A stretch of DNA of 64,000 nt from an uncultured Gemmatimonadota bacterium (lineage in GTDB: Bacteria > Gemmatimonadota > CAZMKB01). Under the pieces are notes generated by a model. That model was not told the origin of the DNA and did not search any database. It was given only the letters and a program-made list of their open reading frames with translations. The stretch is taken from positions 2,567 to 66,566 of the forward strand of contig CAZZKG010000008.1 in NCBI GenBank assembly GCA_964654825.1. The letters run 5' to 3'. The position numbers and the translations under genes are program-made. This document shows positions 1 to 64,000 of the stretch, piece by piece (the stretch's first letter is position 1; each line of letters begins with the position of its first letter).

Positions 1-1
1 G

Positions 2-1903
2 ACGATAGACATCGCTGTTATTGCTCTCCCGCGAAAAGTCGTCATCGAATCCATCCATCAGTGCGGCAGAGCGGGTGTTCAGTTCCTCGTTGTCATCACC
101 GCGGGTTTCAGTGAAGTCGGGAATCTAGTCGAGGAGAGGGAACTCGTCGCGACCGCCTCCTCCTACGGGATGAGAATTCTGGGGCCGAACATATTCGGCC
201 TGTACTCCTCGGCTTCGAGGCTCAACGCCACCTTCGGACCCCCTGAGATCAGGGCCGGGGCGATCACCATGATCACGCAATCGGGCGCTCTCGGGGTCGC
301 ACTCATGGGGAAAACCGTGGTCGAAAAACTCGGCCTCTCAGGCGTCGTTGGCATCGGGAACAAAGCGGACATCTCCGAAGTCGATCTCCTCGAATACATG
401 TCCACCGACAGCCTCACGAGGGCGGTACTCGTCTATCTCGAAGGCACCAGGGAGGGAAAGGAACTCCTCCGGATTCTCAATTCCCTCGTACCACGCAAAC
501 CCGTCGTCATGATCAAGGCGGGGAGATCAGCCAAAGGAGCCCGGGCAGCCGCCTCCCACACCGGTTCGCTTGCGGGATCAGACCTGGTCTTCGACTCCGC
601 CATGCGACAGAGCGGGGTGTTGCGGGCACAGGACGTGAACGAAGCCTTCGATTGGCTGAGGGCACTGTCGACCCAACCAGCCCCCGGGGGTGAAGAAGTG
701 GTCATCCTGACCAACGGCGGGGGTGTCGGCGTGATGGCCACCGACGCCGCCGAACGATGCGAGCTGAATCTCCTGGATGATCTGGCATACCTGGATAAAA
801 CATTCGGCCCTCATGTCCCTGCCTTCGGAAGTACGAAAAATCCGATCGACATCACCGGGCAGGGACGAGAGGACGACAATATCAGGATACTCGAAAAAGC
901 ACTCACCGAAGATCGAATCTACGGAATTGTCGCTCTGTTCTGTGAGATGGCGATCACGAATCCCGACACCCTCTCGAGCAGGATCATCGAAATGATGAAG
1001 AAACACACGCACAAGCCGGTGTCGTTTGCACTCATCGGCGGAGAGAAGATGGAGCTCGTGATGCAGCGTCTCAACGATGCGGGGATCCCGGCATACGGTT
1101 ATCCCGAAGCGGCGGTCTCCGCCCTGTCCGCAATTTACCGATGGTGGCGATACAATTCTGAAGACAAGGGAAAGATCGCTCCGCTCAACGTGGACTTCAC
1201 TGCCATCAGGGGAGTCATAGAGCATGTACGGAGAATGAACCGACGGCAGCTACTCGAGGTGGAGGCCAAAAAGGTTTTCGAAATCCTCGGTATACGCTCA
1301 CCTCAGGCACGTGCTGTCCACAGGCTCGATGAATGTATTCAGGCCGCGGAGGAAATCGGATACCCGGTTGTCCTCAAGATCATCTCGCCGGATATCGTCC
1401 ACAAAACGGAAGCGGGTGGAGTGAAGATCGGGATCGAAAATTCCGATGAAGTTGCGTATGCATACAAATCGATCATGGCAAACTGCAGGAGAGAATTCCC
1501 GAGAGCACTCATAAGAGGTGTGACGGTAAATCAGATGATCACGGGTGGGATCGAAACCATTGTGGGTGCCAGTACCGACCCATCTTTCGGTCCGGTGGTG
1601 ATGTTCGGCCTTGGAGGTATATACGTCGAGGTGTTGAAGGATGTGGTGTTTAGAGTTTCCCCGGTTACCAGAAAAGAAGCCCGGAAGATGGTGGAGGAAA
1701 TCGAATCATTTCCCCTCCTCCTCGGCGCCCGGGGGGAGAAGGTCAAAGATATCAGATCGATAACGGACGTGTTATACAGAATCGGTGTCCTCGTCGATGT
1801 CATTCGAGATATCGCCGAACTCGATATTAACCCTCTTATGGTCATGGACCGGGGAAAGGGGAGCTGGGCGCTGGATGCCAGGATAAGACTTCATGCACAG
1901 TAA
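2..1903 (+). CDS. Acetate/acyl-CoA ligase (ADP-forming), fused alpha/beta, 5'-partial
   Basis: Frame is open from base 2 (TIDIAVIALPRK...), upstream of the track's ATG at 170. Motifs: ITQSGALG, GNKADI, ASHTGSLAG (phospho-His), TNGGGVGV, and a C-terminal ATP-grasp (VVLKIISPDIVHKTEAGGV, ELDINPL). Confidence 0.9.
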   Translation, partial: TIDIAVIALPRKVVIESIHQCGRAGVQFLVVITAGFSEVGNLVEERELVATASSYGMRILGPNIFGLYSSASRLNATFGPPEIRAGAITMITQSGALGVALMGKTVVEKLGLSGVVGIGNKADISEVDLLEYMSTDSLTRAVLVYLEGTREGKELLRILNSLVPRKPVVMIKAGRSAKGARAAASHTGSLAGSDLVFDSAMRQSGVLRAQDVNEAFDWLRALSTQPAPGGEEVVILTNGGGVGVMATDAAERCELNLLDDLAYLDKTFGPHVPAFGSTKNPIDITGQGREDDNIRILEKALTEDRIYGIVALFCEMAITNPDTLSSRIIEMMKKHTHKPVSFALIGGEKMELVMQRLNDAGIPAYGYPEAAVSALSAIYRWWRYNSEDKGKIAPLNVDFTAIRGVIEHVRRMNRRQLLEVEAKKVFEILGIRSPQARAVHRLDECIQAAEEIGYPVVLKIISPDIVHKTEAGGVKIGIENSDEVAYAYKSIMANCRREFPRALIRGVTVNQMITGGIETIVGASTDPSFGPVVMFGLGGIYVEVLKDVVFRVSPVTRKEARKMVEEIESFPLLLGARGEKVKDIRSITDVLYRIGVLVDVIRDIAELDINPLMVMDRGKGSWALDARIRLHAQ

Positions 1904-1961
1904 CCGGTGACAAACATACTACTCAACATGTAAAATCGATATATCGAAAGGAGCGAGGGTT

Positions 1962-3011
1962 ATGAAAAAATTTCTGATCACATCGACCAGAACAGGGGCC
2001 GGGAAAACGACGATCGCCCTCGGAATTCTGTTGAACCAGAAAGAACAGCTTAAGATATCCTACTTCAAACCATTCGGCGATCACATGGTGACGCGGGAAA
2101 AGAAACTCTGTGACAGGGATGCGGAATTGATAGTGGATGTCCTCCGGCTCGGGGTCAATCCATGTGAACTCTCGGTTGCCTTCGACTATGAGACACTGAT
2201 CGAAGACATGAGTACGGCACAGCTGATCTCCTCGATCACCAGGAAGGGAGAGAAGGTCTTCTTTGGGTACGATCTGGCTCTAATCGAAAGCGCCCGTAAC
2301 TTTTCATACGGCGGATTCATGGGATTCGATGCAATATCGCTCTCTGAGCTTTTCGAATCTGAAATACTGCTGGTTGCGGATGGTGACGCCGGTTTGATCG
2401 TAGACAAGTGTATCATAGTCGAGCAGGTCATAAAAAACAAAAATGTCACCCTCGCCGGGGTTATCATCAACAATGTGCGCGAGGCCGATTTTGATCACGT
2501 GAGAAGTATCGCAGTGCCGGCTCTCGAAAAGAGCGGTGTTAAAGTTCTCGGGATCGTTCCTCACTCCCCTACGCTCTTCCAGGCCACCGCGGAGCTCGTG
2601 GCGGAGAGACTTGGGGCCAAGGTACTCTCCGGTGAAAAGGGGATCGACAAGCCTATCGGAAAGATCCTCGTCGGAGCGATGCGGGCCGACACGGCACTGC
2701 AGATGAGAAGTCTGTACGAACCGAACAAGCTCATCATCACCGGCGGCGATCGAGTCGACATGATTATGACGGCTTTTGATACCAGCACCTCCTGTATCGT
2801 CCTCACGGGAAATCTCGTCCCCCATCCCCGAATTCTGGCAAGGGCGGACGAGCTCGAGATTCCCATGATTTCGGTCCCGCTGGACACCTACACGACAGCC
2901 CAGGTAATCGAACGCATCAAAGCCGAGACAAGGGCCGAGGACACCAAGAAACTGGAGATCATCAGGGGGCTCGTGAGGGACGAAATCGATCTTGAACAGC
3001 TGCTGCAGTAA
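1962..3011 (+). CDS. Phosphotransacetylase N-terminal-like protein (BioD-like P-loop + DRTGG domain), no Pta catalytic domain
   Basis: N-terminal TSTRTGAGKT P-loop, YFKP, and IITGGDRVD DRTGG motif. RBS AAGGAG upstream. Confidence 0.85.
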   Translation: MKKFLITSTRTGAGKTTIALGILLNQKEQLKISYFKPFGDHMVTREKKLCDRDAELIVDVLRLGVNPCELSVAFDYETLIEDMSTAQLISSITRKGEKVFFGYDLALIESARNFSYGGFMGFDAISLSELFESEILLVADGDAGLIVDKCIIVEQVIKNKNVTLAGVIINNVREADFDHVRSIAVPALEKSGVKVLGIVPHSPTLFQATAELVAERLGAKVLSGEKGIDKPIGKILVGAMRADTALQMRSLYEPNKLIITGGDRVDMIMTAFDTSTSCIVLTGNLVPHPRILARADELEIPMISVPLDTYTTAQVIERIKAETRAEDTKKLEIIRGLVRDEIDLEQLLQ

Positions 3012-3013
3012 TC

Positions 3014-3039
3014 TTGCCGGAGGATTTTTCCACCGGCAA
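3014..3039. terminator. GC-rich hairpin after DRTGG gene stop (possible terminator)
   Basis: TTGCCGG(A)GGA-TTTT-TCC(A)CCGGCAA. The U-tract is weak. Confidence 0.4.
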
Positions 3040-3081
3040 CTTCGCTCTGCTTATTCATATTAAAGCTGTTTACACCCAACG

Positions 3082-3160
3082 ATAAATAGGGACAGTTACC
3101 ATTTATTGAAAAATAACATAATGGTGACAAAAAAAATAAATGGTGACTGTCCCTATTTAT
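3082..3160. repeat. 26-bp inverted repeat with 27-nt loop between convergent genes
   Basis: ATAAATAGGGACAGTTACCATTTATT (3082-3107) pairs with AATAAATGGTGACTGTCCCTATTTAT (3135-3160), with one T/C difference (G-U compatible). Confidence 0.85.
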
Positions 3161-4722
3161 TTGACATCCACTTCAATTCTCGGAAAGAGAGCCGGGCCTT
3201 TCCGTACTATTGTTCCATCCTCCATTCCGTGCCAGATCTCGAGATCCTCGAGAGTTACCATACTGTAACCGCCTTCGAGCCCTATCTGAGTCCACAACTC
3301 GAATGCTTTGGAAGGGATCAGCGGTTTTGCAAGAATGGAGATGTGTCTCAGTGATTCGACAAGGTTGTAGAGAACATTGCGAAGCCTTTTTTCATTCGAT
3401 GAATCTTTGGCAAGCTCCCAGGGAGCGTTATCCTCGATGTACGCGTCAGCTCTCTTGATGAGTTTCCAGACCTCTGCGCAGGCCATGTGGAGTTCGTAGG
3501 ATTCCATGTATTTCATGTAATTCGACCTGACTGATTCGGCGGCAAGCTTGAGAGGGTCATTGTCCTGGGCCTCGGTCGCTTTCATGATGGTACTGTCCTG
3601 GTATTTCTCCAGCATACTGAGGACCCGCGAGAGAAGATTACCGAGCCCGTTGGCGAGGTCGGCATTGTATCGCTCGATAAACCGGGCCCAGGAAAAATCA
3701 CCATCCTTCCCACACGGAATCTCCCTTATCAAAAAATACCTGACTGCCGCAGCCCCGTAATCTCTGATGATTTCATTCGGATCGATCTCGGCCCCGCTCG
3801 TCTTGCTTACCTTCTCCCCCTCGATACTGATAAATCCATGGCCGAATATAGTCCCGGGGAGTTCGATCCGGGCCGACATCAGCATGGCAGGCCAGATGAT
3901 GCCGTGAAACCTGGTAATGTCCTTGCCGACGAGATGGAAATCGGCCGGCCAGTACCTTCTGAACTTCTTCTCATTGTGGGAGAAACCTATACCCGAAAGA
4001 TAGTTGATGAGCGCATCGAACCACACGTAGACAACACACTTCTCATCAAACGGGAGAGGGATACCCCAACGGGTACTCGATCGAGAGATGCTGATATCCT
4101 TGAGACCGTCCTTGAGAAGATTGATGATCTCGTTTTTTCTCGACTCGGGAAGGATAAAATCCGGGTTCTTCTCGATGTGATCGAGCAGGGGTTTACGATA
4201 CTTCGTAAGGCGAAAGAAGTAGTTCTCCTCCTCGATCCACTCAGCTTTGATCCCGTGATTGGGACAGAGCCCATCTTCGAGACCCTCCTCATCGTAAAAT
4301 GTCTCACACGAAACACAATACCACCCCTCATAGGTACCCTTGAAGATGTCGCCCGCATCATAGATTCTTCCAAGCACTTCCTGTACTGAAGCAATATGCC
4401 GGGCCTCTGTAGTCCGAATAAAATCATCATACGAGACGTTGAGCATCTGCCATGTGCTTTCGAAGTCTATCGCCATCTTGTCGCAGTAATCCAGAGGATT
4501 CATCCCGAGTTCCCGGGCCCTCCTCTCGACATTCAGGCTGTGCTCGTCGTTTCCCATTAAAAAACGAACATCGTAGCCGGCGAGTTTTTTATAACGGGCG
4601 ATCACATCACCGATGATCTTTTCATATGCGGTGCCCAAATGAGGTGGGCTGTTTACGTAGTCTATCGCGGTAGTGATGAAAAACTTCGGCTGAGTATTGT
4701 CATCGTCTCCACTAACCGACAT
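3157..4722 (-). CDS. metG: Methionine--tRNA ligase (short form, no C-terminal tRNA-binding domain)
   Basis: TTAIDYVNSPPHLG (HIGH), Zn knuckle CVSCE...CPNH, YVWFDAL, GKDI, KVSKT (KMSKS-like), DLANGLGNL. The ATG at 4722 overlaps the upstream TGA (TGATG); the track's 4725 is TTG. Confidence 0.96.
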   Translation of the reverse strand: MSVSGDDDNTQPKFFITTAIDYVNSPPHLGTAYEKIIGDVIARYKKLAGYDVRFLMGNDEHSLNVERRARELGMNPLDYCDKMAIDFESTWQMLNVSYDDFIRTTEARHIASVQEVLGRIYDAGDIFKGTYEGWYCVSCETFYDEEGLEDGLCPNHGIKAEWIEEENYFFRLTKYRKPLLDHIEKNPDFILPESRKNEIINLLKDGLKDISISRSSTRWGIPLPFDEKCVVYVWFDALINYLSGIGFSHNEKKFRRYWPADFHLVGKDITRFHGIIWPAMLMSARIELPGTIFGHGFISIEGEKVSKTSGAEIDPNEIIRDYGAAAVRYFLIREIPCGKDGDFSWARFIERYNADLANGLGNLLSRVLSMLEKYQDSTIMKATEAQDNDPLKLAAESVRSNYMKYMESYELHMACAEVWKLIKRADAYIEDNAPWELAKDSSNEKRLRNVLYNLVESLRHISILAKPLIPSKAFELWTQIGLEGGYSMVTLEDLEIWHGMEDGTIVRKGPALFPRIEVDVK

Positions 4723-4865
4723 CAAAATTCTTCCTCGTCCTCGTCAAAAAGATCTTCTTCTTCCTCTAAATCATCCAACTCATCGAGGTCTTCCTCGTCG
4801 ATATCGAGATCCTCATCATCGATATCGTAATCGGAAGGATTTGATTCACTGATTAGCCTGAGCAT
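4722..4865 (-). CDS. 47-aa hyper-acidic small protein (not in ORF track)
   Basis: MLRLISESNPSDYDIDDEDLDIDEEDLDELDDLEEEEDLFDEDEEEF*. RBS GGAGGAGG just upstream; stop overlaps the metG start. Confidence 0.75.
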   Translation of the reverse strand: MLRLISESNPSDYDIDDEDLDIDEEDLDELDDLEEEEDLFDEDEEEF

Positions 4866-4958
4866 GGTCCCTCCTCCATTTTCAGACAGTTACCACGTGC
4901 GGATTATGCTATCGCTTTGCTCGATAGCATTGCAAGGTCTTCAATACTACGTCGCACA

Positions 4959-5777
4959 CTACAACGACTCATCCATCTCCCGCCTCAGGTCATTAAGAAA
5001 AACCTCACGGGTGTTTCCATTACCCTTAACAAGTTCAATTTTACCACTGAAAAAATCAACGCTTTTTACTCTCTCTTTTCCCCTCTTCGTTTTCACCTCC
5101 TTTCCAACACCTGGAAATGTATTTTTACACTCGAGGTAGAAGTCTCGTTCATAAATGAGACAGCACATGAGCCGCCCGCAGCAGCCGGAAATGTTGGCGG
5201 GATTAAGAGAAAGATCCTGATCCTTCGCAGCTCTCAGTGTGACAGGCTCGAACTCCGTAAGAAACGTACTGCAGCACATCCTTCGGCCGCATCTGCCGAA
5301 GCCACCGTGGAGCTTCGCTTTATCTCTGACCCCTATCTGTTTGAGCTCGATTCGCATTTTGAATATCGCGGCGAGATCTCTCACCAGCTGTCGGAAATCA
5401 ACTCGTTCATTGGCGGAAAAATAGAAGCATACTTTGTTGTCTCCATCAAAATATTCGACTTCGATGAGATCCATCTCGAGACCGTGAGCGTTGATCTTCT
5501 CCTGACAGATGCTCATGGCCTCTTCTTCCCGCGCGGTCCTTGCCTTGAATTTGTTCAAATCATCCTGATTGGCAATCCGGAGGACTTTCCCGACGGGCAG
5601 TTTCCATTTCTCCTGCCTAATCTGGGCGATACGGCCCTTGGCATGGATCTTCCCTACCTCGACACCCCGCTGATCCTCGACAACAATACAATCACCCAGC
5701 TTCAGCGGCAGAGAGAGGTAGTTGATGTAATACCCCCGCCTGTTGGCTCTGTACAGGACCTCCACCATATCAGACAT
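4959..5777 (-). CDS. PSP1/RicT (YaaT)-family protein
   Basis: RVDFRQLVRDLA, RIELKQIGVRD, CGRRMCC, ISGCCGRLMCCLIYE. Confidence 0.93.
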   Translation of the reverse strand: MSDMVEVLYRANRRGYYINYLSLPLKLGDCIVVEDQRGVEVGKIHAKGRIAQIRQEKWKLPVGKVLRIANQDDLNKFKARTAREEEAMSICQEKINAHGLEMDLIEVEYFDGDNKVCFYFSANERVDFRQLVRDLAAIFKMRIELKQIGVRDKAKLHGGFGRCGRRMCCSTFLTEFEPVTLRAAKDQDLSLNPANISGCCGRLMCCLIYERDFYLECKNTFPGVGKEVKTKRGKERVKSVDFFSGKIELVKGNGNTREVFLNDLRREMDESL

Positions 5778-5903
5778 GATCTCTTATCCTGGCACCTTCC
5801 TGTCCCGAAATGGGACATTAATCAATAATAATAAACCCGACCGCGATATCAATGCTTCGGTGCCCCTGCCGGCCGCATTGGTTCCCCGATGATGTCATTC
5901 CGC

Positions 5904-6959
5904 TCACTGACCGACATATCTCGCATAAAAACTCAAAGCTTCCTTCTCGGTATCAACACCCTTTATCCGGGCCCCCCCGTTACTGAAAATAATCATCTGA
6001 ACCCGACCGTCAGAGAATCGGAGATAGAAAGGTGTGAGTTCGACATCACCAAGCCCCTCGAGACGTTCCGAAAGCGCTTCGATCTGCAGCGTCCTTTTTA
6101 TGTGTGGAGTGACCTGAAAAGCTCCACTCCCACACAGCATCACAACGGCTGTCCTTTTCCTGAACTCGAGGAAGGGGAACTCCCGGTTCACACAGGCAGG
6201 GCAATCCTTCTTTCGCCCGACCGCGGGTTCCAGAAACCCGTGTTCCCACAGATCCATCATGAGCATTTTATTCTCTATCCCTTCAGCACCGGCAACGATG
6301 AATCGCATCGCCATGCTTGCCTGCCACGCCCCTATGATTACAGGTACGGTCCCGAGGACCCCCATGGTATCACAGGTTCCCAGTTTTTGAGCATCGGGGG
6401 GATCGGTGAAAACGCACCTGAAGCAGGGTCCCCGTTCAGGGAGGATGAGCAGACCGGTGCCGCTGGTCCCTATTGCGCCGCCGTAGATCCAGGGAACACC
6501 CCCGCTCACGGAATAATCATTGACAAGGTAGCGGGTCTCGACGTTGTCGGTACCGTCGATGATGATCTGCACCCCATCGAGAAGACTTTCGATGTTTCCG
6601 GAGTGCAGGTTCTCCATGCGCGTTTCCAGGCTCACCGATGAATTTATCTGAGAAAGCCTCTGTCTCGCAGCGACCGCTTTCGGCAGCCTTTTTTCAACGT
6701 CATTCTCGTCGTAGAGGAACTGCCGCTGCAGATTTGAAAGTTCGAGCACGTCTCTGTCGATGAGGATCAGCTCTCCCACACCGGCACGAGCGAGACATTC
6801 CGCAGCGGAGGAGCCGAGCGCGCCAAGTCCTACTACTGCCACCCTTGCCTTCTCGAGTTTGCCCTGACCGTCTTCCCCGATGACACGGAGACGTCTCTGC
6901 CTCGAATATCTATCCACGGACAACAGAACCTCATTTGTTAATCGCTCAGTGTCTCTCAA
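5904..6959 (-). CDS. ThiF/MoeB-family adenylyltransferase with C-terminal extension
   Basis: RYSRQ, GLGALGS, DRDVLELSNLQRQ, DGTDN, CFRC and CPAC Zn motifs. Start uncertain (TTG). Confidence 0.92.
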   Translation of the reverse strand: MRDTERLTNEVLLSVDRYSRQRRLRVIGEDGQGKLEKARVAVVGLGALGSSAAECLARAGVGELILIDRDVLELSNLQRQFLYDENDVEKRLPKAVAARQRLSQINSSVSLETRMENLHSGNIESLLDGVQIIIDGTDNVETRYLVNDYSVSGGVPWIYGGAIGTSGTGLLILPERGPCFRCVFTDPPDAQKLGTCDTMGVLGTVPVIIGAWQASMAMRFIVAGAEGIENKMLMMDLWEHGFLEPAVGRKKDCPACVNREFPFLEFRKRTAVVMLCGSGAFQVTPHIKRTLQIEALSERLEGLGDVELTPFYLRFSDGRVQMIIFSNGGARIKGVDTEKEALSFYARYVGQ

Positions 6960-7035
6960 ACCTCCATTTTAAAATAATAACAGCTTATTTTTTCCTGTAA
7001 AGGAGGAGGAACACTGAGGGAAACGGTCCCCGTCG

Positions 7036-8961
7036 TTACTTCAGGCTATTTTTTGCCTCGGTTGCCCAGGCATCACCGGGATTCAGCTCGAGCACCTTCT
7101 CGATTACTCCTTCGGCCTCCCGATATTTCCCGAGGGAGATAAAACAGAAACCGAGGCCTCTGAGAGCTGTAATGTTGTGAGGCGCGAGGCGCAGGGCGAA
7201 TTCGAACGAGTCTACGGCATCCTGGTACCGGCTCTGCCCGGCGAGAAACACGCCTCGATTCACCGCGACGATCCAGTACCTATCTAGCAGAGAAGTGGCG
7301 CGTTCATCTTTGGGGACCGCCGTGTCGATCACTCCCTCGAGTATGAGCGTTTCGTATCCGGGCATATCGATTTCGGCCGCTCGGGAGAGTCGGTACGTCA
7401 TGAGATGTGGTATTCTCAAATACTCAGGCATGAGGTGCTCTTCATCGAGGAAATCTAGATACACCTCGCCCCTCTCGAGTCCATCTTCGAGTATAGCGTT
7501 CCACATCCTTCTGAAGAGTTTCTCGAGATGCGCGGCATCGAACGACTCTCCTCTCTCGAAAGGTCGCACTCCGCGGGAAAATTCACGAAGCGCTTTCCGT
7601 GTTTTTTCGGAGTGCCGCACCGGCCGCTCGAGCAGGCCGTTGACATACCAGGATCTTCTCATGAGCTCATAGTCTATCAAAACGACATCAGGTCTGATAC
7701 CTTCGATGAGTTGCAGATAGATAATTGGCGAGTAAATGTCCCAGCTCTTGGTGACGGCGAGTGCGCTCCCCTCGAGACTGTTGAGGAAATTGAACCCATA
7801 GTAGTACGCCAGATGGTTCCGGCTTTTGTCGACCAGGCGGTAATTTCCTGCCATGCTCCCGGCAGCAGCCAAAAGCAACAGGACGATTATATATTTCCTC
7901 GCCCTCGCCCTCCCGGCTGTTAACAGGGTGTCGAGGAGAATCGGTACTCCGATGCCGGCCATGAGAGAAAGGCTTGCGTAGGTTGGAAGAAAATAGGGCT
8001 CGATGTCAGGAATGTCGTAGTTGAGTGCGTAGAAGAGACCGGCTGCCGTGAGGAGGACAAGAAAGAAAAACGCCTCCGTGCGCCTGGTGAGCATCCCGAT
8101 GAGCCCGAGTGCCGCAACAACAACTCCCGCAGGGGTGAACTCGGAGATGAGTCTGGGAAAGTACGCCCGTAGGTTCACAAGAAACGCTCCGGTGCCCTCG
8201 GTAAACATCCAGACGCGGTACTGCCATCCGGAAACATGAGCGATAAACCTATCGAGTGTCGTGGGATTCCCCCAGTCGAGAACAGGCTTAAGGGCTGACC
8301 GTACGGGGAGATACAGATACACACTCAGGCCTAGTGCAAAAAAGAGGAGAGCACAGGCGACACACTCCGGCCGCTTCCAGAAAGAGCGGCTTCTCGTCAT
8401 AACAGCCGCGAAGAGAACTGAAGGCAAGAGGAGTACGATCATCATGTGGTTTCCGAACGAAAGTCCAAAGAGGAAAGCGAAAAGAAGGAGTCGTCTGCCC
8501 TCCCGCTGCTTCCACTCAACAAGCAGAAGATAGATCAGGAGTGAGTACAGGAAGATGGTAAGTGAATACACTTCGGCCTGAGTACTCACGTCCCAGAAGG
8601 TCTTCGACAGGGAGAGAAAAGAGGCGGTGAGAAAGGCAGCGACACAGTCACCGGAACCGGATCTGTCCCGGGATAATTTCATCGCTGTCAGGGACAGGAA
8701 AAAAACGGCAGCGGCCCCGAACACCGCCGATAGAAGGTTGACCCGGCATGCGGGGGTCTGCATCGGGATGAGGCTGAAGAGCCTGCCGAGCAGAGTGTAG
8801 AGAGGATACCCGGTAGGGTGTGCGATCCCGAGTGTGCAGCTGACGGTGATGAGCTCTCCCGAGTCGATGAAATTCACTGTCGGGGATATCGTCGTGAGAT
8901 AGACCAGAAACGAACAGGAAGCGAGAATTATGGGGAAATTGGGGGAATTGAGTACTCTCAT
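7036..8961 (-). CDS. DUF2723/TMEM260-like GT-C membrane glycosyltransferase with C-terminal TPR
   Basis: DSGEL...LGIAHPTGYPLY, AEVY, NH motif, DWGNP, many TM helices, terminal TPR (ALRLAPHN, VLELNPGD). Confidence 0.85.
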   Translation of the reverse strand: MRVLNSPNFPIILASCSFLVYLTTISPTVNFIDSGELITVSCTLGIAHPTGYPLYTLLGRLFSLIPMQTPACRVNLLSAVFGAAAVFFLSLTAMKLSRDRSGSGDCVAAFLTASFLSLSKTFWDVSTQAEVYSLTIFLYSLLIYLLLVEWKQREGRRLLLFAFLFGLSFGNHMMIVLLLPSVLFAAVMTRSRSFWKRPECVACALLFFALGLSVYLYLPVRSALKPVLDWGNPTTLDRFIAHVSGWQYRVWMFTEGTGAFLVNLRAYFPRLISEFTPAGVVVAALGLIGMLTRRTEAFFFLVLLTAAGLFYALNYDIPDIEPYFLPTYASLSLMAGIGVPILLDTLLTAGRARARKYIIVLLLLAAAGSMAGNYRLVDKSRNHLAYYYGFNFLNSLEGSALAVTKSWDIYSPIIYLQLIEGIRPDVVLIDYELMRRSWYVNGLLERPVRHSEKTRKALREFSRGVRPFERGESFDAAHLEKLFRRMWNAILEDGLERGEVYLDFLDEEHLMPEYLRIPHLMTYRLSRAAEIDMPGYETLILEGVIDTAVPKDERATSLLDRYWIVAVNRGVFLAGQSRYQDAVDSFEFALRLAPHNITALRGLGFCFISLGKYREAEGVIEKVLELNPGDAWATEAKNSLK

Positions 8962-9893
8962 TCGAACCTGGTCCCCAGTTCGATCCTGTTCCCTCTGAGG
9001 AAGGAGGCAGCATCCATCCGTTTTCTGCCCTGGACCTGAAGCTCTTCGATGGCAAGCAAACTACTCCCTGTTGCAATCACGATGGCATCAGGAAGAATCT
9101 CGACGACCGTCCCCGGCAAAGCGGAATACTCACCCGACATGAGGCGGGCCCTGTAGATTTTGAGCATCCGTCCCCCAAGTGAAGTATATGCGCCGGGTTT
9201 TGAATCCAGGGCCCGGGTCAACCGCTCAATGGACTGTGCATCAGCGTCCCAGTCGATCCGAGCATCTTCCTGGCTCACCTTCCGTGCGATGGTGGCACTA
9301 CCCACCTGTGCCTGAAACTCGGCCTCACCACCGGCAACGAGCTCGAGTCCGTCCAGAAGGACGTCTGCGCATTCCAGTGAGAGTCTCGCTGAAAGGGTGT
9401 CCAGCGTGTCACTGCTGTCTACCGGTAATGTCCTCTCGAGAAGTACAGGGCCTGTATCCATACCCTCGTCCATCAGGAAGAGAGACACTCCCGTCTCCTT
9501 CACCCCGTCCATGAGTGCGCGCTGAATGGGCGCTGCACCCCGATAGAGCGGAAGAAGCGATGGGTGAAGGCAAAGTGAACCATGTTTCGGGATATCGAGA
9601 ATCTGCCTGTGGAGCAAGCGGCCGTAAGCGACTACGACACTGACATCCGGCTCGAGAGAATGTATCTGCTCGACGAATGATTCGTTTTTTGTCGAAACGG
9701 GTTGTAGCACGGGAAGAGAAAGATCGAGTGACCTCACCTTTACCGGCGAGGGGGATGTGTTACGTCCTCTTCCGCGTGGTTTGTCCGGCTGGGTGATCAC
9801 GGATATCACCAGGTGTTCGTCTGAGTTGTGAAGCCTGTCGAGAGATGGAATCGAGAAACGGGGGGTGCCCCAGAAAAGGACCCTCATGGTCAT
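8958..9893 (-). CDS. fmt: Methionyl-tRNA formyltransferase
   Basis: FWGTPRFS, TQPDKPRGRG, VVAYG, LHPSLLPLYRGAAPIQ, MDEGMDTGP. Confidence 0.97.
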   Translation of the reverse strand: MTMRVLFWGTPRFSIPSLDRLHNSDEHLVISVITQPDKPRGRGRNTSPSPVKVRSLDLSLPVLQPVSTKNESFVEQIHSLEPDVSVVVAYGRLLHRQILDIPKHGSLCLHPSLLPLYRGAAPIQRALMDGVKETGVSLFLMDEGMDTGPVLLERTLPVDSSDTLDTLSARLSLECADVLLDGLELVAGGEAEFQAQVGSATIARKVSQEDARIDWDADAQSIERLTRALDSKPGAYTSLGGRMLKIYRARLMSGEYSALPGTVVEILPDAIVIATGSSLLAIEELQVQGRKRMDAASFLRGNRIELGTRFE

Positions 9894-10408
9894 TCCTCTG
9901 CCAGGTTCTCAGCTTTGACCTTTTTCCATTGGTTGAGGAGGATCTCCCGCTTCAGCGAACTGACCCGGTCTATGAAAAGTATCCCATCGAGATGGTCGAT
10001 TTCGTGCTGAACGGCACGGGAGAGAAGACCATCAGTTTCTAACTCGAGGTACTGCCCGTTCGCATCGAGCCCCTTCACCCGTACCCATGCCCACCGTTTT
10101 ACTCTGTCTCTCAGCTCCGGGATGCTCAGACAGCCTTCCTCCTCTACCACTTCGCCCTCATGTTGTGTAATGACGGGATTGACGAGAGCGATTCTCTGTT
10201 CACCGTAGGCGTCCATGTCTCCATCCAGAACGATCACCCTCTTCGATTCACCAACCTGGGGAGCTGCAAGACCGACTCCCCCTCCGCCATACATCGTGTC
10301 GAACATGTCCTCGATCAGGTTCCTGATAGATTCGTCGACCGATTCGACCTCTGACGCTTTTTGTTTGAGAACCTGGTCTCCGAGGATCCGTATCTTCCTG
10401 AATGCCAT
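9890..10408 (-). CDS. def: Peptide deformylase
   Basis: GVGLAAPQVG, EGCLSIP, QHEIDHLDG. Confidence 0.98.
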   Translation of the reverse strand: MAFRKIRILGDQVLKQKASEVESVDESIRNLIEDMFDTMYGGGGVGLAAPQVGESKRVIVLDGDMDAYGEQRIALVNPVITQHEGEVVEEEGCLSIPELRDRVKRWAWVRVKGLDANGQYLELETDGLLSRAVQHEIDHLDGILFIDRVSSLKREILLNQWKKVKAENLAEE

Positions 10409-10438
10409 GATTACACCATACTTCTTTCGCGAGGCCCG

Positions 10439-10774
10439 CTACTTCCTGGCAGGCTGCGTCGAAAGCCGTGCCACCTTTGACCTCTCGATGGTAAGCGTTG
10501 TCTTATCATCAACCTTGAGCTTGAGCTTGTCATCCTGGATAGAGGTAATCTTTCCAAAGACGCCGCCAGCGGTCACTATTTCATCTCCCTGCCGCAGGGA
10601 ATCCACCATCTGCCGGTGTCGACCCTGCTCCTTTTGCTGGGGCCGGATCAGAAGAAAGTAGATAATTGCCACCATTGCCAGGATCGGCAGGAGTGATACC
10701 AGGGGGTTGCCCGACGAACCCTGCCCGCCGGCCATAGCCATCAACGTAGGGAAACCTGGGAACATAGAGTTCAT
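10439..10774 (-). CDS. yajC: Preprotein translocase subunit YajC
   Basis: TM helix followed by YFLLIRPQQK, and GDEIVTAGGVFG. Confidence 0.96.
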   Translation of the reverse strand: MNSMFPGFPTLMAMAGGQGSSGNPLVSLLPILAMVAIIYFLLIRPQQKEQGRHRQMVDSLRQGDEIVTAGGVFGKITSIQDDKLKLKVDDKTTLTIERSKVARLSTQPARK

Positions 10775-10801
10775 CCTTTCGTTTGAACTACCCGGGGAAC
10801 A

Positions 10802-11947
10802 TCAGATCTTCCTCTTCTTCTCACGTGAATCTTTGTAGAAAGTATAGAACTTTGCCGCAAGTTTTTCAAGGCTGGAGATACGAATGGCCTCCCGTACCTC
10901 CTCCATGAAATGCGCGAAAAAGTGGATATTGTGAATGGTCGTGAGCCTCACTCCGAGTATTTCACCGACGTTGTGGAGGTACCTGACATAGGCCCGGGAG
11001 AAATTCGTGCACGTGTAACACGTGCAGCCTTCCTCGATGGGCTCCTCCTGCTTTGCAAATTCGCTGTTTCGCATCTGGAGACGTCCCCCGGCGGTGAACA
11101 CCGTCCCGTTTCGACCGAGCCTCGTGGGAACAACACAGTCAAAGAGATCCGCTCCGGCCGAGACAGCTTCAATGATGTCCGTGGGATACCCGATACCCAT
11201 CACGTATCTCGGCTTGTGGTCGGGAAGCTCAGAAATCGACTTGATCATCATGTCGAGCATGGCATCTTTCGGCTCTCCGACCGAGAGCCCTCCGACGGCA
11301 TAACCGTCCATGTCGAGATCGATCATCTTTCCGGCCGATTCACTTCTCAGATCCGGATAGACGCTGCCCTGGGTGATACCGAAGAGAACCTGGCCGGGAT
11401 TGGTGATCTCTTCCTTCTCAAGACTTCGGAATACATCCCGCGAGGAAGACGCCCAGAGACAGGACCTTGTCACAGAGTCCGCCGCACGTTCCCTGGTACA
11501 GGGATACCCCGGACAGTCGTCGAGGACCATTGCGATGTCCGATCCGAGAGCCGCCTGGATTTCAACCACCTTCCGCGGTGTGAACAGGTGACGGGAGCCG
11601 TCATAGTGAGATTGAAACGTGACGCCGTCTGCGTCGATCCTGTTGAGGTCCCGGAGACTGAATACCTGGTATCCGCCGCTGTCGGTGAGGATGGGACCCT
11701 CCCAGCCCATCAATTTGTGGAGTCCGCCGAAGTTGCGAATGAACTCGTGACCGGGTTTGAGGTAGAGATGATACGCATTGGAGAGTATGATCTGCGTGCC
11801 CGCTTCATGCAGCTCCCTGGGGGAGACGGCCTTCACCGTCCCCTGTGTCCCCACCGGCATGAATGCCGGTGTTTTTACCGTGCCGTGGCCGGTTACGAGT
11901 TTTCCCGTCCTCGCGCTGCCTGATTTTTCCACAATTTCAAACTTCAC
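10802..11947 (-). CDS. tgt: tRNA-guanine transglycosylase
   Basis: TPAFMPVGT, TDSGGYQVFSL, GGLSVGE, FDCVVPTR, CTCYTC...H Zn site. Confidence 0.98.
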   Translation of the reverse strand: MKFEIVEKSGSARTGKLVTGHGTVKTPAFMPVGTQGTVKAVSPRELHEAGTQIILSNAYHLYLKPGHEFIRNFGGLHKLMGWEGPILTDSGGYQVFSLRDLNRIDADGVTFQSHYDGSRHLFTPRKVVEIQAALGSDIAMVLDDCPGYPCTRERAADSVTRSCLWASSSRDVFRSLEKEEITNPGQVLFGITQGSVYPDLRSESAGKMIDLDMDGYAVGGLSVGEPKDAMLDMMIKSISELPDHKPRYVMGIGYPTDIIEAVSAGADLFDCVVPTRLGRNGTVFTAGGRLQMRNSEFAKQEEPIEEGCTCYTCTNFSRAYVRYLHNVGEILGVRLTTIHNIHFFAHFMEEVREAIRISSLEKLAAKFYTFYKDSREKKRKI

Positions 11948-11971
11948 ACGTCGAGTCCTCGACTCAGGTGA

Positions 11972-13000
11972 TCAGACAACAAGCATCGCATCCCCGTAGC
12001 TGTAGAAACGATACCCCTCTCTCACCGCCTCACGGTACGCTTCTTCGAGGAGCTCCGTTCCGGCGAAAGCTGCTGTGAGGACCAGGGTCGTGGACCTCGG
12101 CAGGTGGAAATTGGTGAGAAGGACATCGACATTTTTAAACTCATGCGGTGGGTGGATAAATATATTCGTCCACCCGCTCCCTGCGGAAAGGGGAGCCCCG
12201 CCGAGTGTTTCGAGGGTCCGCACGACGGTCGTCCCCACCGCGATGACTCTCCCCCCGCGGGCCCGTGATTCGTTGAGGACACCGGCAGCCTCTTCACCCA
12301 CCCGGTAGAATTCGGCTTCCATCTCATGCTGTTCCACTTTTTCCCCTCTCATGGGCCGGAAAGTCCCGGGGCCCACGTGGAGACATATTCTGGTCAGAGA
12401 CACACATTTCCCCTCGATTTCCCCGAGAATCTCTTCTGTGAAATGAAGTCCCGCCGTCGGCGCGGCGACGGCTCCCGGACATGAGGCATACACGGTCTGG
12501 TAGCGGGAACGGTCGGCATGTCCCGGCTCTCTCTTGATGTAGGGCGGCAGCGGCACTTTGCCGTAACGTTCCATCACCTCCCACGGATCAAGTTTCCCGA
12601 AGTCGACCACTTTCCTGCCGCCGGCGAGCTCCCTGTTTATCAGGACGTGATCTCCACCACCGCCACCGAGGCAACAGATCTCACCGGTCCCGGCTCTCTT
12701 CGACGGCCGTGCCATCGCCTCCCACAGAGAACCCTCGAGCGGCCTCACCAGGAGAAGCTCGAGTTCCCTGCCGGAGGACGTCGAGGTAATGAGACGGGCA
12801 TGCACGACTTTCGTCTCGTTTACCACGAGACAGTCTCCTGATCCCAGAAAACCTACCAGGTCGGGAAACGTCCGATGGGTAATTGTGCCGGCCGACCGAT
12901 CGATGACGAGGAGTCTCGAAGTCCCTCTCTTTTCGGGGGGCTCCTGGGCAATTTTCTCAGCAGGGAGATCGTACTCGTAGGTATCACTGAAAAAATTCAT
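11972..13000 (-). CDS. queA: S-adenosylmethionine:tRNA ribosyltransferase-isomerase
   Basis: YDLPAEKIAQEP, VPLPPYI, YQTVYA, AAPTAGLHF, TNFHLPRST, YRFYSYGDAM. Confidence 0.98.
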   Translation of the reverse strand: MNFFSDTYEYDLPAEKIAQEPPEKRGTSRLLVIDRSAGTITHRTFPDLVGFLGSGDCLVVNETKVVHARLITSTSSGRELELLLVRPLEGSLWEAMARPSKRAGTGEICCLGGGGGDHVLINRELAGGRKVVDFGKLDPWEVMERYGKVPLPPYIKREPGHADRSRYQTVYASCPGAVAAPTAGLHFTEEILGEIEGKCVSLTRICLHVGPGTFRPMRGEKVEQHEMEAEFYRVGEEAAGVLNESRARGGRVIAVGTTVVRTLETLGGAPLSAGSGWTNIFIHPPHEFKNVDVLLTNFHLPRSTTLVLTAAFAGTELLEEAYREAVREGYRFYSYGDAMLVV

Positions 13001-13040
13001 GCCGGGTGAACCTGTCTCTCTGTCATGATGAAACCAGCCT

Positions 13041-13124
13041 CTACCACTTCAGGAATGGGTTGAGAATGATGGTGAGGAGTACGCTGAGGAAAATACGAAT
13101 GATGCTGGAAGAGTGGACACAATG
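13041..13124 (-). pseudogene. Probable C-terminal remnant of DUF2905-family small membrane protein
   Basis: Frame reads ...SSIIRIFLSVLLTIILNPFLKW* with no ATG/GTG/TTG start. It lies between ruvB and queA, where DUF2905 genes commonly sit. Confidence 0.4.
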
Positions 13125-14156
13125 TCAGGTTTCACTCCCGAAGAGATCGTCCTGAACGGCCCCCCGCACCGAAATGCCCAGGTGTTCGTAGACTTTTCTC
13201 GTTGCTCTTCTTCCCCGCGGTGTTCTCTGCAGAAACCCGCGCTGGATGAGGAACGGTTCATACACCTCTTCGATTGTATCCCCCTCCTCACCAACGGCGA
13301 CAGCCAGGGTGCCGATCCCGACCGGGCCACCGTCGAATTTCTCGATGAGGGTCCTGAGAATGCGTATGTCCATCCCATCGAGCCCCTCTTCATCCACTTC
13401 CAGCATTCGGAGCGCCATTTCGGCAACATCTTTGTCGATAATCCCCCTGGCTTTGACCTGGGCGAAGTCCCTGACCCTCTTCAGGAGACGGTTCGCCACC
13501 CGGGGAGTCCCTCTCGCACGTTTTGCTATCTCCACCGCTCCGGGGGCATCAATCCCGATACCGAGTATCTCCGCCGATCTCCTCACCACCTCGATGAGCT
13601 CATCTTCATTATAGTAATTGAGCCTGGCGACAACTCCGAACCTCGCTCGCAACGGAGACGTAAGCAACCCGGCTCTCGTCGTCGCCCCCACGAGGGTAAA
13701 CCGGTTGAGGTTCAGCTTCACCGAGCGGGCGTGCGGACCCTTGTCGATTAGGATGTCCAGTGTGAAATCCTCCATTGCCGGATATAGGTATTCCTCGACC
13801 GTCCTGCTCAACCGGTGGACCTCATCGATGAAGAGGATGTCACCCTGTTTGAGATTGGTGAGGATGCCTGCAAGGTCACCCGCTCTCTCGAGTACCGGCC
13901 CCGAGCTCTTCCTGATGTCGACACCGAGTTCCCTGGACAGGAGATGAGCAAGCGTGGTTTTCCCGAGCCCGGGAGGTCCGTAGAAGAGGCAGTGGTCGAG
14001 CACTTCACCTCTCTTTTTCGCTGCTTCGATAAAAACCTCGAGGTTCTCCTTCACCTTCTCCTGGCCGATGAACTCATCGAAGCTCCGGGGCCTGAGAGAC
14101 AGGTCAAGCTCCCGTTCTTCTTCGAATGGTTTCGGATCCGTCACTTTCTTCTTCAT
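13125..14156 (-). CDS. ruvB: Holliday junction branch migration helicase RuvB
   Basis: [45 protein letters not shown]. Confidence 0.98.
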
Positions 14157-14755
14157 CTCGAACTCATTTCATTCACTCTCATGAGCGCCCTCTTGATGAG
14201 ATCCTCGGTGTCGAGGTTTCTCCCGTCATGCTCGATCACTCCGAGTACCGCTCTCCTCGCCTGGGCAGGGTAGTATCCGAGTGCGATGAGAGCCTTTATA
14301 GCTTCCTCTTCGACGAGCCTCAGAGGCTGGTCCCCGGACCCGGCGGGTACGGCATGAGGCAGCTTCCCGGCGAGCTCGATCACAAGTCTCTGAGCGGTCT
14401 TCTTGCCGACTCCGGAAACCGTCGAGAGGACTTCCACTTCTTTCCTCTCGATCGCCTCACTGAGTCTCTGATATGAGATAGAAGAAAGAATGGTGAGAGC
14501 GAGCCTCGGACCGATACCGGAGACCCCGAGGAGGGACTCGAATGTTTCCCTCTCTTCCTCACTCATAAATCCGAACAGCTCGAGATGATCTTCCCGCACA
14601 TGAAGATAGGTGAGGAGCCTGACCCGCTGCCCTTCCTCACCGATGTCCTCGAATATGCTCGAGGGGATGTTTACCCTGTATCCGACACCACCGCACATGA
14701 TCAGGACGAGATGGGGTTCTTTTTTTACGAGGTTGCCTTCGACCATCCCGATCAT
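14153..14755 (-). CDS. ruvA: Holliday junction DNA-binding protein RuvA
   Basis: GVGY, HVRED, HhH motifs VSGIGPRLA and [10 protein letters not shown]-terminal ALIALGY. Confidence 0.97.
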
Positions 14756-15231
14756 ACGGAAGCAGCCTTCCTTCCCATATGGCAGAGAGCGACGGCTATA
14801 CCATCAGCCGCATCCAGGCTCTGGAGCTCTCCTCCGATCGAGGTGGTCGCGATGACCATGGCTCGTACCTGCTCCTTTGATGCCGATCCCCTCCCTACAA
14901 CCGACATCTTAACTTCCCTGGGGGCATACTCGGCTATAGGGATACCACACGAGGCGCCGGCGAGAAGAATTACACCCCGTACCTGAGCGATCACCGTGAG
15001 TGATTTCACATTGACACTGTAAAAGAGATCCTCCACGGCGACTGCATCGGGTGAGAAACGCTCGATGACATCGATCAACACTTTATAAATTTCGTGAAGT
15101 CTAGCAGGCAGGGGCTCCCCGGGATCCAGAGTGATCACACCACTGGTGAGAACCTCGGGACGCGCAGCACTATCTTCCACCAGCCCGTAGCCGGTTGCAA
15201 GACTACCGGGATCGATACCAAGAATCTTCAC
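14752..15231 (-). CDS. ruvC: Crossover junction endodeoxyribonuclease RuvC
   Basis: ILGIDPG, AVEDLF, VGRGSASKEQV, DAADGIAVALCH. Confidence 0.97.
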   Translation of the reverse strand: MKILGIDPGSLATGYGLVEDSAARPEVLTSGVITLDPGEPLPARLHEIYKVLIDVIERFSPDAVAVEDLFYSVNVKSLTVIAQVRGVILLAGASCGIPIAEYAPREVKMSVVGRGSASKEQVRAMVIATTSIGGELQSLDAADGIAVALCHMGRKAASV

Positions 15232-15252
15232 CGCCGACCCTTTCGCACTCTT

Positions 15253-15999
15253 TCAGCTCAAGCTATCCAGGAGTTCTTCATCCATATCGAAGTTGGAGGC
15301 AACCTTCTGAACATCATCGTGCTCCTCGAGGCTCTCCACGAGTTTAAGGACCTTCTCGGCGTCCTTTCCTTCGACCTTTACATAGTTGCTGGGAATCATC
15401 GCCACTTCAGCGCTCTCCACTTCGATACCCTTTTTGATGATGCAATCCTTTACTCTCTCGAGCTCCCCCACCTCAGTGGTAACCGTATAATGGCCCTCCT
15501 CCGAGGAAAAATCCTCTGCACCGCATTCGAGCACGGTATCCAGGATAACATCCTCGCTGTATCTCCCGCCATCGATGTAAATCTGGCCCTTCTGAGTGAA
15601 CATCCACGCCACACAGCCGCTGGAACCGATGTTCCCTCCGTGTTTCGTGAAGATATGCCGCACCTCGGCGATGGTCCTGTTTTTGTTGTCGGTGAGCACC
15701 TCGATAAAAATGGCCACTCCGCCCGGACCGTACCCCTCGTAGGTACCGCTCTCGTAGTGTGTACCGGGAAGCTCTCCGGTACCTTTCTTGATGGCACGCT
15801 GGATGTTGTCCTGGGGCATATTGTTGGATTTTGCACTATCCACAGCGGTTCTGAGTCGTGGATTGGAATCAAGATCCCCACCACCCTCTTTCGCAGCGAC
15901 CATGATCTCCTTGATGAGCTTGGTGAAAATGCGGCCGCGCTTGGCATCTTCCGCCGATTTTTTTCTTTTGATCGTGGACCACTTGGAATGACCGGACAT
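15253..15999 (-). CDS. yebC: YebC/PmpR-family protein
   Basis: MSGHSKWSTIKRKK, NPRLR, YEGYGPGG, TDNKNRT, DDVQKVASN. Confidence 0.97.
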   Translation of the reverse strand: MSGHSKWSTIKRKKSAEDAKRGRIFTKLIKEIMVAAKEGGGDLDSNPRLRTAVDSAKSNNMPQDNIQRAIKKGTGELPGTHYESGTYEGYGPGGVAIFIEVLTDNKNRTIAEVRHIFTKHGGNIGSSGCVAWMFTQKGQIYIDGGRYSEDVILDTVLECGAEDFSSEEGHYTVTTEVGELERVKDCIIKKGIEVESAEVAMIPSNYVKVEGKDAEKVLKLVESLEEHDDVQKVASNFDMDEELLDSLS

Positions 16000-16113
16000 C
16001 TGACGTCTCCTCGTATGACAAGCAGAAATTCACCCCGGATTATGAAAATATATCCCCGTCCCGGGAAAAAATCAACCTGCTCATCCAGACTGAAGCCCGG
16101 TGGATCAATGGTA

Positions 16114-16142
16114 TTGACACACATCTCCTGTTTGATTTTAAT
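16114..16142 (+). promoter_or_regulatory. Sigma-70-type promoter
   Basis: TTGACA (16114-16119), N17, TTTAAT (16137-16142). Confidence 0.65.
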
Positions 16143-16171
16143 AGGGATAGGGGTTAAACGAATCTCTGATC

Positions 16172-16591
16172 TTGAAACCGATGACGAAAGGAAGGACACG
16201 CGCTGCCGTGGTGAATCACCCCGAGCTCAGGAGCCCTCCTCCCAGGCTGAAGAAAAAAAGGTTCGACCACACGGAAAAGGCGAAAAAGCGCCGGGACAGG
16301 AAAAAGAAACAGACGAAAGCCTCCGTAAAAAGGAAACTCCTGAAGGACTTCCGGAATGCGCAACACCACCTGAACATCTATAACAGGGTAACTGCACGGG
16401 AAGCTCTGAGCTTTCACCTTGAAAAGGCTCTCGAGGCCCTGGACAGCTGTCTCGAAACTCGGCCGGGCAACCACATGCTGAGAGCACAGCGATCCATCTG
16501 CCGGGATGAACTCTGGGAGATCCGGCGGCTCGAAAAGGTGGACACAAAACGAACAATCGAGATCATTATCGATCCCGACTGGCACGGCTGA
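16172..16591 (+). CDS. Hypothetical basic protein
   Basis: 139-aa ORF behind a near-consensus promoter, with a K/R-rich segment and a helical C-terminus. No family recognised; start uncertain. Confidence 0.6.
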   Translation: MKPMTKGRTRAAVVNHPELRSPPPRLKKKRFDHTEKAKKRRDRKKKQTKASVKRKLLKDFRNAQHHLNIYNRVTAREALSFHLEKALEALDSCLETRPGNHMLRAQRSICRDELWEIRRLEKVDTKRTIEIIIDPDWHG

Positions 16592-16698
16592 CCGGGGGGG
16601 AGAAAACCAGCGGCAGCATTGAGATGCGTCGGCTCTGACTTATCTGTCACCCCCCCCCGTAGGCATGGGGGAAAGGCCTCCCCGGAAGGAATTTCGTC

Positions 16699-16714
16699 GG
16701 GCACTATTCTTGCT
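16699..16714 (+). promoter_or_regulatory. Sigma-54 (-24/-12) promoter candidate
   Basis: GGGCAC-TATTC-TTGCT (GG-N10-GC), 140 nt upstream of the PAS/GAF gene. Confidence 0.55.
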
Positions 16715-16853
16715 ATATATTGAGAGGGATGATTTTTCCCTCGTGGCATGGATACCGCAGGGCGAGTTGTCGGACTTCGTATGACGCGACACGTTTACCC
16801 GAACGGCAGGGAGACGTATCCTCGGTTTACGTCACTTCCCTGCGCAGACTGTT

Positions 16854-18509
16854 ATGAAGGATCAGAACAGGACTAGAGAAGAGCTCCTCCGCGAGTTGGG
16901 CAGGCTGAGAGGTGAATACGAATCGATAGAGGGACCCGTGTCGAAGCCCGGATCATCCGGAGACGGCCGGAACCCGGCCAGGAACTCGGGCGGTTCGAGT
17001 GAGATCCACACCCTCCTGGCCGCCATTGCGACCCGATTGATCGAATCGAAGCCGGAGGAGTTCGACGGCTGGACAAGGGAAACCCTCAGGGCAGTCGGGG
17101 AATTCACTGGTGCCCGGCGCTGTTTTGTCCTCCTCTTTCACGATCGGTCGAGAAGTGTGATAGAAGAAACTTTTGAGTGGTGTGTCGAAGGGACCGATCC
17201 GAGGATGCACAAACTCCGTGGGGTTGATGTCGAGGGCTTCCCATGGCTCATGCAGAAGCTGTCCCATCTCGAAATCCTGCAGGTATCTCAGATTTCGGAA
17301 TTCCCACCCGAAGCGGAAACGGAAAAGAACCTCGCCGGCTCGCTGGGAATACACTCTGGTGTTTTTCTCGCTCTGATGAGGAGTGGTGTCATCCAGGGTA
17401 TCCTCGGTCTCGCCGTCGATAAGGAAGACATCATCAGGTCCGGAGAGACGTTGACACTTCTCCACGCCGTCGGGAAAATCATCGTATCCAAACTGGAACG
17501 CCGGCGGGAGAGAGAAGCCCTGTCCCATAACAATACTCAGCTTCACGCACTGTTCACCTCTACCCCCATCCCCCTGTTCGTAATCGATCACCACAGACGG
17601 ATCCATCGGACCAACCGGGCCGCCCGGGCTTTCTGCGGACTCACCGAGGAGGAGATGTTGGGAAAGCGCATCGGGGGGGCGATGCACTGCGTGAACGACG
17701 CCTTAGGCATCGATGGTTGCGAATCGGCTCCGGCCTGTGAAGACTGCGTGCTTCGCAGAACCATCCTAGGCATTTTCGAAACAGGTGAAGAAATTCTCGG
17801 CCTCGAGACCGATCTGACGGTAGCGGGAAACGGCGGCAGCGAGACTCGGACGGTGCGGATCAACGCGTCTCTCTTCGATAAAACCGAGATACCGAGGGTT
17901 ATTGTCGGACTCGAGGACATCACCGAGCAGAAACGTACTGAGGCTGTAGTTTGGAAGGAGAGAGACATCGCACAGAAATACCTCGATGTCGTGAGAGTGA
18001 TACTAGTTGCCATCGACTCGCACCAGCAGGTGACACTCATCAACAGGATGGGCTGCGAGATCCTGGAATATGGTGAAGAAGAAATCATCGGGAAGAACTG
18101 GTTCGACTGCTTCCTCCCGGACACGATAAAGGCAGAAGTGAAAGATGTGTTCAAAAGATTGATGGCGGGGGAGGTCGATACCAGAGGAGTCAAATACTTC
18201 GAGAATCCCGTCAGGACAAAAAGCGGGCGTGAAGTGCTCATCAGATGGCACAATACAATCCTCCGGGATGAGGAGGGGAATATCACAGGGACTCTCAGTT
18301 CCGGAGAGGACTTCACCGAGCAAAAACGCGCCGAAGAGGAACTGCTGCGACAGCGGATCAGGTTCGAAAAACTGCTGGAGGAACGGACGGCCGAACTCAG
18401 AGTATCGAACGATAACCTGCTGACGGAGAAAGCTGAACGGAAACGGCTCGAGGAGAAGCTGGCCCGGGTCCTCTCCCGGACCACCGGCGGCGGGAACAGA
18501 AGTAAATAA
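16854..18509 (+). CDS. GAF-PAS-PAS sensor protein ending in a coiled coil, no output domain
   Basis: N-terminal RTREELLREL, GAF region (FEWCVEG...FPWLM), PAS motifs (TNRAARAFCG, INRMGCEILEY...IGKNWF), PAC ends (EDITEQKRTE, EDFTEQKRAE). Confidence 0.85.
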   Translation: MKDQNRTREELLRELGRLRGEYESIEGPVSKPGSSGDGRNPARNSGGSSEIHTLLAAIATRLIESKPEEFDGWTRETLRAVGEFTGARRCFVLLFHDRSRSVIEETFEWCVEGTDPRMHKLRGVDVEGFPWLMQKLSHLEILQVSQISEFPPEAETEKNLAGSLGIHSGVFLALMRSGVIQGILGLAVDKEDIIRSGETLTLLHAVGKIIVSKLERRREREALSHNNTQLHALFTSTPIPLFVIDHHRRIHRTNRAARAFCGLTEEEMLGKRIGGAMHCVNDALGIDGCESAPACEDCVLRRTILGIFETGEEILGLETDLTVAGNGGSETRTVRINASLFDKTEIPRVIVGLEDITEQKRTEAVVWKERDIAQKYLDVVRVILVAIDSHQQVTLINRMGCEILEYGEEEIIGKNWFDCFLPDTIKAEVKDVFKRLMAGEVDTRGVKYFENPVRTKSGREVLIRWHNTILRDEEGNITGTLSSGEDFTEQKRAEEELLRQRIRFEKLLEERTAELRVSNDNLLTEKAERKRLEEKLARVLSRTTGGGNRSK

Positions 18510-18587
18510 CTCATTGTCCTGCTATCAATTACACCCCTTCGACATGCCTCCTGCCACATAGCCCACATCACACTCATACCACACTGG

Positions 18588-18616
18588 TTGACAAAACCGG
18601 TTTCTTGTGATACAAT
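18588..18616 (+). promoter_or_regulatory. Sigma-70-type promoter with extended -10
   Basis: TTGACA (18588-18593), N17, TACAAT (18611-18616) preceded by TGn. Confidence 0.75.
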
Positions 18617-18675
18617 TTCCGGTAACATGATGTGAACACTGTCCTTCACCCACTTCACGCGAAGGAGGAACAGGG

Positions 18676-19704
18676 ATGAGGAAATTCATTCTTTTCCTGA
18701 TGGTAATGCTGCTTACCGTACCAGCCCTGGTTATGGGCGGTACGGACCGTGTGGTCCTGGCCGAGCTCGGAACCGCAACCTGGTGAAACTATTGCCCGTA
18801 CGCTGATGACGCCCTCGACAGGTTGTGGGGGGAATTCGGACGACAAGAGTTCATCGCTCTTTGCTACCATCCAACCAGTGACGAGTTCGGAACCACCGAG
18901 ACGCAGAACCGACTCAACTGGTACGGACTTTCAGGATATCCCACCTGCTGGTTCGACGGCACCGACCCTTACGTAGGAGGGAGCAACTTCACCTACCAGG
19001 GATACCGGACCAGGGTAACCAGCCATCTCAACGATCCCGCTCCCGTATCCATCGATCTCACAGGATACGTTGACGCTTCCAGCGGGTCGGTCGACGCCCA
19101 TATCGAAGTGCTGGATGAGGTGACGCAGACCAGTGTCGTCGTACAATTCGTGGTATATGAGGATTACGCACAGTCGGGCTTCACAGAGTACCGCTTCGTG
19201 GTCCGGGACATCCTGCCTTCCCAATCTCTCGGCATATCTCAGCCGGGCGAGAGTGCGGACTTCACCGCTAACTTCAACGTCCAGACCGCCTGGGATGAAT
19301 CCGAAATCGGCGTTGTGGTCTTTGTACAGTCGATGAGTTCCAAGGAGATTCTCCAGGCCGCGAAACTTTCCGATGTCATCACGACGTGGTCACCCCAGTC
19401 ACCGACCGTGGTGCGGGGGACCGATCTCACCATGGATGCCGTTATCGAGAATGTAACCCCGGGCTCCGAAAACGCTGATTTCTGGCTCGAGGTGTATCTG
19501 CCCAACGGTGAGCCGTACACCGGGAATCCGGTACTGGGTCCGGTCAATTTCACGGTGCCAAACGGCTTTCTTAACACGTTCAATCCCAGTCTGTTCATAC
19601 CGGGTACCGCACCACTCTGGACCTTTACCTTCAAGGGCAGAGTCGGAGAATACCCGTGGGACATCTGGCAGACCAGCAGTTTCGATGTGACGGTTACGGA
19701 ATGA
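18676..19704 (+). CDS. Exported thioredoxin-fold/Omp28-related protein with in-frame UGA (probable selenocysteine, UxxC)
   Basis: RBS AAGGAGG and ATG 18676. Reads MRKFILFLMVMLLTVPALVMG (signal peptide), GTDRVVLAELGTATW-TGA(18784-18786)-NYCPY, continuing in frame into the track's 18823 ORF (YH, GYPTCWFDG, VVFVQ, ILQA typical of Omp28-like proteins). 342 codons. Confidence 0.85.
18812..18830 (+). promoter_or_regulatory. Candidate bacterial SECIS hairpin
   Basis: CCCUCGA-[CAGG]-UUG-(bulged U)-GGGG. The G-containing apical loop starts 32 nt after the UGA. Folded by eye only. Confidence 0.5.
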
Positions 19705-19778
19705 TGGAAGATGAAACGGGTTTGATCGACCGATGATATCGGGTCGCCCCCGTTTCGTAACAGACACACACAATACAT

Positions 19779-19821
19779 GTGCCGGGGATCCGTCGGTGAG
19801 GAACCCCGGCACTTTTATTTT
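19779..19821 (+). terminator. Rho-independent terminator
   Basis: GTGCCGGGG(A)TCC-loop-GGA(A)CCCCGGCAC followed by TTTTATTTT. Confidence 0.8.
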
Positions 19822-19848
19822 CGAGAATCAATCCCCGGCAGGGTAATT

Positions 19849-22020
19849 TCAGAAGGTGTAAATCAGCGGATTGGTCTCCCCCTGTCTCACTCCCTTCTCG
19901 CCTATCGTGCCCCCGTTGAACGAGAGGTATCCGTAATTCCCGTAATGAACGATTTTCCTGGATGGAGCCGCGACTTCTTCGAGGTTACTGCCGCAGAGAA
20001 AGACGACCGCTTTCTTCGAATTGAAGGGGTTCCGTATCACAATCACCACACTCGCGGGATCTGCGATGTCCTTCCCGTTCAGGAGGAATCCGCCTTTATC
20101 GAACGAGAACCCCCGGGGAAGATATCGCATCAGCTTCTTCGCGATCACGTTCTCATCGGGGCGGCCTATCACGAACAGGGAGCGGGTGCGGAGATCGGAT
20201 TCCGTCAGCTCTTCATCCGGCATGATCCTGACCTGCTCCTCCTTCCCCTTGAAGACCTGCGCGATATCCCGGTAATCATCCTCCCCGGCGTCCGATCCGC
20301 CCGAGGGAACAATCAAGATAGCGTTCTTGTCACCGAGAACAGTCGAGATGGTCGGTTCTATCTCGAGTGGATCGAGCCGTCTGAACACATCACAGTGCTG
20401 ATCGATGAGCAGTCTCGAAGGAGGACTGTCCGCCCGTATCCTGAATTCTTCCGAGAAATCCGAGAGAGCGACGAGTTCCTCGATATTTCCCGTTTCGGTC
20501 TCGAGAATGACCGGTATGTGGAGTCGATAGAAATCATCATCATCGATGACCTGCTTGAGTCTGAAAAAGACCTCATATTCCTCATCCTTCTTCTTTTTCT
20601 TCACATTGTCCAGCCGGACAATGGGTGCCCCTTTCCTGTCGACCCACTGATCGAAGTACCAATCCATATCTTCCATGGCGATCTCGCTGAAAATGCTCTG
20701 GATGTCGTCCCAGCCGGCTTTTTTAAACAGGTACCTCATGTAAAGAGTCCTGAGGGCTCTCACGAACTTGGCCTCACCCATATAGCTCCTCAGTTGATGA
20801 AAGATCATCGCGACCTTTCCGTAGCCAAGTGCCCGGGTGGCCGGTGTTGTCCTGCTTGTAAAAGACCGTACCGGTTGATCGTTCTCACCGTTGACATATA
20901 CCGTGTAGTCCCGTAGCAGATTTTTCCGGTATTCGACTCCTTTCTCAACCGATTGCTCCTCCTTGTAGTGATGATCGGCGAGATAGGTGGTGAGCCCCTC
21001 ACACCAGTTGCCCCGTTTATAATGGACAAACACCCCGTTACCCCACCAGTTGTGAAGCACCTCGTGCCCGAGTGAAGTGTAGACAATGAAGGGCAGCCTG
21101 ATTACTCTGCTTCCTAGAAGTGTAAACGAAGGCATGCCGTACCCGGTTGGGAAAAAATTTTCTACGATGGCGAATTTTCCGTACGCGTAAGGACCGATCA
21201 TCTCTTCGTACATGTCAATATACCGTGCTGTGGCTTCGAGATACGATTCGACGAGGTCTTTCGATTCGGGCATGAAAAAAGCGTAGATCTCGATACCGGC
21301 GTGATGGAGGACGGTCACTTCCCACTTCCCCATGATCAGATAGATTGCATCACTCGGACAATTCGACACCCAGGTCGTGATTACCGAACTCCCCGCATCC
21401 TCCCTCGAGACCTGCCTCCCCTGGGAGACGGTCTCGTAGCCCTCCGGAGTGACCGTCGTGAGATGGAAACGGGTCATCGAGCCCTCGAATACCGGGTACC
21501 AGAAACTCACCTCACTGAGAAACGCCCCTCGTTCCTCGATGAGACCGGATGTCTCATCGGCGATGCTTGTCCTTGAAAACTCAGGGACGGTAAGCGAGTC
21601 GAATATCACACCCCGGTAACGCACCTCCAGATTGACGGGATCATCGCCCCAGGACCCCTGGACACGCACGAGTCTGGCGTTTTTGTAGGCTTCTTCCCCT
21701 CCTTCACCTGCATCTTCCACAATATCGGCGATCCGGTAATCGACGATTTCCTCGAAAGGAACGTCTTCTTCATCGATCCTCACGCCATCGATTTTGAGTG
21801 ATTTATTTAGAAAAAAAGCTAGAGAACCGTCTACGGGGAAAACTTCCATCCTGTCAACCGCTTTGAGACTGTGTTCGGCAGGTGACAGCTCGATGTCGAT
21901 CACGTGTGAAACTGCAGCAGGGTCCCATCCGGTCCCGAAAGTCATCGAGGCGAACGAGAATGAAAATATTGTCATCACACCGAATATCACAACACTGAAA
22001 ATTATCGAAGGACGGTCCAT
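19849..22020 (-). CDS. M1-family (gluzincin) aminopeptidase, exported
   Basis: Signal peptide, FFPTGYGMPSFTLLG, HEVLHNWWG...WCEGL (HEXXH-X18-E), YGKVAMIFH. Confidence 0.9.
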   Translation of the reverse strand: MDRPSIIFSVVIFGVMTIFSFSFASMTFGTGWDPAAVSHVIDIELSPAEHSLKAVDRMEVFPVDGSLAFFLNKSLKIDGVRIDEEDVPFEEIVDYRIADIVEDAGEGGEEAYKNARLVRVQGSWGDDPVNLEVRYRGVIFDSLTVPEFSRTSIADETSGLIEERGAFLSEVSFWYPVFEGSMTRFHLTTVTPEGYETVSQGRQVSREDAGSSVITTWVSNCPSDAIYLIMGKWEVTVLHHAGIEIYAFFMPESKDLVESYLEATARYIDMYEEMIGPYAYGKFAIVENFFPTGYGMPSFTLLGSRVIRLPFIVYTSLGHEVLHNWWGNGVFVHYKRGNWCEGLTTYLADHHYKEEQSVEKGVEYRKNLLRDYTVYVNGENDQPVRSFTSRTTPATRALGYGKVAMIFHQLRSYMGEAKFVRALRTLYMRYLFKKAGWDDIQSIFSEIAMEDMDWYFDQWVDRKGAPIVRLDNVKKKKKDEEYEVFFRLKQVIDDDDFYRLHIPVILETETGNIEELVALSDFSEEFRIRADSPPSRLLIDQHCDVFRRLDPLEIEPTISTVLGDKNAILIVPSGGSDAGEDDYRDIAQVFKGKEEQVRIMPDEELTESDLRTRSLFVIGRPDENVIAKKLMRYLPRGFSFDKGGFLLNGKDIADPASVVIVIRNPFNSKKAVVFLCGSNLEEVAAPSRKIVHYGNYGYLSFNGGTIGEKGVRQGETNPLIYTF

Positions 22021-22099
22021 CGTTCCCTCCGCGACGGGTGACCGGCTTCACCCGCCGTCGTGATCACCCGTATCTGGTACGCAAGAAATTTATCAGCAC

Positions 22100-22124
22100 A
22101 ACTGCCGGATACCGCGCGGCAGTT
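22100..22124 (-). terminator. Hairpin downstream of the beta-barrel gene
   Basis: AACTGCCG...CGGCAGTT 8-bp stem. Confidence 0.45.
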
Positions 22125-22166
22125 TAAATGATCCAGACTCTTTTCACACTTCTCCCGGCCGGGATC

Positions 22167-22796
22167 TTAATAAAGATAGTCGATCCCCAGGCCGACCTGA
22201 AGTTCCGTCGAGTTACCGAACATGAGGTCGAGCTCGAAGTGAGCCGCCAGATTATCCCTGAACTGAAACTGGTTACCGATCGGGAGGATACCCCCGAAGT
22301 CGGATTTACTCGCGCCGAGCCGCGAGAAACGGGACACTCCCAGAAGAATCCCGGCATACGGAGAGAGCAGAGCATCGCTGCCTTCCATAGGGAACGTCCT
22401 CCCCAGTTGAGGTCCGAAACCGATTGTCAAAATAGTGGTACTACTGCCGGTCCACACGTCGAACACTCCCGCGAGTGTCAGATCAACATCATCTCCCATC
22501 GACTCCTGCATCACACCATACCTGAAATCAGCACCGAAAACAAACATGGTAACTTTTGAATCTCTCGAAAACCCGATCTTCGGAGATATGTCGATTCCCT
22601 CGGCCATCCCGTAACGGGCATGGGCAACCCAGGCGAACGAGGGGAAAGATCCGAGCACAAGATCTGTTCCAACCGCGAGCTGCTTCTCTTCCATCACCTG
22701 CGCGGACCAGTAGATCCCCGCCTGGGAAAAACCGCTCCTGGGGATTATCACGAGCAACACCAGCGCACAAACAACCAGCAGACTTCTCGATTTCAT
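22167..22796 (-). CDS. Putative outer-membrane beta-barrel protein
   Basis: Signal peptide, alternating amphipathic strands, terminal aromatic (GLGIDYLY*). Confidence 0.7.
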   Translation of the reverse strand: MKSRSLLVVCALVLLVIIPRSGFSQAGIYWSAQVMEEKQLAVGTDLVLGSFPSFAWVAHARYGMAEGIDISPKIGFSRDSKVTMFVFGADFRYGVMQESMGDDVDLTLAGVFDVWTGSSTTILTIGFGPQLGRTFPMEGSDALLSPYAGILLGVSRFSRLGASKSDFGGILPIGNQFQFRDNLAAHFELDLMFGNSTELQVGLGIDYLY

Positions 22797-22853
22797 GGAC
22801 TCCCTCCTTCCGGCTCACTGAAATGGTTCCTTACTCGCTCCCGGTGTTACCTA

Positions 22854-22932
22854 AGATTATAAAGTACGCGAAACCGTGTCAACTGTTTTTCAAAACGGGA
22901 TGTTTGACAGGTTCTGTAAAGGGCTTTAACTT
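22854..22932. promoter_or_regulatory. Back-to-back divergent sigma-70-type promoters
   Basis: Minus strand: TTGACA (22882-22877) with TATAAT at N15 or TAATCT at N17. Plus strand: TTGACA (22904-22909), N17, TAACTT. Confidence 0.55.
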
Positions 22933-22986
22933 GTAAAAAACACACTTGCAGTCAGAATTGATGTTTACCACAAAAAGGAGCAATCG

Positions 22987-25458
22987 ATGCGAAGGCAGAT
23001 ATACACGTTCACGCTTTTTTTATTGTGTCTCTCGATCAGCCTCCCCCTGTTTGCCGATCACAGGAGGGATGTCGTCCGGATTTCCACACCCGATGAGATC
23101 ACTGCGGCACGTGTTCTCTCCATGGGCCTGGATGTCGTCAGGGCAAAACCCGGCGCTTATCTCGAAGCTCTTCTCCGGCCGGATGAAATCGACCGGTTGA
23201 GAGAACGGGGATTGACCATCACCGTCGAGCGGGAGAACCTTGGAAAGATTCTTGCGGACAGGAACAGAACCGGCGGCACATCATCGATGAGGTTCGGTGA
23301 AGGTACGATTGGCGGCTACTACACCTATGATGAGACGATCGACATCCTTGATTCACTCATCGCAAATGATACTCACGGCATCATCTCCGGTCTCGACACT
23401 ATCGGTATGTCCCATCAGGGCCGGCCGATAGTCCTCTTCACGGTTTCCGACAACCCGGACGACGACGAGGGTGAGCCGGAGGTACTGTACGATGCGCTCC
23501 ACCACGCCCGTGAGCCGATGGGACTGATGAACCTTCTGTATTTCCTCGAACAGCTGATAGACAACTACGGCAGCTCCCCCCAGATCACCTACCTCGTGGA
23601 CAACCGGAAGCTCTGGTTCGTTCCCATCGTGAACCCTGACGGCTACGCGGTCAACGAGTCGATCTACGTCAACACCAGTGAATTCGGTTTCTGGAGAAAG
23701 AATGTCCGGGACAACAACTCCAACGGAGTATTCGACGACTGGTACGACGGAGTGGATCTCAACAGGAATTACGGGTACGAATGGGGCTATGACGACTACG
23801 GGTCGAGCCCCGAGCCGAGTTCGGGAGTGTACCGGGGTCCTACCGAATTTTCCGAACCTGAGACGTGGGCGATCAAGGACCTGTGCGAAAGCCGTTCGTT
23901 CGAACTCGCGCTGAACTATCACTCGTACGGAGACCTGCTCATCTTCCCGTGGGGGTACAGCGACGCGGAAACCGCCGACTCCCTGGTCTTCAGGGAGATC
24001 GCCGATCGCATGACCGAACTCAACAACTACCAGTTCGGCACGGGGTCACAGACCGTCTACTACGTGACGAACGGCGACGCGGACGACTGGATGTACGGCG
24101 AACAGATCACGAAAGACAGAATTATCTCGATGACCCCGGAGATCGGCGATACGAATGATTGGTCCTATTTCTGGCCCCCTGAGGAAGCTATCCTCCCTCT
24201 TGCGCAGGAGAACCTCTACCCGAACATCTTCCTGGCCCTTGCTGCCGGGTCCCACGTGGCGATCAGCGGTACACCACTGATCGACGACAGTACGGGGGAT
24301 GGGGACGGATATCCGGACGAAGGAGAAGCAATCGACATCACGGTGACGCTTAAAAACGTCGGTGTATCGCAGACCGCTACGGGCCTGACGTGTGAGCTCA
24401 GCACGGTGTCTCCTTCGGTGACGGTCACGAAAGAGACCGCAGCTTTCGACGATGCCGACGTCGGGCAGGAAGTCGATAATTCCCTCGACGTGTTAACCAT
24501 CCAGATAGCTGAGACAATCGTACCTGGTGAGATCGCGAAGTTCTATCTCGCGATAAGCGGCGATAACGGGTATGTGAACACCGACTCCTTCGACCTGCTT
24601 CTCGGTACACCACAGGTGATATTCTATGATGGAGCGGAAGAAGGCCTCGTGAACTTCACGTCCGACAGGTGGGATGTCGTCTCACAGCACGCAAGCGCGG
24701 GTACCTTTTCATTCACGGACAGCCCCGGCGGAAACTACCGTTCCAATGCAAATGACATAATGACCTGTCAGGTAGCACTGGACCTGTCGGATGCAGAGAA
24801 TGCCTACCTCACCTATGACGCGAGATGGGAGATCGAGAAGGGCTATGATATCGGACAGGTCGAAGTCAGCAGGGACGGGTCGGACTGGGTGACGATGGAG
24901 GCTACCGGCACATTCCCCGGGTCCGGATACACATCCTACCAGGATCCCGAAGAAGAGGGATACCAGTCGAGGCAGATCGTATTCACTCCCGAGCGGGTGA
25001 ACCTGAGTGAATTTCTGGGTGAGGGTAACGAGACCGTCACCTTCAGGTTCGTGCTGCAGAGTGATTACGGCCTTGAGTTCGACGGCTGGTACATCGACGA
25101 GATCAGGGTACTCTCCTACGGGATCGGCAGCGGGGTGAAGGACAACGGGACGAACAGGAAAGTTCCCTTCGCTTTCGGGCTCGGCCAGAACTATCCCAAC
25201 CCCTTCAACCCCACGACCACCATATCATTTGAAGTTCCCGGAGACGGTGGGACAAAAAATCAGACGAGACTGTTTATCTATAACATGCGCGGCCGCCTGG
25301 TCAAAACACTCGTGGACAGACCTCTCGAACCTGGCAGTCATCGCGTCTCCTGGAACGGGAGGAGCGACACGGGAGAGGTTGTCGGTTCGGGGCTGTATAT
25401 CTACAAATTAGAGTCGGGGGGAGAGACTGCAACGCGCAAAATGGTTCTCCTGAAGTAA
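22987..25458 (+). CDS. M14 zinc carboxypeptidase (carboxypeptidase-T-like) with accessory domains and FlgD-Ig/T9SS-like C-terminal tail
   Basis: HHAREP, WRKN, GVDLNRNY, FSEPET, NYHSYG. Tail GQNYPNPFNPTTTI...WNGRSDTGEVVGSGLYIYKL. Confidence 0.93.
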   Translation: MRRQIYTFTLFLLCLSISLPLFADHRRDVVRISTPDEITAARVLSMGLDVVRAKPGAYLEALLRPDEIDRLRERGLTITVERENLGKILADRNRTGGTSSMRFGEGTIGGYYTYDETIDILDSLIANDTHGIISGLDTIGMSHQGRPIVLFTVSDNPDDDEGEPEVLYDALHHAREPMGLMNLLYFLEQLIDNYGSSPQITYLVDNRKLWFVPIVNPDGYAVNESIYVNTSEFGFWRKNVRDNNSNGVFDDWYDGVDLNRNYGYEWGYDDYGSSPEPSSGVYRGPTEFSEPETWAIKDLCESRSFELALNYHSYGDLLIFPWGYSDAETADSLVFREIADRMTELNNYQFGTGSQTVYYVTNGDADDWMYGEQITKDRIISMTPEIGDTNDWSYFWPPEEAILPLAQENLYPNIFLALAAGSHVAISGTPLIDDSTGDGDGYPDEGEAIDITVTLKNVGVSQTATGLTCELSTVSPSVTVTKETAAFDDADVGQEVDNSLDVLTIQIAETIVPGEIAKFYLAISGDNGYVNTDSFDLLLGTPQVIFYDGAEEGLVNFTSDRWDVVSQHASAGTFSFTDSPGGNYRSNANDIMTCQVALDLSDAENAYLTYDARWEIEKGYDIGQVEVSRDGSDWVTMEATGTFPGSGYTSYQDPEEEGYQSRQIVFTPERVNLSEFLGEGNETVTFRFVLQSDYGLEFDGWYIDEIRVLSYGIGSGVKDNGTNRKVPFAFGLGQNYPNPFNPTTTISFEVPGDGGTKNQTRLFIYNMRGRLVKTLVDRPLEPGSHRVSWNGRSDTGEVVGSGLYIYKLESGGETATRKMVLLK

Positions 25459-25559
25459 TCAAACCCGACACCGGGGCACTCAACGGCAGGAGGCAGGCTG
25501 CACACCGAAACTTCGGTGAGTTCTGGACGGCGGACCATACTCTTAAGGGTTACGGAGGT

Positions 25560-26402
25560 TCAGCGGATCAGAACCATTTTCCGCACAAACGTCTTCCCGG
25601 CAACCTTCAGCGTGCTGAGGTAGACTCCGGAACGGGAAATATCTCCCCGATCGTCCCTTCCGTCCCACACCACGCTGTGGTTTCCTGACTCGACTTCCCT
25701 CTCGATCAGAGTCCTCACGAGCCGACCCCGCACATCGTATACCTCAAGACTCACGGGAGTGAGTGACCCGGCATCAACCGATACGTTGAAGGATATCGTC
25801 GTTGCCGGATTGAATGGGTTGGGATGGTTCTGATCCAGGGAAGCCCCGGGGACGAGATGTACCGGCCGCTCATCCTCGATCCCTGTGGGTTCATCGATAA
25901 GGATTCCGATCCCGAAATTGCCGGCCGACTCGTTCCACCCGACGTCGACAGCGTAGTAGAAGGAGCTCCCATCGTCACAGACTCCCCGCATGGAGATTCC
26001 GGGGGGCTGGGTCAGCACCACATTTTTTACGAAGATCCAGAACTCTCCGGTAACCAGAACGCCGGCGCTTCTCAAATCTACGGGCATCCATCTGTCTTCG
26101 TACTCGGGTGTTATGACTACGGATCCGTAACCTAATATTCGGGAGGGAGAAGTCGTGTCGGGGAGAGTGTGTATAATATACAACTCAACCTCATCCCAGA
26201 CATCGTAGTGCAGCCAGACCTCATCGAGAGTGACGGAGTCCTCTCCCACATCGAATCTCACTGCCTCGGTAAGGTATGTCCCCGACGCCCAGTAAAGAGC
26301 ATTGTCCCCGGGGTCGAACGAGGTTACGAACTCACCCTCGAGCGACCCCCCGGAAAGGATGAGCAGCGGCATAATGATCAGCAGGGCGATCCATTTTTTC
26401 AT
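25560..26402 (-). CDS. Exported hypothetical protein with FlgD-Ig C-terminal tail
   Basis: ATG 26402 after AGGTGAGG, signal peptide MKKWIALLIIMPLLILSGG, tail QNHPNPFNPATTI...WDGRDDRGDISRSGVY. Confidence 0.85.
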   Translation of the reverse strand: MKKWIALLIIMPLLILSGGSLEGEFVTSFDPGDNALYWASGTYLTEAVRFDVGEDSVTLDEVWLHYDVWDEVELYIIHTLPDTTSPSRILGYGSVVITPEYEDRWMPVDLRSAGVLVTGEFWIFVKNVVLTQPPGISMRGVCDDGSSFYYAVDVGWNESAGNFGIGILIDEPTGIEDERPVHLVPGASLDQNHPNPFNPATTISFNVSVDAGSLTPVSLEVYDVRGRLVRTLIEREVESGNHSVVWDGRDDRGDISRSGVYLSTLKVAGKTFVRKMVLIR

Positions 26403-26414
26403 TTTAGGCCTCAC

Positions 26415-27836
26415 CTATTGTTCTTGGTACGGGATCATGGGATCGACATCTATCTCCGGAATGTTCACCGCACTGTATACGTTCAGGATGCCACCGGCGA
26501 TTAAACGCCAGGGAGGGACATTCTGATCTGAAACCGGATCACTCGTCTCATAGAGCCTCGAGATGATCTGACCGGGGCTCCAGTAGGGGCACATCGACTT
26601 CACCAGGGCAGCAGCAGCGCTGACCATGGGAGTCGAGAAGGAAGTGCCGTCCCTGTAACTGTAGTAGGATCTCAGTTTACACGAATCAACGTAAGCGGAA
26701 GTCGTGAGGATCGAAACTCCCGGAGCAGCGAGATGAATCCACTCGCCATAGTTGGAAAAAGAGGCGATGGTATTATCCGAGTCGGTGGCTGCAACCCCGA
26801 CCACCCAATCATATGACGCGGGATAGGCGTGCCTGTCCATATTGTTGTTTCCGGCGCAGGCCACGACCACCGTTCCCTCATCATAGAGACACTCCGTCAA
26901 TTTGGAGAGAACGGGGTTGTCGTAATAATTGTACCAGCTGCAGTTCAGTACATCGATCCCTTCTTGGACCGAATACAGCATGGCCGGGATGATATACTCG
27001 AGATAGAGCCCCTGACGTGAGCCAGCACGGAGAGGGACAAAGCGGCAATTCCACCCTACGCCCGCCACCCCGATATGATTGTTCGTCGTGGCGGAGGAGA
27101 CACCCGCGACCCTGGTCCCGTGAAAATCCACATCGTCGAGGGCGTGTCTGGGATTGTTGTCCTCGTCGACCCAATCCCACCCGCAGAAATCATCCGGGTA
27201 TCCGTTTTCGTCATCATCCACACCATTCACTTCTTCAGGCTGTATGGCCCCATCACCATCCAGATCCTCACCCGGATTGATCCAGATATTGTCCCTGAGA
27301 TCCTCGTGGGCGAACCACACTCCCGTATCCAGTATCCCTATAATGACTTCCGGGCTCCCGAGGGTGTGCGCCCAGGCACAGGGCATATTGAGATGATCTT
27401 CCTGCATATGCCACTGGGCAGGGAACAGGGAATCGTTGGGAATGGTAAAAGGGTCATAGCTCGCGAGGAGCGGCTCATCCGGAGATCGTTCGACCCCATA
27501 GAAATAGTTTGGCGTCAGGGTTAAGCCGGGCAGACCGCCGAGATCTTCGAAGACCACCGCCAGGTCGAGGTCGGTTGTGTCCTCGGCTTCCCACCATTCC
27601 AGTACCCAGGTGGTATCACAGAGGGAGACATGGAGCGTGAGATCCTCAACCGTACATCGATAATACTGCTCCCGAGCTTCTAGTTCCCCGATTCCAAAGA
27701 ATTCATCAGCATAATAGCTGACGAAAAATCCATTGGATCGGTACGGTAGCTGCGGGACTGCGTTGGTGTTGTGAGCACCGAGCGTCGAGCTGATAACAAC
27801 TGCGCTCAACAGTGCACAGATCAGTACGTTACGCAT
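26415..27836 (-). CDS. S8 subtilisin-like serine peptidase, exported
   Basis: Catalytic triad ILDTG / FHGTRVAG / GTSFSTP and oxyanion AGNN. Likely start ATG 27836 (MRNVLICALL). Confidence 0.94.
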   Translation of the reverse strand: MRNVLICALLSAVVISSTLGAHNTNAVPQLPYRSNGFFVSYYADEFFGIGELEAREQYYRCTVEDLTLHVSLCDTTWVLEWWEAEDTTDLDLAVVFEDLGGLPGLTLTPNYFYGVERSPDEPLLASYDPFTIPNDSLFPAQWHMQEDHLNMPCAWAHTLGSPEVIIGILDTGVWFAHEDLRDNIWINPGEDLDGDGAIQPEEVNGVDDDENGYPDDFCGWDWVDEDNNPRHALDDVDFHGTRVAGVSSATTNNHIGVAGVGWNCRFVPLRAGSRQGLYLEYIIPAMLYSVQEGIDVLNCSWYNYYDNPVLSKLTECLYDEGTVVVACAGNNNMDRHAYPASYDWVVGVAATDSDNTIASFSNYGEWIHLAAPGVSILTTSAYVDSCKLRSYYSYRDGTSFSTPMVSAAAALVKSMCPYWSPGQIISRLYETSDPVSDQNVPPWRLIAGGILNVYSAVNIPEIDVDPMIPYQEQ

Positions 27837-28098
27837 AGTGATCACCCTTTCCCTTAATAGAGTAGGTATTCGGGTGAACATCCTGCCCCGCCGTGCCCGC
27901 CGGCACGCGTGCTACAAGAAGTGGTACTGAAAGCTGAACTGTTTTTTCACAGGATATTCCCCGACGGTTCAACGTGTTGAGCGACTATCGATGAACATTC
28001 AATCATCATGAAGTCTTCCTCTAAGTTCCATCGATCCCGTTTTGAGACCGGCCGGTCGATCGAAGTTGGTTTGATCAAAATACCAGGAGCATGATCTT

Positions 28099-28143
28099 TG
28101 CTATGAAAAAGATGCAAGATAGGTGCCAACTTTTTTCATAGCA
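28099..28143. repeat. 12-bp perfect inverted repeat enclosing a sigma-54 motif
   Basis: TGCTATGAAAAA (28099-28110) and TTTTTCATAGCA (28132-28143). Confidence 0.8.
28113..28129 (-). promoter_or_regulatory. Sigma-54 (-24/-12) promoter, consensus match
   Basis: Minus strand reads TTGGCAC-CTATC-TTGCA and points at the S8 peptidase gene. Confidence 0.75.
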
Positions 28144-28242
28144 GAAGAGGCTTACAGGAGGGATTTTGTCAGAGGAGCCTCCACCCGGTACGTCATTTTT
28201 ACCGGGTGGAGGAAAATCCGCCTTCCGGAATGCTCGAAATGG

Positions 28243-31200
28243 CTAGCGTATCTTGACAACTTTGCGCATCGACTCGAATCCGGCACCTTCCATCCGTATC
28301 AGATAGACACCCGACCTGACCTCGCGACCGTCTGCAGCCCGGCCATCCCACTCGAGGGAGTGCCTGCCAGCCTCAGCTTCACTGTGATGGACCCTGCGAA
28401 CCAGCCGACCTCTCAGGTCGAAGATCTCGATGGAAACTTCCGCCTGCTTCGGTACGTCGAAGTCGAAGGTCGTGGAAGCGCTGAAGGGATTGGGGTGAGC
28501 CTGGCCCAGCGCGAAATTCCTCGGAATCTGCGACCCGTTTACCGGAATCGCCACTCCCGTGTTCCGGGGTGAGATGATCAGCTTGTTGCCGGACTTGCTC
28601 ACTTCGAAATTTTCGATGAGGAGCAGGTTGTATTCATCAGGCACGACTGTCCCGGTCTGGATGACGGTGCCTCCCATATCCTCGTTATTCCAGATGTAGG
28701 ACCTGCCGGGAAGGACCTGGAATGCCTGCAGTCTCCTCGGCGTTATGTCGATCGTCCCCGACTGGGGATAATCCGGATCATCCACTATACGAAGAACCAT
28801 TTCGTAACGATTCGGGAGATCGATGATATCTCCGGCAAAATCATTCCAGGGACAGGACCACTCGATCGAACGATTGTGATCGTACTGGGTGTTCAGTGAG
28901 TTATCGGTGACACCCGGGAAGCTCCTGTCTTTCCTGAACACATATGACTCGAAGGGCAGGATGCTGCCGCACCCCACGAAACCATACCAGTAGTGATCCC
29001 CTCCGGCGACAACGTACCCGGTGAACCCCCGCCTCGCCTGCTGATCCATGATATCATACCAGGGAGCGCCCTGACTCTGCCACTCGATGATGAGGTCGGC
29101 ATCTCCATGTGCGGTGGCGATGAACGGCATTTCGTCACCGATTCGGGACAGCATGTTTTCCTGGTGATCCATCCAGTCCCAGACACCGGTTCCGTTGTAG
29201 GGAGAGAGATGCTCCGCCCGGGGACCGAGGTTCACGATCGGGAAGTCCTCCGCTATTGGCCCCAGCTTGGGGACAAGGTCTCCCTCCCAATCGAGCCCCC
29301 CGAAATCACCTGCCGTCTCGTAATCAGTCATCGCCCCCGCGCCGTAAACCGCCGCGAAGACATCGGGATACCTGAGCCCCAGGTTGAGCGCGCCGCTTCC
29401 TCCCATCGACCCCCCGAACGCGTAAATCCTGTCCTCATCCACGTTGAAGGTGTTATCACGAATGATGTCATCCACGCAACGGAGGATTCGCCACTCGGTG
29501 AAATTTCCTACAGGCCCAACGGATGGGATGTCTCCCTCGCCGTAATCGAACACCGCAGCGTTCCCGTAATACCAGGTCTGGTGCGGATCGTCGACATTGA
29601 CGTAGATGGTCTGATAATCGTACGGGGAGCCGTCCATGACAGCATACCGTGTTCCCCATCCATCCATGTGTATCGTAAGTGCGAAAGGAGTGGAACCATC
29701 GTAGTTCGACGGTACTCCGACACTGTAGTTGTACGCGTAACCATCGAAGGTTGGATTCCAGGCGGCGTAGTCCATGAACTGCGTGTAGACCCATCCCCGT
29801 CCCGTGTCCGCGACCCAGACGAGGACCGGCTCAGGCGGATCGTCGGTCTCACCGACCGGCTCGACCAGGCTGTTCTCGGAACTCATAGATGTGTTCTCTA
29901 CACCGTTCATGACAGCGGTGACGGCGTAATAGTAACTGCCGGTCTCATTGGGTGTCCAGACGAGCAGCCCTGTGCCGTCGGACAACTCGGCCCCGAGATC
30001 CTCGATGATGAAATTCTGCTGGATCGCCTCGGGTCCTTTGAGAGACTCGTTCTCGTAGAAACCAGACCCTTCGGCTATCCCGGCGATGAGTTCCGCCTCA
30101 TCGAGATTACCGCCGGTGATAGGTTCCGTGTACCGGTACACGTGGTATGTTTCATTTTCGTCAGCCGTCTCTGTCCAGGTGATGAATGTCTGGCCGCTCC
30201 TGTGAAATGCGTCAAGTCCGGTTACCTGATCTGTCTCGGGCAGCTGGTACAGAAGGACCATGCTCTCGTATGCCCCGACGGAAACCTGATCAACAGCTTC
30301 GTAGCCGAGGCTTCCGTTATAGTCACCCGACTCATCCACAGACCCGCCTCCGGTCGGGACAACGAGATAATGGGTGCTGTCGAGCGTAATGGGAGTGATC
30401 GTACCCGTCGGGTTTACGATTACGATCCCCTTTTCGTAATCACGGCGATACACTCCGGCACTGCCGTCATAAAGATCGTCCACATCGAGGGGCGGCTCGT
30501 CCAGGTAGGGCCCCAGGTCGATACCGTACTCGGGATAATACTGCATGTTGAGTCCGGGACCCCCCGAGAGGATATTGACATACGTGTAATGTCCCTTTAT
30601 CAACAGGTAGCAGCCGAGATAGAACCCTCTGTCGTCATAGTCGAGCGCATCCCACATGTACGACTGGAGGATCATGATCTTGTCCAGGGCAATCAGGTTG
30701 AGGATTCGATTCATCTGAAGCTTCCAATCGGAGAGTGAGAAGGGGCTGTCGCCTCCCCACTGGCCGAATCCTTCTATCATCCCTCCATCCCCGAATGAAT
30801 AGTCGGCCGGATCCCAGGAGGTTACCTGGAAACCGAGATTCGGGATCACATAGAAGTTCTCCGGCTCGCTGTGGAGCTGCTCAGTGATGAAAGCTCCGAA
30901 GATGTCGAGGTGGGGAACCCAGTATATGGCGGGATTCGTACCCTCGAACCACCAGAAGGGAGGATCCAGGAAATCGGCGTTCACTACCGCGACGTCATAA
31001 CTGTCGGCGAACACACCGTCCGCTTCATTGTTCCGCATCCGTTCGATGCAGGTCTGAGCCCAGTACTCCTTCCAGCCATTGTCCCCCGCCCCGCCGATCT
31101 GTCCCGAGGGATCCATCAGGTACCATCCCCATCCCGTGTTACGTATGCGGGTTCCCTCATCGTCGGTGACGAACCAGTCATCCTGTTGAGAGACATACCC

Positions 31201-31524
31201 CCAATCAGTGACCCACTGGTTTCCATCGATAAAAAGAATACTGCTGTCTCCTTCACCGACCGCCAGCTGATAATGAAGATGGAGAAAGTCGGGATTGTAA
31301 GCCCGGATCTCACGGATGTCATCAGGGATCATCTTCTGCGTGCCGACGTACTTGGTAGCGGCGAACTCGTTCTGAAGATCGGTATTGCCGGGTGGGATCT
31401 GATCGGCGAACACGAAGATACCGTCCCGGGTGTCAGGGAATGAACGGCCCTGCGCCCGGACATTACCTGTTATCATGGTGAGACTCAGAACAAAAAACAT
31501 CTCAATTGCGTACCTCTGCTTCAT
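28243..31524 (-). CDS. Multidomain exported enzyme: putative glycoside-hydrolase TIM barrel + alpha/beta-hydrolase + FlgD-Ig tail
   Basis: Likely start ATG 31524 (MKQRYAIEMFF signal peptide). ADGVFADSY barrel motif (GHL15-like), GGSMGG nucleophile elbow with HGDAD and GGDH, tail QAHPNPF...WDGRAADGREVRSGVY. Confidence 0.8.
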   Translation of the reverse strand: MKQRYAIEMFFVLSLTMITGNVRAQGRSFPDTRDGIFVFADQIPPGNTDLQNEFAATKYVGTQKMIPDDIREIRAYNPDFLHLHYQLAVGEGDSSILFIDGNQWVTDWGYVSQQDDWFVTDDEGTRIRNTGWGWYLMDPSGQIGGAGDNGWKEYWAQTCIERMRNNEADGVFADSYDVAVVNADFLDPPFWWFEGTNPAIYWVPHLDIFGAFITEQLHSEPENFYVIPNLGFQVTSWDPADYSFGDGGMIEGFGQWGGDSPFSLSDWKLQMNRILNLIALDKIMILQSYMWDALDYDDRGFYLGCYLLIKGHYTYVNILSGGPGLNMQYYPEYGIDLGPYLDEPPLDVDDLYDGSAGVYRRDYEKGIVIVNPTGTITPITLDSTHYLVVPTGGGSVDESGDYNGSLGYEAVDQVSVGAYESMVLLYQLPETDQVTGLDAFHRSGQTFITWTETADENETYHVYRYTEPITGGNLDEAELIAGIAEGSGFYENESLKGPEAIQQNFIIEDLGAELSDGTGLLVWTPNETGSYYYAVTAVMNGVENTSMSSENSLVEPVGETDDPPEPVLVWVADTGRGWVYTQFMDYAAWNPTFDGYAYNYSVGVPSNYDGSTPFALTIHMDGWGTRYAVMDGSPYDYQTIYVNVDDPHQTWYYGNAAVFDYGEGDIPSVGPVGNFTEWRILRCVDDIIRDNTFNVDEDRIYAFGGSMGGSGALNLGLRYPDVFAAVYGAGAMTDYETAGDFGGLDWEGDLVPKLGPIAEDFPIVNLGPRAEHLSPYNGTGVWDWMDHQENMLSRIGDEMPFIATAHGDADLIIEWQSQGAPWYDIMDQQARRGFTGYVVAGGDHYWYGFVGCGSILPFESYVFRKDRSFPGVTDNSLNTQYDHNRSIEWSCPWNDFAGDIIDLPNRYEMVLRIVDDPDYPQSGTIDITPRRLQAFQVLPGRSYIWNNEDMGGTVIQTGTVVPDEYNLLLIENFEVSKSGNKLIISPRNTGVAIPVNGSQIPRNFALGQAHPNPFSASTTFDFDVPKQAEVSIEIFDLRGRLVRRVHHSEAEAGRHSLEWDGRAADGREVRSGVYLIRMEGAGFESMRKVVKIR

Positions 31525-31576
31525 ACCCTGTTCCTTTCTGTTATCCTGCCCCGGTGATTTGTCCCTCGACCGAGAA

Positions 31577-31592
31577 GGCAAATGCTGTGCCT
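31577..31592 (-). promoter_or_regulatory. Sigma-54 (-24/-12) promoter candidate
   Basis: Minus strand reads AGGCAC-AGCAT-TTGCC, about 53 nt upstream of ATG 31524. Confidence 0.55.
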
Positions 31593-31842
31593 CTTAGACA
31601 CTCCTCGGTACCCATTTATTCCCACCGGTTTCTATTTTCGGAATCTGCACCTGATGCGCACGATATCCGGCAGGTATTGTCTGCCGGCTACCATCTGTTG
31701 TTGCCCGCGTGCCGCTTTGGACCGTCAGCAGAGGCGAATTTTCCTGATCCGATACCTTTCGGGCAACTATCCGGGCTCACTCTTCCCTGGAGTAGGGACG
31801 TGGAAATACAGAAAAAATTTCAGAGGGGAGGAATGGACGAAT

Positions 31843-34017
31843 TCAGCGACTGGAGATGGGTTCTGTGAATCGGACGTTGTGGTTGAATTGGACGGGTGTT
31901 TCCTGATAATAAATTTCCCAGTTCCCACTGCTGTTGTCCTGCCACACGAAGACACCGAGATCTTCCCATAACACAAAAGATGGTTGTATCGAACTACCCG
32001 CGGTATAGGTCAACCTCGAGGGAGGGTACCAGTGGATCCCTTCATCAACACTTACGGCTGATAACAACTCGGCTTTCCCGTAGCGATGGTCTTCCCACAC
32101 GACATACAGCGAATCACTCCTCTGTTCGACACGGGGATCGAGGGCGGAAACAGGGCTGTTGGAAAGATTGATGATGTCGGACAACCCTGAACCGTCATGG
32201 TTGGAATTTCTGTAATAGACCTGCCACTCGTCCCCATCTCCACTGTACTCGGACCACACGAAATGCAGCTTCGAGCTTGTCTTGGCAATCTCGGGCCCAA
32301 ACGAGGGAGCTTCCCCCCTGTCGATGAAACGAAAACCTGTGAATTCCCCCCGTTCGGTATCGAGAGTCACAAGGGGAATCCGGTTGTAATGCAGAAAGTT
32401 ACATTCAAAGGCGGAAAAAAGATCGGTTCCCACCTCCGTGAACGACGGTCTGTCCAGATAGAATTCCGTATATCCGCCGTGGGGATGATAATCCATCAGG
32501 GTAGAGAAGCTGGCTCCGCCATCAGAGCTTCTTTTTATCGTGACCCATCGTGATCCCGTGATCCACCCAAGGGTGATCTCACTCCCGCCGGTCAATGTCC
32601 CCCTCAGAGACGGGATTATTTCGCCGCTGTCCTCCGCAAAATCCTCCAGGACGGTCGTCGCAGACCATATTTCTCCGTCTTCACTGGTGGTCACAACTGG
32701 AGCCCATTGATATATCGGCTTCCCGATCTGATCGTGGCGTTCGAAGAGACCGCGGGCGACCACCTTCAATCCGCCGCTGCCCGAGGACAGGACAGACCCT
32801 TCGAGGAATATGCTCGAGGTGTCGATATCGGTAAACAGGGGCACAGCGTCATCCCACAATCCCGACATCATGTCTTTACGCGCGTACATCACCCTCTTCT
32901 TCTCCGAGAGTGACAGAGAATCCGATTCGGTCCAGATGAGGTGAATGTGAGATGGAGTTTCTGCTACCGAGGGAGAAATCGACATCGATGAGGAATAGGT
33001 GACCCGGGTATGAATCCCGCTCTCTTCGGCGTTGAACAGACACCTGTGAAACATATTCCCGGGAGAAGAAGGCGGGATGATCATCTCACTCATCACCATC
33101 CCCTCTGCGAACGGTGTTTCGAATCCGAGCAATTCTCCGATCGTCGGGGTGATGTCGGTAATATCTTTTCTGTGAGTCACCACGGTGTCCTGTTTGATGT
33201 CCGGGCCTATGGCGAGAAAGAACAGATGCTGGCTGCCGTGATCGGTACCGCCGTGATGGGGGAACCCCCCGTGCATGTCATCATGCCTGCCGTGATCCGT
33301 GGTTACGAACAAAGTTGTCGTCCCCTGGTAATATGGATCACTCTCGATCCGTTCCCAGATGTTCCAGACCAGTGAGTCGGCGGTGGTGATCGCCTGAATG
33401 TATCTTTCCCAGTCACCGGTGTGGGCCTGGGAGTCGACATCTCTTAGATTGAGCAGAACGAGTGAAGGTTGAAAATTATCCAGAACGCCATTAAACGTTT
33501 CGATGGTCAACGAATCATTACCGATGTTGTGGAGTTTGACAGCAGCGTAGTCCTCACCGTAGCCGGGATACAAACTGTAGTCAATGGAGCTCAGCCATCC
33601 CTTCCCCGCAATGACCCAGACTTTGTTGCGAGGGATATTGTCGCTTTTCCTGAAATATTCGAATATGGTCGGGAATCGGGGTCTGAACGGTTCACACTGC
33701 AGCGTATCCGCGTTTGGAAAGTTATTCCTCGTCCCGGACACATGTGCGGTATGACCGCTTGTGGTGTATGTGAGAGTGGTGGAATATAAATTAGTGTAGA
33801 TCGTTCCACTGGGTCTCAGGTCGTTCCATATTCTGGGAATGTATTGATGGACCGAATCTTCGAAAGCTTCGTCATTCCGTAAACCGTCTATGATCACGAG
33901 AAATAGATGTTTGGTCTGGTAATCGGAAGCGTGGGCGGGAGACAGTATCGTGAACAGCAGAACAGGCAGAAAGAGGAGTAAAGTTGTTCGCGAGGAGACA
34001 GGACCCATAATATTCAT
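31843..34017 (-). CDS. Alkaline-phosphatase-superfamily metalloenzyme fused to an Asp-box beta-propeller, exported
   Basis: IIDGLRND, TTSGH, DVDSQAH, TTDHGRH. C-terminal repeats HLIWTE/HFVWSE/YVVWED/FVWQD with SSDGG and SVDEG Asp-boxes. Confidence 0.8.
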   Translation of the reverse strand: MNIMGPVSSRTTLLLFLPVLLFTILSPAHASDYQTKHLFLVIIDGLRNDEAFEDSVHQYIPRIWNDLRPSGTIYTNLYSTTLTYTTSGHTAHVSGTRNNFPNADTLQCEPFRPRFPTIFEYFRKSDNIPRNKVWVIAGKGWLSSIDYSLYPGYGEDYAAVKLHNIGNDSLTIETFNGVLDNFQPSLVLLNLRDVDSQAHTGDWERYIQAITTADSLVWNIWERIESDPYYQGTTTLFVTTDHGRHDDMHGGFPHHGGTDHGSQHLFFLAIGPDIKQDTVVTHRKDITDITPTIGELLGFETPFAEGMVMSEMIIPPSSPGNMFHRCLFNAEESGIHTRVTYSSSMSISPSVAETPSHIHLIWTESDSLSLSEKKRVMYARKDMMSGLWDDAVPLFTDIDTSSIFLEGSVLSSGSGGLKVVARGLFERHDQIGKPIYQWAPVVTTSEDGEIWSATTVLEDFAEDSGEIIPSLRGTLTGGSEITLGWITGSRWVTIKRSSDGGASFSTLMDYHPHGGYTEFYLDRPSFTEVGTDLFSAFECNFLHYNRIPLVTLDTERGEFTGFRFIDRGEAPSFGPEIAKTSSKLHFVWSEYSGDGDEWQVYYRNSNHDGSGLSDIINLSNSPVSALDPRVEQRSDSLYVVWEDHRYGKAELLSAVSVDEGIHWYPPSRLTYTAGSSIQPSFVLWEDLGVFVWQDNSSGNWEIYYQETPVQFNHNVRFTEPISSR

Positions 34018-34080
34018 CCTCGAGTGTAATCACTAATACACCGGTGATCGTACATGAGCCGTGATTTCTGTGTGTAGATT

Positions 34081-34109
34081 ATTGTATCACGAACGATAAA
34101 TTCTGTCAA
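34081..34109 (-). promoter_or_regulatory. Sigma-70-type promoter with extended -10
   Basis: Minus strand TTGACA (34109-34104), N17, TACAAT (34086-34081), with TGn. Confidence 0.7.
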
Positions 34110-34111
34110 GC

Positions 34112-34140
34112 GATTTTTCTTGAAGTGATTTTTCTTGAAG
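34112..34140. repeat. Tandem 14-bp direct repeat
   Basis: GATTTTTCTTGAAG at 34112-34125 and 34127-34140. Confidence 0.85.
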
Positions 34141-34172
34141 ATCTGCCGCTGGGAAGGATGAGCCGTCAGGGG

Positions 34173-36086
34173 TCAGCGCCGCGGGTAACCCAGCTCAACC
34201 GCTCGCCGGTAGGCCTGATCTGCGTTAAGCGTATCCCCCATCTGGGTGTAGATTTTCGCGAGGGTGATGTAGTACTGAAGAGCAGAAGGATCGATCTCGA
34301 TGGCCTTCCGGTAACACGCGATGGCTGCGGGGTAATTTTTATTCGTCCGGTGAATGTTACCCATATTGTGATATGCATCCAGAAGCTCAGGGTCCGAATC
34401 GATCGCTTTCTGAAACTCGATGCCTGCTTTGTCGATGTCATTGCGGTTGATGTAAATAAGCCCCAGTCGATTGTGTACCATTCCCATCATTGTTCTGATC
34501 TGTGGATCACTGTCGTATGCTGAAGCCAGATCGATCACCGTCCTGAATTTTTCAAACGCTTCTTCCTGCCTGCCGGCATCCAGAGCCTTATTACCCTCAT
34601 CTATCAGGATGTGGAACCGTATCATTTCCTTTGGATCTCTCAAAGAGGCCTCTTCTTCGGAAACTGATCCCCCGCTGACATAACCGAGTGCGTTCAGCCG
34701 TTCCCTCTCCTCTGCCGAGACGTTTCTACCCTCCGCAAAATTCAGATTCCCGGTGTAGTTCGCTGCCGTTAAGTCATTCAGCTTCTCTTCCAGTCCCGCC
34801 GCCACTTCTTTTTTCGTTTCGATGAGATTGTTCACTTCTGAGGGATCCACGGATAAATCATACAGCTCGGGTTCGGTGGATCTGATATACTTCCAGCGAG
34901 AATCCCTGATACACTCTATGGGACTCCACCCGTAGGTGAAGTAGGAGAACATGCTTTCAGAATAGACGTATCGGTGTTCTTCACGGTTCTCCTGTATCAC
35001 ATCCATCAGACTGACACCGCTGAAATCCGTCGGAGATACTATCCCGAGAATATCGAGAACAGTGGGAATCACATCAGCGAGAGTGACCGGTGCCTCCACC
35101 CGTTTACCCCCGGGAAGCACCGGGGGATAGCGCAGAATAAACGGAATTCTGATGGTGGATTCATATGTGAACACACCGTGGGTCTTCTCTCCATGCTCAC
35201 CCAGGCTTTCACCATGATCCCCCGCGACGAGTATGAGTGTCCGGTCGTAGAGATTGCGCTTCTCCAATTCATCGAGAATTGATCGTATGTTCTCATCCAC
35301 AAAAGCTATCTCCCCGTCATATGGATTGTTCTGATACTGCACACTGTAAGGAGAAGGAGGAGTGTAAGGATAATGAGCGTCATAGTAGTGAACCCAGAGA
35401 AAGAACTTTTTATCTCTATTCTTTCGCAGCCAGGAGACGGCTCTGGCTGTGACGGCAGAAGCCGGTCTCGGGCTCAACCTCTTCAGGGTCGGGCTGTTTC
35501 CCCCGCGGGAGGGAGAACCGCTGGTCACGGGAGAACTTACCATCTCATCATCGTAGTACCCAAATCCCTGATCCAGCCCTAAATCAGAATCGAGGATGAA
35601 ACTCCCGACCACGGCCCCGGTCTCGTAACCATGACTCCTCATGATCTCGGCCAGTGTGACGGCTTTGTGTGAAAGTCTGTTCGTAGAGTTGTCCCGAACC
35701 CCGTGAACATTAGGATATAATCCGGTCAACAGCGTGGTGTGCGATGGAAGGGTAAGAGGTGCCGAAGCAATCGCATTTTCGAAGAGGACCCCGTTTTCTG
35801 CGACGAAATCGATGTTGGGTGTCTGTATCCCGCGATACCCGTAACAGCTCAGCCTGTCCGCCCTGACGGTATCCAGTGTGATAAAGAGGACATTACCTTC
35901 GGTACTCCTCCATCCGGTGGTGAGGTAGATAACAACTGCGGCAGCGACGGCAACGAGGATGAGGATCGGTATCCAAACCACCCGCAGGTTACTCTTCCTG
36001 TCGGAGGACTTGTCCGAAGAGGCCCTTTCCTTTGATTTGGTTTTTCTCTTTCTCGGTTTTCTCTTATGTTTGGACAAAACAGACAC
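34173..36086 (-). CDS. Sulfatase-like hydrolase/transferase with N-terminal membrane anchor and C-terminal TPRs
   Basis: FITLDTVRADRL, APLTLPSHTTLLTG, WVHYYDAH, GDHGESLGEHGE, TPR repeats. Confidence 0.88.
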   Translation of the reverse strand: MSVLSKHKRKPRKRKTKSKERASSDKSSDRKSNLRVVWIPILILVAVAAAVVIYLTTGWRSTEGNVLFITLDTVRADRLSCYGYRGIQTPNIDFVAENGVLFENAIASAPLTLPSHTTLLTGLYPNVHGVRDNSTNRLSHKAVTLAEIMRSHGYETGAVVGSFILDSDLGLDQGFGYYDDEMVSSPVTSGSPSRGGNSPTLKRLSPRPASAVTARAVSWLRKNRDKKFFLWVHYYDAHYPYTPPSPYSVQYQNNPYDGEIAFVDENIRSILDELEKRNLYDRTLILVAGDHGESLGEHGEKTHGVFTYESTIRIPFILRYPPVLPGGKRVEAPVTLADVIPTVLDILGIVSPTDFSGVSLMDVIQENREEHRYVYSESMFSYFTYGWSPIECIRDSRWKYIRSTEPELYDLSVDPSEVNNLIETKKEVAAGLEEKLNDLTAANYTGNLNFAEGRNVSAEERERLNALGYVSGGSVSEEEASLRDPKEMIRFHILIDEGNKALDAGRQEEAFEKFRTVIDLASAYDSDPQIRTMMGMVHNRLGLIYINRNDIDKAGIEFQKAIDSDPELLDAYHNMGNIHRTNKNYPAAIACYRKAIEIDPSALQYYITLAKIYTQMGDTLNADQAYRRAVELGYPRR

Positions 36087-36317
36087 ACCGGGCTGAAATC
36101 AAGTATCCAACCAGACATTCGAGAACGCGGTACGTTTCAGATTTTTCGGGACTGTTTGCTCTCACCGGCAATAAGTTAAGTGATAACCCCGACATGATCA
36201 AGCAGGCAGCTGCTGTTGAGCGACCGACAGAACCCCCCTCCTCATCACGCGCATGTGGACTTTTCCGGAAAATCTCTTAAATAATAGAGGAGCACCGAAG
36301 CAGGAGGGGTGACAATC

Positions 36318-38477
36318 ATGAGAGCCTGGGCTTACGGTTTCCCACGGCTGGGGAAAAAGAGGGAGTACAAAAAATCGATTGAGGATTTCTGGAGGGGTAG
36401 TATACCGCCGGAGGGACTGAAGCAGAACCTGAATGATCTTCAGATGGAGATCCTGACGACATACGATCGGTTTGTCGACTGTTATCCCGTCGGTGAGATG
36501 ACGGCATACGACCAGATGCTGGACACTGCAATAATGATCGGACTTCACAGACCGGCCGATGTCTGCGAGTACTACGAACTGTGCAGGGGCAAACATGCCC
36601 TCGAGATGACAAAATGGTTCAACACGAACTACCACTACCTCGTACCTGATTTTTCAGGTGTCAACCCTGACGACCTCCATCTCTTCTGGAACAAACCCCT
36701 GGAATTTTTGAGCCGCTTCGAGCAGGGGACGCCGTACCTGATCGGGCCGTTCACCTTCCTGAAGCTATCGAAGGGCATTTCTGATGAGAAATTCAGTGGT
36801 TTCCTGGCTGCTGCCGGTGACATTTACCGCGAGGTGCTCGACGGCTTGACGAGTGTCCACATCGACGAGCCCGCCTTCGTCCTGGACCTCGAAGACCGGG
36901 ACATCTCCCATATCAAAACGCTGTATTCAAACATGGCTGAGAGCGGATGCGACATCGATCTGTTTACCTATTACGACAGTGTCGATCATCTCCCCGAACT
37001 TTATGATCTGAAGGTCAGGAGTATCGGACTGGATTTTATTCACGGCGCCGGGAACCTCGAACAAATCAAACAGCACGGTTTTCCAGACGACAGGACACTC
37101 ATCGCAGGGATCGTGGACGGCCGCAATGTGTGGTGTACCGATATCCCCCGGGCCACGAAGCTGCTGGAACAATTGTCCCTGTCGGCACGAAACCTCGGCG
37201 TCTCCAATGCCGCGCCCCTCTTCCATGTACCGATCACGCTCAGCGGAGAATCTCTGGACGAACGGCTTCGCCGTCGGCTGGCCTTCGCGGCGGAAAAACT
37301 CGAAGAGCTGCGATTGATCACCCGGGTGATCGGCGGAGAAAACATACCCGCCGATCTCGGTGATGAGGATTTTAGAGTAAACAGTGACGTGAGAGACCGG
37401 GTCTCTCATCTAAGCGAGAGCGACTTCACCAGAGAAGTCGATTACACGAGGCGCTCCCGGATTCAGGATGAGGCGCTGGGGTTGCCGCTTTTTCCCACAA
37501 CGACGATAGGCAGTTTCCCGCAGACTCCACAGATCAGGAAGATGCGGTCTGCATTCAAATCAGGCTCTCTATCCCACGAGGAGTACAGATCATTCATCAG
37601 GGAAAAAATCGATGAGGCTCTCGAGCAGCAGGAAACCCTGGGCCTCGATGTTCTGGTGCATGGAGAGTTCGAGAGATCGGACATGGTGGAATTCTTTGCC
37701 GAAAAACTGGCGGGCATCGCGACCACCCGACAGGGGTGGATCATATCTTACGGGACCCGCGGGTATCGCCCTCCAATAATATTCGGTGACGTCTCGAGAC
37801 CGAAGCCTCTCACCATCGACGAGATCTCCTATGCTCAGAGCAGAACGAAAAAACCGGTCAAAGGGATGCTGACGGGACCTGTCACCATCATCGCCTGGAG
37901 TTTCGTCCGTGAAGATATCCCGGTAAGAGATGTAGCCTATCAGATCTCGCTTGCTCTCCGGGATGAGATCGGTGATCTCGAGAAAGCCGGTATCCGGATC
38001 GTTCAGGTCGACGAGCCGGCTTACCGGGAAAGTGCCCCGAACAAGAAGAGGGACTGGGACAGCTATTTTGACTGGGCCATTAAAGCGTTTCGCCTGGCGA
38101 CCGGAGGCGCGAATCCGGAAACACAGATTCATTCGCACATGTGCTACTCGGAATTCGGTGAGATCATAGAGCGGATTGTGGAAATGGACTTCGATGTCAT
38201 CTCGATCGAAGCTACGAGAAGCAGGGGTGATGTTCTGAAGAGCTTTGAGGGGATCGACTTCGACAGGAAAATAGGACTGGGGGTATGGGATATCCACTCA
38301 CCCTCCGTACCTGATGAGGCCGAGATCGAGACAGTCATCAGACGGGCGCTCGAGGTTATCCCCAAGGAAAACTTCTGGATTAACCCCGACTGCGGCCTGA
38401 AGACCCGGAAGTGGGAAGAAACCGGTGCGTCCCTGAAAAACCTGGTATCGACGGCCCGGCGTTTACGGGAGGAATAA
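36318..38477 (+). CDS. metE: Cobalamin-independent methionine synthase
   Basis: MTKWFNTNYHY, GIVDGRNVW, PTTTIGSFPQT, HGEFERSDMVEFF, HSHMCY and NPDCG Zn ligands. ATG 36318 fits RBS AGGAGG better than GTG 36309. Confidence 0.97.
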   Translation: MRAWAYGFPRLGKKREYKKSIEDFWRGSIPPEGLKQNLNDLQMEILTTYDRFVDCYPVGEMTAYDQMLDTAIMIGLHRPADVCEYYELCRGKHALEMTKWFNTNYHYLVPDFSGVNPDDLHLFWNKPLEFLSRFEQGTPYLIGPFTFLKLSKGISDEKFSGFLAAAGDIYREVLDGLTSVHIDEPAFVLDLEDRDISHIKTLYSNMAESGCDIDLFTYYDSVDHLPELYDLKVRSIGLDFIHGAGNLEQIKQHGFPDDRTLIAGIVDGRNVWCTDIPRATKLLEQLSLSARNLGVSNAAPLFHVPITLSGESLDERLRRRLAFAAEKLEELRLITRVIGGENIPADLGDEDFRVNSDVRDRVSHLSESDFTREVDYTRRSRIQDEALGLPLFPTTTIGSFPQTPQIRKMRSAFKSGSLSHEEYRSFIREKIDEALEQQETLGLDVLVHGEFERSDMVEFFAEKLAGIATTRQGWIISYGTRGYRPPIIFGDVSRPKPLTIDEISYAQSRTKKPVKGMLTGPVTIIAWSFVREDIPVRDVAYQISLALRDEIGDLEKAGIRIVQVDEPAYRESAPNKKRDWDSYFDWAIKAFRLATGGANPETQIHSHMCYSEFGEIIERIVEMDFDVISIEATRSRGDVLKSFEGIDFDRKIGLGVWDIHSPSVPDEAEIETVIRRALEVIPKENFWINPDCGLKTRKWEETGASLKNLVSTARRLREE

Positions 38478-38508
38478 CTATTCCTCCGGAAATGGGAGAA
38501 TCGCGCTA

Positions 38509-40350
38509 ATGACCAAGGAAGAGCTTGTCAAACGACTGGCTGACAATATCCTGCTCTTCGATGGAGCGGTTGGAACGATGCTCTATTCGCGGGGCATCTA
38601 CATCAATCACTGCTTCGACGAGCTCAACCTGTCACGTCCGGAGCTGATCAAAGAGATCCACAGAGCATACATCAAGGCTCATGCCCAGTGTATCGAGACC
38701 AACACCTTCGGCGCGAACCATTTCAAGCTGAGTGCTCACGGGCTTGGGGAGAAAACCGAAGATATCAATTATCAGGGCGCTCGACTGGCAAAAAAAGAGG
38801 CCGGCGACAGAGTCCTCGTGGCCGGTTCTATCGGTCCGCTCGGCATCCGCATCGAACCATGGGGCCCCACATCGAACGACGAAGCGAAAGAAGCCTTCAC
38901 CAGGCAGGCACTGGCACTCAAAAACGGCGGCGTCGATCTTTTCATTCTCGAAACGTTTTCCGATCTCAGCGAGATCAGACAGGCGATTCTCGCCTGTCAG
39001 GAACTGAGCGACATGCCCATTATCGCATCGATGACCATCGGTGACGATGGTAATTCACTCTACGGCACATCCCCTGAGATATTTGCCCAGCGCCTCGATG
39101 AATGGGGGGCGGATGTCATCGGTTTGAACTGCAGTGTCGGACCTCCGCTTATGATGGAAGCTCTCGAGAAAATGCTCCGAACAACCGACAAACCGATTTC
39201 CCTCATGCCGAACGCCGGAACACCGCGGGAAATCGACGGCAGAAACATCTACCTCGCATCGGCGGAGTACATGGCCGAGTATGCGCGTCGCTTCATCCAG
39301 GCGGGGGCCAAGATCGTCGGCGGCTGCTGCGGTACCACGCCGGAATACATCCAGTCCATGCATAATGCCGTCCTTTCAATAGTCCCTCAGCACCGGTCAG
39401 TCACCATCAGTTCAGAAGAGAGGGCTTTCGAGGAGACCCGGCCGGTCCCCACGGCAGATAAATCCCGTTTCGGGGAGAAGATCGCAAGCGGCGAATTTGT
39501 GACCTCAGTTGAAATCACGCCGCCCCGTGGCACGGATGCCGCGAAGGTCCTCGGGGCCGCACGTGTGCTGAAAGAACACAATGTTGACGCGGTAAATATT
39601 CCCGACGGCCCCCGGGCCCTGAGCCGGATGGGCGCTCAGCACCTCAGTCTTCTCATACAGCAGGAGGTGGGCATCGAGGCGGTACTTCACTACACCTGTC
39701 GTGACAGAAACCTGCTGGGAATGGTGTCCGACATGCTGGGACTCGACGCGGTCGGTGTGAAAAACCTTCTCATTATAACGGGTGACCCGCCTAAAATGGG
39801 CGATTACCCGGATGCGACAGCCGTGTTCGACGTGGATTCCATCGGACTTGTGAACATCGTCAACACCCTGAACCACGGGATCGATCTGGGCGGCAACCCG
39901 ATAGGAAAACCCACCGGTTACCTCATCGGTGTCGGGGTCAATCCGGGAGCGATAGATCTGAAAAACGAGATCAACCGATTCGAGTGGAAGGTCAAAGGGG
40001 GAGCCGAATTCGCGATCACGCAGCCTGTGTTTGATCTCTCCATTCTCACCTCATTTCTTGAAAGGATATCTCACTGCAGGGTCCCCATCCTGGCCAGTAT
40101 CTGGCCCCTGGTGAGCCTCAGAAACGCCGAATTCATGAACAACGAGGTCCCCGGCGCCTCGGTCCCCGACGAGATCATGGATCGGATGCGAGCGGCGAAA
40201 ACAAAAGAGGAAGCCGTGAAAGAAGGCATCGAAATAGCGAGAAAGTCGGCTCTCGAGATCGCCCCACTCGTCGAGGGGCTCCAGGTGTCAGCACCCTTCG
40301 GGAGGGTGGAGCACGCACTCGAAGTCCTCTCCGTAGTGCGGGAAGGGTGA
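38509..40350 (+). CDS. yitJ: Bifunctional homocysteine S-methyltransferase / methylenetetrahydrofolate reductase
   Basis: FDGAVGTML, GLNCSVGP, GGCCGTTP. C-terminal MTHFR domain (VEITPPRG, HYTCRDRN, ITGDPPKMGD, AITQPVF). Confidence 0.93.
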   Translation: MTKEELVKRLADNILLFDGAVGTMLYSRGIYINHCFDELNLSRPELIKEIHRAYIKAHAQCIETNTFGANHFKLSAHGLGEKTEDINYQGARLAKKEAGDRVLVAGSIGPLGIRIEPWGPTSNDEAKEAFTRQALALKNGGVDLFILETFSDLSEIRQAILACQELSDMPIIASMTIGDDGNSLYGTSPEIFAQRLDEWGADVIGLNCSVGPPLMMEALEKMLRTTDKPISLMPNAGTPREIDGRNIYLASAEYMAEYARRFIQAGAKIVGGCCGTTPEYIQSMHNAVLSIVPQHRSVTISSEERAFEETRPVPTADKSRFGEKIASGEFVTSVEITPPRGTDAAKVLGAARVLKEHNVDAVNIPDGPRALSRMGAQHLSLLIQQEVGIEAVLHYTCRDRNLLGMVSDMLGLDAVGVKNLLIITGDPPKMGDYPDATAVFDVDSIGLVNIVNTLNHGIDLGGNPIGKPTGYLIGVGVNPGAIDLKNEINRFEWKVKGGAEFAITQPVFDLSILTSFLERISHCRVPILASIWPLVSLRNAEFMNNEVPGASVPDEIMDRMRAAKTKEEAVKEGIEIARKSALEIAPLVEGLQVSAPFGRVEHALEVLSVVREG

Positions 40351-40471
40351 TTTTTCAACGAAACATTTTTGTTCAGCACAGTCTACATCGAGTAAAACAG
40401 GGTCCATATTTCCTCCCGGATCGGGATTACCGGCAGTATGAACTGGTATCAGGAACCATTATCAGGAACAG

Positions 40472-40500
40472 TTGACTTCCTGAACGGGAGTATATAGATT
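40472..40500 (+). promoter_or_regulatory. Sigma-70-type promoter candidate
   Basis: TTGACT-N17-TAGATT, preceded by TATCAGGAAC x2 (40447-40456, 40460-40469). Confidence 0.5.
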
Positions 40501-40606
40501 TGTGAAAAATCGTCTTCAATAATGTCCTTTATTGAATTTCACCCTTTACGAGGGGCCATGAAGAACATCGTTGATGGCTCCTTTTTCATGTTCAGGAGGA
40601 ATTACC

Positions 40607-41590
40607 ATGAATCGGTCACAACGGTCTCTGCTCACGCTTTTTCTGCTCGTCCCTCTGTTCTGTGCACTCCCGATGGGGTGCTCGTCCGAGAAAGCGACGC
40701 AGTCTGTTGATGCAGCTGCGATAGTCAATGGAATTCCCATACCGAAGGAAGACATTCTGCTGACGGTCAACAATATGGTCAATCAGTACAAGCAATTCGG
40801 GATGGAATTCGACTCCACGAAGGTGGACTCGATTCGTGGAAGCATACTCGACTCCTTCATCAAAACCGAGCTGATGTTCCAGGCGAGCAAAGCGGCGGGT
40901 TTCAAACTCACAGACGAGGAACTCGAGAAGGAGTTGAATGCCATCATCAGCCAGTATCCGAGCCCGGAGATGTTTTCTTCAGCACTGGCGAAACAGGGTA
41001 TCTCCGAGGAGAAATTCAGATCACACACGGCCACGAATGTCACCATCAAGAATTTCATCGAAGAAACGATCACCAACAAAATCGAAGTAACTCCGGAAGC
41101 AAAGACTGCGTATTACGATGAGCACCGGGAAGACTTCAAGCACGACGAAGAAGTGGGGGCAAAACACATCCTCATACAGACCACCAAAGACGAACCTGAA
41201 GATTCGGTCAAAAGCAAACGAGTCCGCATCGAGAGCATCCTCGAGAGGGCTCGAAATGGAGAAGACTTCTCAGCCCTCGCGACCGAGTACTCCGAGGGTC
41301 CCAGTTCCTCCAAGGGCGGCGATCTCGGGTATTTCGGCCGTGGAAAGATGGTCAAGCCCTTCGAGGAAGCGGCTTTCGCATTGAATGTGGGCGAGATCAG
41401 CGATGTTGTAGAGACCAACTACGGTTTTCACATCATAAAGGTCTATGACAAGAAGGGCGCCGGGTACTCGAGCTTCGAAGAGGTCGAGGACTACATCGAA
41501 AACGCGATCAAAAGTGGAAAAACCAGGGAAAGCCTCGACAAGATGATCGATGAACTGACGGAGAAAGCGGATATCAAGATTCTGCTCTAG
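40607..41590 (+). CDS. PpiC-type peptidyl-prolyl isomerase (SurA/PrsA-like lipoprotein)
   Basis: ATG 40607 after AGGAGG, lipobox-like PMG-C, AKHILI, FSALATEYSEG, GGDLGYF, GKMVKPFE, YGFHIIK. Confidence 0.92.
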   Translation: MNRSQRSLLTLFLLVPLFCALPMGCSSEKATQSVDAAAIVNGIPIPKEDILLTVNNMVNQYKQFGMEFDSTKVDSIRGSILDSFIKTELMFQASKAAGFKLTDEELEKELNAIISQYPSPEMFSSALAKQGISEEKFRSHTATNVTIKNFIEETITNKIEVTPEAKTAYYDEHREDFKHDEEVGAKHILIQTTKDEPEDSVKSKRVRIESILERARNGEDFSALATEYSEGPSSSKGGDLGYFGRGKMVKPFEEAAFALNVGEISDVVETNYGFHIIKVYDKKGAGYSSFEEVEDYIENAIKSGKTRESLDKMIDELTEKADIKILL

Positions 41591-41734
41591 TGTGATCATT
41601 CCCCGGGCGTCATGATTTGACTTCCTCTTCCCGCGTTCGGTTGGCATAACATCCAACGGGGCAAATTATCTGCTCCCAGGGACCCGGTATGTGGGTCAAG
41701 AGTCTCGCAATGAGCTCATGCGGTGTGATCTTTT

Positions 41735-42582
41735 CTATTGAACTTCTTCAAGTCTGTTTGTTTCCTCATAATTTATACCCATAGTCGCCGGCAGTCCGTA
41801 TTCCTCCGGATGCAGATACTTACCACGCTCTTCGCCCACTTTTTCTACCTCAACCTTAACGCGATGAGCATTGGCATAGGCGTCCTGACGGATACCGGTT
41901 ACCTGCCAGGAAACTTTCATGCCCGGTAAGCCTCCCCCGATATGGAACTCGTTGCCTGAGATCTCTTCGGCTATATATACCGGGGCAAAACCACCGATAC
42001 AGGTAAGTTGATAGCGGAAATCTTTATTCAGAGCCTCGAACCAATCGGGTAGTTCAACCCATGCTTCACCATTTGCATCGAGTGTCACATTGCCGTTATA
42101 AACGTTCATCATATCGGGAGACTCAACAAAGGAATGATGGAGGAATTTATTGGCCGGATCAAGCGGGTGGTCAATTTTGAATGATCCACCACCTTATAAA
42201 AATAACCAAGGAAACCGCTGACACCATCGATGACTTCCAGCATGTAAACGGGGTTGGCGGCGGCCGTCCCGATGCCGACTTTCCCATCCTTGGTAATCCG
42301 CATCCGCTCATACCAGTCATCAGGATCCATGAAATTTCCAACATTGGTTGAAAATATCATATCATCAGTTACCAAGCCATTTCCGGGAAAATAGTTGCCT
42401 ATACACCAGTCTATCCATTCGCCGGGAAAACTTTGATCACCGTCCCCACCATAAAAACCACCACTGGCAGGGCCACCGTCCGGGACAATAAACCTGTCCG
42501 CCCATTGAATTTGTGTAAAGGCAGAAGTTGGAACAACAACCAGCCCCCAGACCAAAATCGATAGAATCAGTAAATTTCTCAT
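41735..42582 (-). pseudogene. Frameshifted exported protein (signal peptide, GKVGIGT motif, FKIDHPLDP/HSFVESP C-terminal domain)
   Basis: Start ATG 42582 (MRNLLILSIL...). Adding one G at 42192-42193 joins ...LGYFYK to GGGSFKIDHPLDPANKFLHHSFVESPDMMNVYNG, the frame of the 41735-42112 ORF. Confidence 0.8.
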
Positions 42583-42729
42583 TTTTCGCTCCTTCCTCCT
42601 GGCAAAATATTTCGAGTGTGACAAAGGTTAAATATGTCGTGTCTTTTCTGTCGCCTCTCCTCTCTTCTAACTCTCGAATTTACACTCCAAGTACAGAAGT
42701 ATATCCCGCACATAGTTCCCTTGACAGTA

Positions 42730-43841
42730 TAGTTATATGCAGCGTCTTAAGTAATTGCGCACAATCTACGCAACGTATCGTTTGGTTTGCACCATGGGTC
42801 GAATTGATTGAGCACGGCATCAATCAGTTCCTCAAGGACCGAGAAGTAACGATTGTGGATACAGAGCCGTCGTGTCAGCCTCCATACTCGTTCAATGGGA
42901 TTCAACTCTGGACTGTAGGGTGGCAGAAAATCAAGCCTCAATTGGTTGTGGTGCTTTTAACCAGGGCCGTAGCAATATAGAATGATGCCACCGTTTGTTG
43001 TCTAAGACTACAACAATCATACGGTTCCTTCGACGATGGCGCAAGAGTTATTTCAAAAACGAGAGAAACGTTTCTGCATTGAACTTCTCCCCAACGCTTG
43101 TAACAAGCCTGTCGTTGTTCATACAAACGGCTCCAAAGACTCCCACACTCTTGCGAGTAGGCGCATGCAGAACGAAGGGGTCCACATCTTCCGGAGGCAC
43201 CCACATGGTGCAACGTGAACCGTGTTGCTGGAAATGGCATTCGTCCTCAAACCACAGATCAAGATCATTCCTTTTTGCGAGTCGTTTCAGTTTTTTTATA
43301 TGTCTGCTGAGCTTGGGAGTCAGCATGAGCGATGAAAGGGCGCGGCTTGCGAAGGCGAAATCCCAACTGGTGGAACAGCCTCTGGCATTGACGGATGCCT
43401 ATCTGCACTTTGTAGTTCTGTGCCAGATGATGACTGAGAAGCCTTCCATCCCAGAGATTCTGATTGTAACCGAACTCACGTGGAGACATGCGCAGATCCT
43501 CACCAACTGCCTGGCGCATGGCTTCATCGAGAGCAGCAGGACGTCCGCTACGCGAGCCTTCCCAAAGACCGGCAAAACCATTTTCTTCGAAACGCCTTAC
43601 CCAGTATTGAATGGTTCGAGGACTGTGTCCGAGTATTTCTGCTACTTCGTAACAACTGAAATCGGAACATACCATAAGAATACTATGGAGACGGTGATCA
43701 TAACGAGACTCCTCGGACCTGAGGATTTCATCCTGCACCCCAAATCGCATAATTTCTGCATCTTTAATCGTGAGTTTGCGCATGATTCTCTCCTTTCTCT
43801 TAGAATGATAATATAAGGGAAAGAATAATTATGCGCAACTA
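42730..43841 (-). mobile_element. IS630-family insertion sequence, degenerate
   Basis: HTH ORF 43265-43783; DDE motifs WFEDE, VVLDN and FLPPYSPELNPIERVW split over frames; both ends read TA|TAGTT with TA at 42728-42729 and 43842-43843; about 1.1 kb. Confidence 0.9.
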
Positions 43842-43902
43842 TATATGACGCTCATATAGATAGCAAGAGCAAGCATAGGATGAAATAACATGCAAAATGG
43901 AA

Positions 43903-43931
43903 TTGACTCAAATTGAGAAAGTTCGTATATT
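43903..43931 (+). promoter_or_regulatory. Sigma-70-type promoter candidate
   Basis: TTGACT-N17-TATATT in the AT-rich region upstream of the polysaccharide genes. Confidence 0.45.
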
Positions 43932-44273
43932 ATCAGTCAATTCGCAGGATGCAGTTATTGGATTCATTAACCAGAAAACATCTGGGTTACATCAAGATTC
44001 TCAGAAATATCCAAATACAAACCCCATGGTATTAAGAGTATAGGATAGCTTCTATCACAGAATTTGAAGTTGAAATCACTCGTTTTAATTGAATGTATAG
44101 ATATAGGTAATCGTATATCAACAGATATTATTTAAAACAATATATGCCGCTTCATCTTCCATTTTTCAAAGCCGCTGACACTTGTCAGGTTTTTTCATAT
44201 TTGATATCTGGTCGTTCATTCTCTGTTAGAATGATTTAAAGATTAATCATTATTTATTAAGGCGTGATACATT

Positions 44274-44927
44274 ATGGTACATGATATCGTGATCCTCGGG
44301 GCTGGTGGCCATGCAAAAGAAATTGCTCAACTCATTGAAGATATAAATCTGAATGAAAAAACATGGAACCTCCTTGGTTTCATTGATAAAGATTCGTCTA
44401 AAATAGGAATGAAGCACGGTCGGCACAAAATTATTGGGGACGAGAATTATTTCGATAACTTTCGCAGAGATCTCTATCTCACTATTGCGATTGGCTCTCC
44501 TTCGAAAACAAAAAGCCTTTCCGAGCATATAGTGGGACGGTTCCCACATATTCTTATACCAAATCTCATTCATCCTTCTGTTGTGAATTATAAGAGAAAT
44601 GTCTCGATGGGAGAGGGTAACATTATCTGTGCCGGCAATATTTTGACCACTGATATTATACTTGGTTCTTTTAATTGTATTAACAGAGGATGTAACATTA
44701 GTCACGATGTTGTAATCAAGGATTTCTGTTTATTAAATCCAGGAGTTAATATCTCAGGTGGTGTATCAATTGAATCGGGTTGCCTCATCGGTACGGGTGC
44801 TACTATACTTCAATATCTCAATATTGGTGAAAATGCTACGGTGGGAGCTGGAGCAGTGGTGACTAAGGATGTTGAAAACGGAAAAACTGTTGTAGGTATA
44901 CCAGCACAACCAACATCAAGTGATTGA
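44274..44927 (+). CDS. NeuD/PglD-family sugar acetyltransferase (hexapeptide repeat)
   Basis: ILGAGGHAKE, GFID, AIGSP, IHPS, left-handed beta-helix, VGAGAVVTKDV, VVGIPA. Confidence 0.92.
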   Translation: MVHDIVILGAGGHAKEIAQLIEDINLNEKTWNLLGFIDKDSSKIGMKHGRHKIIGDENYFDNFRRDLYLTIAIGSPSKTKSLSEHIVGRFPHILIPNLIHPSVVNYKRNVSMGEGNIICAGNILTTDIILGSFNCINRGCNISHDVVIKDFCLLNPGVNISGGVSIESGCLIGTGATILQYLNIGENATVGAGAVVTKDVENGKTVVGIPAQPTSSD

Positions 44928-45928
44928 TGGTAAATCGATCGATCGTGGAGGGAAAATTGAGAGTACTGATCACAGGTGGTGCAGGATATATTGGATCGGT
45001 TCTGGTGCAACAACTTCTGCGGAGAAATTACCGGGTTAGAGTTCTAGACATTCTCACTTTTGGCGGAGAATCTTTGCTTGGGGTTATCAATAATCCAAAT
45101 TTTGAGTTCACGAAAGGCGATATCAGGAAAAAGAATGTCGTGAAGGAGGCTATTGAGGATATTGATGCCGTCGTTCATCTGGCAGCTATCGTAGGAGATC
45201 CGGCATGTGCAAAACAACCGTATCTTGCAAGAGAAACAAACCTCGATGCTTCCCTGTTGATCTATGATCTTTGCAATACCTCACGCAATGTCAAAAAATT
45301 CATCTTCGCTTCTACCTGCAGTAATTACGGCAAAATGGATGGTGATGGATATATCAATGAGGACTCATCACTCAAACCCGTTTCCCTCTATGCCAGATTG
45401 AAGGTTGATTTTGAAAAGTATCTTCTTGATAGTCAGACAAGAGAAGATTTTATCCCCACTTCACTCCGATTCGCTACCGTTTATGGTATTTCTCCCAGAA
45501 TGAGATTCGATCTGACTGTGAATGAATTCACCAGAGATGTTACTCTTGGGAAAGAACTCATTATCTATGGTGAACAATTCTGGCGTCCCTATTGCCACGT
45601 CGAAGACCTTGCCCGGTCGTGCCTACTGGTGCTGGAATCTCAGTCTGGCCTTGTTAATCATAAAGTATTCGGAGTCGGCCACACGAGTGAAAACTACCAG
45701 AAGAAAATGCTTGCGGAAGAGATAATAAAGGTTGTACCCGAAGCAACAATCTCATATGTTCACAAAGTTGAAGATCCAAGAGACTATCGAGTTGAGTTTT
45801 CGAGAATTAAGGATGAATTAGATTTTAAGATCACAAAAAAGGTACCGGATGGTATTCGGGAAATTCACTTCCTCATCACGAGTGGACTACTCATTAACCC
45901 TGAATGTTCAACCTATAGCAATATTTAA
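44924..45928 (+). CDS. NAD-dependent nucleotide-sugar epimerase/dehydratase
   Basis: TGGAGYIGS, HLAAIVGD, ASTCSNYG, YARLK (YxxxK), LRFATVYG. Confidence 0.93.
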   Translation: MMVNRSIVEGKLRVLITGGAGYIGSVLVQQLLRRNYRVRVLDILTFGGESLLGVINNPNFEFTKGDIRKKNVVKEAIEDIDAVVHLAAIVGDPACAKQPYLARETNLDASLLIYDLCNTSRNVKKFIFASTCSNYGKMDGDGYINEDSSLKPVSLYARLKVDFEKYLLDSQTREDFIPTSLRFATVYGISPRMRFDLTVNEFTRDVTLGKELIIYGEQFWRPYCHVEDLARSCLLVLESQSGLVNHKVFGVGHTSENYQKKMLAEEIIKVVPEATISYVHKVEDPRDYRVEFSRIKDELDFKITKKVPDGIREIHFLITSGLLINPECSTYSNI

Positions 45929-45936
45929 TTAAAAGT

Positions 45937-47097
45937 ATGTTACCACTATCAGTTCCCCATATCCGCGGCAATGAATGGAAATATATCAAAGAGTGTCTGG
46001 ACACCGAGTGGGTTTCTTCCGTTGGGAAGTATGTCGTCAAGTTCGAAGAGGACATCTGCAATCACACCGGAGCAAAACATGCCATTGCCTGCGTGAATGG
46101 AACGGCAGCATTACAGATTGCCCTGACGATAGTTGGTGTCCAACCTGAAGACGAAGTCGTTATACCCACACTGACATTCATCGCACCCGTCAATGCCATT
46201 CGTTATGTTCAGGCTAATCCTGTCTTCATGGACGCCGATGATTGTTATACTCTGGATATCGAAAAAACACTAAATTTTATCAAATCTGAAACCACATATA
46301 AACAGAATGCCTCCTTCAACAAAAATACCGGAAAGCACATTTCTGCTATCCTCCCTGTCCATGTTTTCGGTAATGCGGTAGATCTCGAAAAACTTTATGA
46401 AGTCTGCGTAGACCGTAATATCAGAATCATTGAAGATGCTGCGGAGAGTATCGGTACATACTACACGGGAGGAGATCTTTCCGGAAAGCACACTGGAACC
46501 ATCGGCGATGTTGGGTGTTATTCCTTCAACGGCAATAAGATAGTTACCGCAGGTGGTGGCGGGATGATAGTTACAAACAATGAGGAATTTGCCCGGAAAG
46601 CCAAGTATTTAACCACCCAGGCAAAGGATGACGAGGTTTATTATGTCCATAATGAAGTTGGTTTCAATTATCGTTTGACCAATCTCCAGGCGGCACTCGG
46701 AGTTGCACAACTCGAACAGCTTCAAGCATATATCGATACCAAGAGGCGAAATTATTATCATTACAAGAACAGGATTGATAAGATCCCTGGTCTTTGCATT
46801 TCTCGAGTCCCGCAGTTTGCGAGCAGTAATTACTGGTTTTACTGTCTCCAGATCGAAAAACAATCGTATGGGAAAACTCGTGATGAACTTATGGAGCTTT
46901 TCCGCTTGAACAATATCCAGTCACGTCCGATATGGCAATTAAATCACTTGCAGACTCCTTATCGGAACTGTCAGTCGTTTCAAATCGAGAAAGCATATTC
47001 TCTTTTAGAGCACACTCTCAATATCCCCTGTTCAGTCAATATCACCGAAGAAGAAATCGAAAGGGTTATCGAAGTTCTTGAAAGTACGATTAAGTAG
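45937..47097 (+). CDS. LegC-like DegT/DnrJ/EryC1/StrS aminotransferase
   Basis: WVSSVG, NGTAAL, PTLTFIA, PVHVFG, EDAAESIG, SFNGNKIVTAGGGG, GFNYRLTNLQAALG. Confidence 0.93.
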   Translation: MLPLSVPHIRGNEWKYIKECLDTEWVSSVGKYVVKFEEDICNHTGAKHAIACVNGTAALQIALTIVGVQPEDEVVIPTLTFIAPVNAIRYVQANPVFMDADDCYTLDIEKTLNFIKSETTYKQNASFNKNTGKHISAILPVHVFGNAVDLEKLYEVCVDRNIRIIEDAAESIGTYYTGGDLSGKHTGTIGDVGCYSFNGNKIVTAGGGGMIVTNNEEFARKAKYLTTQAKDDEVYYVHNEVGFNYRLTNLQAALGVAQLEQLQAYIDTKRRNYYHYKNRIDKIPGLCISRVPQFASSNYWFYCLQIEKQSYGKTRDELMELFRLNNIQSRPIWQLNHLQTPYRNCQSFQIEKAYSLLEHTLNIPCSVNITEEEIERVIEVLESTIK

Positions 47098-47764
47098 GAA
47101 TACTTCCTTGTTCGTGAAATATCTCTTCGATAAGCTTGTCGCTTTCGTCGGACTGTGTATCACAGCACCGATTTTTTTTATTGTGGGTATCGTACTTAAA
47201 ATTCAGCTTGAGGATATTTTCTACCGTCAGACAAGAGTGGGATATCATGGGGAAGACATTAAAGTCTTTAAATTCACAACCATGCCGAAGGGTTCGGAAA
47301 ACCTTGGATTGATCACAACAACTAATGATTCACGGCCGACAAGATTTGGGAAGTTCTTAAGAAAAGCGAAATTCAATGAGATTCCTCAGTTAATCAATGT
47401 TCTTATCGGAGACATGAGCTTTATCGGGCCACGGCCACTGGTCAGAAAACAGATGGCAGAGAGCCTCTCATCCTCTGAGATCATTGATTATTATCGAATG
47501 CGCCCGGGTATCACAGGTGCAGGATCACTCTATTTTCATCACGAAGACAGGTTGCTTGCCGGTGTTGAGGATCCACAGAAATACTATCACCAGGTAATCT
47601 TGCCAAAGAAAAAACGCCTCGAATCGGAATATGCAGAAAACTGGAGTCTGGCTCTCGATTTCAAAATATTCATCCTGACAGTTGCGGTTATGCTCCTCGA
47701 TGCATTCGGCGTCGAGAAGGATCTATACGCATATGTAAGTAAGAAACAAACAAGAAGTGAGTAA
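47078..47764 (+). CDS. Monotopic phosphoglycosyl transferase (PglC/WcaJ C-terminal, Bac_transf)
   Basis: FYRQTRVG, KFTTM, FLRKAKFNEIPQLINVLIGDMSFIGPRP, RPGITG. Start uncertain. Confidence 0.88.
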   Translation: MKVRLSRNTSLFVKYLFDKLVAFVGLCITAPIFFIVGIVLKIQLEDIFYRQTRVGYHGEDIKVFKFTTMPKGSENLGLITTTNDSRPTRFGKFLRKAKFNEIPQLINVLIGDMSFIGPRPLVRKQMAESLSSSEIIDYYRMRPGITGAGSLYFHHEDRLLAGVEDPQKYYHQVILPKKKRLESEYAENWSLALDFKIFILTVAVMLLDAFGVEKDLYAYVSKKQTRSE

Positions 47765-47787
47765 ACGACTGCTCGTTATGTGAGACA

Positions 47788-50700
47788 TTATTCACCATCC
47801 AAACTCCAGAGCTTCGTCTCACCCGAGGAAAAGTCTGCATAAAAACTATCTGTGTGCTCTGAAATGAGTTCGTTCTCGTAAACATCGAATACCCTGGCCG
47901 GTTCCGGTAATGATATTTTCCTTCTTCCCGATTCATTAACAGATACTGCCACCATTCCCCGTGATGCCCAGACAACGTCATCTGTATTCAGGTAGAAATG
48001 AACTCCAGCCAGTTCTGCCAGCCTGCGTAAAAGGTGGGCGGGTAACGTTGGAGCCGCTGAATAAACAATCTTACAGCCATTCACATCCCTCAGCAGAAGG
48101 CCAGGTTCTCCATTCTTCAATCTCCCTATTATTTCACCTTCCCTTTTTGCTGGAATGAAGTAACCGTGAAGCAATCCACTAAGGCCAAATTCGATCCCAC
48201 CGAGACCCTGCATGAGTGGATTATTGTTTTCTACTCTCACTGTTAATTGTGTATTCTGATCCACATATTTCAGTGGGAATCCCAGTATTCTTTCAGAAGC
48301 ATCGGGCTCGAAACTGTTAGACATGTATACTCCCGGTGCATAAACAAATACAAGTAGGCGATTATCGCTCATTAAACTCTGTATGTGTGAGATGTCCTTT
48401 CCCGTGGACGCGAACACGTTAAGAAATACATACATCCGGCGGGGTTCAAGCGTGACAAGGTCTGACAGTTCATACCACCCAACAGGTGCACCCAGTCGTG
48501 CTGCCTGGGGTATTTGTTTTTTGATGAGAGAAAGACAGAAAGGATCTCCGACCTTCATATAGTAGAAACTCCTTGTGTCGACAATGAAAGCCACTTCATC
48601 CACGGGTGTCCGATCGACGGGGAGAACTTTGTCTGCAAATATGCATAACTCTTCTATTTCGTTCATCAATTCTGGATCATCGTATCGGTTTCCACCCACA
48701 TCGAACCACCACTGGGCATTACCTCTCGCGAGAGACGCGGCCAGTTCACGCCTCTGAAGTAGCTTATCACCAGTCACGTTAGCAGGTTTTCCCAACTGGC
48801 CTACCTTCACCGGTGCCAGAGAGGTCCGGATGTCATTTTCATTGAACCACAGCTTTCCTGCCTGCATCACACCATCGAACAAAGACATGGAATAACTGGT
48901 CCCGGTCCCAATTTGCCTGAAAGCATAACCGGTCGGGCTGGAAATAAAATCGATGTCGGGACTGTCCCACACACTTCGCAATGCAAGATGACCGGAATTC
49001 TGGAGACGTTGCTCTCCGGCAAGTTGAAGCACGTAGCCATAGAATATCCCGACGATCTTCTCCCTCTGAGTAGCATCCTTTACCACAGATGCAAAATAGT
49101 TGATTGTCTCAGCTACCATCTCAGAATTGTACATGTAGTAATCGATACTTGGCTGCTCCGTTGACGGATCACGGAGAGCACCCAATCGTGATTCCATCCG
49201 TTCCCTTTTTGTTGGAATCCGGGCGGTTTCGAGTGATTTTGTCTTATTATGCCAGGCCGCATGAATAGCTTCATCATTTCCGTACTTTTCTCTCAGCCAC
49301 TCTCTAAAAGCTGTCAGGTTTGCAGGGCTGTAATCGGTCCAGTGATCTTCGTTGCTCCCCCACTGTATCCATTCCTCTGTTGTACCTGACACGAGGTGGT
49401 AACCGATTATGCGATCTGCATAAGCTGAGGTTTCAACATGCTCTATAAATTTCCTGAGAGCTCGTGCTGTATCTTCGCGCCATAGTTCAGAAGCCCAACT
49501 GGCAACGGGGATTTTTCCCTTAAGTAGAAAGGGTACAGTATTACCATTGCCGGGATCATAGGTGACGAGTTCATCAGGATACTTTTCGCACCACCATCGC
49601 GGAGCATAAAGAGCGATTCTCAGAAATATATAGGCGTCGGCATCTTTATCGAGGATAATCATTACTCGATCATCCAGTTCACTGAAATCGAATTTTTCGG
49701 GGGCGAGCCATGATGTTTTCGCCTTGCCATAACCAGATGCCGAGGGCGTTGCAGAAATAGAGAATAATTTCACCCCTGCTTGAGAAAAATCCTCGAACAC
49801 TTCTGGAATAGTTCTATAGGCTGCATAGGCCATCCCACTCTGTGGTTCACCATTAATGAAGAGTGTGGGGACACCACGGTAGGGCTTTACTACTGCGATC
49901 GTCCTTCTTTGAGAACGGGATTCAATTTCGAAGCCCGGTATCTTTACTTCTTCGTCATCAGATCCAAGTTCAAACTCATAACCGGCACACAGGATAGCAA
50001 TATTAAAGATCCCTCCCGGGTGGAAAGTCCCCAACTCTATTTCTTCAAGTTGCAACGTTCTCTCTTGCCCGATCTCCCATTCCGTCAATGGAGAATCCAC
50101 TTTCAGGGGATAAGAGGAGACTCTCCTGTCGTCTTTTCTCAACTCAAGCGTCGCCTTATTATCATAACATCTGCCGGATAAGAGTTTTAATTTCAGCAGG
50201 AAGTAAAATTTGTTCCCGGCCTTCAGCTGACCGGGGAATTCCATGTCAAGAACTTGTGTTCGTGGGGAATGATAGAACTCTGCTTCGACTCTTCTGAACT
50301 TCAGTTCATACTCTTCACCAACAGTGAGACCTGAGGCAATGAATGCAATAGAACGCACCGGAAAGTTGAGCAAACCATCTCTGTCATTCGACCACGGAGC
50401 GATGTAAAAATTGTCTACATGAAAAACCAATTCCCGGAGAGTTCTGTCACCGGAAATACTAACTGGATCAACAAGCCACTGAGAGCCATCTGCATCTTGC
50501 ATTTTTATAGAAAACCTGAGGGGAGCTTTCACATTTTCAATTTCAACAGTGAGGTTCCGAAATTTCCTCCCGATTGGTACTCGCAAGTAGAGGTCATTAA
50601 AAGAGACAGACTTCGGCGTAAAGTGCCAACCGATGCCCTGACTGGGATCATCCAGGATACGGAGATCCCACGAATAAAACTCCTTCTGCAGACGTTCATC

Positions 50701-50886
50701 ATTTCTAGCCAGATCCCAGTACTGTAATGAAGTGAAATCAGATAATGTTTCAATCAGGGCAGGATGGGACTGCCCAATCTCGGTGAATATGATACCTCCG
50801 CATACAACGGATACGATGCAACACGTAGTCAGTACGAGACTAAGAGATTTGATTACTCTTGATTCTTTCATCATATTTACGTCCAA
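47788..50886 (-). CDS. Large membrane-anchored/exported clan-A-like glycoside hydrolase (beta-galactosidase/GH42-like) with N-terminal carbohydrate-binding-like domain
   Basis: Hydrophobic N-terminus, GVPTLFINGEP, IIGYHLVSGTTEEW (acid/base-like), DFISSP...Y, WFNEND (nucleophile-like), trimerisation-like C-terminus. Confidence 0.72.
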   Translation of the reverse strand: MDVNMMKESRVIKSLSLVLTTCCIVSVVCGGIIFTEIGQSHPALIETLSDFTSLQYWDLARNDERLQKEFYSWDLRILDDPSQGIGWHFTPKSVSFNDLYLRVPIGRKFRNLTVEIENVKAPLRFSIKMQDADGSQWLVDPVSISGDRTLRELVFHVDNFYIAPWSNDRDGLLNFPVRSIAFIASGLTVGEEYELKFRRVEAEFYHSPRTQVLDMEFPGQLKAGNKFYFLLKLKLLSGRCYDNKATLELRKDDRRVSSYPLKVDSPLTEWEIGQERTLQLEEIELGTFHPGGIFNIAILCAGYEFELGSDDEEVKIPGFEIESRSQRRTIAVVKPYRGVPTLFINGEPQSGMAYAAYRTIPEVFEDFSQAGVKLFSISATPSASGYGKAKTSWLAPEKFDFSELDDRVMIILDKDADAYIFLRIALYAPRWWCEKYPDELVTYDPGNGNTVPFLLKGKIPVASWASELWREDTARALRKFIEHVETSAYADRIIGYHLVSGTTEEWIQWGSNEDHWTDYSPANLTAFREWLREKYGNDEAIHAAWHNKTKSLETARIPTKRERMESRLGALRDPSTEQPSIDYYMYNSEMVAETINYFASVVKDATQREKIVGIFYGYVLQLAGEQRLQNSGHLALRSVWDSPDIDFISSPTGYAFRQIGTGTSYSMSLFDGVMQAGKLWFNENDIRTSLAPVKVGQLGKPANVTGDKLLQRRELAASLARGNAQWWFDVGGNRYDDPELMNEIEELCIFADKVLPVDRTPVDEVAFIVDTRSFYYMKVGDPFCLSLIKKQIPQAARLGAPVGWYELSDLVTLEPRRMYVFLNVFASTGKDISHIQSLMSDNRLLVFVYAPGVYMSNSFEPDASERILGFPLKYVDQNTQLTVRVENNNPLMQGLGGIEFGLSGLLHGYFIPAKREGEIIGRLKNGEPGLLLRDVNGCKIVYSAAPTLPAHLLRRLAELAGVHFYLNTDDVVWASRGMVAVSVNESGRRKISLPEPARVFDVYENELISEHTDSFYADFSSGETKLWSLDGE

Positions 50887-51033
50887 TCAACACTAAACCG
50901 TTGGGTTGTAAGAACACATTGATTTTCTATTGTGGCAGGATTTTCTTCGCCAGATATTTTTTCTGACACCAAATATGACAAAGTACCCCGATCGATCATG
51001 CAATAGATATGAAGTTAACTGTCCTTTATGAAC

Positions 51034-51374
51034 TCACTGTAGAATTGTCATCTTCTTTGTAATGATAGAGTTGCCATCACTGATTTTATAGAGATAAATA
51101 CCTGATGAGACATCTTTTCCTCTTTCGTCCACTTCTGAAATTGTAGCAGCTGCGAAAGGCCATCGTCCCACGACCCTCATATTGAGGGAATCGACTTTGA
51201 TGGAAACGTGGGTCTCTCACCCTGTAATAAATCTGATTACAGATGAGTGTAAGGTGATGAATAAATATCACTCCCTCTATCGTCATGAATGTATCGTAAA
51301 GTTGTTGGATCCCTCGCCCACAAATTCCCGGTTATAACAATAAAGAATGGAAATATTAAATACCTGCTCATCAT
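51034..51374 (-). pseudogene. Decayed relic of an exported FlgD-Ig-tail protein
   Basis: Signal-peptide-like MMSRYLIFPFFIVITGNLWA, then after stops ETHVSIKV...DERGKDVSSGIYLYKISDGNSIITKKMTILQ* (stop 51034-51036), matching the tail ends elsewhere in the window. Confidence 0.65.
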
Positions 51375-51647
51375 ATTTGAAACCCTGGATTTTGAATCGA
51401 TAGGAACCATATCAACTTTTGAGCACTCCGAGTGATGAAATTTACTCGTCATTGAGATTGTAATTCAAGAGGATGCTCACCATGATGAGAATGTACCACA
51501 TCACAGAGTTTTTCGCAATTAGGAAAGAAATATATGTAAAGATCGTCGTTCACACGGCCAGTTTTAACATGACGACTATTGCAGAAGGGATGTCACAAAC
51601 ATAGAGTCTTCAGAAAAACTCAGCATTGACAAAGATATCATTACATC

Positions 51648-51676
51648 TTGACTTTTTATCTCCCATAATGTAGAAT
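51648..51676 (+). promoter_or_regulatory. Sigma-70-type promoter
   Basis: TTGACT (51648-51653), N17, TAGAAT (51671-51676), with TG immediately before the -10. Confidence 0.6.
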
Positions 51677-51951
51677 CATCAGAAATTATCACATTTTACA
51701 ACAGCTATAATTAAGATATTACTCATTCAACGGGGATACCAATCCCTGCTGTTGTTCACAAGCAGTTCATGATGAAATCCCTGACTGTTCTAGATAGCAG
51801 GCCACAAGGTTCGGAACGGCAACACCGATAATCGCTGATATTAGCTTGTGCTCGGGAACAAGTTACATCAAAAAGTGGTATCAAGGGAAACGTTATTTTA
51901 AGTTAAACCGAAAGACTGACTCCCACTTTCCTTCTGTAAAAGGGCTGTGAT

Positions 51952-53085
51952 ATGCAGAGCGATTCCGATTTCTTCATCGTCCTCAAGACTCTTTATGGGA
52001 GACGCAAACTCATCATCGTGAATTTTATTATAGTTTTCGTTCTCTCGGCTGTATTCTCTTTAATGATGCCGAAAACATATCGTAGCAGAGCCCTCATTAT
52101 GCCACCCGCTCCACAGCAGGATCTTGGATTCTTGAGTGCCCTCGCAGGCAATATCCCATTCACGAGATTTAATCTGGGTCAGGGCGATTATGAGAGCATG
52201 ACTTTTCTGGCTATACTAAACAGTCGCACAGTCATGGAGAATGTTATCAACAAATTTAATTTAATGGAATTCTATGACTCCGAGAAATTAGAAGATGCAG
52301 TAAAAATCCTTCGCGGAAATACCGGATTTGATGTGGAGGATGAGGGAACAATCTCCATAATTGTCGATGTGAAAACGGGATGGTTCCCATGGGGAAAGGA
52401 AAACGAAACAGTCAGTCAGCTTGTGACCGATATAGCCAACTTCTTCGCCGAAGATCTCGATTCAGTCAACAAAAGACTGAAATCAGAGCAGGCCAGATTC
52501 CAACGTATATTTATCGAGAAGAGATACAATGAAAACATTCAAGATCTGACAGAGGTGGAGGAGGAGTTCAAAGCCTTCCAGGAACAGCACAAGATGATTG
52601 CACTTCCGGAACAGATGAAGGCGGCAATCGAAGCCGCTTCAACAATTCAAGCCCAGATTCTTGCCAGTGAAGTAAAATTAGGTGTAATGGAGAAAACACT
52701 GAGCCACCAGCATCCGGCATTGGAAAGAGTCAAAAGTGAGATTGCCCAGCTCGAGACACAGTTGAAAGAACTTGAATCCGGCTCTGAAAACGAGGGGTTC
52801 CTCCCAAAATTCTCCGAGGTACCTGATCTCGGGATTCAACTTTTACGCTTTGAGAGAGAACTCGAGATTCAGAATACTCTTTTTGCTTTTCTCACCCAGC
52901 AATATGAGGAAGCAAAAATCCAGGAAGTGAAAAACACACCCACCTTGCAGGTCCTTGATCGGGCAGTTAAACCTGAAAGAAAACACAAACCGAAACGAGC
53001 ACTGTTCGTTCTCTTTTTCAGCTTTCTCAGTGTCATTCTCACCTCGTTCTATATCATTTTCAAACCGTCTCTAAAAAATCTCTAG
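51952..53085 (+). CDS. wzz: Wzz/GumC-type polysaccharide chain-length regulator (no kinase domain)
   Basis: Two terminal TM helices, YRSRALIMPP, long coiled coil, QVLDRAVKPERKHKPKR. Confidence 0.85.
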   Translation: MQSDSDFFIVLKTLYGRRKLIIVNFIIVFVLSAVFSLMMPKTYRSRALIMPPAPQQDLGFLSALAGNIPFTRFNLGQGDYESMTFLAILNSRTVMENVINKFNLMEFYDSEKLEDAVKILRGNTGFDVEDEGTISIIVDVKTGWFPWGKENETVSQLVTDIANFFAEDLDSVNKRLKSEQARFQRIFIEKRYNENIQDLTEVEEEFKAFQEQHKMIALPEQMKAAIEAASTIQAQILASEVKLGVMEKTLSHQHPALERVKSEIAQLETQLKELESGSENEGFLPKFSEVPDLGIQLLRFERELEIQNTLFAFLTQQYEEAKIQEVKNTPTLQVLDRAVKPERKHKPKRALFVLFFSFLSVILTSFYIIFKPSLKNL

Positions 53086-53090
53086 TGTTC

Positions 53091-54611
53091 ATGGAACATA
53101 AAAAGTACACACCGAGCAGCGTTCTTTTAAGAAACACGCTGATCAACCTTCTCGGAATGATTCTGCCTGTCCTCGTTGGAATCATTGCAATTCCTTTCGC
53201 ATTAAAGGGATTGAGTAACGAGGGATTTGGTATTCTCTCAATCGTGTGGGTAATTGTAGGATATTTCAGTATACTGGATTTTGGTATCTCACGCGGGACA
53301 ACGAAACTCGTTGCAGAGTGCCTTGGTGAGAAACGGCAGGCAGATCTAAATTCGATATTCTGGACGGCAAGTTTCCTAAATCTCATTTTTGGTATTGCCG
53401 GAACTATCATATTTTTTCTCATTACTCCTTATCTCGTTGAAAACGTTTTGAATGTCTCTCCCAATTTCATCCAGCAGACAAAACTCTCTTTCTATTTGTC
53501 CGCACTTTCCTTTCCTGTGATACTTTTTTCTGCAAATGCGAGGGGCGTGCTCAGCGCAGCCCAGCGATTCGATCTCGTGAACCGTGTATTAATCCCCGTC
53601 AGTGTATCAAGTTTTATATTTCCTGCCCTTTCTTACCCATTCGAGCTTAGTTTGTTTACCGTTATATTTTTGATTGTCATCTCCCGTGTCATCGCGGCAT
53701 TTTATTATATACACTATTGCTGGAGAATATTCCCCCCGATCAGGGAACAGATATCTTTCAGCCAAAAATTCCTGAAAAAACTGATCTCCTATGGAGGCTG
53801 GGTGACCATCACAAATATTATAAGTCCTCTGCTGGTATACATGGACAGATTTTTCATTGGGTCAATACTTTCCGTTTCAGTGGTGGCATTCTATACAGCA
53901 CCATACGATATAGCGAACCGACTGAGGGTTCTACCGATAGCAATAATGAATACCGTATTCCCTGAATTCAGTGCATTATCGCATAACAGTGAAAACACAC
54001 GTGTTGAGAAGTTGTTCAGTCGTTCGATTAAATACATACTCCTCCTTGTTGGACCATTCACGTTACTGCTTGCATTCTATGCTCCTGAAATTTTACGTGT
54101 GTGGCTGGGGCAGGACTTTGCTTATAAATCAACGGTTGTACTCAGAATCATCGCAACTGGCATAGTGATAAATTCTCTGGCCGCAGTCCCGTTCAATCTG
54201 TTACAAGGAATCGGAAAACCCGATCTTCCCGCAAAATTTCATATCGCCGAGTTTCCATTTTACATTGTTTTGTTATGGCTATTAACGAAAAACTATGGAA
54301 TCCTCGGCGCAGCAATCGCCTGGTTCCTGAGAGTAACACTCGATTTTATTTTACTCTACTCCTGGTCCTCGAGATTCTACCCGACTTTAGTTCACACACT
54401 TGGCGAATTCCGGATATGGAGGGAATTTTTTCTGCTTTTCGATCTGGTCATGTTTGTATTACTGGTACGAGTACTAGTGAAGAATCCCCTGACTGAAATT
54501 CCCTTGTTGTTCATTATTCTTTTGGTATTTTTCATGTTAGTCTGGTATTATATTTTTGATAACACTGAGAAGAAAACGATCTCTGATTTTGTGAGAAACT
54601 TAATTAGATGA
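53091..54611 (+). CDS. wzx: Wzx flippase
   Basis: 12-14 TM helices, LDFGISRGTT, YTAPYDIA, LLQGIGKPD, GILGAAIAW. Confidence 0.9.
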   Translation: MEHKKYTPSSVLLRNTLINLLGMILPVLVGIIAIPFALKGLSNEGFGILSIVWVIVGYFSILDFGISRGTTKLVAECLGEKRQADLNSIFWTASFLNLIFGIAGTIIFFLITPYLVENVLNVSPNFIQQTKLSFYLSALSFPVILFSANARGVLSAAQRFDLVNRVLIPVSVSSFIFPALSYPFELSLFTVIFLIVISRVIAAFYYIHYCWRIFPPIREQISFSQKFLKKLISYGGWVTITNIISPLLVYMDRFFIGSILSVSVVAFYTAPYDIANRLRVLPIAIMNTVFPEFSALSHNSENTRVEKLFSRSIKYILLLVGPFTLLLAFYAPEILRVWLGQDFAYKSTVVLRIIATGIVINSLAAVPFNLLQGIGKPDLPAKFHIAEFPFYIVLLWLLTKNYGILGAAIAWFLRVTLDFILLYSWSSRFYPTLVHTLGEFRIWREFFLLFDLVMFVLLVRVLVKNPLTEIPLLFIILLVFFMLVWYYIFDNTEKKTISDFVRNLIR

Positions 54612-54655
54612 TTTTCACGAACTCACACTGTGGGAATATCCGAAAAGGATCCTGA

Positions 54656-55966
54656 ATGTTAGAAGTGTGTGGAACAATCATTTTAATCGGTCTGTGCTTA
54701 CTTATCAGTTACTGGGAGAATCTTCGATATAATACCTACATAACACCATTTTCTGCTCTGGCATGGCCGTACGTGATCGTGGTTGTCCTGATTAATTTCG
54801 CAGGTGTGCACCTCGGTTTCTTCCCTGTGAGCTTGAGAAGCAACTCATTCGTATTTCTTGGTTTCCTGTTTTTCCTCATGGGAGGAGTATTTATCCTCTC
54901 TCTCGTGAAAGGGAGAATTGCTGATGTTGATTACAATAAGCGCTTGAATCTCAATCTCGAAACTTTCTTCAACCTGTATCGTCCCCTTTTTGTGGTAATC
55001 GCAATTCTCTCTATTATCGCTGGATTCATCCACTTCAGATTTTCATTGGCCGAAGTTGGAGGGTGGATCAACATTGCGACCAACGATTTCAAGGATGTGT
55101 ATGGAACAGGACTACTTGCTCACATTAAAATACTGAGTCGGCTTTCCTTCATCTTCCTCTTTGCAGATTATTTCCATCGAAAAAGGAAATACATTTTCAT
55201 CCTATTGTTCCTCATGTTTCTGATTGTTTTCGTGCGACAGGTCAAATACCAGATCCTCGGGATGATACTGGGTGGATTCTATTTTGCCATGCTCAAAGGA
55301 TGTATAAAATTCTCTCTCAGAAAACTCGCTTTCTATTCAATTCTCATTTTTATTCTCTTCAACCTCACTTATTACCTAGGTTTCATCGTAGCGGGTGTCG
55401 ACTATGCATTTGCAGAGAGAACTCACATGTATCTTCTCAACCATTTTTTTACTTATCTCTTTGGTGGACCAATTGGCTTCAGCGAGATTCTCAATCAGAT
55501 CAATTATCCAATCTACAGTTTGAAGGAAATTTTCGCTGTTCCAATCAACATTTTAAATTTTCTCTTTCAGTATGAAGATTATGTGGATATTATCATCTCT
55601 TATTGGATACCCGTTTCTACACATACGGAAATGTTTCACAGCTCTAATGTATTTGGAATCGTTGGAATGCTTTTCATGTATCTCGGCCCCTACGGCGCGT
55701 TATTGTACATGTTTTTTCTCGGTTCAATCGCGTATGGTCTCATGGCACTCTCTTTTACATTTCCCCAGAAAATAGGAGCACAACTCGTCTACTCTTTTGT
55801 AATGGCCCTGTTGACAGTTTCATTCTTCGATATTTATTTCAATAAGCTCGTTGCTTACGAAGCTTCATTTTTCATGTTTGTGATTCCTCCAATCTACTAC
55901 CAGATGCGAAATGGCCTGAAAAAAGCAATTTCTTATCATCGCAAAAAATATCAAATCTCATCATGA
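54656..55966 (+). CDS. wzy: Wzy O-antigen/oligosaccharide repeat-unit polymerase
   Basis: Multi-TM protein directly after wzx, with periplasmic loop motif YLFGG...SNVFG. Confidence 0.75.
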   Translation: MLEVCGTIILIGLCLLISYWENLRYNTYITPFSALAWPYVIVVVLINFAGVHLGFFPVSLRSNSFVFLGFLFFLMGGVFILSLVKGRIADVDYNKRLNLNLETFFNLYRPLFVVIAILSIIAGFIHFRFSLAEVGGWINIATNDFKDVYGTGLLAHIKILSRLSFIFLFADYFHRKRKYIFILLFLMFLIVFVRQVKYQILGMILGGFYFAMLKGCIKFSLRKLAFYSILIFILFNLTYYLGFIVAGVDYAFAERTHMYLLNHFFTYLFGGPIGFSEILNQINYPIYSLKEIFAVPINILNFLFQYEDYVDIIISYWIPVSTHTEMFHSSNVFGIVGMLFMYLGPYGALLYMFFLGSIAYGLMALSFTFPQKIGAQLVYSFVMALLTVSFFDIYFNKLVAYEASFFMFVIPPIYYQMRNGLKKAISYHRKKYQISS

Positions 55967-57600
55967 GACATATACATAAAAATGATATTCGAATACTTCT
56001 TTTCCTCATTCTCCCGTGCACGTTTCTGCTGATTAATAGTGCTAATGCCACATTACAGGAAAATCTCCCTCTCGAGCACTGGACTTACTCCATCATCGAT
56101 GAACTTCTCCTTCGTGGTTACGGAAGCAATCTTCTTTTCTCCAATAGACCATATACAAGAGGTGATGTGGCGAAACTTGTTCTGGAAATTGAAGAGAAGT
56201 TACGCCAAAAAACCGGCAATGAAAAAACTACACTGAACGAGTGGAATCGACTTCTCGGGCGGGAATTCTTAACGGAAATCAACGAGCTTCGTGCTACAGA
56301 AAGTGATGAATTGATCGATTGTCACATCTCGGTTGGAGCAGATATGTTCGGTAGTAAAACCGAGGAGGATATCGAACTCGAACCTGCCTTTTCAGAGATC
56401 AGAAGAGGTGACGAAGGAGATCCTCATCTGAGAATCATCTTGCCTCTCGGATACTCTATTTCTTTTGGAAAGTATCTCACAGTCTCGGAAATCGTCTGGA
56501 TCGACACAGAGACGAGAAACGATCCCACTGCACGAGTGAAGGCGGATCCAAAGCGCCCACTCAGGTTCAGAAGTGCCTACTTAAAATACAGTCGACCTCA
56601 TCTGGTTGTACAGATTGGGAGGGAGCGATTCAAGTGGGGACCGGGCCAGAGCGGGGGTCTCGTTCTATCGAATACCTCTCCTTCGTTTGACTCTTTTATG
56701 TTTAAGCTTAATGCCAAATGGTTCACACTCACAAGCATGGTGTTTCAACTAAACGATGAGGTGTCATCTATTGGAGAGGATACCGGGGAACTACCCGAAA
56801 AGGGAATAGTAAACCGGTATTTCTATGGTCACCGTCTCGACATGCAATTTCTCTCATGGCTCGAATTGGGAATTTCCGAAACAGCAGTGGTAAGTGGAGT
56901 GGGAAGAGGATTTGATCTTAGATTCATGAATCCGTTCACCTCGATTTGGTCTACACAGAACGAGGGCGACAGAGACCCCAAGGAAGTAAATCTCAGCCAT
57001 TCTCTCAACTGGGTTATTTCATATCTCCCCCAGACAACGATTTATGGTGAACTCCTCATCGATGAGATCGTTCTGAAGGAGAGACCAGCAGAATTACCTC
57101 CTCAACCAAATATCATCGCATTTTTACAAGGGATTGCCATAACAGATCCCTTTGGGATGTATGGCACAACCGTGAGAGCTGAATATGTAAGACTCAATTC
57201 GTTCATGTATATACATAGAGGCCTTAATACTGATTCCGAACATTTTGGAGCTCCCATCGGACACCCTTTTGGTCCAGATACAGATCAGACAAGCATATCG
57301 ATAACCAAAATACTCAATCCGTATCTGACCATGAATGGGAGTATTTCCTATAGAAGAAGAGGTGAAATCAGAATTGACACGGAAGAGGAATCTGCCGGAA
57401 AAACAAGCTCTTTCCTCCAAGGGATTGTGGAGAGAAGGAGTATCTACTCAATCACTGCAACTTACCTACCATCGAAGGATATATTTCTCAATATCAGCAC
57501 CTCGTTCATAAACGTAGGTAACATGGAACACATAGCAGGAAACAGCAGGAGTCTTTTCGATCTTTCCTTCCGAATCTCTTATTACTTGAATTGGTCTTGA
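55963..57600 (+). CDS. wzi: Capsule assembly Wzi-family outer-membrane protein
   Basis: Signal peptide, RPYTRGDVA, GRERFKWGPG, LVLSN, HRLD, ELGISETAV, GHPFGPD, aromatic C-terminus. Confidence 0.85.
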   Translation: MRHIHKNDIRILLFLILPCTFLLINSANATLQENLPLEHWTYSIIDELLLRGYGSNLLFSNRPYTRGDVAKLVLEIEEKLRQKTGNEKTTLNEWNRLLGREFLTEINELRATESDELIDCHISVGADMFGSKTEEDIELEPAFSEIRRGDEGDPHLRIILPLGYSISFGKYLTVSEIVWIDTETRNDPTARVKADPKRPLRFRSAYLKYSRPHLVVQIGRERFKWGPGQSGGLVLSNTSPSFDSFMFKLNAKWFTLTSMVFQLNDEVSSIGEDTGELPEKGIVNRYFYGHRLDMQFLSWLELGISETAVVSGVGRGFDLRFMNPFTSIWSTQNEGDRDPKEVNLSHSLNWVISYLPQTTIYGELLIDEIVLKERPAELPPQPNIIAFLQGIAITDPFGMYGTTVRAEYVRLNSFMYIHRGLNTDSEHFGAPIGHPFGPDTDQTSISITKILNPYLTMNGSISYRRRGEIRIDTEEESAGKTSSFLQGIVERRSIYSITATYLPSKDIFLNISTSFINVGNMEHIAGNSRSLFDLSFRISYYLNWS

Positions 57601-57769
57601 TGCAGTTCCTGATGTTTCTTTCATTAATTCTCTTTGTTTAAGTGTATTAAGCTTCCTTGTCCAAAGAAAAGATGTAAGTTCCTTGTGCCTTGATCGGTAT
57701 GAGTTAGACAACACCGTCTCCAATCCCTAAATCCCTCCTCACCAGAACAAATAAAACTTTTTCTGTAAA

Positions 57770-58445
57770 TTGCAGTATTTCCTGACACACAAACCGTCGA
57801 CATCGATGGATTTAAACGATGCGGTGCTGTCAGTAATGGGCCCCGGATCACCAATACTGGCCGTCGACCTCGGGGATTCTTCCGTGTCCACCGTCGTTGC
57901 AACCGGACTCTCGGGCACAGACAGCATAACCATGGATAGAGAGGGCAGGGTCTACGTCTCGGAGTGGACCGGCGACACGGTCCGGAGATACGATTGCAAT
58001 TTCAGCAATCCCCCCCGAGTTCTTCTCGATCAGACACAACGATCCAGCCGACATTTACTATGACAGGGTAAACGACCGCCTGATCGTCCCCAACTTCAGC
58101 TCACACAACCTTGATTCCATCCAGATTAATCCACTTGGTATCGACGAGCACGATATCAGATTGCCACGAGTCATCGGACTCCTCCAGAATTAGCCAAACC
58201 CCTTCAACCCGTTGACAACAATCTCATACATGCTTTCAGGCACCTGAGACTTATGTCTCTGTGTTTACAATGTGAAAGGACAGCTCGTCCGGCGTCTCGT
58301 GAACGAGAGCAAGAAATATGTAACACACAGCATCGTATGGGATGGGAAAAACACAAAGGGAGAGGAAGTGAGTTCAGGGATCTATTTCTCCAGATTAGAA
58401 GCCGGATTTGTGGTCCAATCCCGGAAGATGCTGCTCCTCAATTAA
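57770..58445 (+). pseudogene. Pseudogene: SMP-30/NHL-like beta-propeller + FlgD-Ig tail
   Basis: DSITMDREGRVYVSEW, then a frameshift near 58035 to HNDPADIYYDRVNDRLIVPNF, then QN-TAG(58191)-PNPFNPLTTISY, TGA at 58245, and WDGKNTKGEEVSSGIYFSRL...RKMLLLN*. Confidence 0.85.
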
Positions 58446-58520
58446 TAATCTGTGGTTTCATCAACATTCTCCTTGGGACCATACAAACAACGCTCGAGAA
58501 AACCTTAAGTTAACTACTCC

Positions 58521-59648
58521 CTATTCCCTGCTGCTGCGCATCATGATGATGGCGACCAGCGAGAAGATGGCGGCTGCCTGGAAGAGCTCGAGGAACACAT
58601 CGACGGTGCTGCTGGTCCGGATCACCACCGCACCGATACCGAGGATGGCGGTAAAGGCATAGATGAAGAGCACGCTCTCCTTCTTGGAGAGCCCAAGTTG
58701 ATTGAGACGGTGGTGAAGGTGATCCTTTCCGGTGAACTCGAGCCACTCGTTGAACGTGGACACCTTCCTTTGAAAGACGCGGGAGATCGTCGTGTACACC
58801 GTGTCGAGAATCAACACCCCCATGATCAGAAGCGGGATGCTGAGTGCCTTCACCGGATCGCCTTCCGCCCACTCACCCATCACGGCGACGCTGGCGAGCA
58901 TGAATCCGATGAAGGTCGAACCCGTATCACCCAAAAAGAGTGTTGCCGACTTGATCTGCCGGAAGTTGTAGGGCAGGAAGCCGAGCGAGCTTCCGAGGAG
59001 TGCCATGGTGATGAGGAGAAACACCTCCTGCCCCGTGCGCATCGCGATCAGGCCGAAGAAGAAACACGTGATGGCGGCGATACCGGCCGCCAGACCGTCC
59101 ATTCCGTCCAGAAAATTGAAAGCGTTTGTGATTCCCACGATCCAGAGCACCGTCAGTACCGCTTCGGCGACATGCCAGAGGGGGGTGTTGGGAAATACAT
59201 CGATGTACACACCCCAGAGAGGAGGGATCATCGCAACGGCGATCTGCACGAAAAACTTTACGCGTGCGGACAGCCCCCACACGTCATCGAGCACTCCCAG
59301 GAGGAACACTAGCGTGGCCGCGATGAGGATCGCCTTAACCGCCGTGGACAGAATCCCGTTGGCCAGGATCGTGATGGTGAAGGCCAGGAAAATGGCGATT
59401 CCACCCAGAAGCGGAGTGGGCTTGTTGTGGACATTCCTCTCGGCTGGATAATCGAGCACCCCCACCGTCCTCGAGCACCATCTCACGACGGGTGTGAGCA
59501 GGTATGCCAGGACAAAGGAGTAGAGGACGATGTGCAGCCAGGCATTCCCGCTCGCATCGAAAATGTCTTTCAGCCGGAAGTGGGCGAATGACCCGATCAG
59601 GCCCGCGAAGACTCCGTAACGCACCAGTTCTGTCCGGTTGATCTTCAT
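58521..59648 (-). CDS. MraY/WecA-family undecaprenyl-phosphate HexNAc-1-phosphate transferase
   Basis: VHNKPTPLLGG, GVLDD, TNAFNFLDGMDGLA, FLGDTGS, HLHHRL. Confidence 0.94.
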   Translation of the reverse strand: MKINRTELVRYGVFAGLIGSFAHFRLKDIFDASGNAWLHIVLYSFVLAYLLTPVVRWCSRTVGVLDYPAERNVHNKPTPLLGGIAIFLAFTITILANGILSTAVKAILIAATLVFLLGVLDDVWGLSARVKFFVQIAVAMIPPLWGVYIDVFPNTPLWHVAEAVLTVLWIVGITNAFNFLDGMDGLAAGIAAITCFFFGLIAMRTGQEVFLLITMALLGSSLGFLPYNFRQIKSATLFLGDTGSTFIGFMLASVAVMGEWAEGDPVKALSIPLLIMGVLILDTVYTTISRVFQRKVSTFNEWLEFTGKDHLHHRLNQLGLSKKESVLFIYAFTAILGIGAVVIRTSSTVDVFLELFQAAAIFSLVAIIMMRSSRE

Positions 59649-60706
59649 CCCGTCATCTCCGCCATGTGTCGCCTCAATTCTTTCGTGATGTGAAGTACGT
59701 CTGCTTTCGCAAGTAATGGGTAGACAGGGAGTGATAGAAAACTCTCAAAGGCTTCGCTGCAGCCAGGAAGATCGCTCTCTCCGAGCATCCGGAACACAGG
59801 CTCCTCGAACGGTCTCCTGCACTGGACACCTGCATCCTCCATCCCGTCTATCGTCCCCCCTGCGTCATTTCGCAGGAGCTCGACCACGAACCTGAAATAC
59901 GCCGGGACATTACCCTCCTCCTCCTCGATGAACCCCACGTCACACCCTGAGAGTTCTCGCAGATAATGTGCCGCGACCCTCCTCCTCTTTTCGTGAAACT
60001 CATCGAGCCGCGCCAGCTGGCTGCGTCCGAGTGCGGCCTGGATATCACTCATCGTGTAGTGGTATGTGAGTCCTCTGCCGGTATCCCTGGATGATCTCAA
60101 CCCCTCCACATTCGCGAGGATCTGCACGTCATCCGAGGCCACCATGCCGCCTTCTCCAGTTGTGATGAGCTTCGTCGCAAAAAAGGAGAACACACTCACC
60201 GTCCCGAACGATCCCACAGCCTGTCCTTCAACCGAGGCTCCGAGTGACTGAGCGCAGTCCTCGATGACCGGTACACCCAGCTCTCCTACAATCTCGACCG
60301 GTCCCGGGTATCCCAGCAGGTGAACGAGTACGACAGCCCGGGCACCTCTCTTTACCGCTCTCAGGAGGCTCTCCTCATCCATCACCATTCTCGCCGGGTC
60401 GATGTCCACCAGGACAGGGGAGCCCCCGGCAAGTTGAACAGCATGATAAACCGAGGAACAGCAGTACCCCGGGATCGCGACACGGTCTCCTTCGCGTACT
60501 CCAACCGCAAGGAGCCCCAGGTGGAGAGCGGCGGTCCCCGAGCTCACGCAGACACCGTCGGCGACACCGATTTTCGAAGCGAGTTCTTCCTCGAAGCTTC
60601 TGACTTCCTCACCCTGAGAGAGCCAGCCGCTCTCGAGCACTCTCCGGATCGCATCGATGTCCTGTCTGCCTATAGTCGGTCTCGAATGCCCTATAACCTC
60701 ACTCAT
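59645..60706 (-). CDS. DegT/DnrJ/EryC1/StrS aminotransferase
   Basis: SSGTAALH, VIEDCAQSLG, FSFFATKLITTGEGG, MSDIQAALG, LSLPVYP. Confidence 0.93.
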   Translation of the reverse strand: MSEVIGHSRPTIGRQDIDAIRRVLESGWLSQGEEVRSFEEELASKIGVADGVCVSSGTAALHLGLLAVGVREGDRVAIPGYCCSSVYHAVQLAGGSPVLVDIDPARMVMDEESLLRAVKRGARAVVLVHLLGYPGPVEIVGELGVPVIEDCAQSLGASVEGQAVGSFGTVSVFSFFATKLITTGEGGMVASDDVQILANVEGLRSSRDTGRGLTYHYTMSDIQAALGRSQLARLDEFHEKRRRVAAHYLRELSGCDVGFIEEEEGNVPAYFRFVVELLRNDAGGTIDGMEDAGVQCRRPFEEPVFRMLGESDLPGCSEAFESFLSLPVYPLLAKADVLHITKELRRHMAEMTG

Positions 60707-60715
60707 TACTACCCT

Positions 60716-61330
60716 TCAGATATTGATGAACAGCCTCAGAGAAGCGAATGACTCAGCGTACTTGACCCTTCCCTGGATACCCCGGAACATGGCGGCCGAT
60801 GTGGCACACTCGACGATATTCAGATCCTCTATGTTCGTTTTGGCTATCTGGGAGGCATGTGCCGCCAGCAGCTTCTTCTTCTTTCCCATCACACTGCCGA
60901 TGTCCACAAACACATTGGGTGTGAAATTCTGCGTTGTCGGCGCTTCGTAGAAGAGAAAATTCTTCACATACCTCGTCGCCGACTGCGTACTCTGAGACAG
61001 CATGCGGTGGTCCTGGTGCGTGTCGTCCCAGAAGTGTGTGAAGATGAAGTGCGGGTGCACCTTCTCCATGACCTTCTCGATTTCCCCGATGAGCCCCTGG
61101 TTGAGAGGGATCCGCGTGTCGTGGTATTTCCCCCAGAAAATCTGCTTCACCCCGACAATGCCGCCCGCCTCTTTCTGTTCCTTCTTCCTCACTTCCGGAT
61201 CACCACCGAGTTCACCGTGCGTTGCAATGTACAGGTAGATGTGATGACCTTTTTCCGCGTACTTGATGAGCGTACCTCCGCATCCGTACTCGAGATCATC
61301 CGGGTGCGCCCCTATCGCGAGGATGTTCAT
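60716..61330 (-). CDS. PIG-L/LmbE-family N-acetyl-sugar deacetylase
   Basis: MNILAIGAHPDD (ATG 61330 overlaps the WbqC stop), THQDH, HASQ, AESF. Confidence 0.92.
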   Translation of the reverse strand: MNILAIGAHPDDLEYGCGGTLIKYAEKGHHIYLYIATHGELGGDPEVRKKEQKEAGGIVGVKQIFWGKYHDTRIPLNQGLIGEIEKVMEKVHPHFIFTHFWDDTHQDHRMLSQSTQSATRYVKNFLFYEAPTTQNFTPNVFVDIGSVMGKKKKLLAAHASQIAKTNIEDLNIVECATSAAMFRGIQGRVKYAESFASLRLFINI

Positions 61331-62061
61331 CGATTTTCTCCCATCCTGCCCGTGACCGTGAGGTGCCGGGTGTGTTGCGAGTTGCCGCTTTTTATCACCA
61401 GGAGACTGTCGGGACCGCAATTGAACAGGATGTCCACCGCACTCAACCCACCGGCGAATTCCCCGGAGTGCTGGGGATAGACCGGCGGCGTGTAGTCCTG
61501 GAAAACGACCTCGATGTCACTCAACACAAACCTCTTCACATCGAGATATTCCCTGGCCCCGCTGCCGGACAGATAGACATCAGCCCCCAGCTCCCGGCAT
61601 ATCCAGACGAGTCTCTCCGTCGGTTCTTCGGGCATCCTGCCGAGCTCAGACGCCATCACGAGCTCTGTCTCTATTCCAAGTTTTTCTCTCATCATCCGTA
61701 TACAGTCAACGTTCAAATCGGCCAGTTTGTCCCAGTCGAAATCAAGATGTTCGACGAGACCTTCCTCGTATGTATCGAAATGGGGTGACCTGGCGTAGGA
61801 GAACCTGATTGCATTCTTCTGCTTCCTTCTCCAACCCCTCGTATTGTCGATGGTCACTTCACTGATCCGCTGGCCGTAACGGTAGTGGATAGGGACAGTG
61901 AGCCACTGCCATCCATCAGGAGATTTAATCCTGTTCCTGTTCTGCCACTCGTTCTTCTTGTACTGGACATTATCGAGGAGAACGAAGATATCACTCCGTG
62001 CCATCTTGTCCCAGTATCCCGACCAGGGAAGATACTGCGGCTGATGAATCGCTGCTATCAT
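61327..62061 (-). CDS. WbqC-family protein
   Basis: HQPQYLPWSGY, LDNVQYKKNEWQNRNRI, LTVP, YLSGSGAREY, LSAVDILFNCG. Confidence 0.94.
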   Translation of the reverse strand: MIAAIHQPQYLPWSGYWDKMARSDIFVLLDNVQYKKNEWQNRNRIKSPDGWQWLTVPIHYRYGQRISEVTIDNTRGWRRKQKNAIRFSYARSPHFDTYEEGLVEHLDFDWDKLADLNVDCIRMMREKLGIETELVMASELGRMPEEPTERLVWICRELGADVYLSGSGAREYLDVKRFVLSDIEVVFQDYTPPVYPQHSGEFAGGLSAVDILFNCGPDSLLVIKSGNSQHTRHLTVTGRMGENR

Positions 62062-63590
62062 TAGAGACCTGCCTCTTTAAAAGGCGTAGCGTGAGCTTCC
62101 CTACGAGCTCCCCTCACGAATACGGGATTCGTCGCCAGGACCGGGAACTCTCCGCCTACGACCAATCGGTAGTACCAGAGCTCGTCCGGCGACGGTATTT
62201 CCGTTTCACTGAACACCCAATCTACTCCGGGTGTCAGCTCCGATTCGATCAGCACTCTGCCATTGCGGATGAGTTGAACTTCACCCCGGAAGCCTTCTTC
62301 TGTATCGAATCCAGGATTGAACGTGAACAGTGGCGGTGCCGTGACGGTGATCTCTCGACCCGTGGCAGCCGAACCGCCGCCTGCCGGATCGGTCACTCTG
62401 AACACGGGATGGGTCATCTGAAGCCCGATCCCCTCGCGGACGGCAATCATCCTGCCTTCCCGCATGGCGGTTAGGACCCCTGAGGTACTCCTCTCATCAA
62501 CGAAACAGATGGTGAGTGTCTCACCGATGAGATCTTCTCCGTGCTCCCCTTCCCAGTCGAGTTCCCCGACGGCCCAGACGGGCCGCTCCCGCTCACCACC
62601 TGTGTACTCGAGGAGAACCCGGTCCCAGATGCCTCCGGGCGAACCGATCTCCCGGTCCCCGCTCCAGAATATGGCAAAACCGTCATAATTTTTGGTTTCG
62701 AGGAGGTGATCGTGATACGGCCGGGTCTCATACTTCACACCCTCGTATTCACCAGTGACTGATGCCTCCGGATGAGCCCAGAACGTGAGTGCCCCCTGAG
62801 CGTTGGAATAATCGATGAGTTTCTGATACGGCACTGCGCCATGGTCCCCGTGATACTGGTCGATCTCACTCGAGTGAAAGGGAGAAACTTCGACCAGTAC
62901 AAGAACACCCAGAGTGATTACGATAAACCCCGGTATCCGCGGCCACCTGCTGAATGTCGTGTATGAGAGCTTGTCGAACTGAATTGTCCTCATCACCTGT
63001 TTCCGCACCATGTATACACCGGCTGCCATCATTCCGACCGGCAGGAGTAGCATCGACAGTCCGGTCCGACTGCCGCCGTTGAATCCCCGGTGGATCGACG
63101 GGAGCTCCGAGTACTGTTTTGCTTGAGTGAGACCGACTACGAGCATGTGCTCCTGCCAGTTTACAAGTTTGAGATTCCGGTCGATGGGATTACCCTCCCA
63201 GTAGTAGAACGGTACGGCTTCAGTACCCGGGATGAGGATCAGTCCCGGATGTCTTCTCGAAGCTTCTTCGATCTCCTCGAGGTAACGCCCGGCACCATAA
63301 GTCTCGATCGAGGGAAAACTTCTGGTCTTTTTGATCAGGTGCCTGAAGGGAAACAGCCCGTATGTGATCTCGGCATTGTCATGATCTGCGAAAATCGCCC
63401 CGTCGATGCCGTTTTTCTCGAGAAACCCGGCAATCTCATCGACGCCGTACCTGCCGCCCGAAGCCCTCGTGTCGATGTGGACGGCGATTGCCACCACTTC
63501 ATAGGCACCGGCGGCGGCCGGGACAGTCGCTAGTGCCGAAACCAGCACCAGGCAGAACAGCAGAACACATCGGACAGGGTGCACGATCAC
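62061..63590 (-). CDS. PHP-fold metallo-hydrolase-like membrane protein
   Basis: Signal/TM N-terminus, AVHIDT, FADHD, IPGTE, HMLVVG, WAHP, two internal TM helices. Confidence 0.65.
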   Translation of the reverse strand: MIVHPVRCVLLFCLVLVSALATVPAAAGAYEVVAIAVHIDTRASGGRYGVDEIAGFLEKNGIDGAIFADHDNAEITYGLFPFRHLIKKTRSFPSIETYGAGRYLEEIEEASRRHPGLILIPGTEAVPFYYWEGNPIDRNLKLVNWQEHMLVVGLTQAKQYSELPSIHRGFNGGSRTGLSMLLLPVGMMAAGVYMVRKQVMRTIQFDKLSYTTFSRWPRIPGFIVITLGVLVLVEVSPFHSSEIDQYHGDHGAVPYQKLIDYSNAQGALTFWAHPEASVTGEYEGVKYETRPYHDHLLETKNYDGFAIFWSGDREIGSPGGIWDRVLLEYTGGERERPVWAVGELDWEGEHGEDLIGETLTICFVDERSTSGVLTAMREGRMIAVREGIGLQMTHPVFRVTDPAGGGSAATGREITVTAPPLFTFNPGFDTEEGFRGEVQLIRNGRVLIESELTPGVDWVFSETEIPSPDELWYYRLVVGGEFPVLATNPVFVRGARREAHATPFKEAGL

Positions 63591-64000
63591 TTCTTCCCTC
63601 CACTGCCGTTTCCGAGAAGTTCGTGGTAGAGTGACGTGTACTCCGCCACCATCCTCTCACGGGAAAACATTGCCGCTCTCTCTTCACCGGCGATTGCGAG
63701 TTTCGAGCTTAAGTCCTTATTTTTCAATATACTGAGCATACATCGTGCCAGTGAGAGAGGGTCCTCCGGACGCACGAGGAAGCCGTATTTCCCACCGTCG
63801 AGGACTTCGGACACCCCGCCGACCGCGGTGGCTATGACCGGAACTCCCGTCGCCATGGCCTCGAGAAGTACGATCCCGAGCCCTTCATTTACCGAAGTGA
63901 GCACGAACAGATCGATTGATTTCATAAATGCCTGCGTATTTTCGCTTCTCCCGAGGAACTTTATCTTTCCGTCCAGACCCCTGGTCCCGGACAGCTCTCG
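63587..64000 (-). CDS. GT4 (GT-B) glycosyltransferase, 5'-partial
   Basis: Open to the window edge; FVLTSVNEGLGIVLLEAMATGVPVIATAVGG. Confidence 0.93.
   Translation of the reverse strand, partial: RELSGTRGLDGKIKFLGRSENTQAFMKSIDLFVLTSVNEGLGIVLLEAMATGVPVIATAVGGVSEVLDGGKYGFLVRPEDPLSLARCMLSILKNKDLSSKLAIAGEERAAMFSRERMVAEYTSLYHELLGNGSGGKK

Follow-up and report, generated by a model that had tools for sequence, protein, structure and literature searches.

The segment 18676-19704 of the window (the whole 64,000-nucleotide stretch of DNA that was analysed) is a monocistronic gene with its own promoter and terminator, and it most likely encodes an exported selenoprotein; we place the probability that it is a real, well-supported selenoprotein gene at about 0.85. 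The in-frame UGA at codon 37 most likely encodes the active-site selenocysteine of a secreted thioredoxin-like redox protein. The gene does not represent a new kind of system or mechanism, as exported UxxC selenoproteins, including the GOS_C/Omp28-related family to which it is related, have already been predicted.

Gene layout

The features of the gene are collected in Table 1. The promoter, the ribosome-binding site AAGGAGG and the ATG start that the first-pass annotation of this DNA had described were all read in the sequence. In a promoter scan, TTGACA (18588-18593) and TACAAT (18611-18616) gave 11/12 matches, with the TG of the extended -10 at 18608-09. From the ATG at 18676 the frame reads MRKFILFLMVMLLTVPALVMGGTDRVVLAELGTATW, the TGA and then NYCPYADDALDRLWGEF, with AELGTATW preceding and NYCPYADD following codon 37, and it continues for 305 sense codons up to a TGA stop at 19702-04, in such a way that the AELGTATW-TGA-NYCP arrangement and the 305 further codons claimed before could be followed directly. 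The N-terminus has the n/h/c layout of a signal peptide, as had been proposed, and the same layout is found in the orthologues; cleavage of the leader would probably take place after VMG. The signal peptide is located only upstream of the TGA. The hairpin of the putative terminator was missed by a simple terminator scan and was found with RNAfold.

The automatic list of open reading frames splits the gene into a 36-aa frame (18676-18786) and a 293-aa frame that starts at the TTG at 18823, so the active site is lost from the annotated product, as the first-pass annotation had pointed out. A search for further TGA-split genes in the window gave none; a ThiF/MoeB tail (5784-6020) and the frame 42755-43816 were considered and rejected as selenoprotein candidates.

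Table 1. Positions (numbered from the first letter of the window) and basis of the features described for the gene.
Feature	Position	Strand	Basis
Sigma-70-type promoter, extended -10	18588-18616	+	TTGACA, 17-nt spacer, TACAAT
Ribosome-binding site AAGGAGG	18662-18668	+	7 nt upstream of ATG, read directly
Complete CDS, 342 codons plus stop	18676-19704	+	UGA codon 37 read as predicted selenocysteine; orthologues
Signal-peptide-like N-terminus MRKFILFLMVMLLTVPALVMG	18676-18738	+	n-, h- and c-regions
Thioredoxin-fold domain (~residues 22-120)	18739-19035	+	Family profile vs PDB; P0008 model
In-frame TGA, predicted U37	18784-18786	+	TGA in 8/8 orthologues and ~8 distant relatives
Predicted redox motif U-N-Y-C, U37...C40 in W-U-x-x-C-P	18784-18795	+	Aligns with HBP35 C48/C51 and 1fo5 CPHC
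Predicted Sec-bearing peptide GTATW-U-NYCPYADDALDR around codon 37		+	Reading frame
SECIS-like hairpin CCCUCGACA-GGU-UGUGGGGGG	18812-18832	+	Loop 18821-18823; also encodes A-L-D-R-L-W-G
Y-P-T-C, predicted cis-Pro loop P89/T90, extra Cys91	18937-18948	+	Family alignment
Omp28-like β-sandwich (~residues 121-232)	19036-19371	+	Pfam Omp28, 2r2c match, window model
C-terminal Ig-like β-sandwich (~residues 233-342)	19372-19701	+	Clade-specific, no Pfam match
Intrinsic-terminator-like hairpin GCCGGGG...CCCCGGC, then ACUUUUAUUUU (U-run)	19779-19821	+	RNAfold and direct reading

Conservation of the TGA and pairing with cysteine

A protein search detected seven close relatives (62-98% identity), every one of them annotated with a shortened N-terminus, and one named 'Omp28-related outer membrane protein [Candidatus Glassbacteria bacterium]'. 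The contigs of the relatives were fetched and read in frame upstream of the annotated starts. In this way, a TGA was found at the same column in 8/8 orthologues (the window, L001, L003, L004, L005, L006, L007 and L009), which come from independent assemblies and have 63-85% nucleotide identity, L001 being the same as L002. L009, labelled 'Gemmatimonadota', was added by a scan of species-representative genomes in which L003, a Candidatus Glassbacteria MAG, was found again as L010. In L001 and L003-L007 a signal peptide and GTDRVVLAEL come before the TGA and x-[YF]-C-P comes after it. Upstream as well as downstream of the TGA, the protein sequence is conserved in the same frame across the 8 orthologues, with synonymous codon changes. 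In public annotation all members of this clade are shortened; for the Glassbacteria MAG, the NCBI entry starts past the UGA, with the consequent loss of signal peptide and active site, and correcting the gene start changes both the predicted location and the predicted function of the product.

Outside this clade, the alignment at codon 37 that had been suggested for checking the gene showed TGC or TGT in 102 relatives, and TGA in 16 distinct genes when the whole family was considered. The latter include about 8 distant relatives (L023, L042/L097, L091, L093, L094/L096 and L120), and neither TAA nor TAG was found at this column among the family members compared. A TAA in L020 and a TGA in L074 turned out to be chance motif matches elsewhere, away from column 37. 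The same column aligns with Cys48 of HBP35 and with the first active-site Cys of the thioredoxin 1fo5, in agreement with the earlier proposal that the UGA sits at the first Cys of a W-C-x-x-C-P motif. Switches between Sec and Cys at this column have occurred several times in the family. At least 875 Cys homologues are present in a large protein collection, PKD or T9SS tails being common among them. A metagenome scan yielded no more close orthologues (best 42% identity), and further distant Sec forms were found in it.

A conserved hairpin downstream of the UGA

Bacterial SECIS elements have been modelled as hairpins with a loop of 3-9 nt, a G in the first two loop positions and a stem of 4-16 bp, located 16-37 nt from the UGA and with an energy of at most -7.5 kcal/mol (PMC13188914). 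Folding around 18787-18840, where the first-pass annotation had placed such an element, gave a hairpin of -10.0 kcal/mol with the loop GGU, 34 nt after the UGA, that agrees with the published model in loop, stem, spacing and energy. The G-containing loop and the typical spacing were thus as claimed, and the bulged U was not seen. By the same measures, a passing hairpin follows only 4.4% of the 2575 TGA triplets of the window, and one that reaches -10 kcal/mol follows 1.6%. In the window the stem of the hairpin consists of 8 bp and a G·G 1x1 mismatch; in most orthologues it is a perfect 9-bp helix. Like the bacterial SECIS consensus (E. coli fdhF type), it is a hairpin within the coding sequence downstream of the UGA, with a stem of 8-9 bp, a small apical loop starting with GG(U), and the spacing and energy given above. 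It differs from the consensus in that its spacing is near the upper limit of the model and in its lack of a bulged U and of a match to the Rfam SECIS families, which were searched with the window at gathering thresholds and with 18700-18900 at E<=10.

The hairpin is under constraint at the nucleotide level. All 8 orthologues have CYCUCGACA-GGU-UGUNGGGRG, beginning 25 nt past the UGA, and the longest invariant run of the gene, the 13 nt CTCGACAGGTTGT, lies inside it, with no other run of 9 or more invariant bases. Likewise, the only run of at least three identical codons in the 8 orthologues (L-D-R-L) falls in the hairpin, and so do 3 of the 4 single-codon columns found among the 76 invariant Leu/Arg/Ser/Gly/Ala/Val/Thr/Pro columns. 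No further copy of CTCGACAGGTTGT was detected in the window or in the other loci.

This association extends to the distant relatives. Median energies of the best bSECIS-type hairpin downstream of the codon are -9.0 kcal/mol in the Sec forms (n=15) and 0.0 kcal/mol in the Cys forms (n=92), with a Mann-Whitney p=2e-9 that overstates independence because the Sec and Cys sequences are phylogenetically related. In L093 the hairpin is shifted (CUCGACC-AGUU-GGUCGGG), with a C-G pair in place of the apical A-U. Covariation is weak, with one pair showing CG/UA/UG and 49/500 shuffles scoring as high, a count that is not significant because the hairpin hardly varies, and the support from the hairpin is conservation rather than compensatory change. 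The whole 81 nt after the UGA fold no better than shuffles (z -0.36), and the RNA signal is the local hairpin only. A lower stem CUGA/UCGG present in the minimum free energy fold is not kept in the orthologues and was discarded. With its SECIS-like hairpin so cleanly conserved, the gene is convenient for the study of SECIS constraints within a coding sequence.

Domain organization and predicted fold

The profile of the family was compared with the structures of the PDB, and the best sequence match was HBP35 (5y1a, E 6.6e-6), with further matches across the motif to the thioredoxins 1fo5, 2ypm and 1nho. As these matches run across the motif, U37 and C40 align with C48/C51 of HBP35 and with the CPHC of 1fo5. 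The Y-P-T that contains P89 and T90 does not vary across the family and is aligned with the PT of 1fo5, which we take to be the cis-Pro loop of that thioredoxin.

The full thioredoxin plus Omp28 fold was modelled on a Cys homologue (P0008), and the model of the window protein covers the part after the UGA. The AlphaFold model of P0008 (pLDDT 85.5) shows a thioredoxin topology followed by a β-sandwich, with the order β-(CxxC)-α-β-α-β-β-α (β strand 44-48, C54xxC57, helix 57-74). Its best PDB match is again HBP35 5y1a (E 1.4e-9, TMq 0.61 over 244 columns), and it matches the Omp28 domain 2r2c with a TMt of 0.67, which supports the thioredoxin/Omp28-like fold that the first-pass annotation had assigned from the sequence. 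By extension from this model, the window protein would have the same βαβαββα topology, with the active-site motif at the start of helix 1. Its own model, which begins at codon 38 (pLDDT 81.9), contains helix 1, the remaining thioredoxin domain and two β-sandwiches, the last of them specific to the window clade and with matches to tandem β-sandwich structures, such as RbmA and the factor XIII barrels. The Pfam profile PF11551 (Omp28) matches residues 81-230 with 32.4 bits (E 1e-7), below the gathering threshold of 34.9.

Relation to known families

The hypothetical protein GOS_C was predicted as a selenoprotein from ocean metagenomes in 2008, in a study that collected 74 Sec sequences and 312 Cys homologues with a Trx-like fold and SECIS-like elements (Zhang & Gladyshev, PMC2398784), and a 2026 review equates the NCBIfam family NF045500, 'Omp28-related selenoprotein', with GOS_C and its UxxC motif (PMC13188914, Table 1). 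NF045500 (Omp28_seleno) is also the best NCBIfam match of the window protein, with 76.2 bits against a curated cutoff of 200, so that the window protein belongs to a separate subfamily. The other Sec forms of our set reach 22-83 bits on this profile, none of them at the cutoff, whereas a GOS_C read taken from the supplement of the 2008 paper (JCVI_READ_1092961114687) scores 336.7 bits. A BLASTP alignment of the window protein with this read has 23% identity over 238 aa (E 5e-11) and places U on U. On the basis of these sequence comparisons, the window gene is best described as a divergent member of a known superfamily of predicted selenoproteins, outside its curated equivalog.

The window protein and GOS_C/NF045500 both have a predicted N-terminal hydrophobic leader, a thioredoxin-like fold and U-x-x-C, with the Sec in the same aligned column (NUPYCP in GOS_C, WUNYCP in the window); both have an Omp28-like region after it, many Cys homologues, and a bSECIS-like hairpin downstream. 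They differ in that the window clade has a W before the U, an extra C-terminal Ig-like domain and a Cys after the predicted cis-Pro-Thr, the comparison of Cys91 carrying an ascertainment bias, and in their origin, Glassbacteria-type MAGs for the window clade and GOS marine samples for GOS_C. The GOS_C/Omp28-related selenoprotein family is in this way extended to a deep-branching, uncultured lineage.

Among solved structures, the nearest is that of HBP35 of Porphyromonas gingivalis (5y1a), an exported protein with a thioredoxin-like domain and a β-sandwich, in which WC48GYC51PGG aligns with W-U37-N-Y-C40-P of the window. In an assay with DTT, HBP35 reduces insulin and its C48S/C51S mutant does not; an E. 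coli dsbA mutant is complemented by HBP35 as well (PMC2907840). Unlike the window protein, it has Cys and not Sec, and it carries a T9SS C-terminal sorting domain; a profile search of the window protein for such a tail (TIGR04183 and PF18962, E<=1) gave no match. HBP35 is surface-attached and glycosylated, and it binds hemin through residues 135-344. A T9SS tail match is found in L023, one of the distant Sec forms.

The middle β-sandwich of the window protein is homologous to the Omp28 family (PF11551, NF033782; 2r2c), but the protein falls below both curated cutoffs (32.4 vs 34.9 bits for PF11551 and 33.2 vs 150 for NF033782), and its leader is devoid of a lipobox Cys, in contrast to the homologue P0008, which has LSSC. 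Other exported thioredoxin-fold proteins with UxxC have been predicted, namely DsbA-like and DsbG-like selenoproteins and a thiol:disulfide interchange protein (PMC13188914, Table 1). In these, as predicted here, an extracytoplasmic thiol-disulfide oxidoreductase has Sec in place of the N-terminal Cys of CxxC, which is the attacking one, but they belong to other families without Omp28 or Ig-like domains, and no significant sequence relation between them and the window protein was found. A literature search returned nothing linking Omp28 with selenoproteins, nor Glassbacteria with selenocysteine.

Selenocysteine machinery and gene neighbourhood

E. coli SelA, SelB and SelD served as tblastn queries for genes of the Sec machinery in the window and all the loci, and the Pfam lists of the flanks were inspected too. 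Neither the 64-kb window nor the flanks of the orthologous loci showed a selA, selB, selD or tRNA-Sec. The single genuine match across the loci was a SelD in L018/L090, and apparent 'SelB' matches in L012 and L092 were identified as EF-Tu. In L018 (WOR-3), the selD gene, which itself contains Sec, lies directly upstream of a family member, a single case.

Around the selenoprotein gene of the window there are genes for M1 and M14 peptidases, a subtilase, a GHL15 protein and a sulfatase, consistent with the context of secreted peptidases and hydrolases noticed in the first-pass annotation. The order tgt / queA / ruvBAC / yebC / PAS sensor / selenoprotein gene is repeated in L001 and L006, and in L001 and L004 the selenoprotein gene is followed by an M1 peptidase gene. 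Some orthologous loci, not all, have kept the neighbouring peptidase genes, and in L003 neither the gene order nor the adjacent M1 peptidase is present, so the neighbourhood does not imply a link at the operon level.

Alternative readings of codon 37

Decoding of UGA 37 without selenium, in which a suppressor or atypical tRNA or near-cognate read-through would insert Cys, Trp or another residue, would give the same exported protein, but not a selenoprotein. That Sec machinery was found neither in the window nor in the orthologue flanks, and that Cys is the ancestral residue at column 37, speak for it. TGA is the commonest ordinary stop of the window, where it ends 21 of the 38 genes tallied, which implies the standard code, so that any read-through must be site-specific, and at this very site there is a conserved hairpin with the loop and spacing of a bacterial SECIS. 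Furthermore, the association of TGA and hairpin recurs in several lineages, and GOS_C, which is homologous, is curated as a selenoprotein family with U at the column. We consider selenium-free decoding improbable. A true stop, giving a 36-residue peptide and a separate 293-residue protein from the TTG at 18823, or alternatively a decaying pseudogene, would agree with the automatic splitting of the gene and with the public gene calls for the orthologues, which start downstream of the TGA. It would also agree with a 1-nt frameshift (an extra G in a G-run) between signal peptide and mature part in L001/L002, where moreover the W just before the TGA is changed to Q; the two changes could be an error or early decay. 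Nevertheless, the stop is kept at one column in the 8 orthologues and is always TGA, and amino acids are conserved on both sides of it and through the 12 codons between TGA and TTG. The TTG itself is a Leu of the invariant L-D-R-L inside the hairpin, the public calls begin at differing points past the TGA, and a product started there would have neither the signal peptide nor the CxxC that is found in all 102 Cys homologues, all of which makes this reading very unlikely.

An error of sequencing or assembly, with TGA in place of TGC, TGT, TGG or GGA, seems hardly credible. It is favoured by a 98%-identical contig (L008) that reads GGA at codon 37, but this contig, at a coverage of 2.98x, shows differences in clusters, 162 in all, among them a TAA and indels within the same gene, and we regard it as unreliable because of this. 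Against an error, seven further independent assemblies (JGI, NCBI, ENA and Logan) agree with the window in having TGA at this column.

Proposed mechanism and function

In the reading that we favour, with selenocysteine at codon 37, translation would begin at the ATG and, when the ribosome meets the UGA, the downstream hairpin would recruit SelB·GTP·Sec-tRNA(Sec), so that selenocysteine could be inserted. The ribosome would then melt the hairpin and read it as A-L-D-R-L-W-G. The signal peptide would direct export through the Sec translocon into the cell envelope, and in the mature protein U37-N-Y-C40 would open helix 1, across from the predicted cis-Pro loop Y-P89-T-C91, with the thioredoxin-fold domain followed by the Omp28-like β-sandwich and then by the clade-specific Ig-like domain.

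By analogy with the disulfide chemistry of HBP35, the protein would act as an extracytoplasmic selenol/thiol-disulfide oxidoreductase. Sec37 would attack a substrate disulfide or an oxidised species and Cys40, possibly Cys91, would resolve the resulting selenylsulfide, both the substrates and the direction of the redox reaction being presumed. The protein may have a part in the maturation or the protection of exported proteins.

A more speculative picture can be drawn, which we hold to be rather doubtful. The gene would be the first indication of UGA decoding as Sec in the Glassbacteria lineage, in a protein of the cell envelope, and Sec37 and Cys40 would be joined by the added Cys91, next to the cis-Pro loop, in a selenol/thiol relay of three residues, giving the exported thioredoxin-Omp28-Ig protein a chemistry absent from its Cys homologues, for example in the handling of peroxide or polysulfide. 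If this were true, the position of the Sec-containing selD beside the family member in L018 would point to a connection of the family with selenium handling itself.

Sec forms of the family and their features

As shown in the table, the C-terminal modules vary between the distant Sec forms (members with TGA at the active-site column) L023, L094 and L120, so that several surface-protein architectures make use of one Sec-containing thioredoxin-Omp28 module.

Distant Sec forms, the L018 selD homologue and the 3' hairpin of the window gene
Feature	Locus	Position	Remarks
Distant Sec form	L023	9986-11020	T9SS sorting tail
Distant Sec form	L094	917-3016	thrombospondin-type-3-like and dockerin-like repeats
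Distant Sec form	L120	111-1181	PKD-like region and dockerin-like repeats
selD homologue	L018 (= L090 contig; WOR-3 MAG QNBE01000050.1)	2470-3849	in-frame TGA at 2866-2868
Strong hairpin, AAACGGG...CCCGUUU	window	19711-19758	after the stop, before the terminator-like hairpin; no U-run

SECIS placement is not the same across clades within this one family. In the Planctomycetales Sec forms (L042, from 5894 onward, and L097, from 601 onward) the best hairpin, ACGCC-GGUCG-GGCGU, lies nearer the UGA, its loop starting 18 nt after it, and this loop begins with GGUC, similar to the SECIS loop of E. coli fdhF.

The YPTC motif, in which a cysteine directly follows the cis-Pro-Thr (Cys91 of the window protein, 18946-18948), was found in 13 of 14 Sec forms, compared with 20 of 77 Cys forms, an association that is biased because most of the Sec forms counted were retrieved with a search pattern demanding PTC. 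The homologue GOS_C, by contrast with the window protein, has no cysteine at this point.

A selD homologue next to a family member

The TGA of the L018 selD homologue falls in a UxxK motif (...ETITCPG-TGA-ASKLSS...), in such a way that this protein appears to be itself a selenoprotein. The protein is also extended at its N-terminus, and the CPC...CPC...CHC motifs found there resemble a ferredoxin-thioredoxin reductase. Directly downstream lies a Cys-form Omp28-related member of the family (ORF 3893-4957), an adjacency that may be due to chance, since it was seen in one case only.

Near-identical contigs and orthologues

In the orthologue present as L001 and L002, a G-run at about 9880-9931 has one extra G (GGCGGGGACC versus the expected GGCGGGACC), which places the signal peptide and the mature protein in different frames, and the residue just before the TGA is Q, not W. 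This frameshift, which may be no more than an error or may mark a pseudogene at an early stage, was seen in two assemblies (JGI and Logan) that possibly have the same reads behind them. The near-identical ENA contig L008, equivalent to window positions 16505-20741, has a coverage of 2.98x and shows 162 clustered differences from the window (clusters include 16816-16896, 17690-17732 and 18868-18998); it reads GGA for the TGA at 18784, gains a TAA at 18832, and looks like a poor-quality assembly, not a variant.

Among orthologues, synonymous diversity is second-lowest at the final ~10 codons of the window gene, within a stretch (19650-19758) that also takes in the strong hairpin after the stop.

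A low-G+C stretch in the window

Pfam and NCBIfam gave no matches in the low-G+C stretch (41600-44250 and 43500-45000), and the translations of ORFs 42109-42624 and 42995-43816 look odd. The G+C content of this stretch drops to 0.35-0.42, versus 0.51 window-wide, where a polysaccharide-synthesis cluster begins that comprises PglD-like, epimerase, DegT, sugar transferase, Wzz, flippase and Wzi genes.
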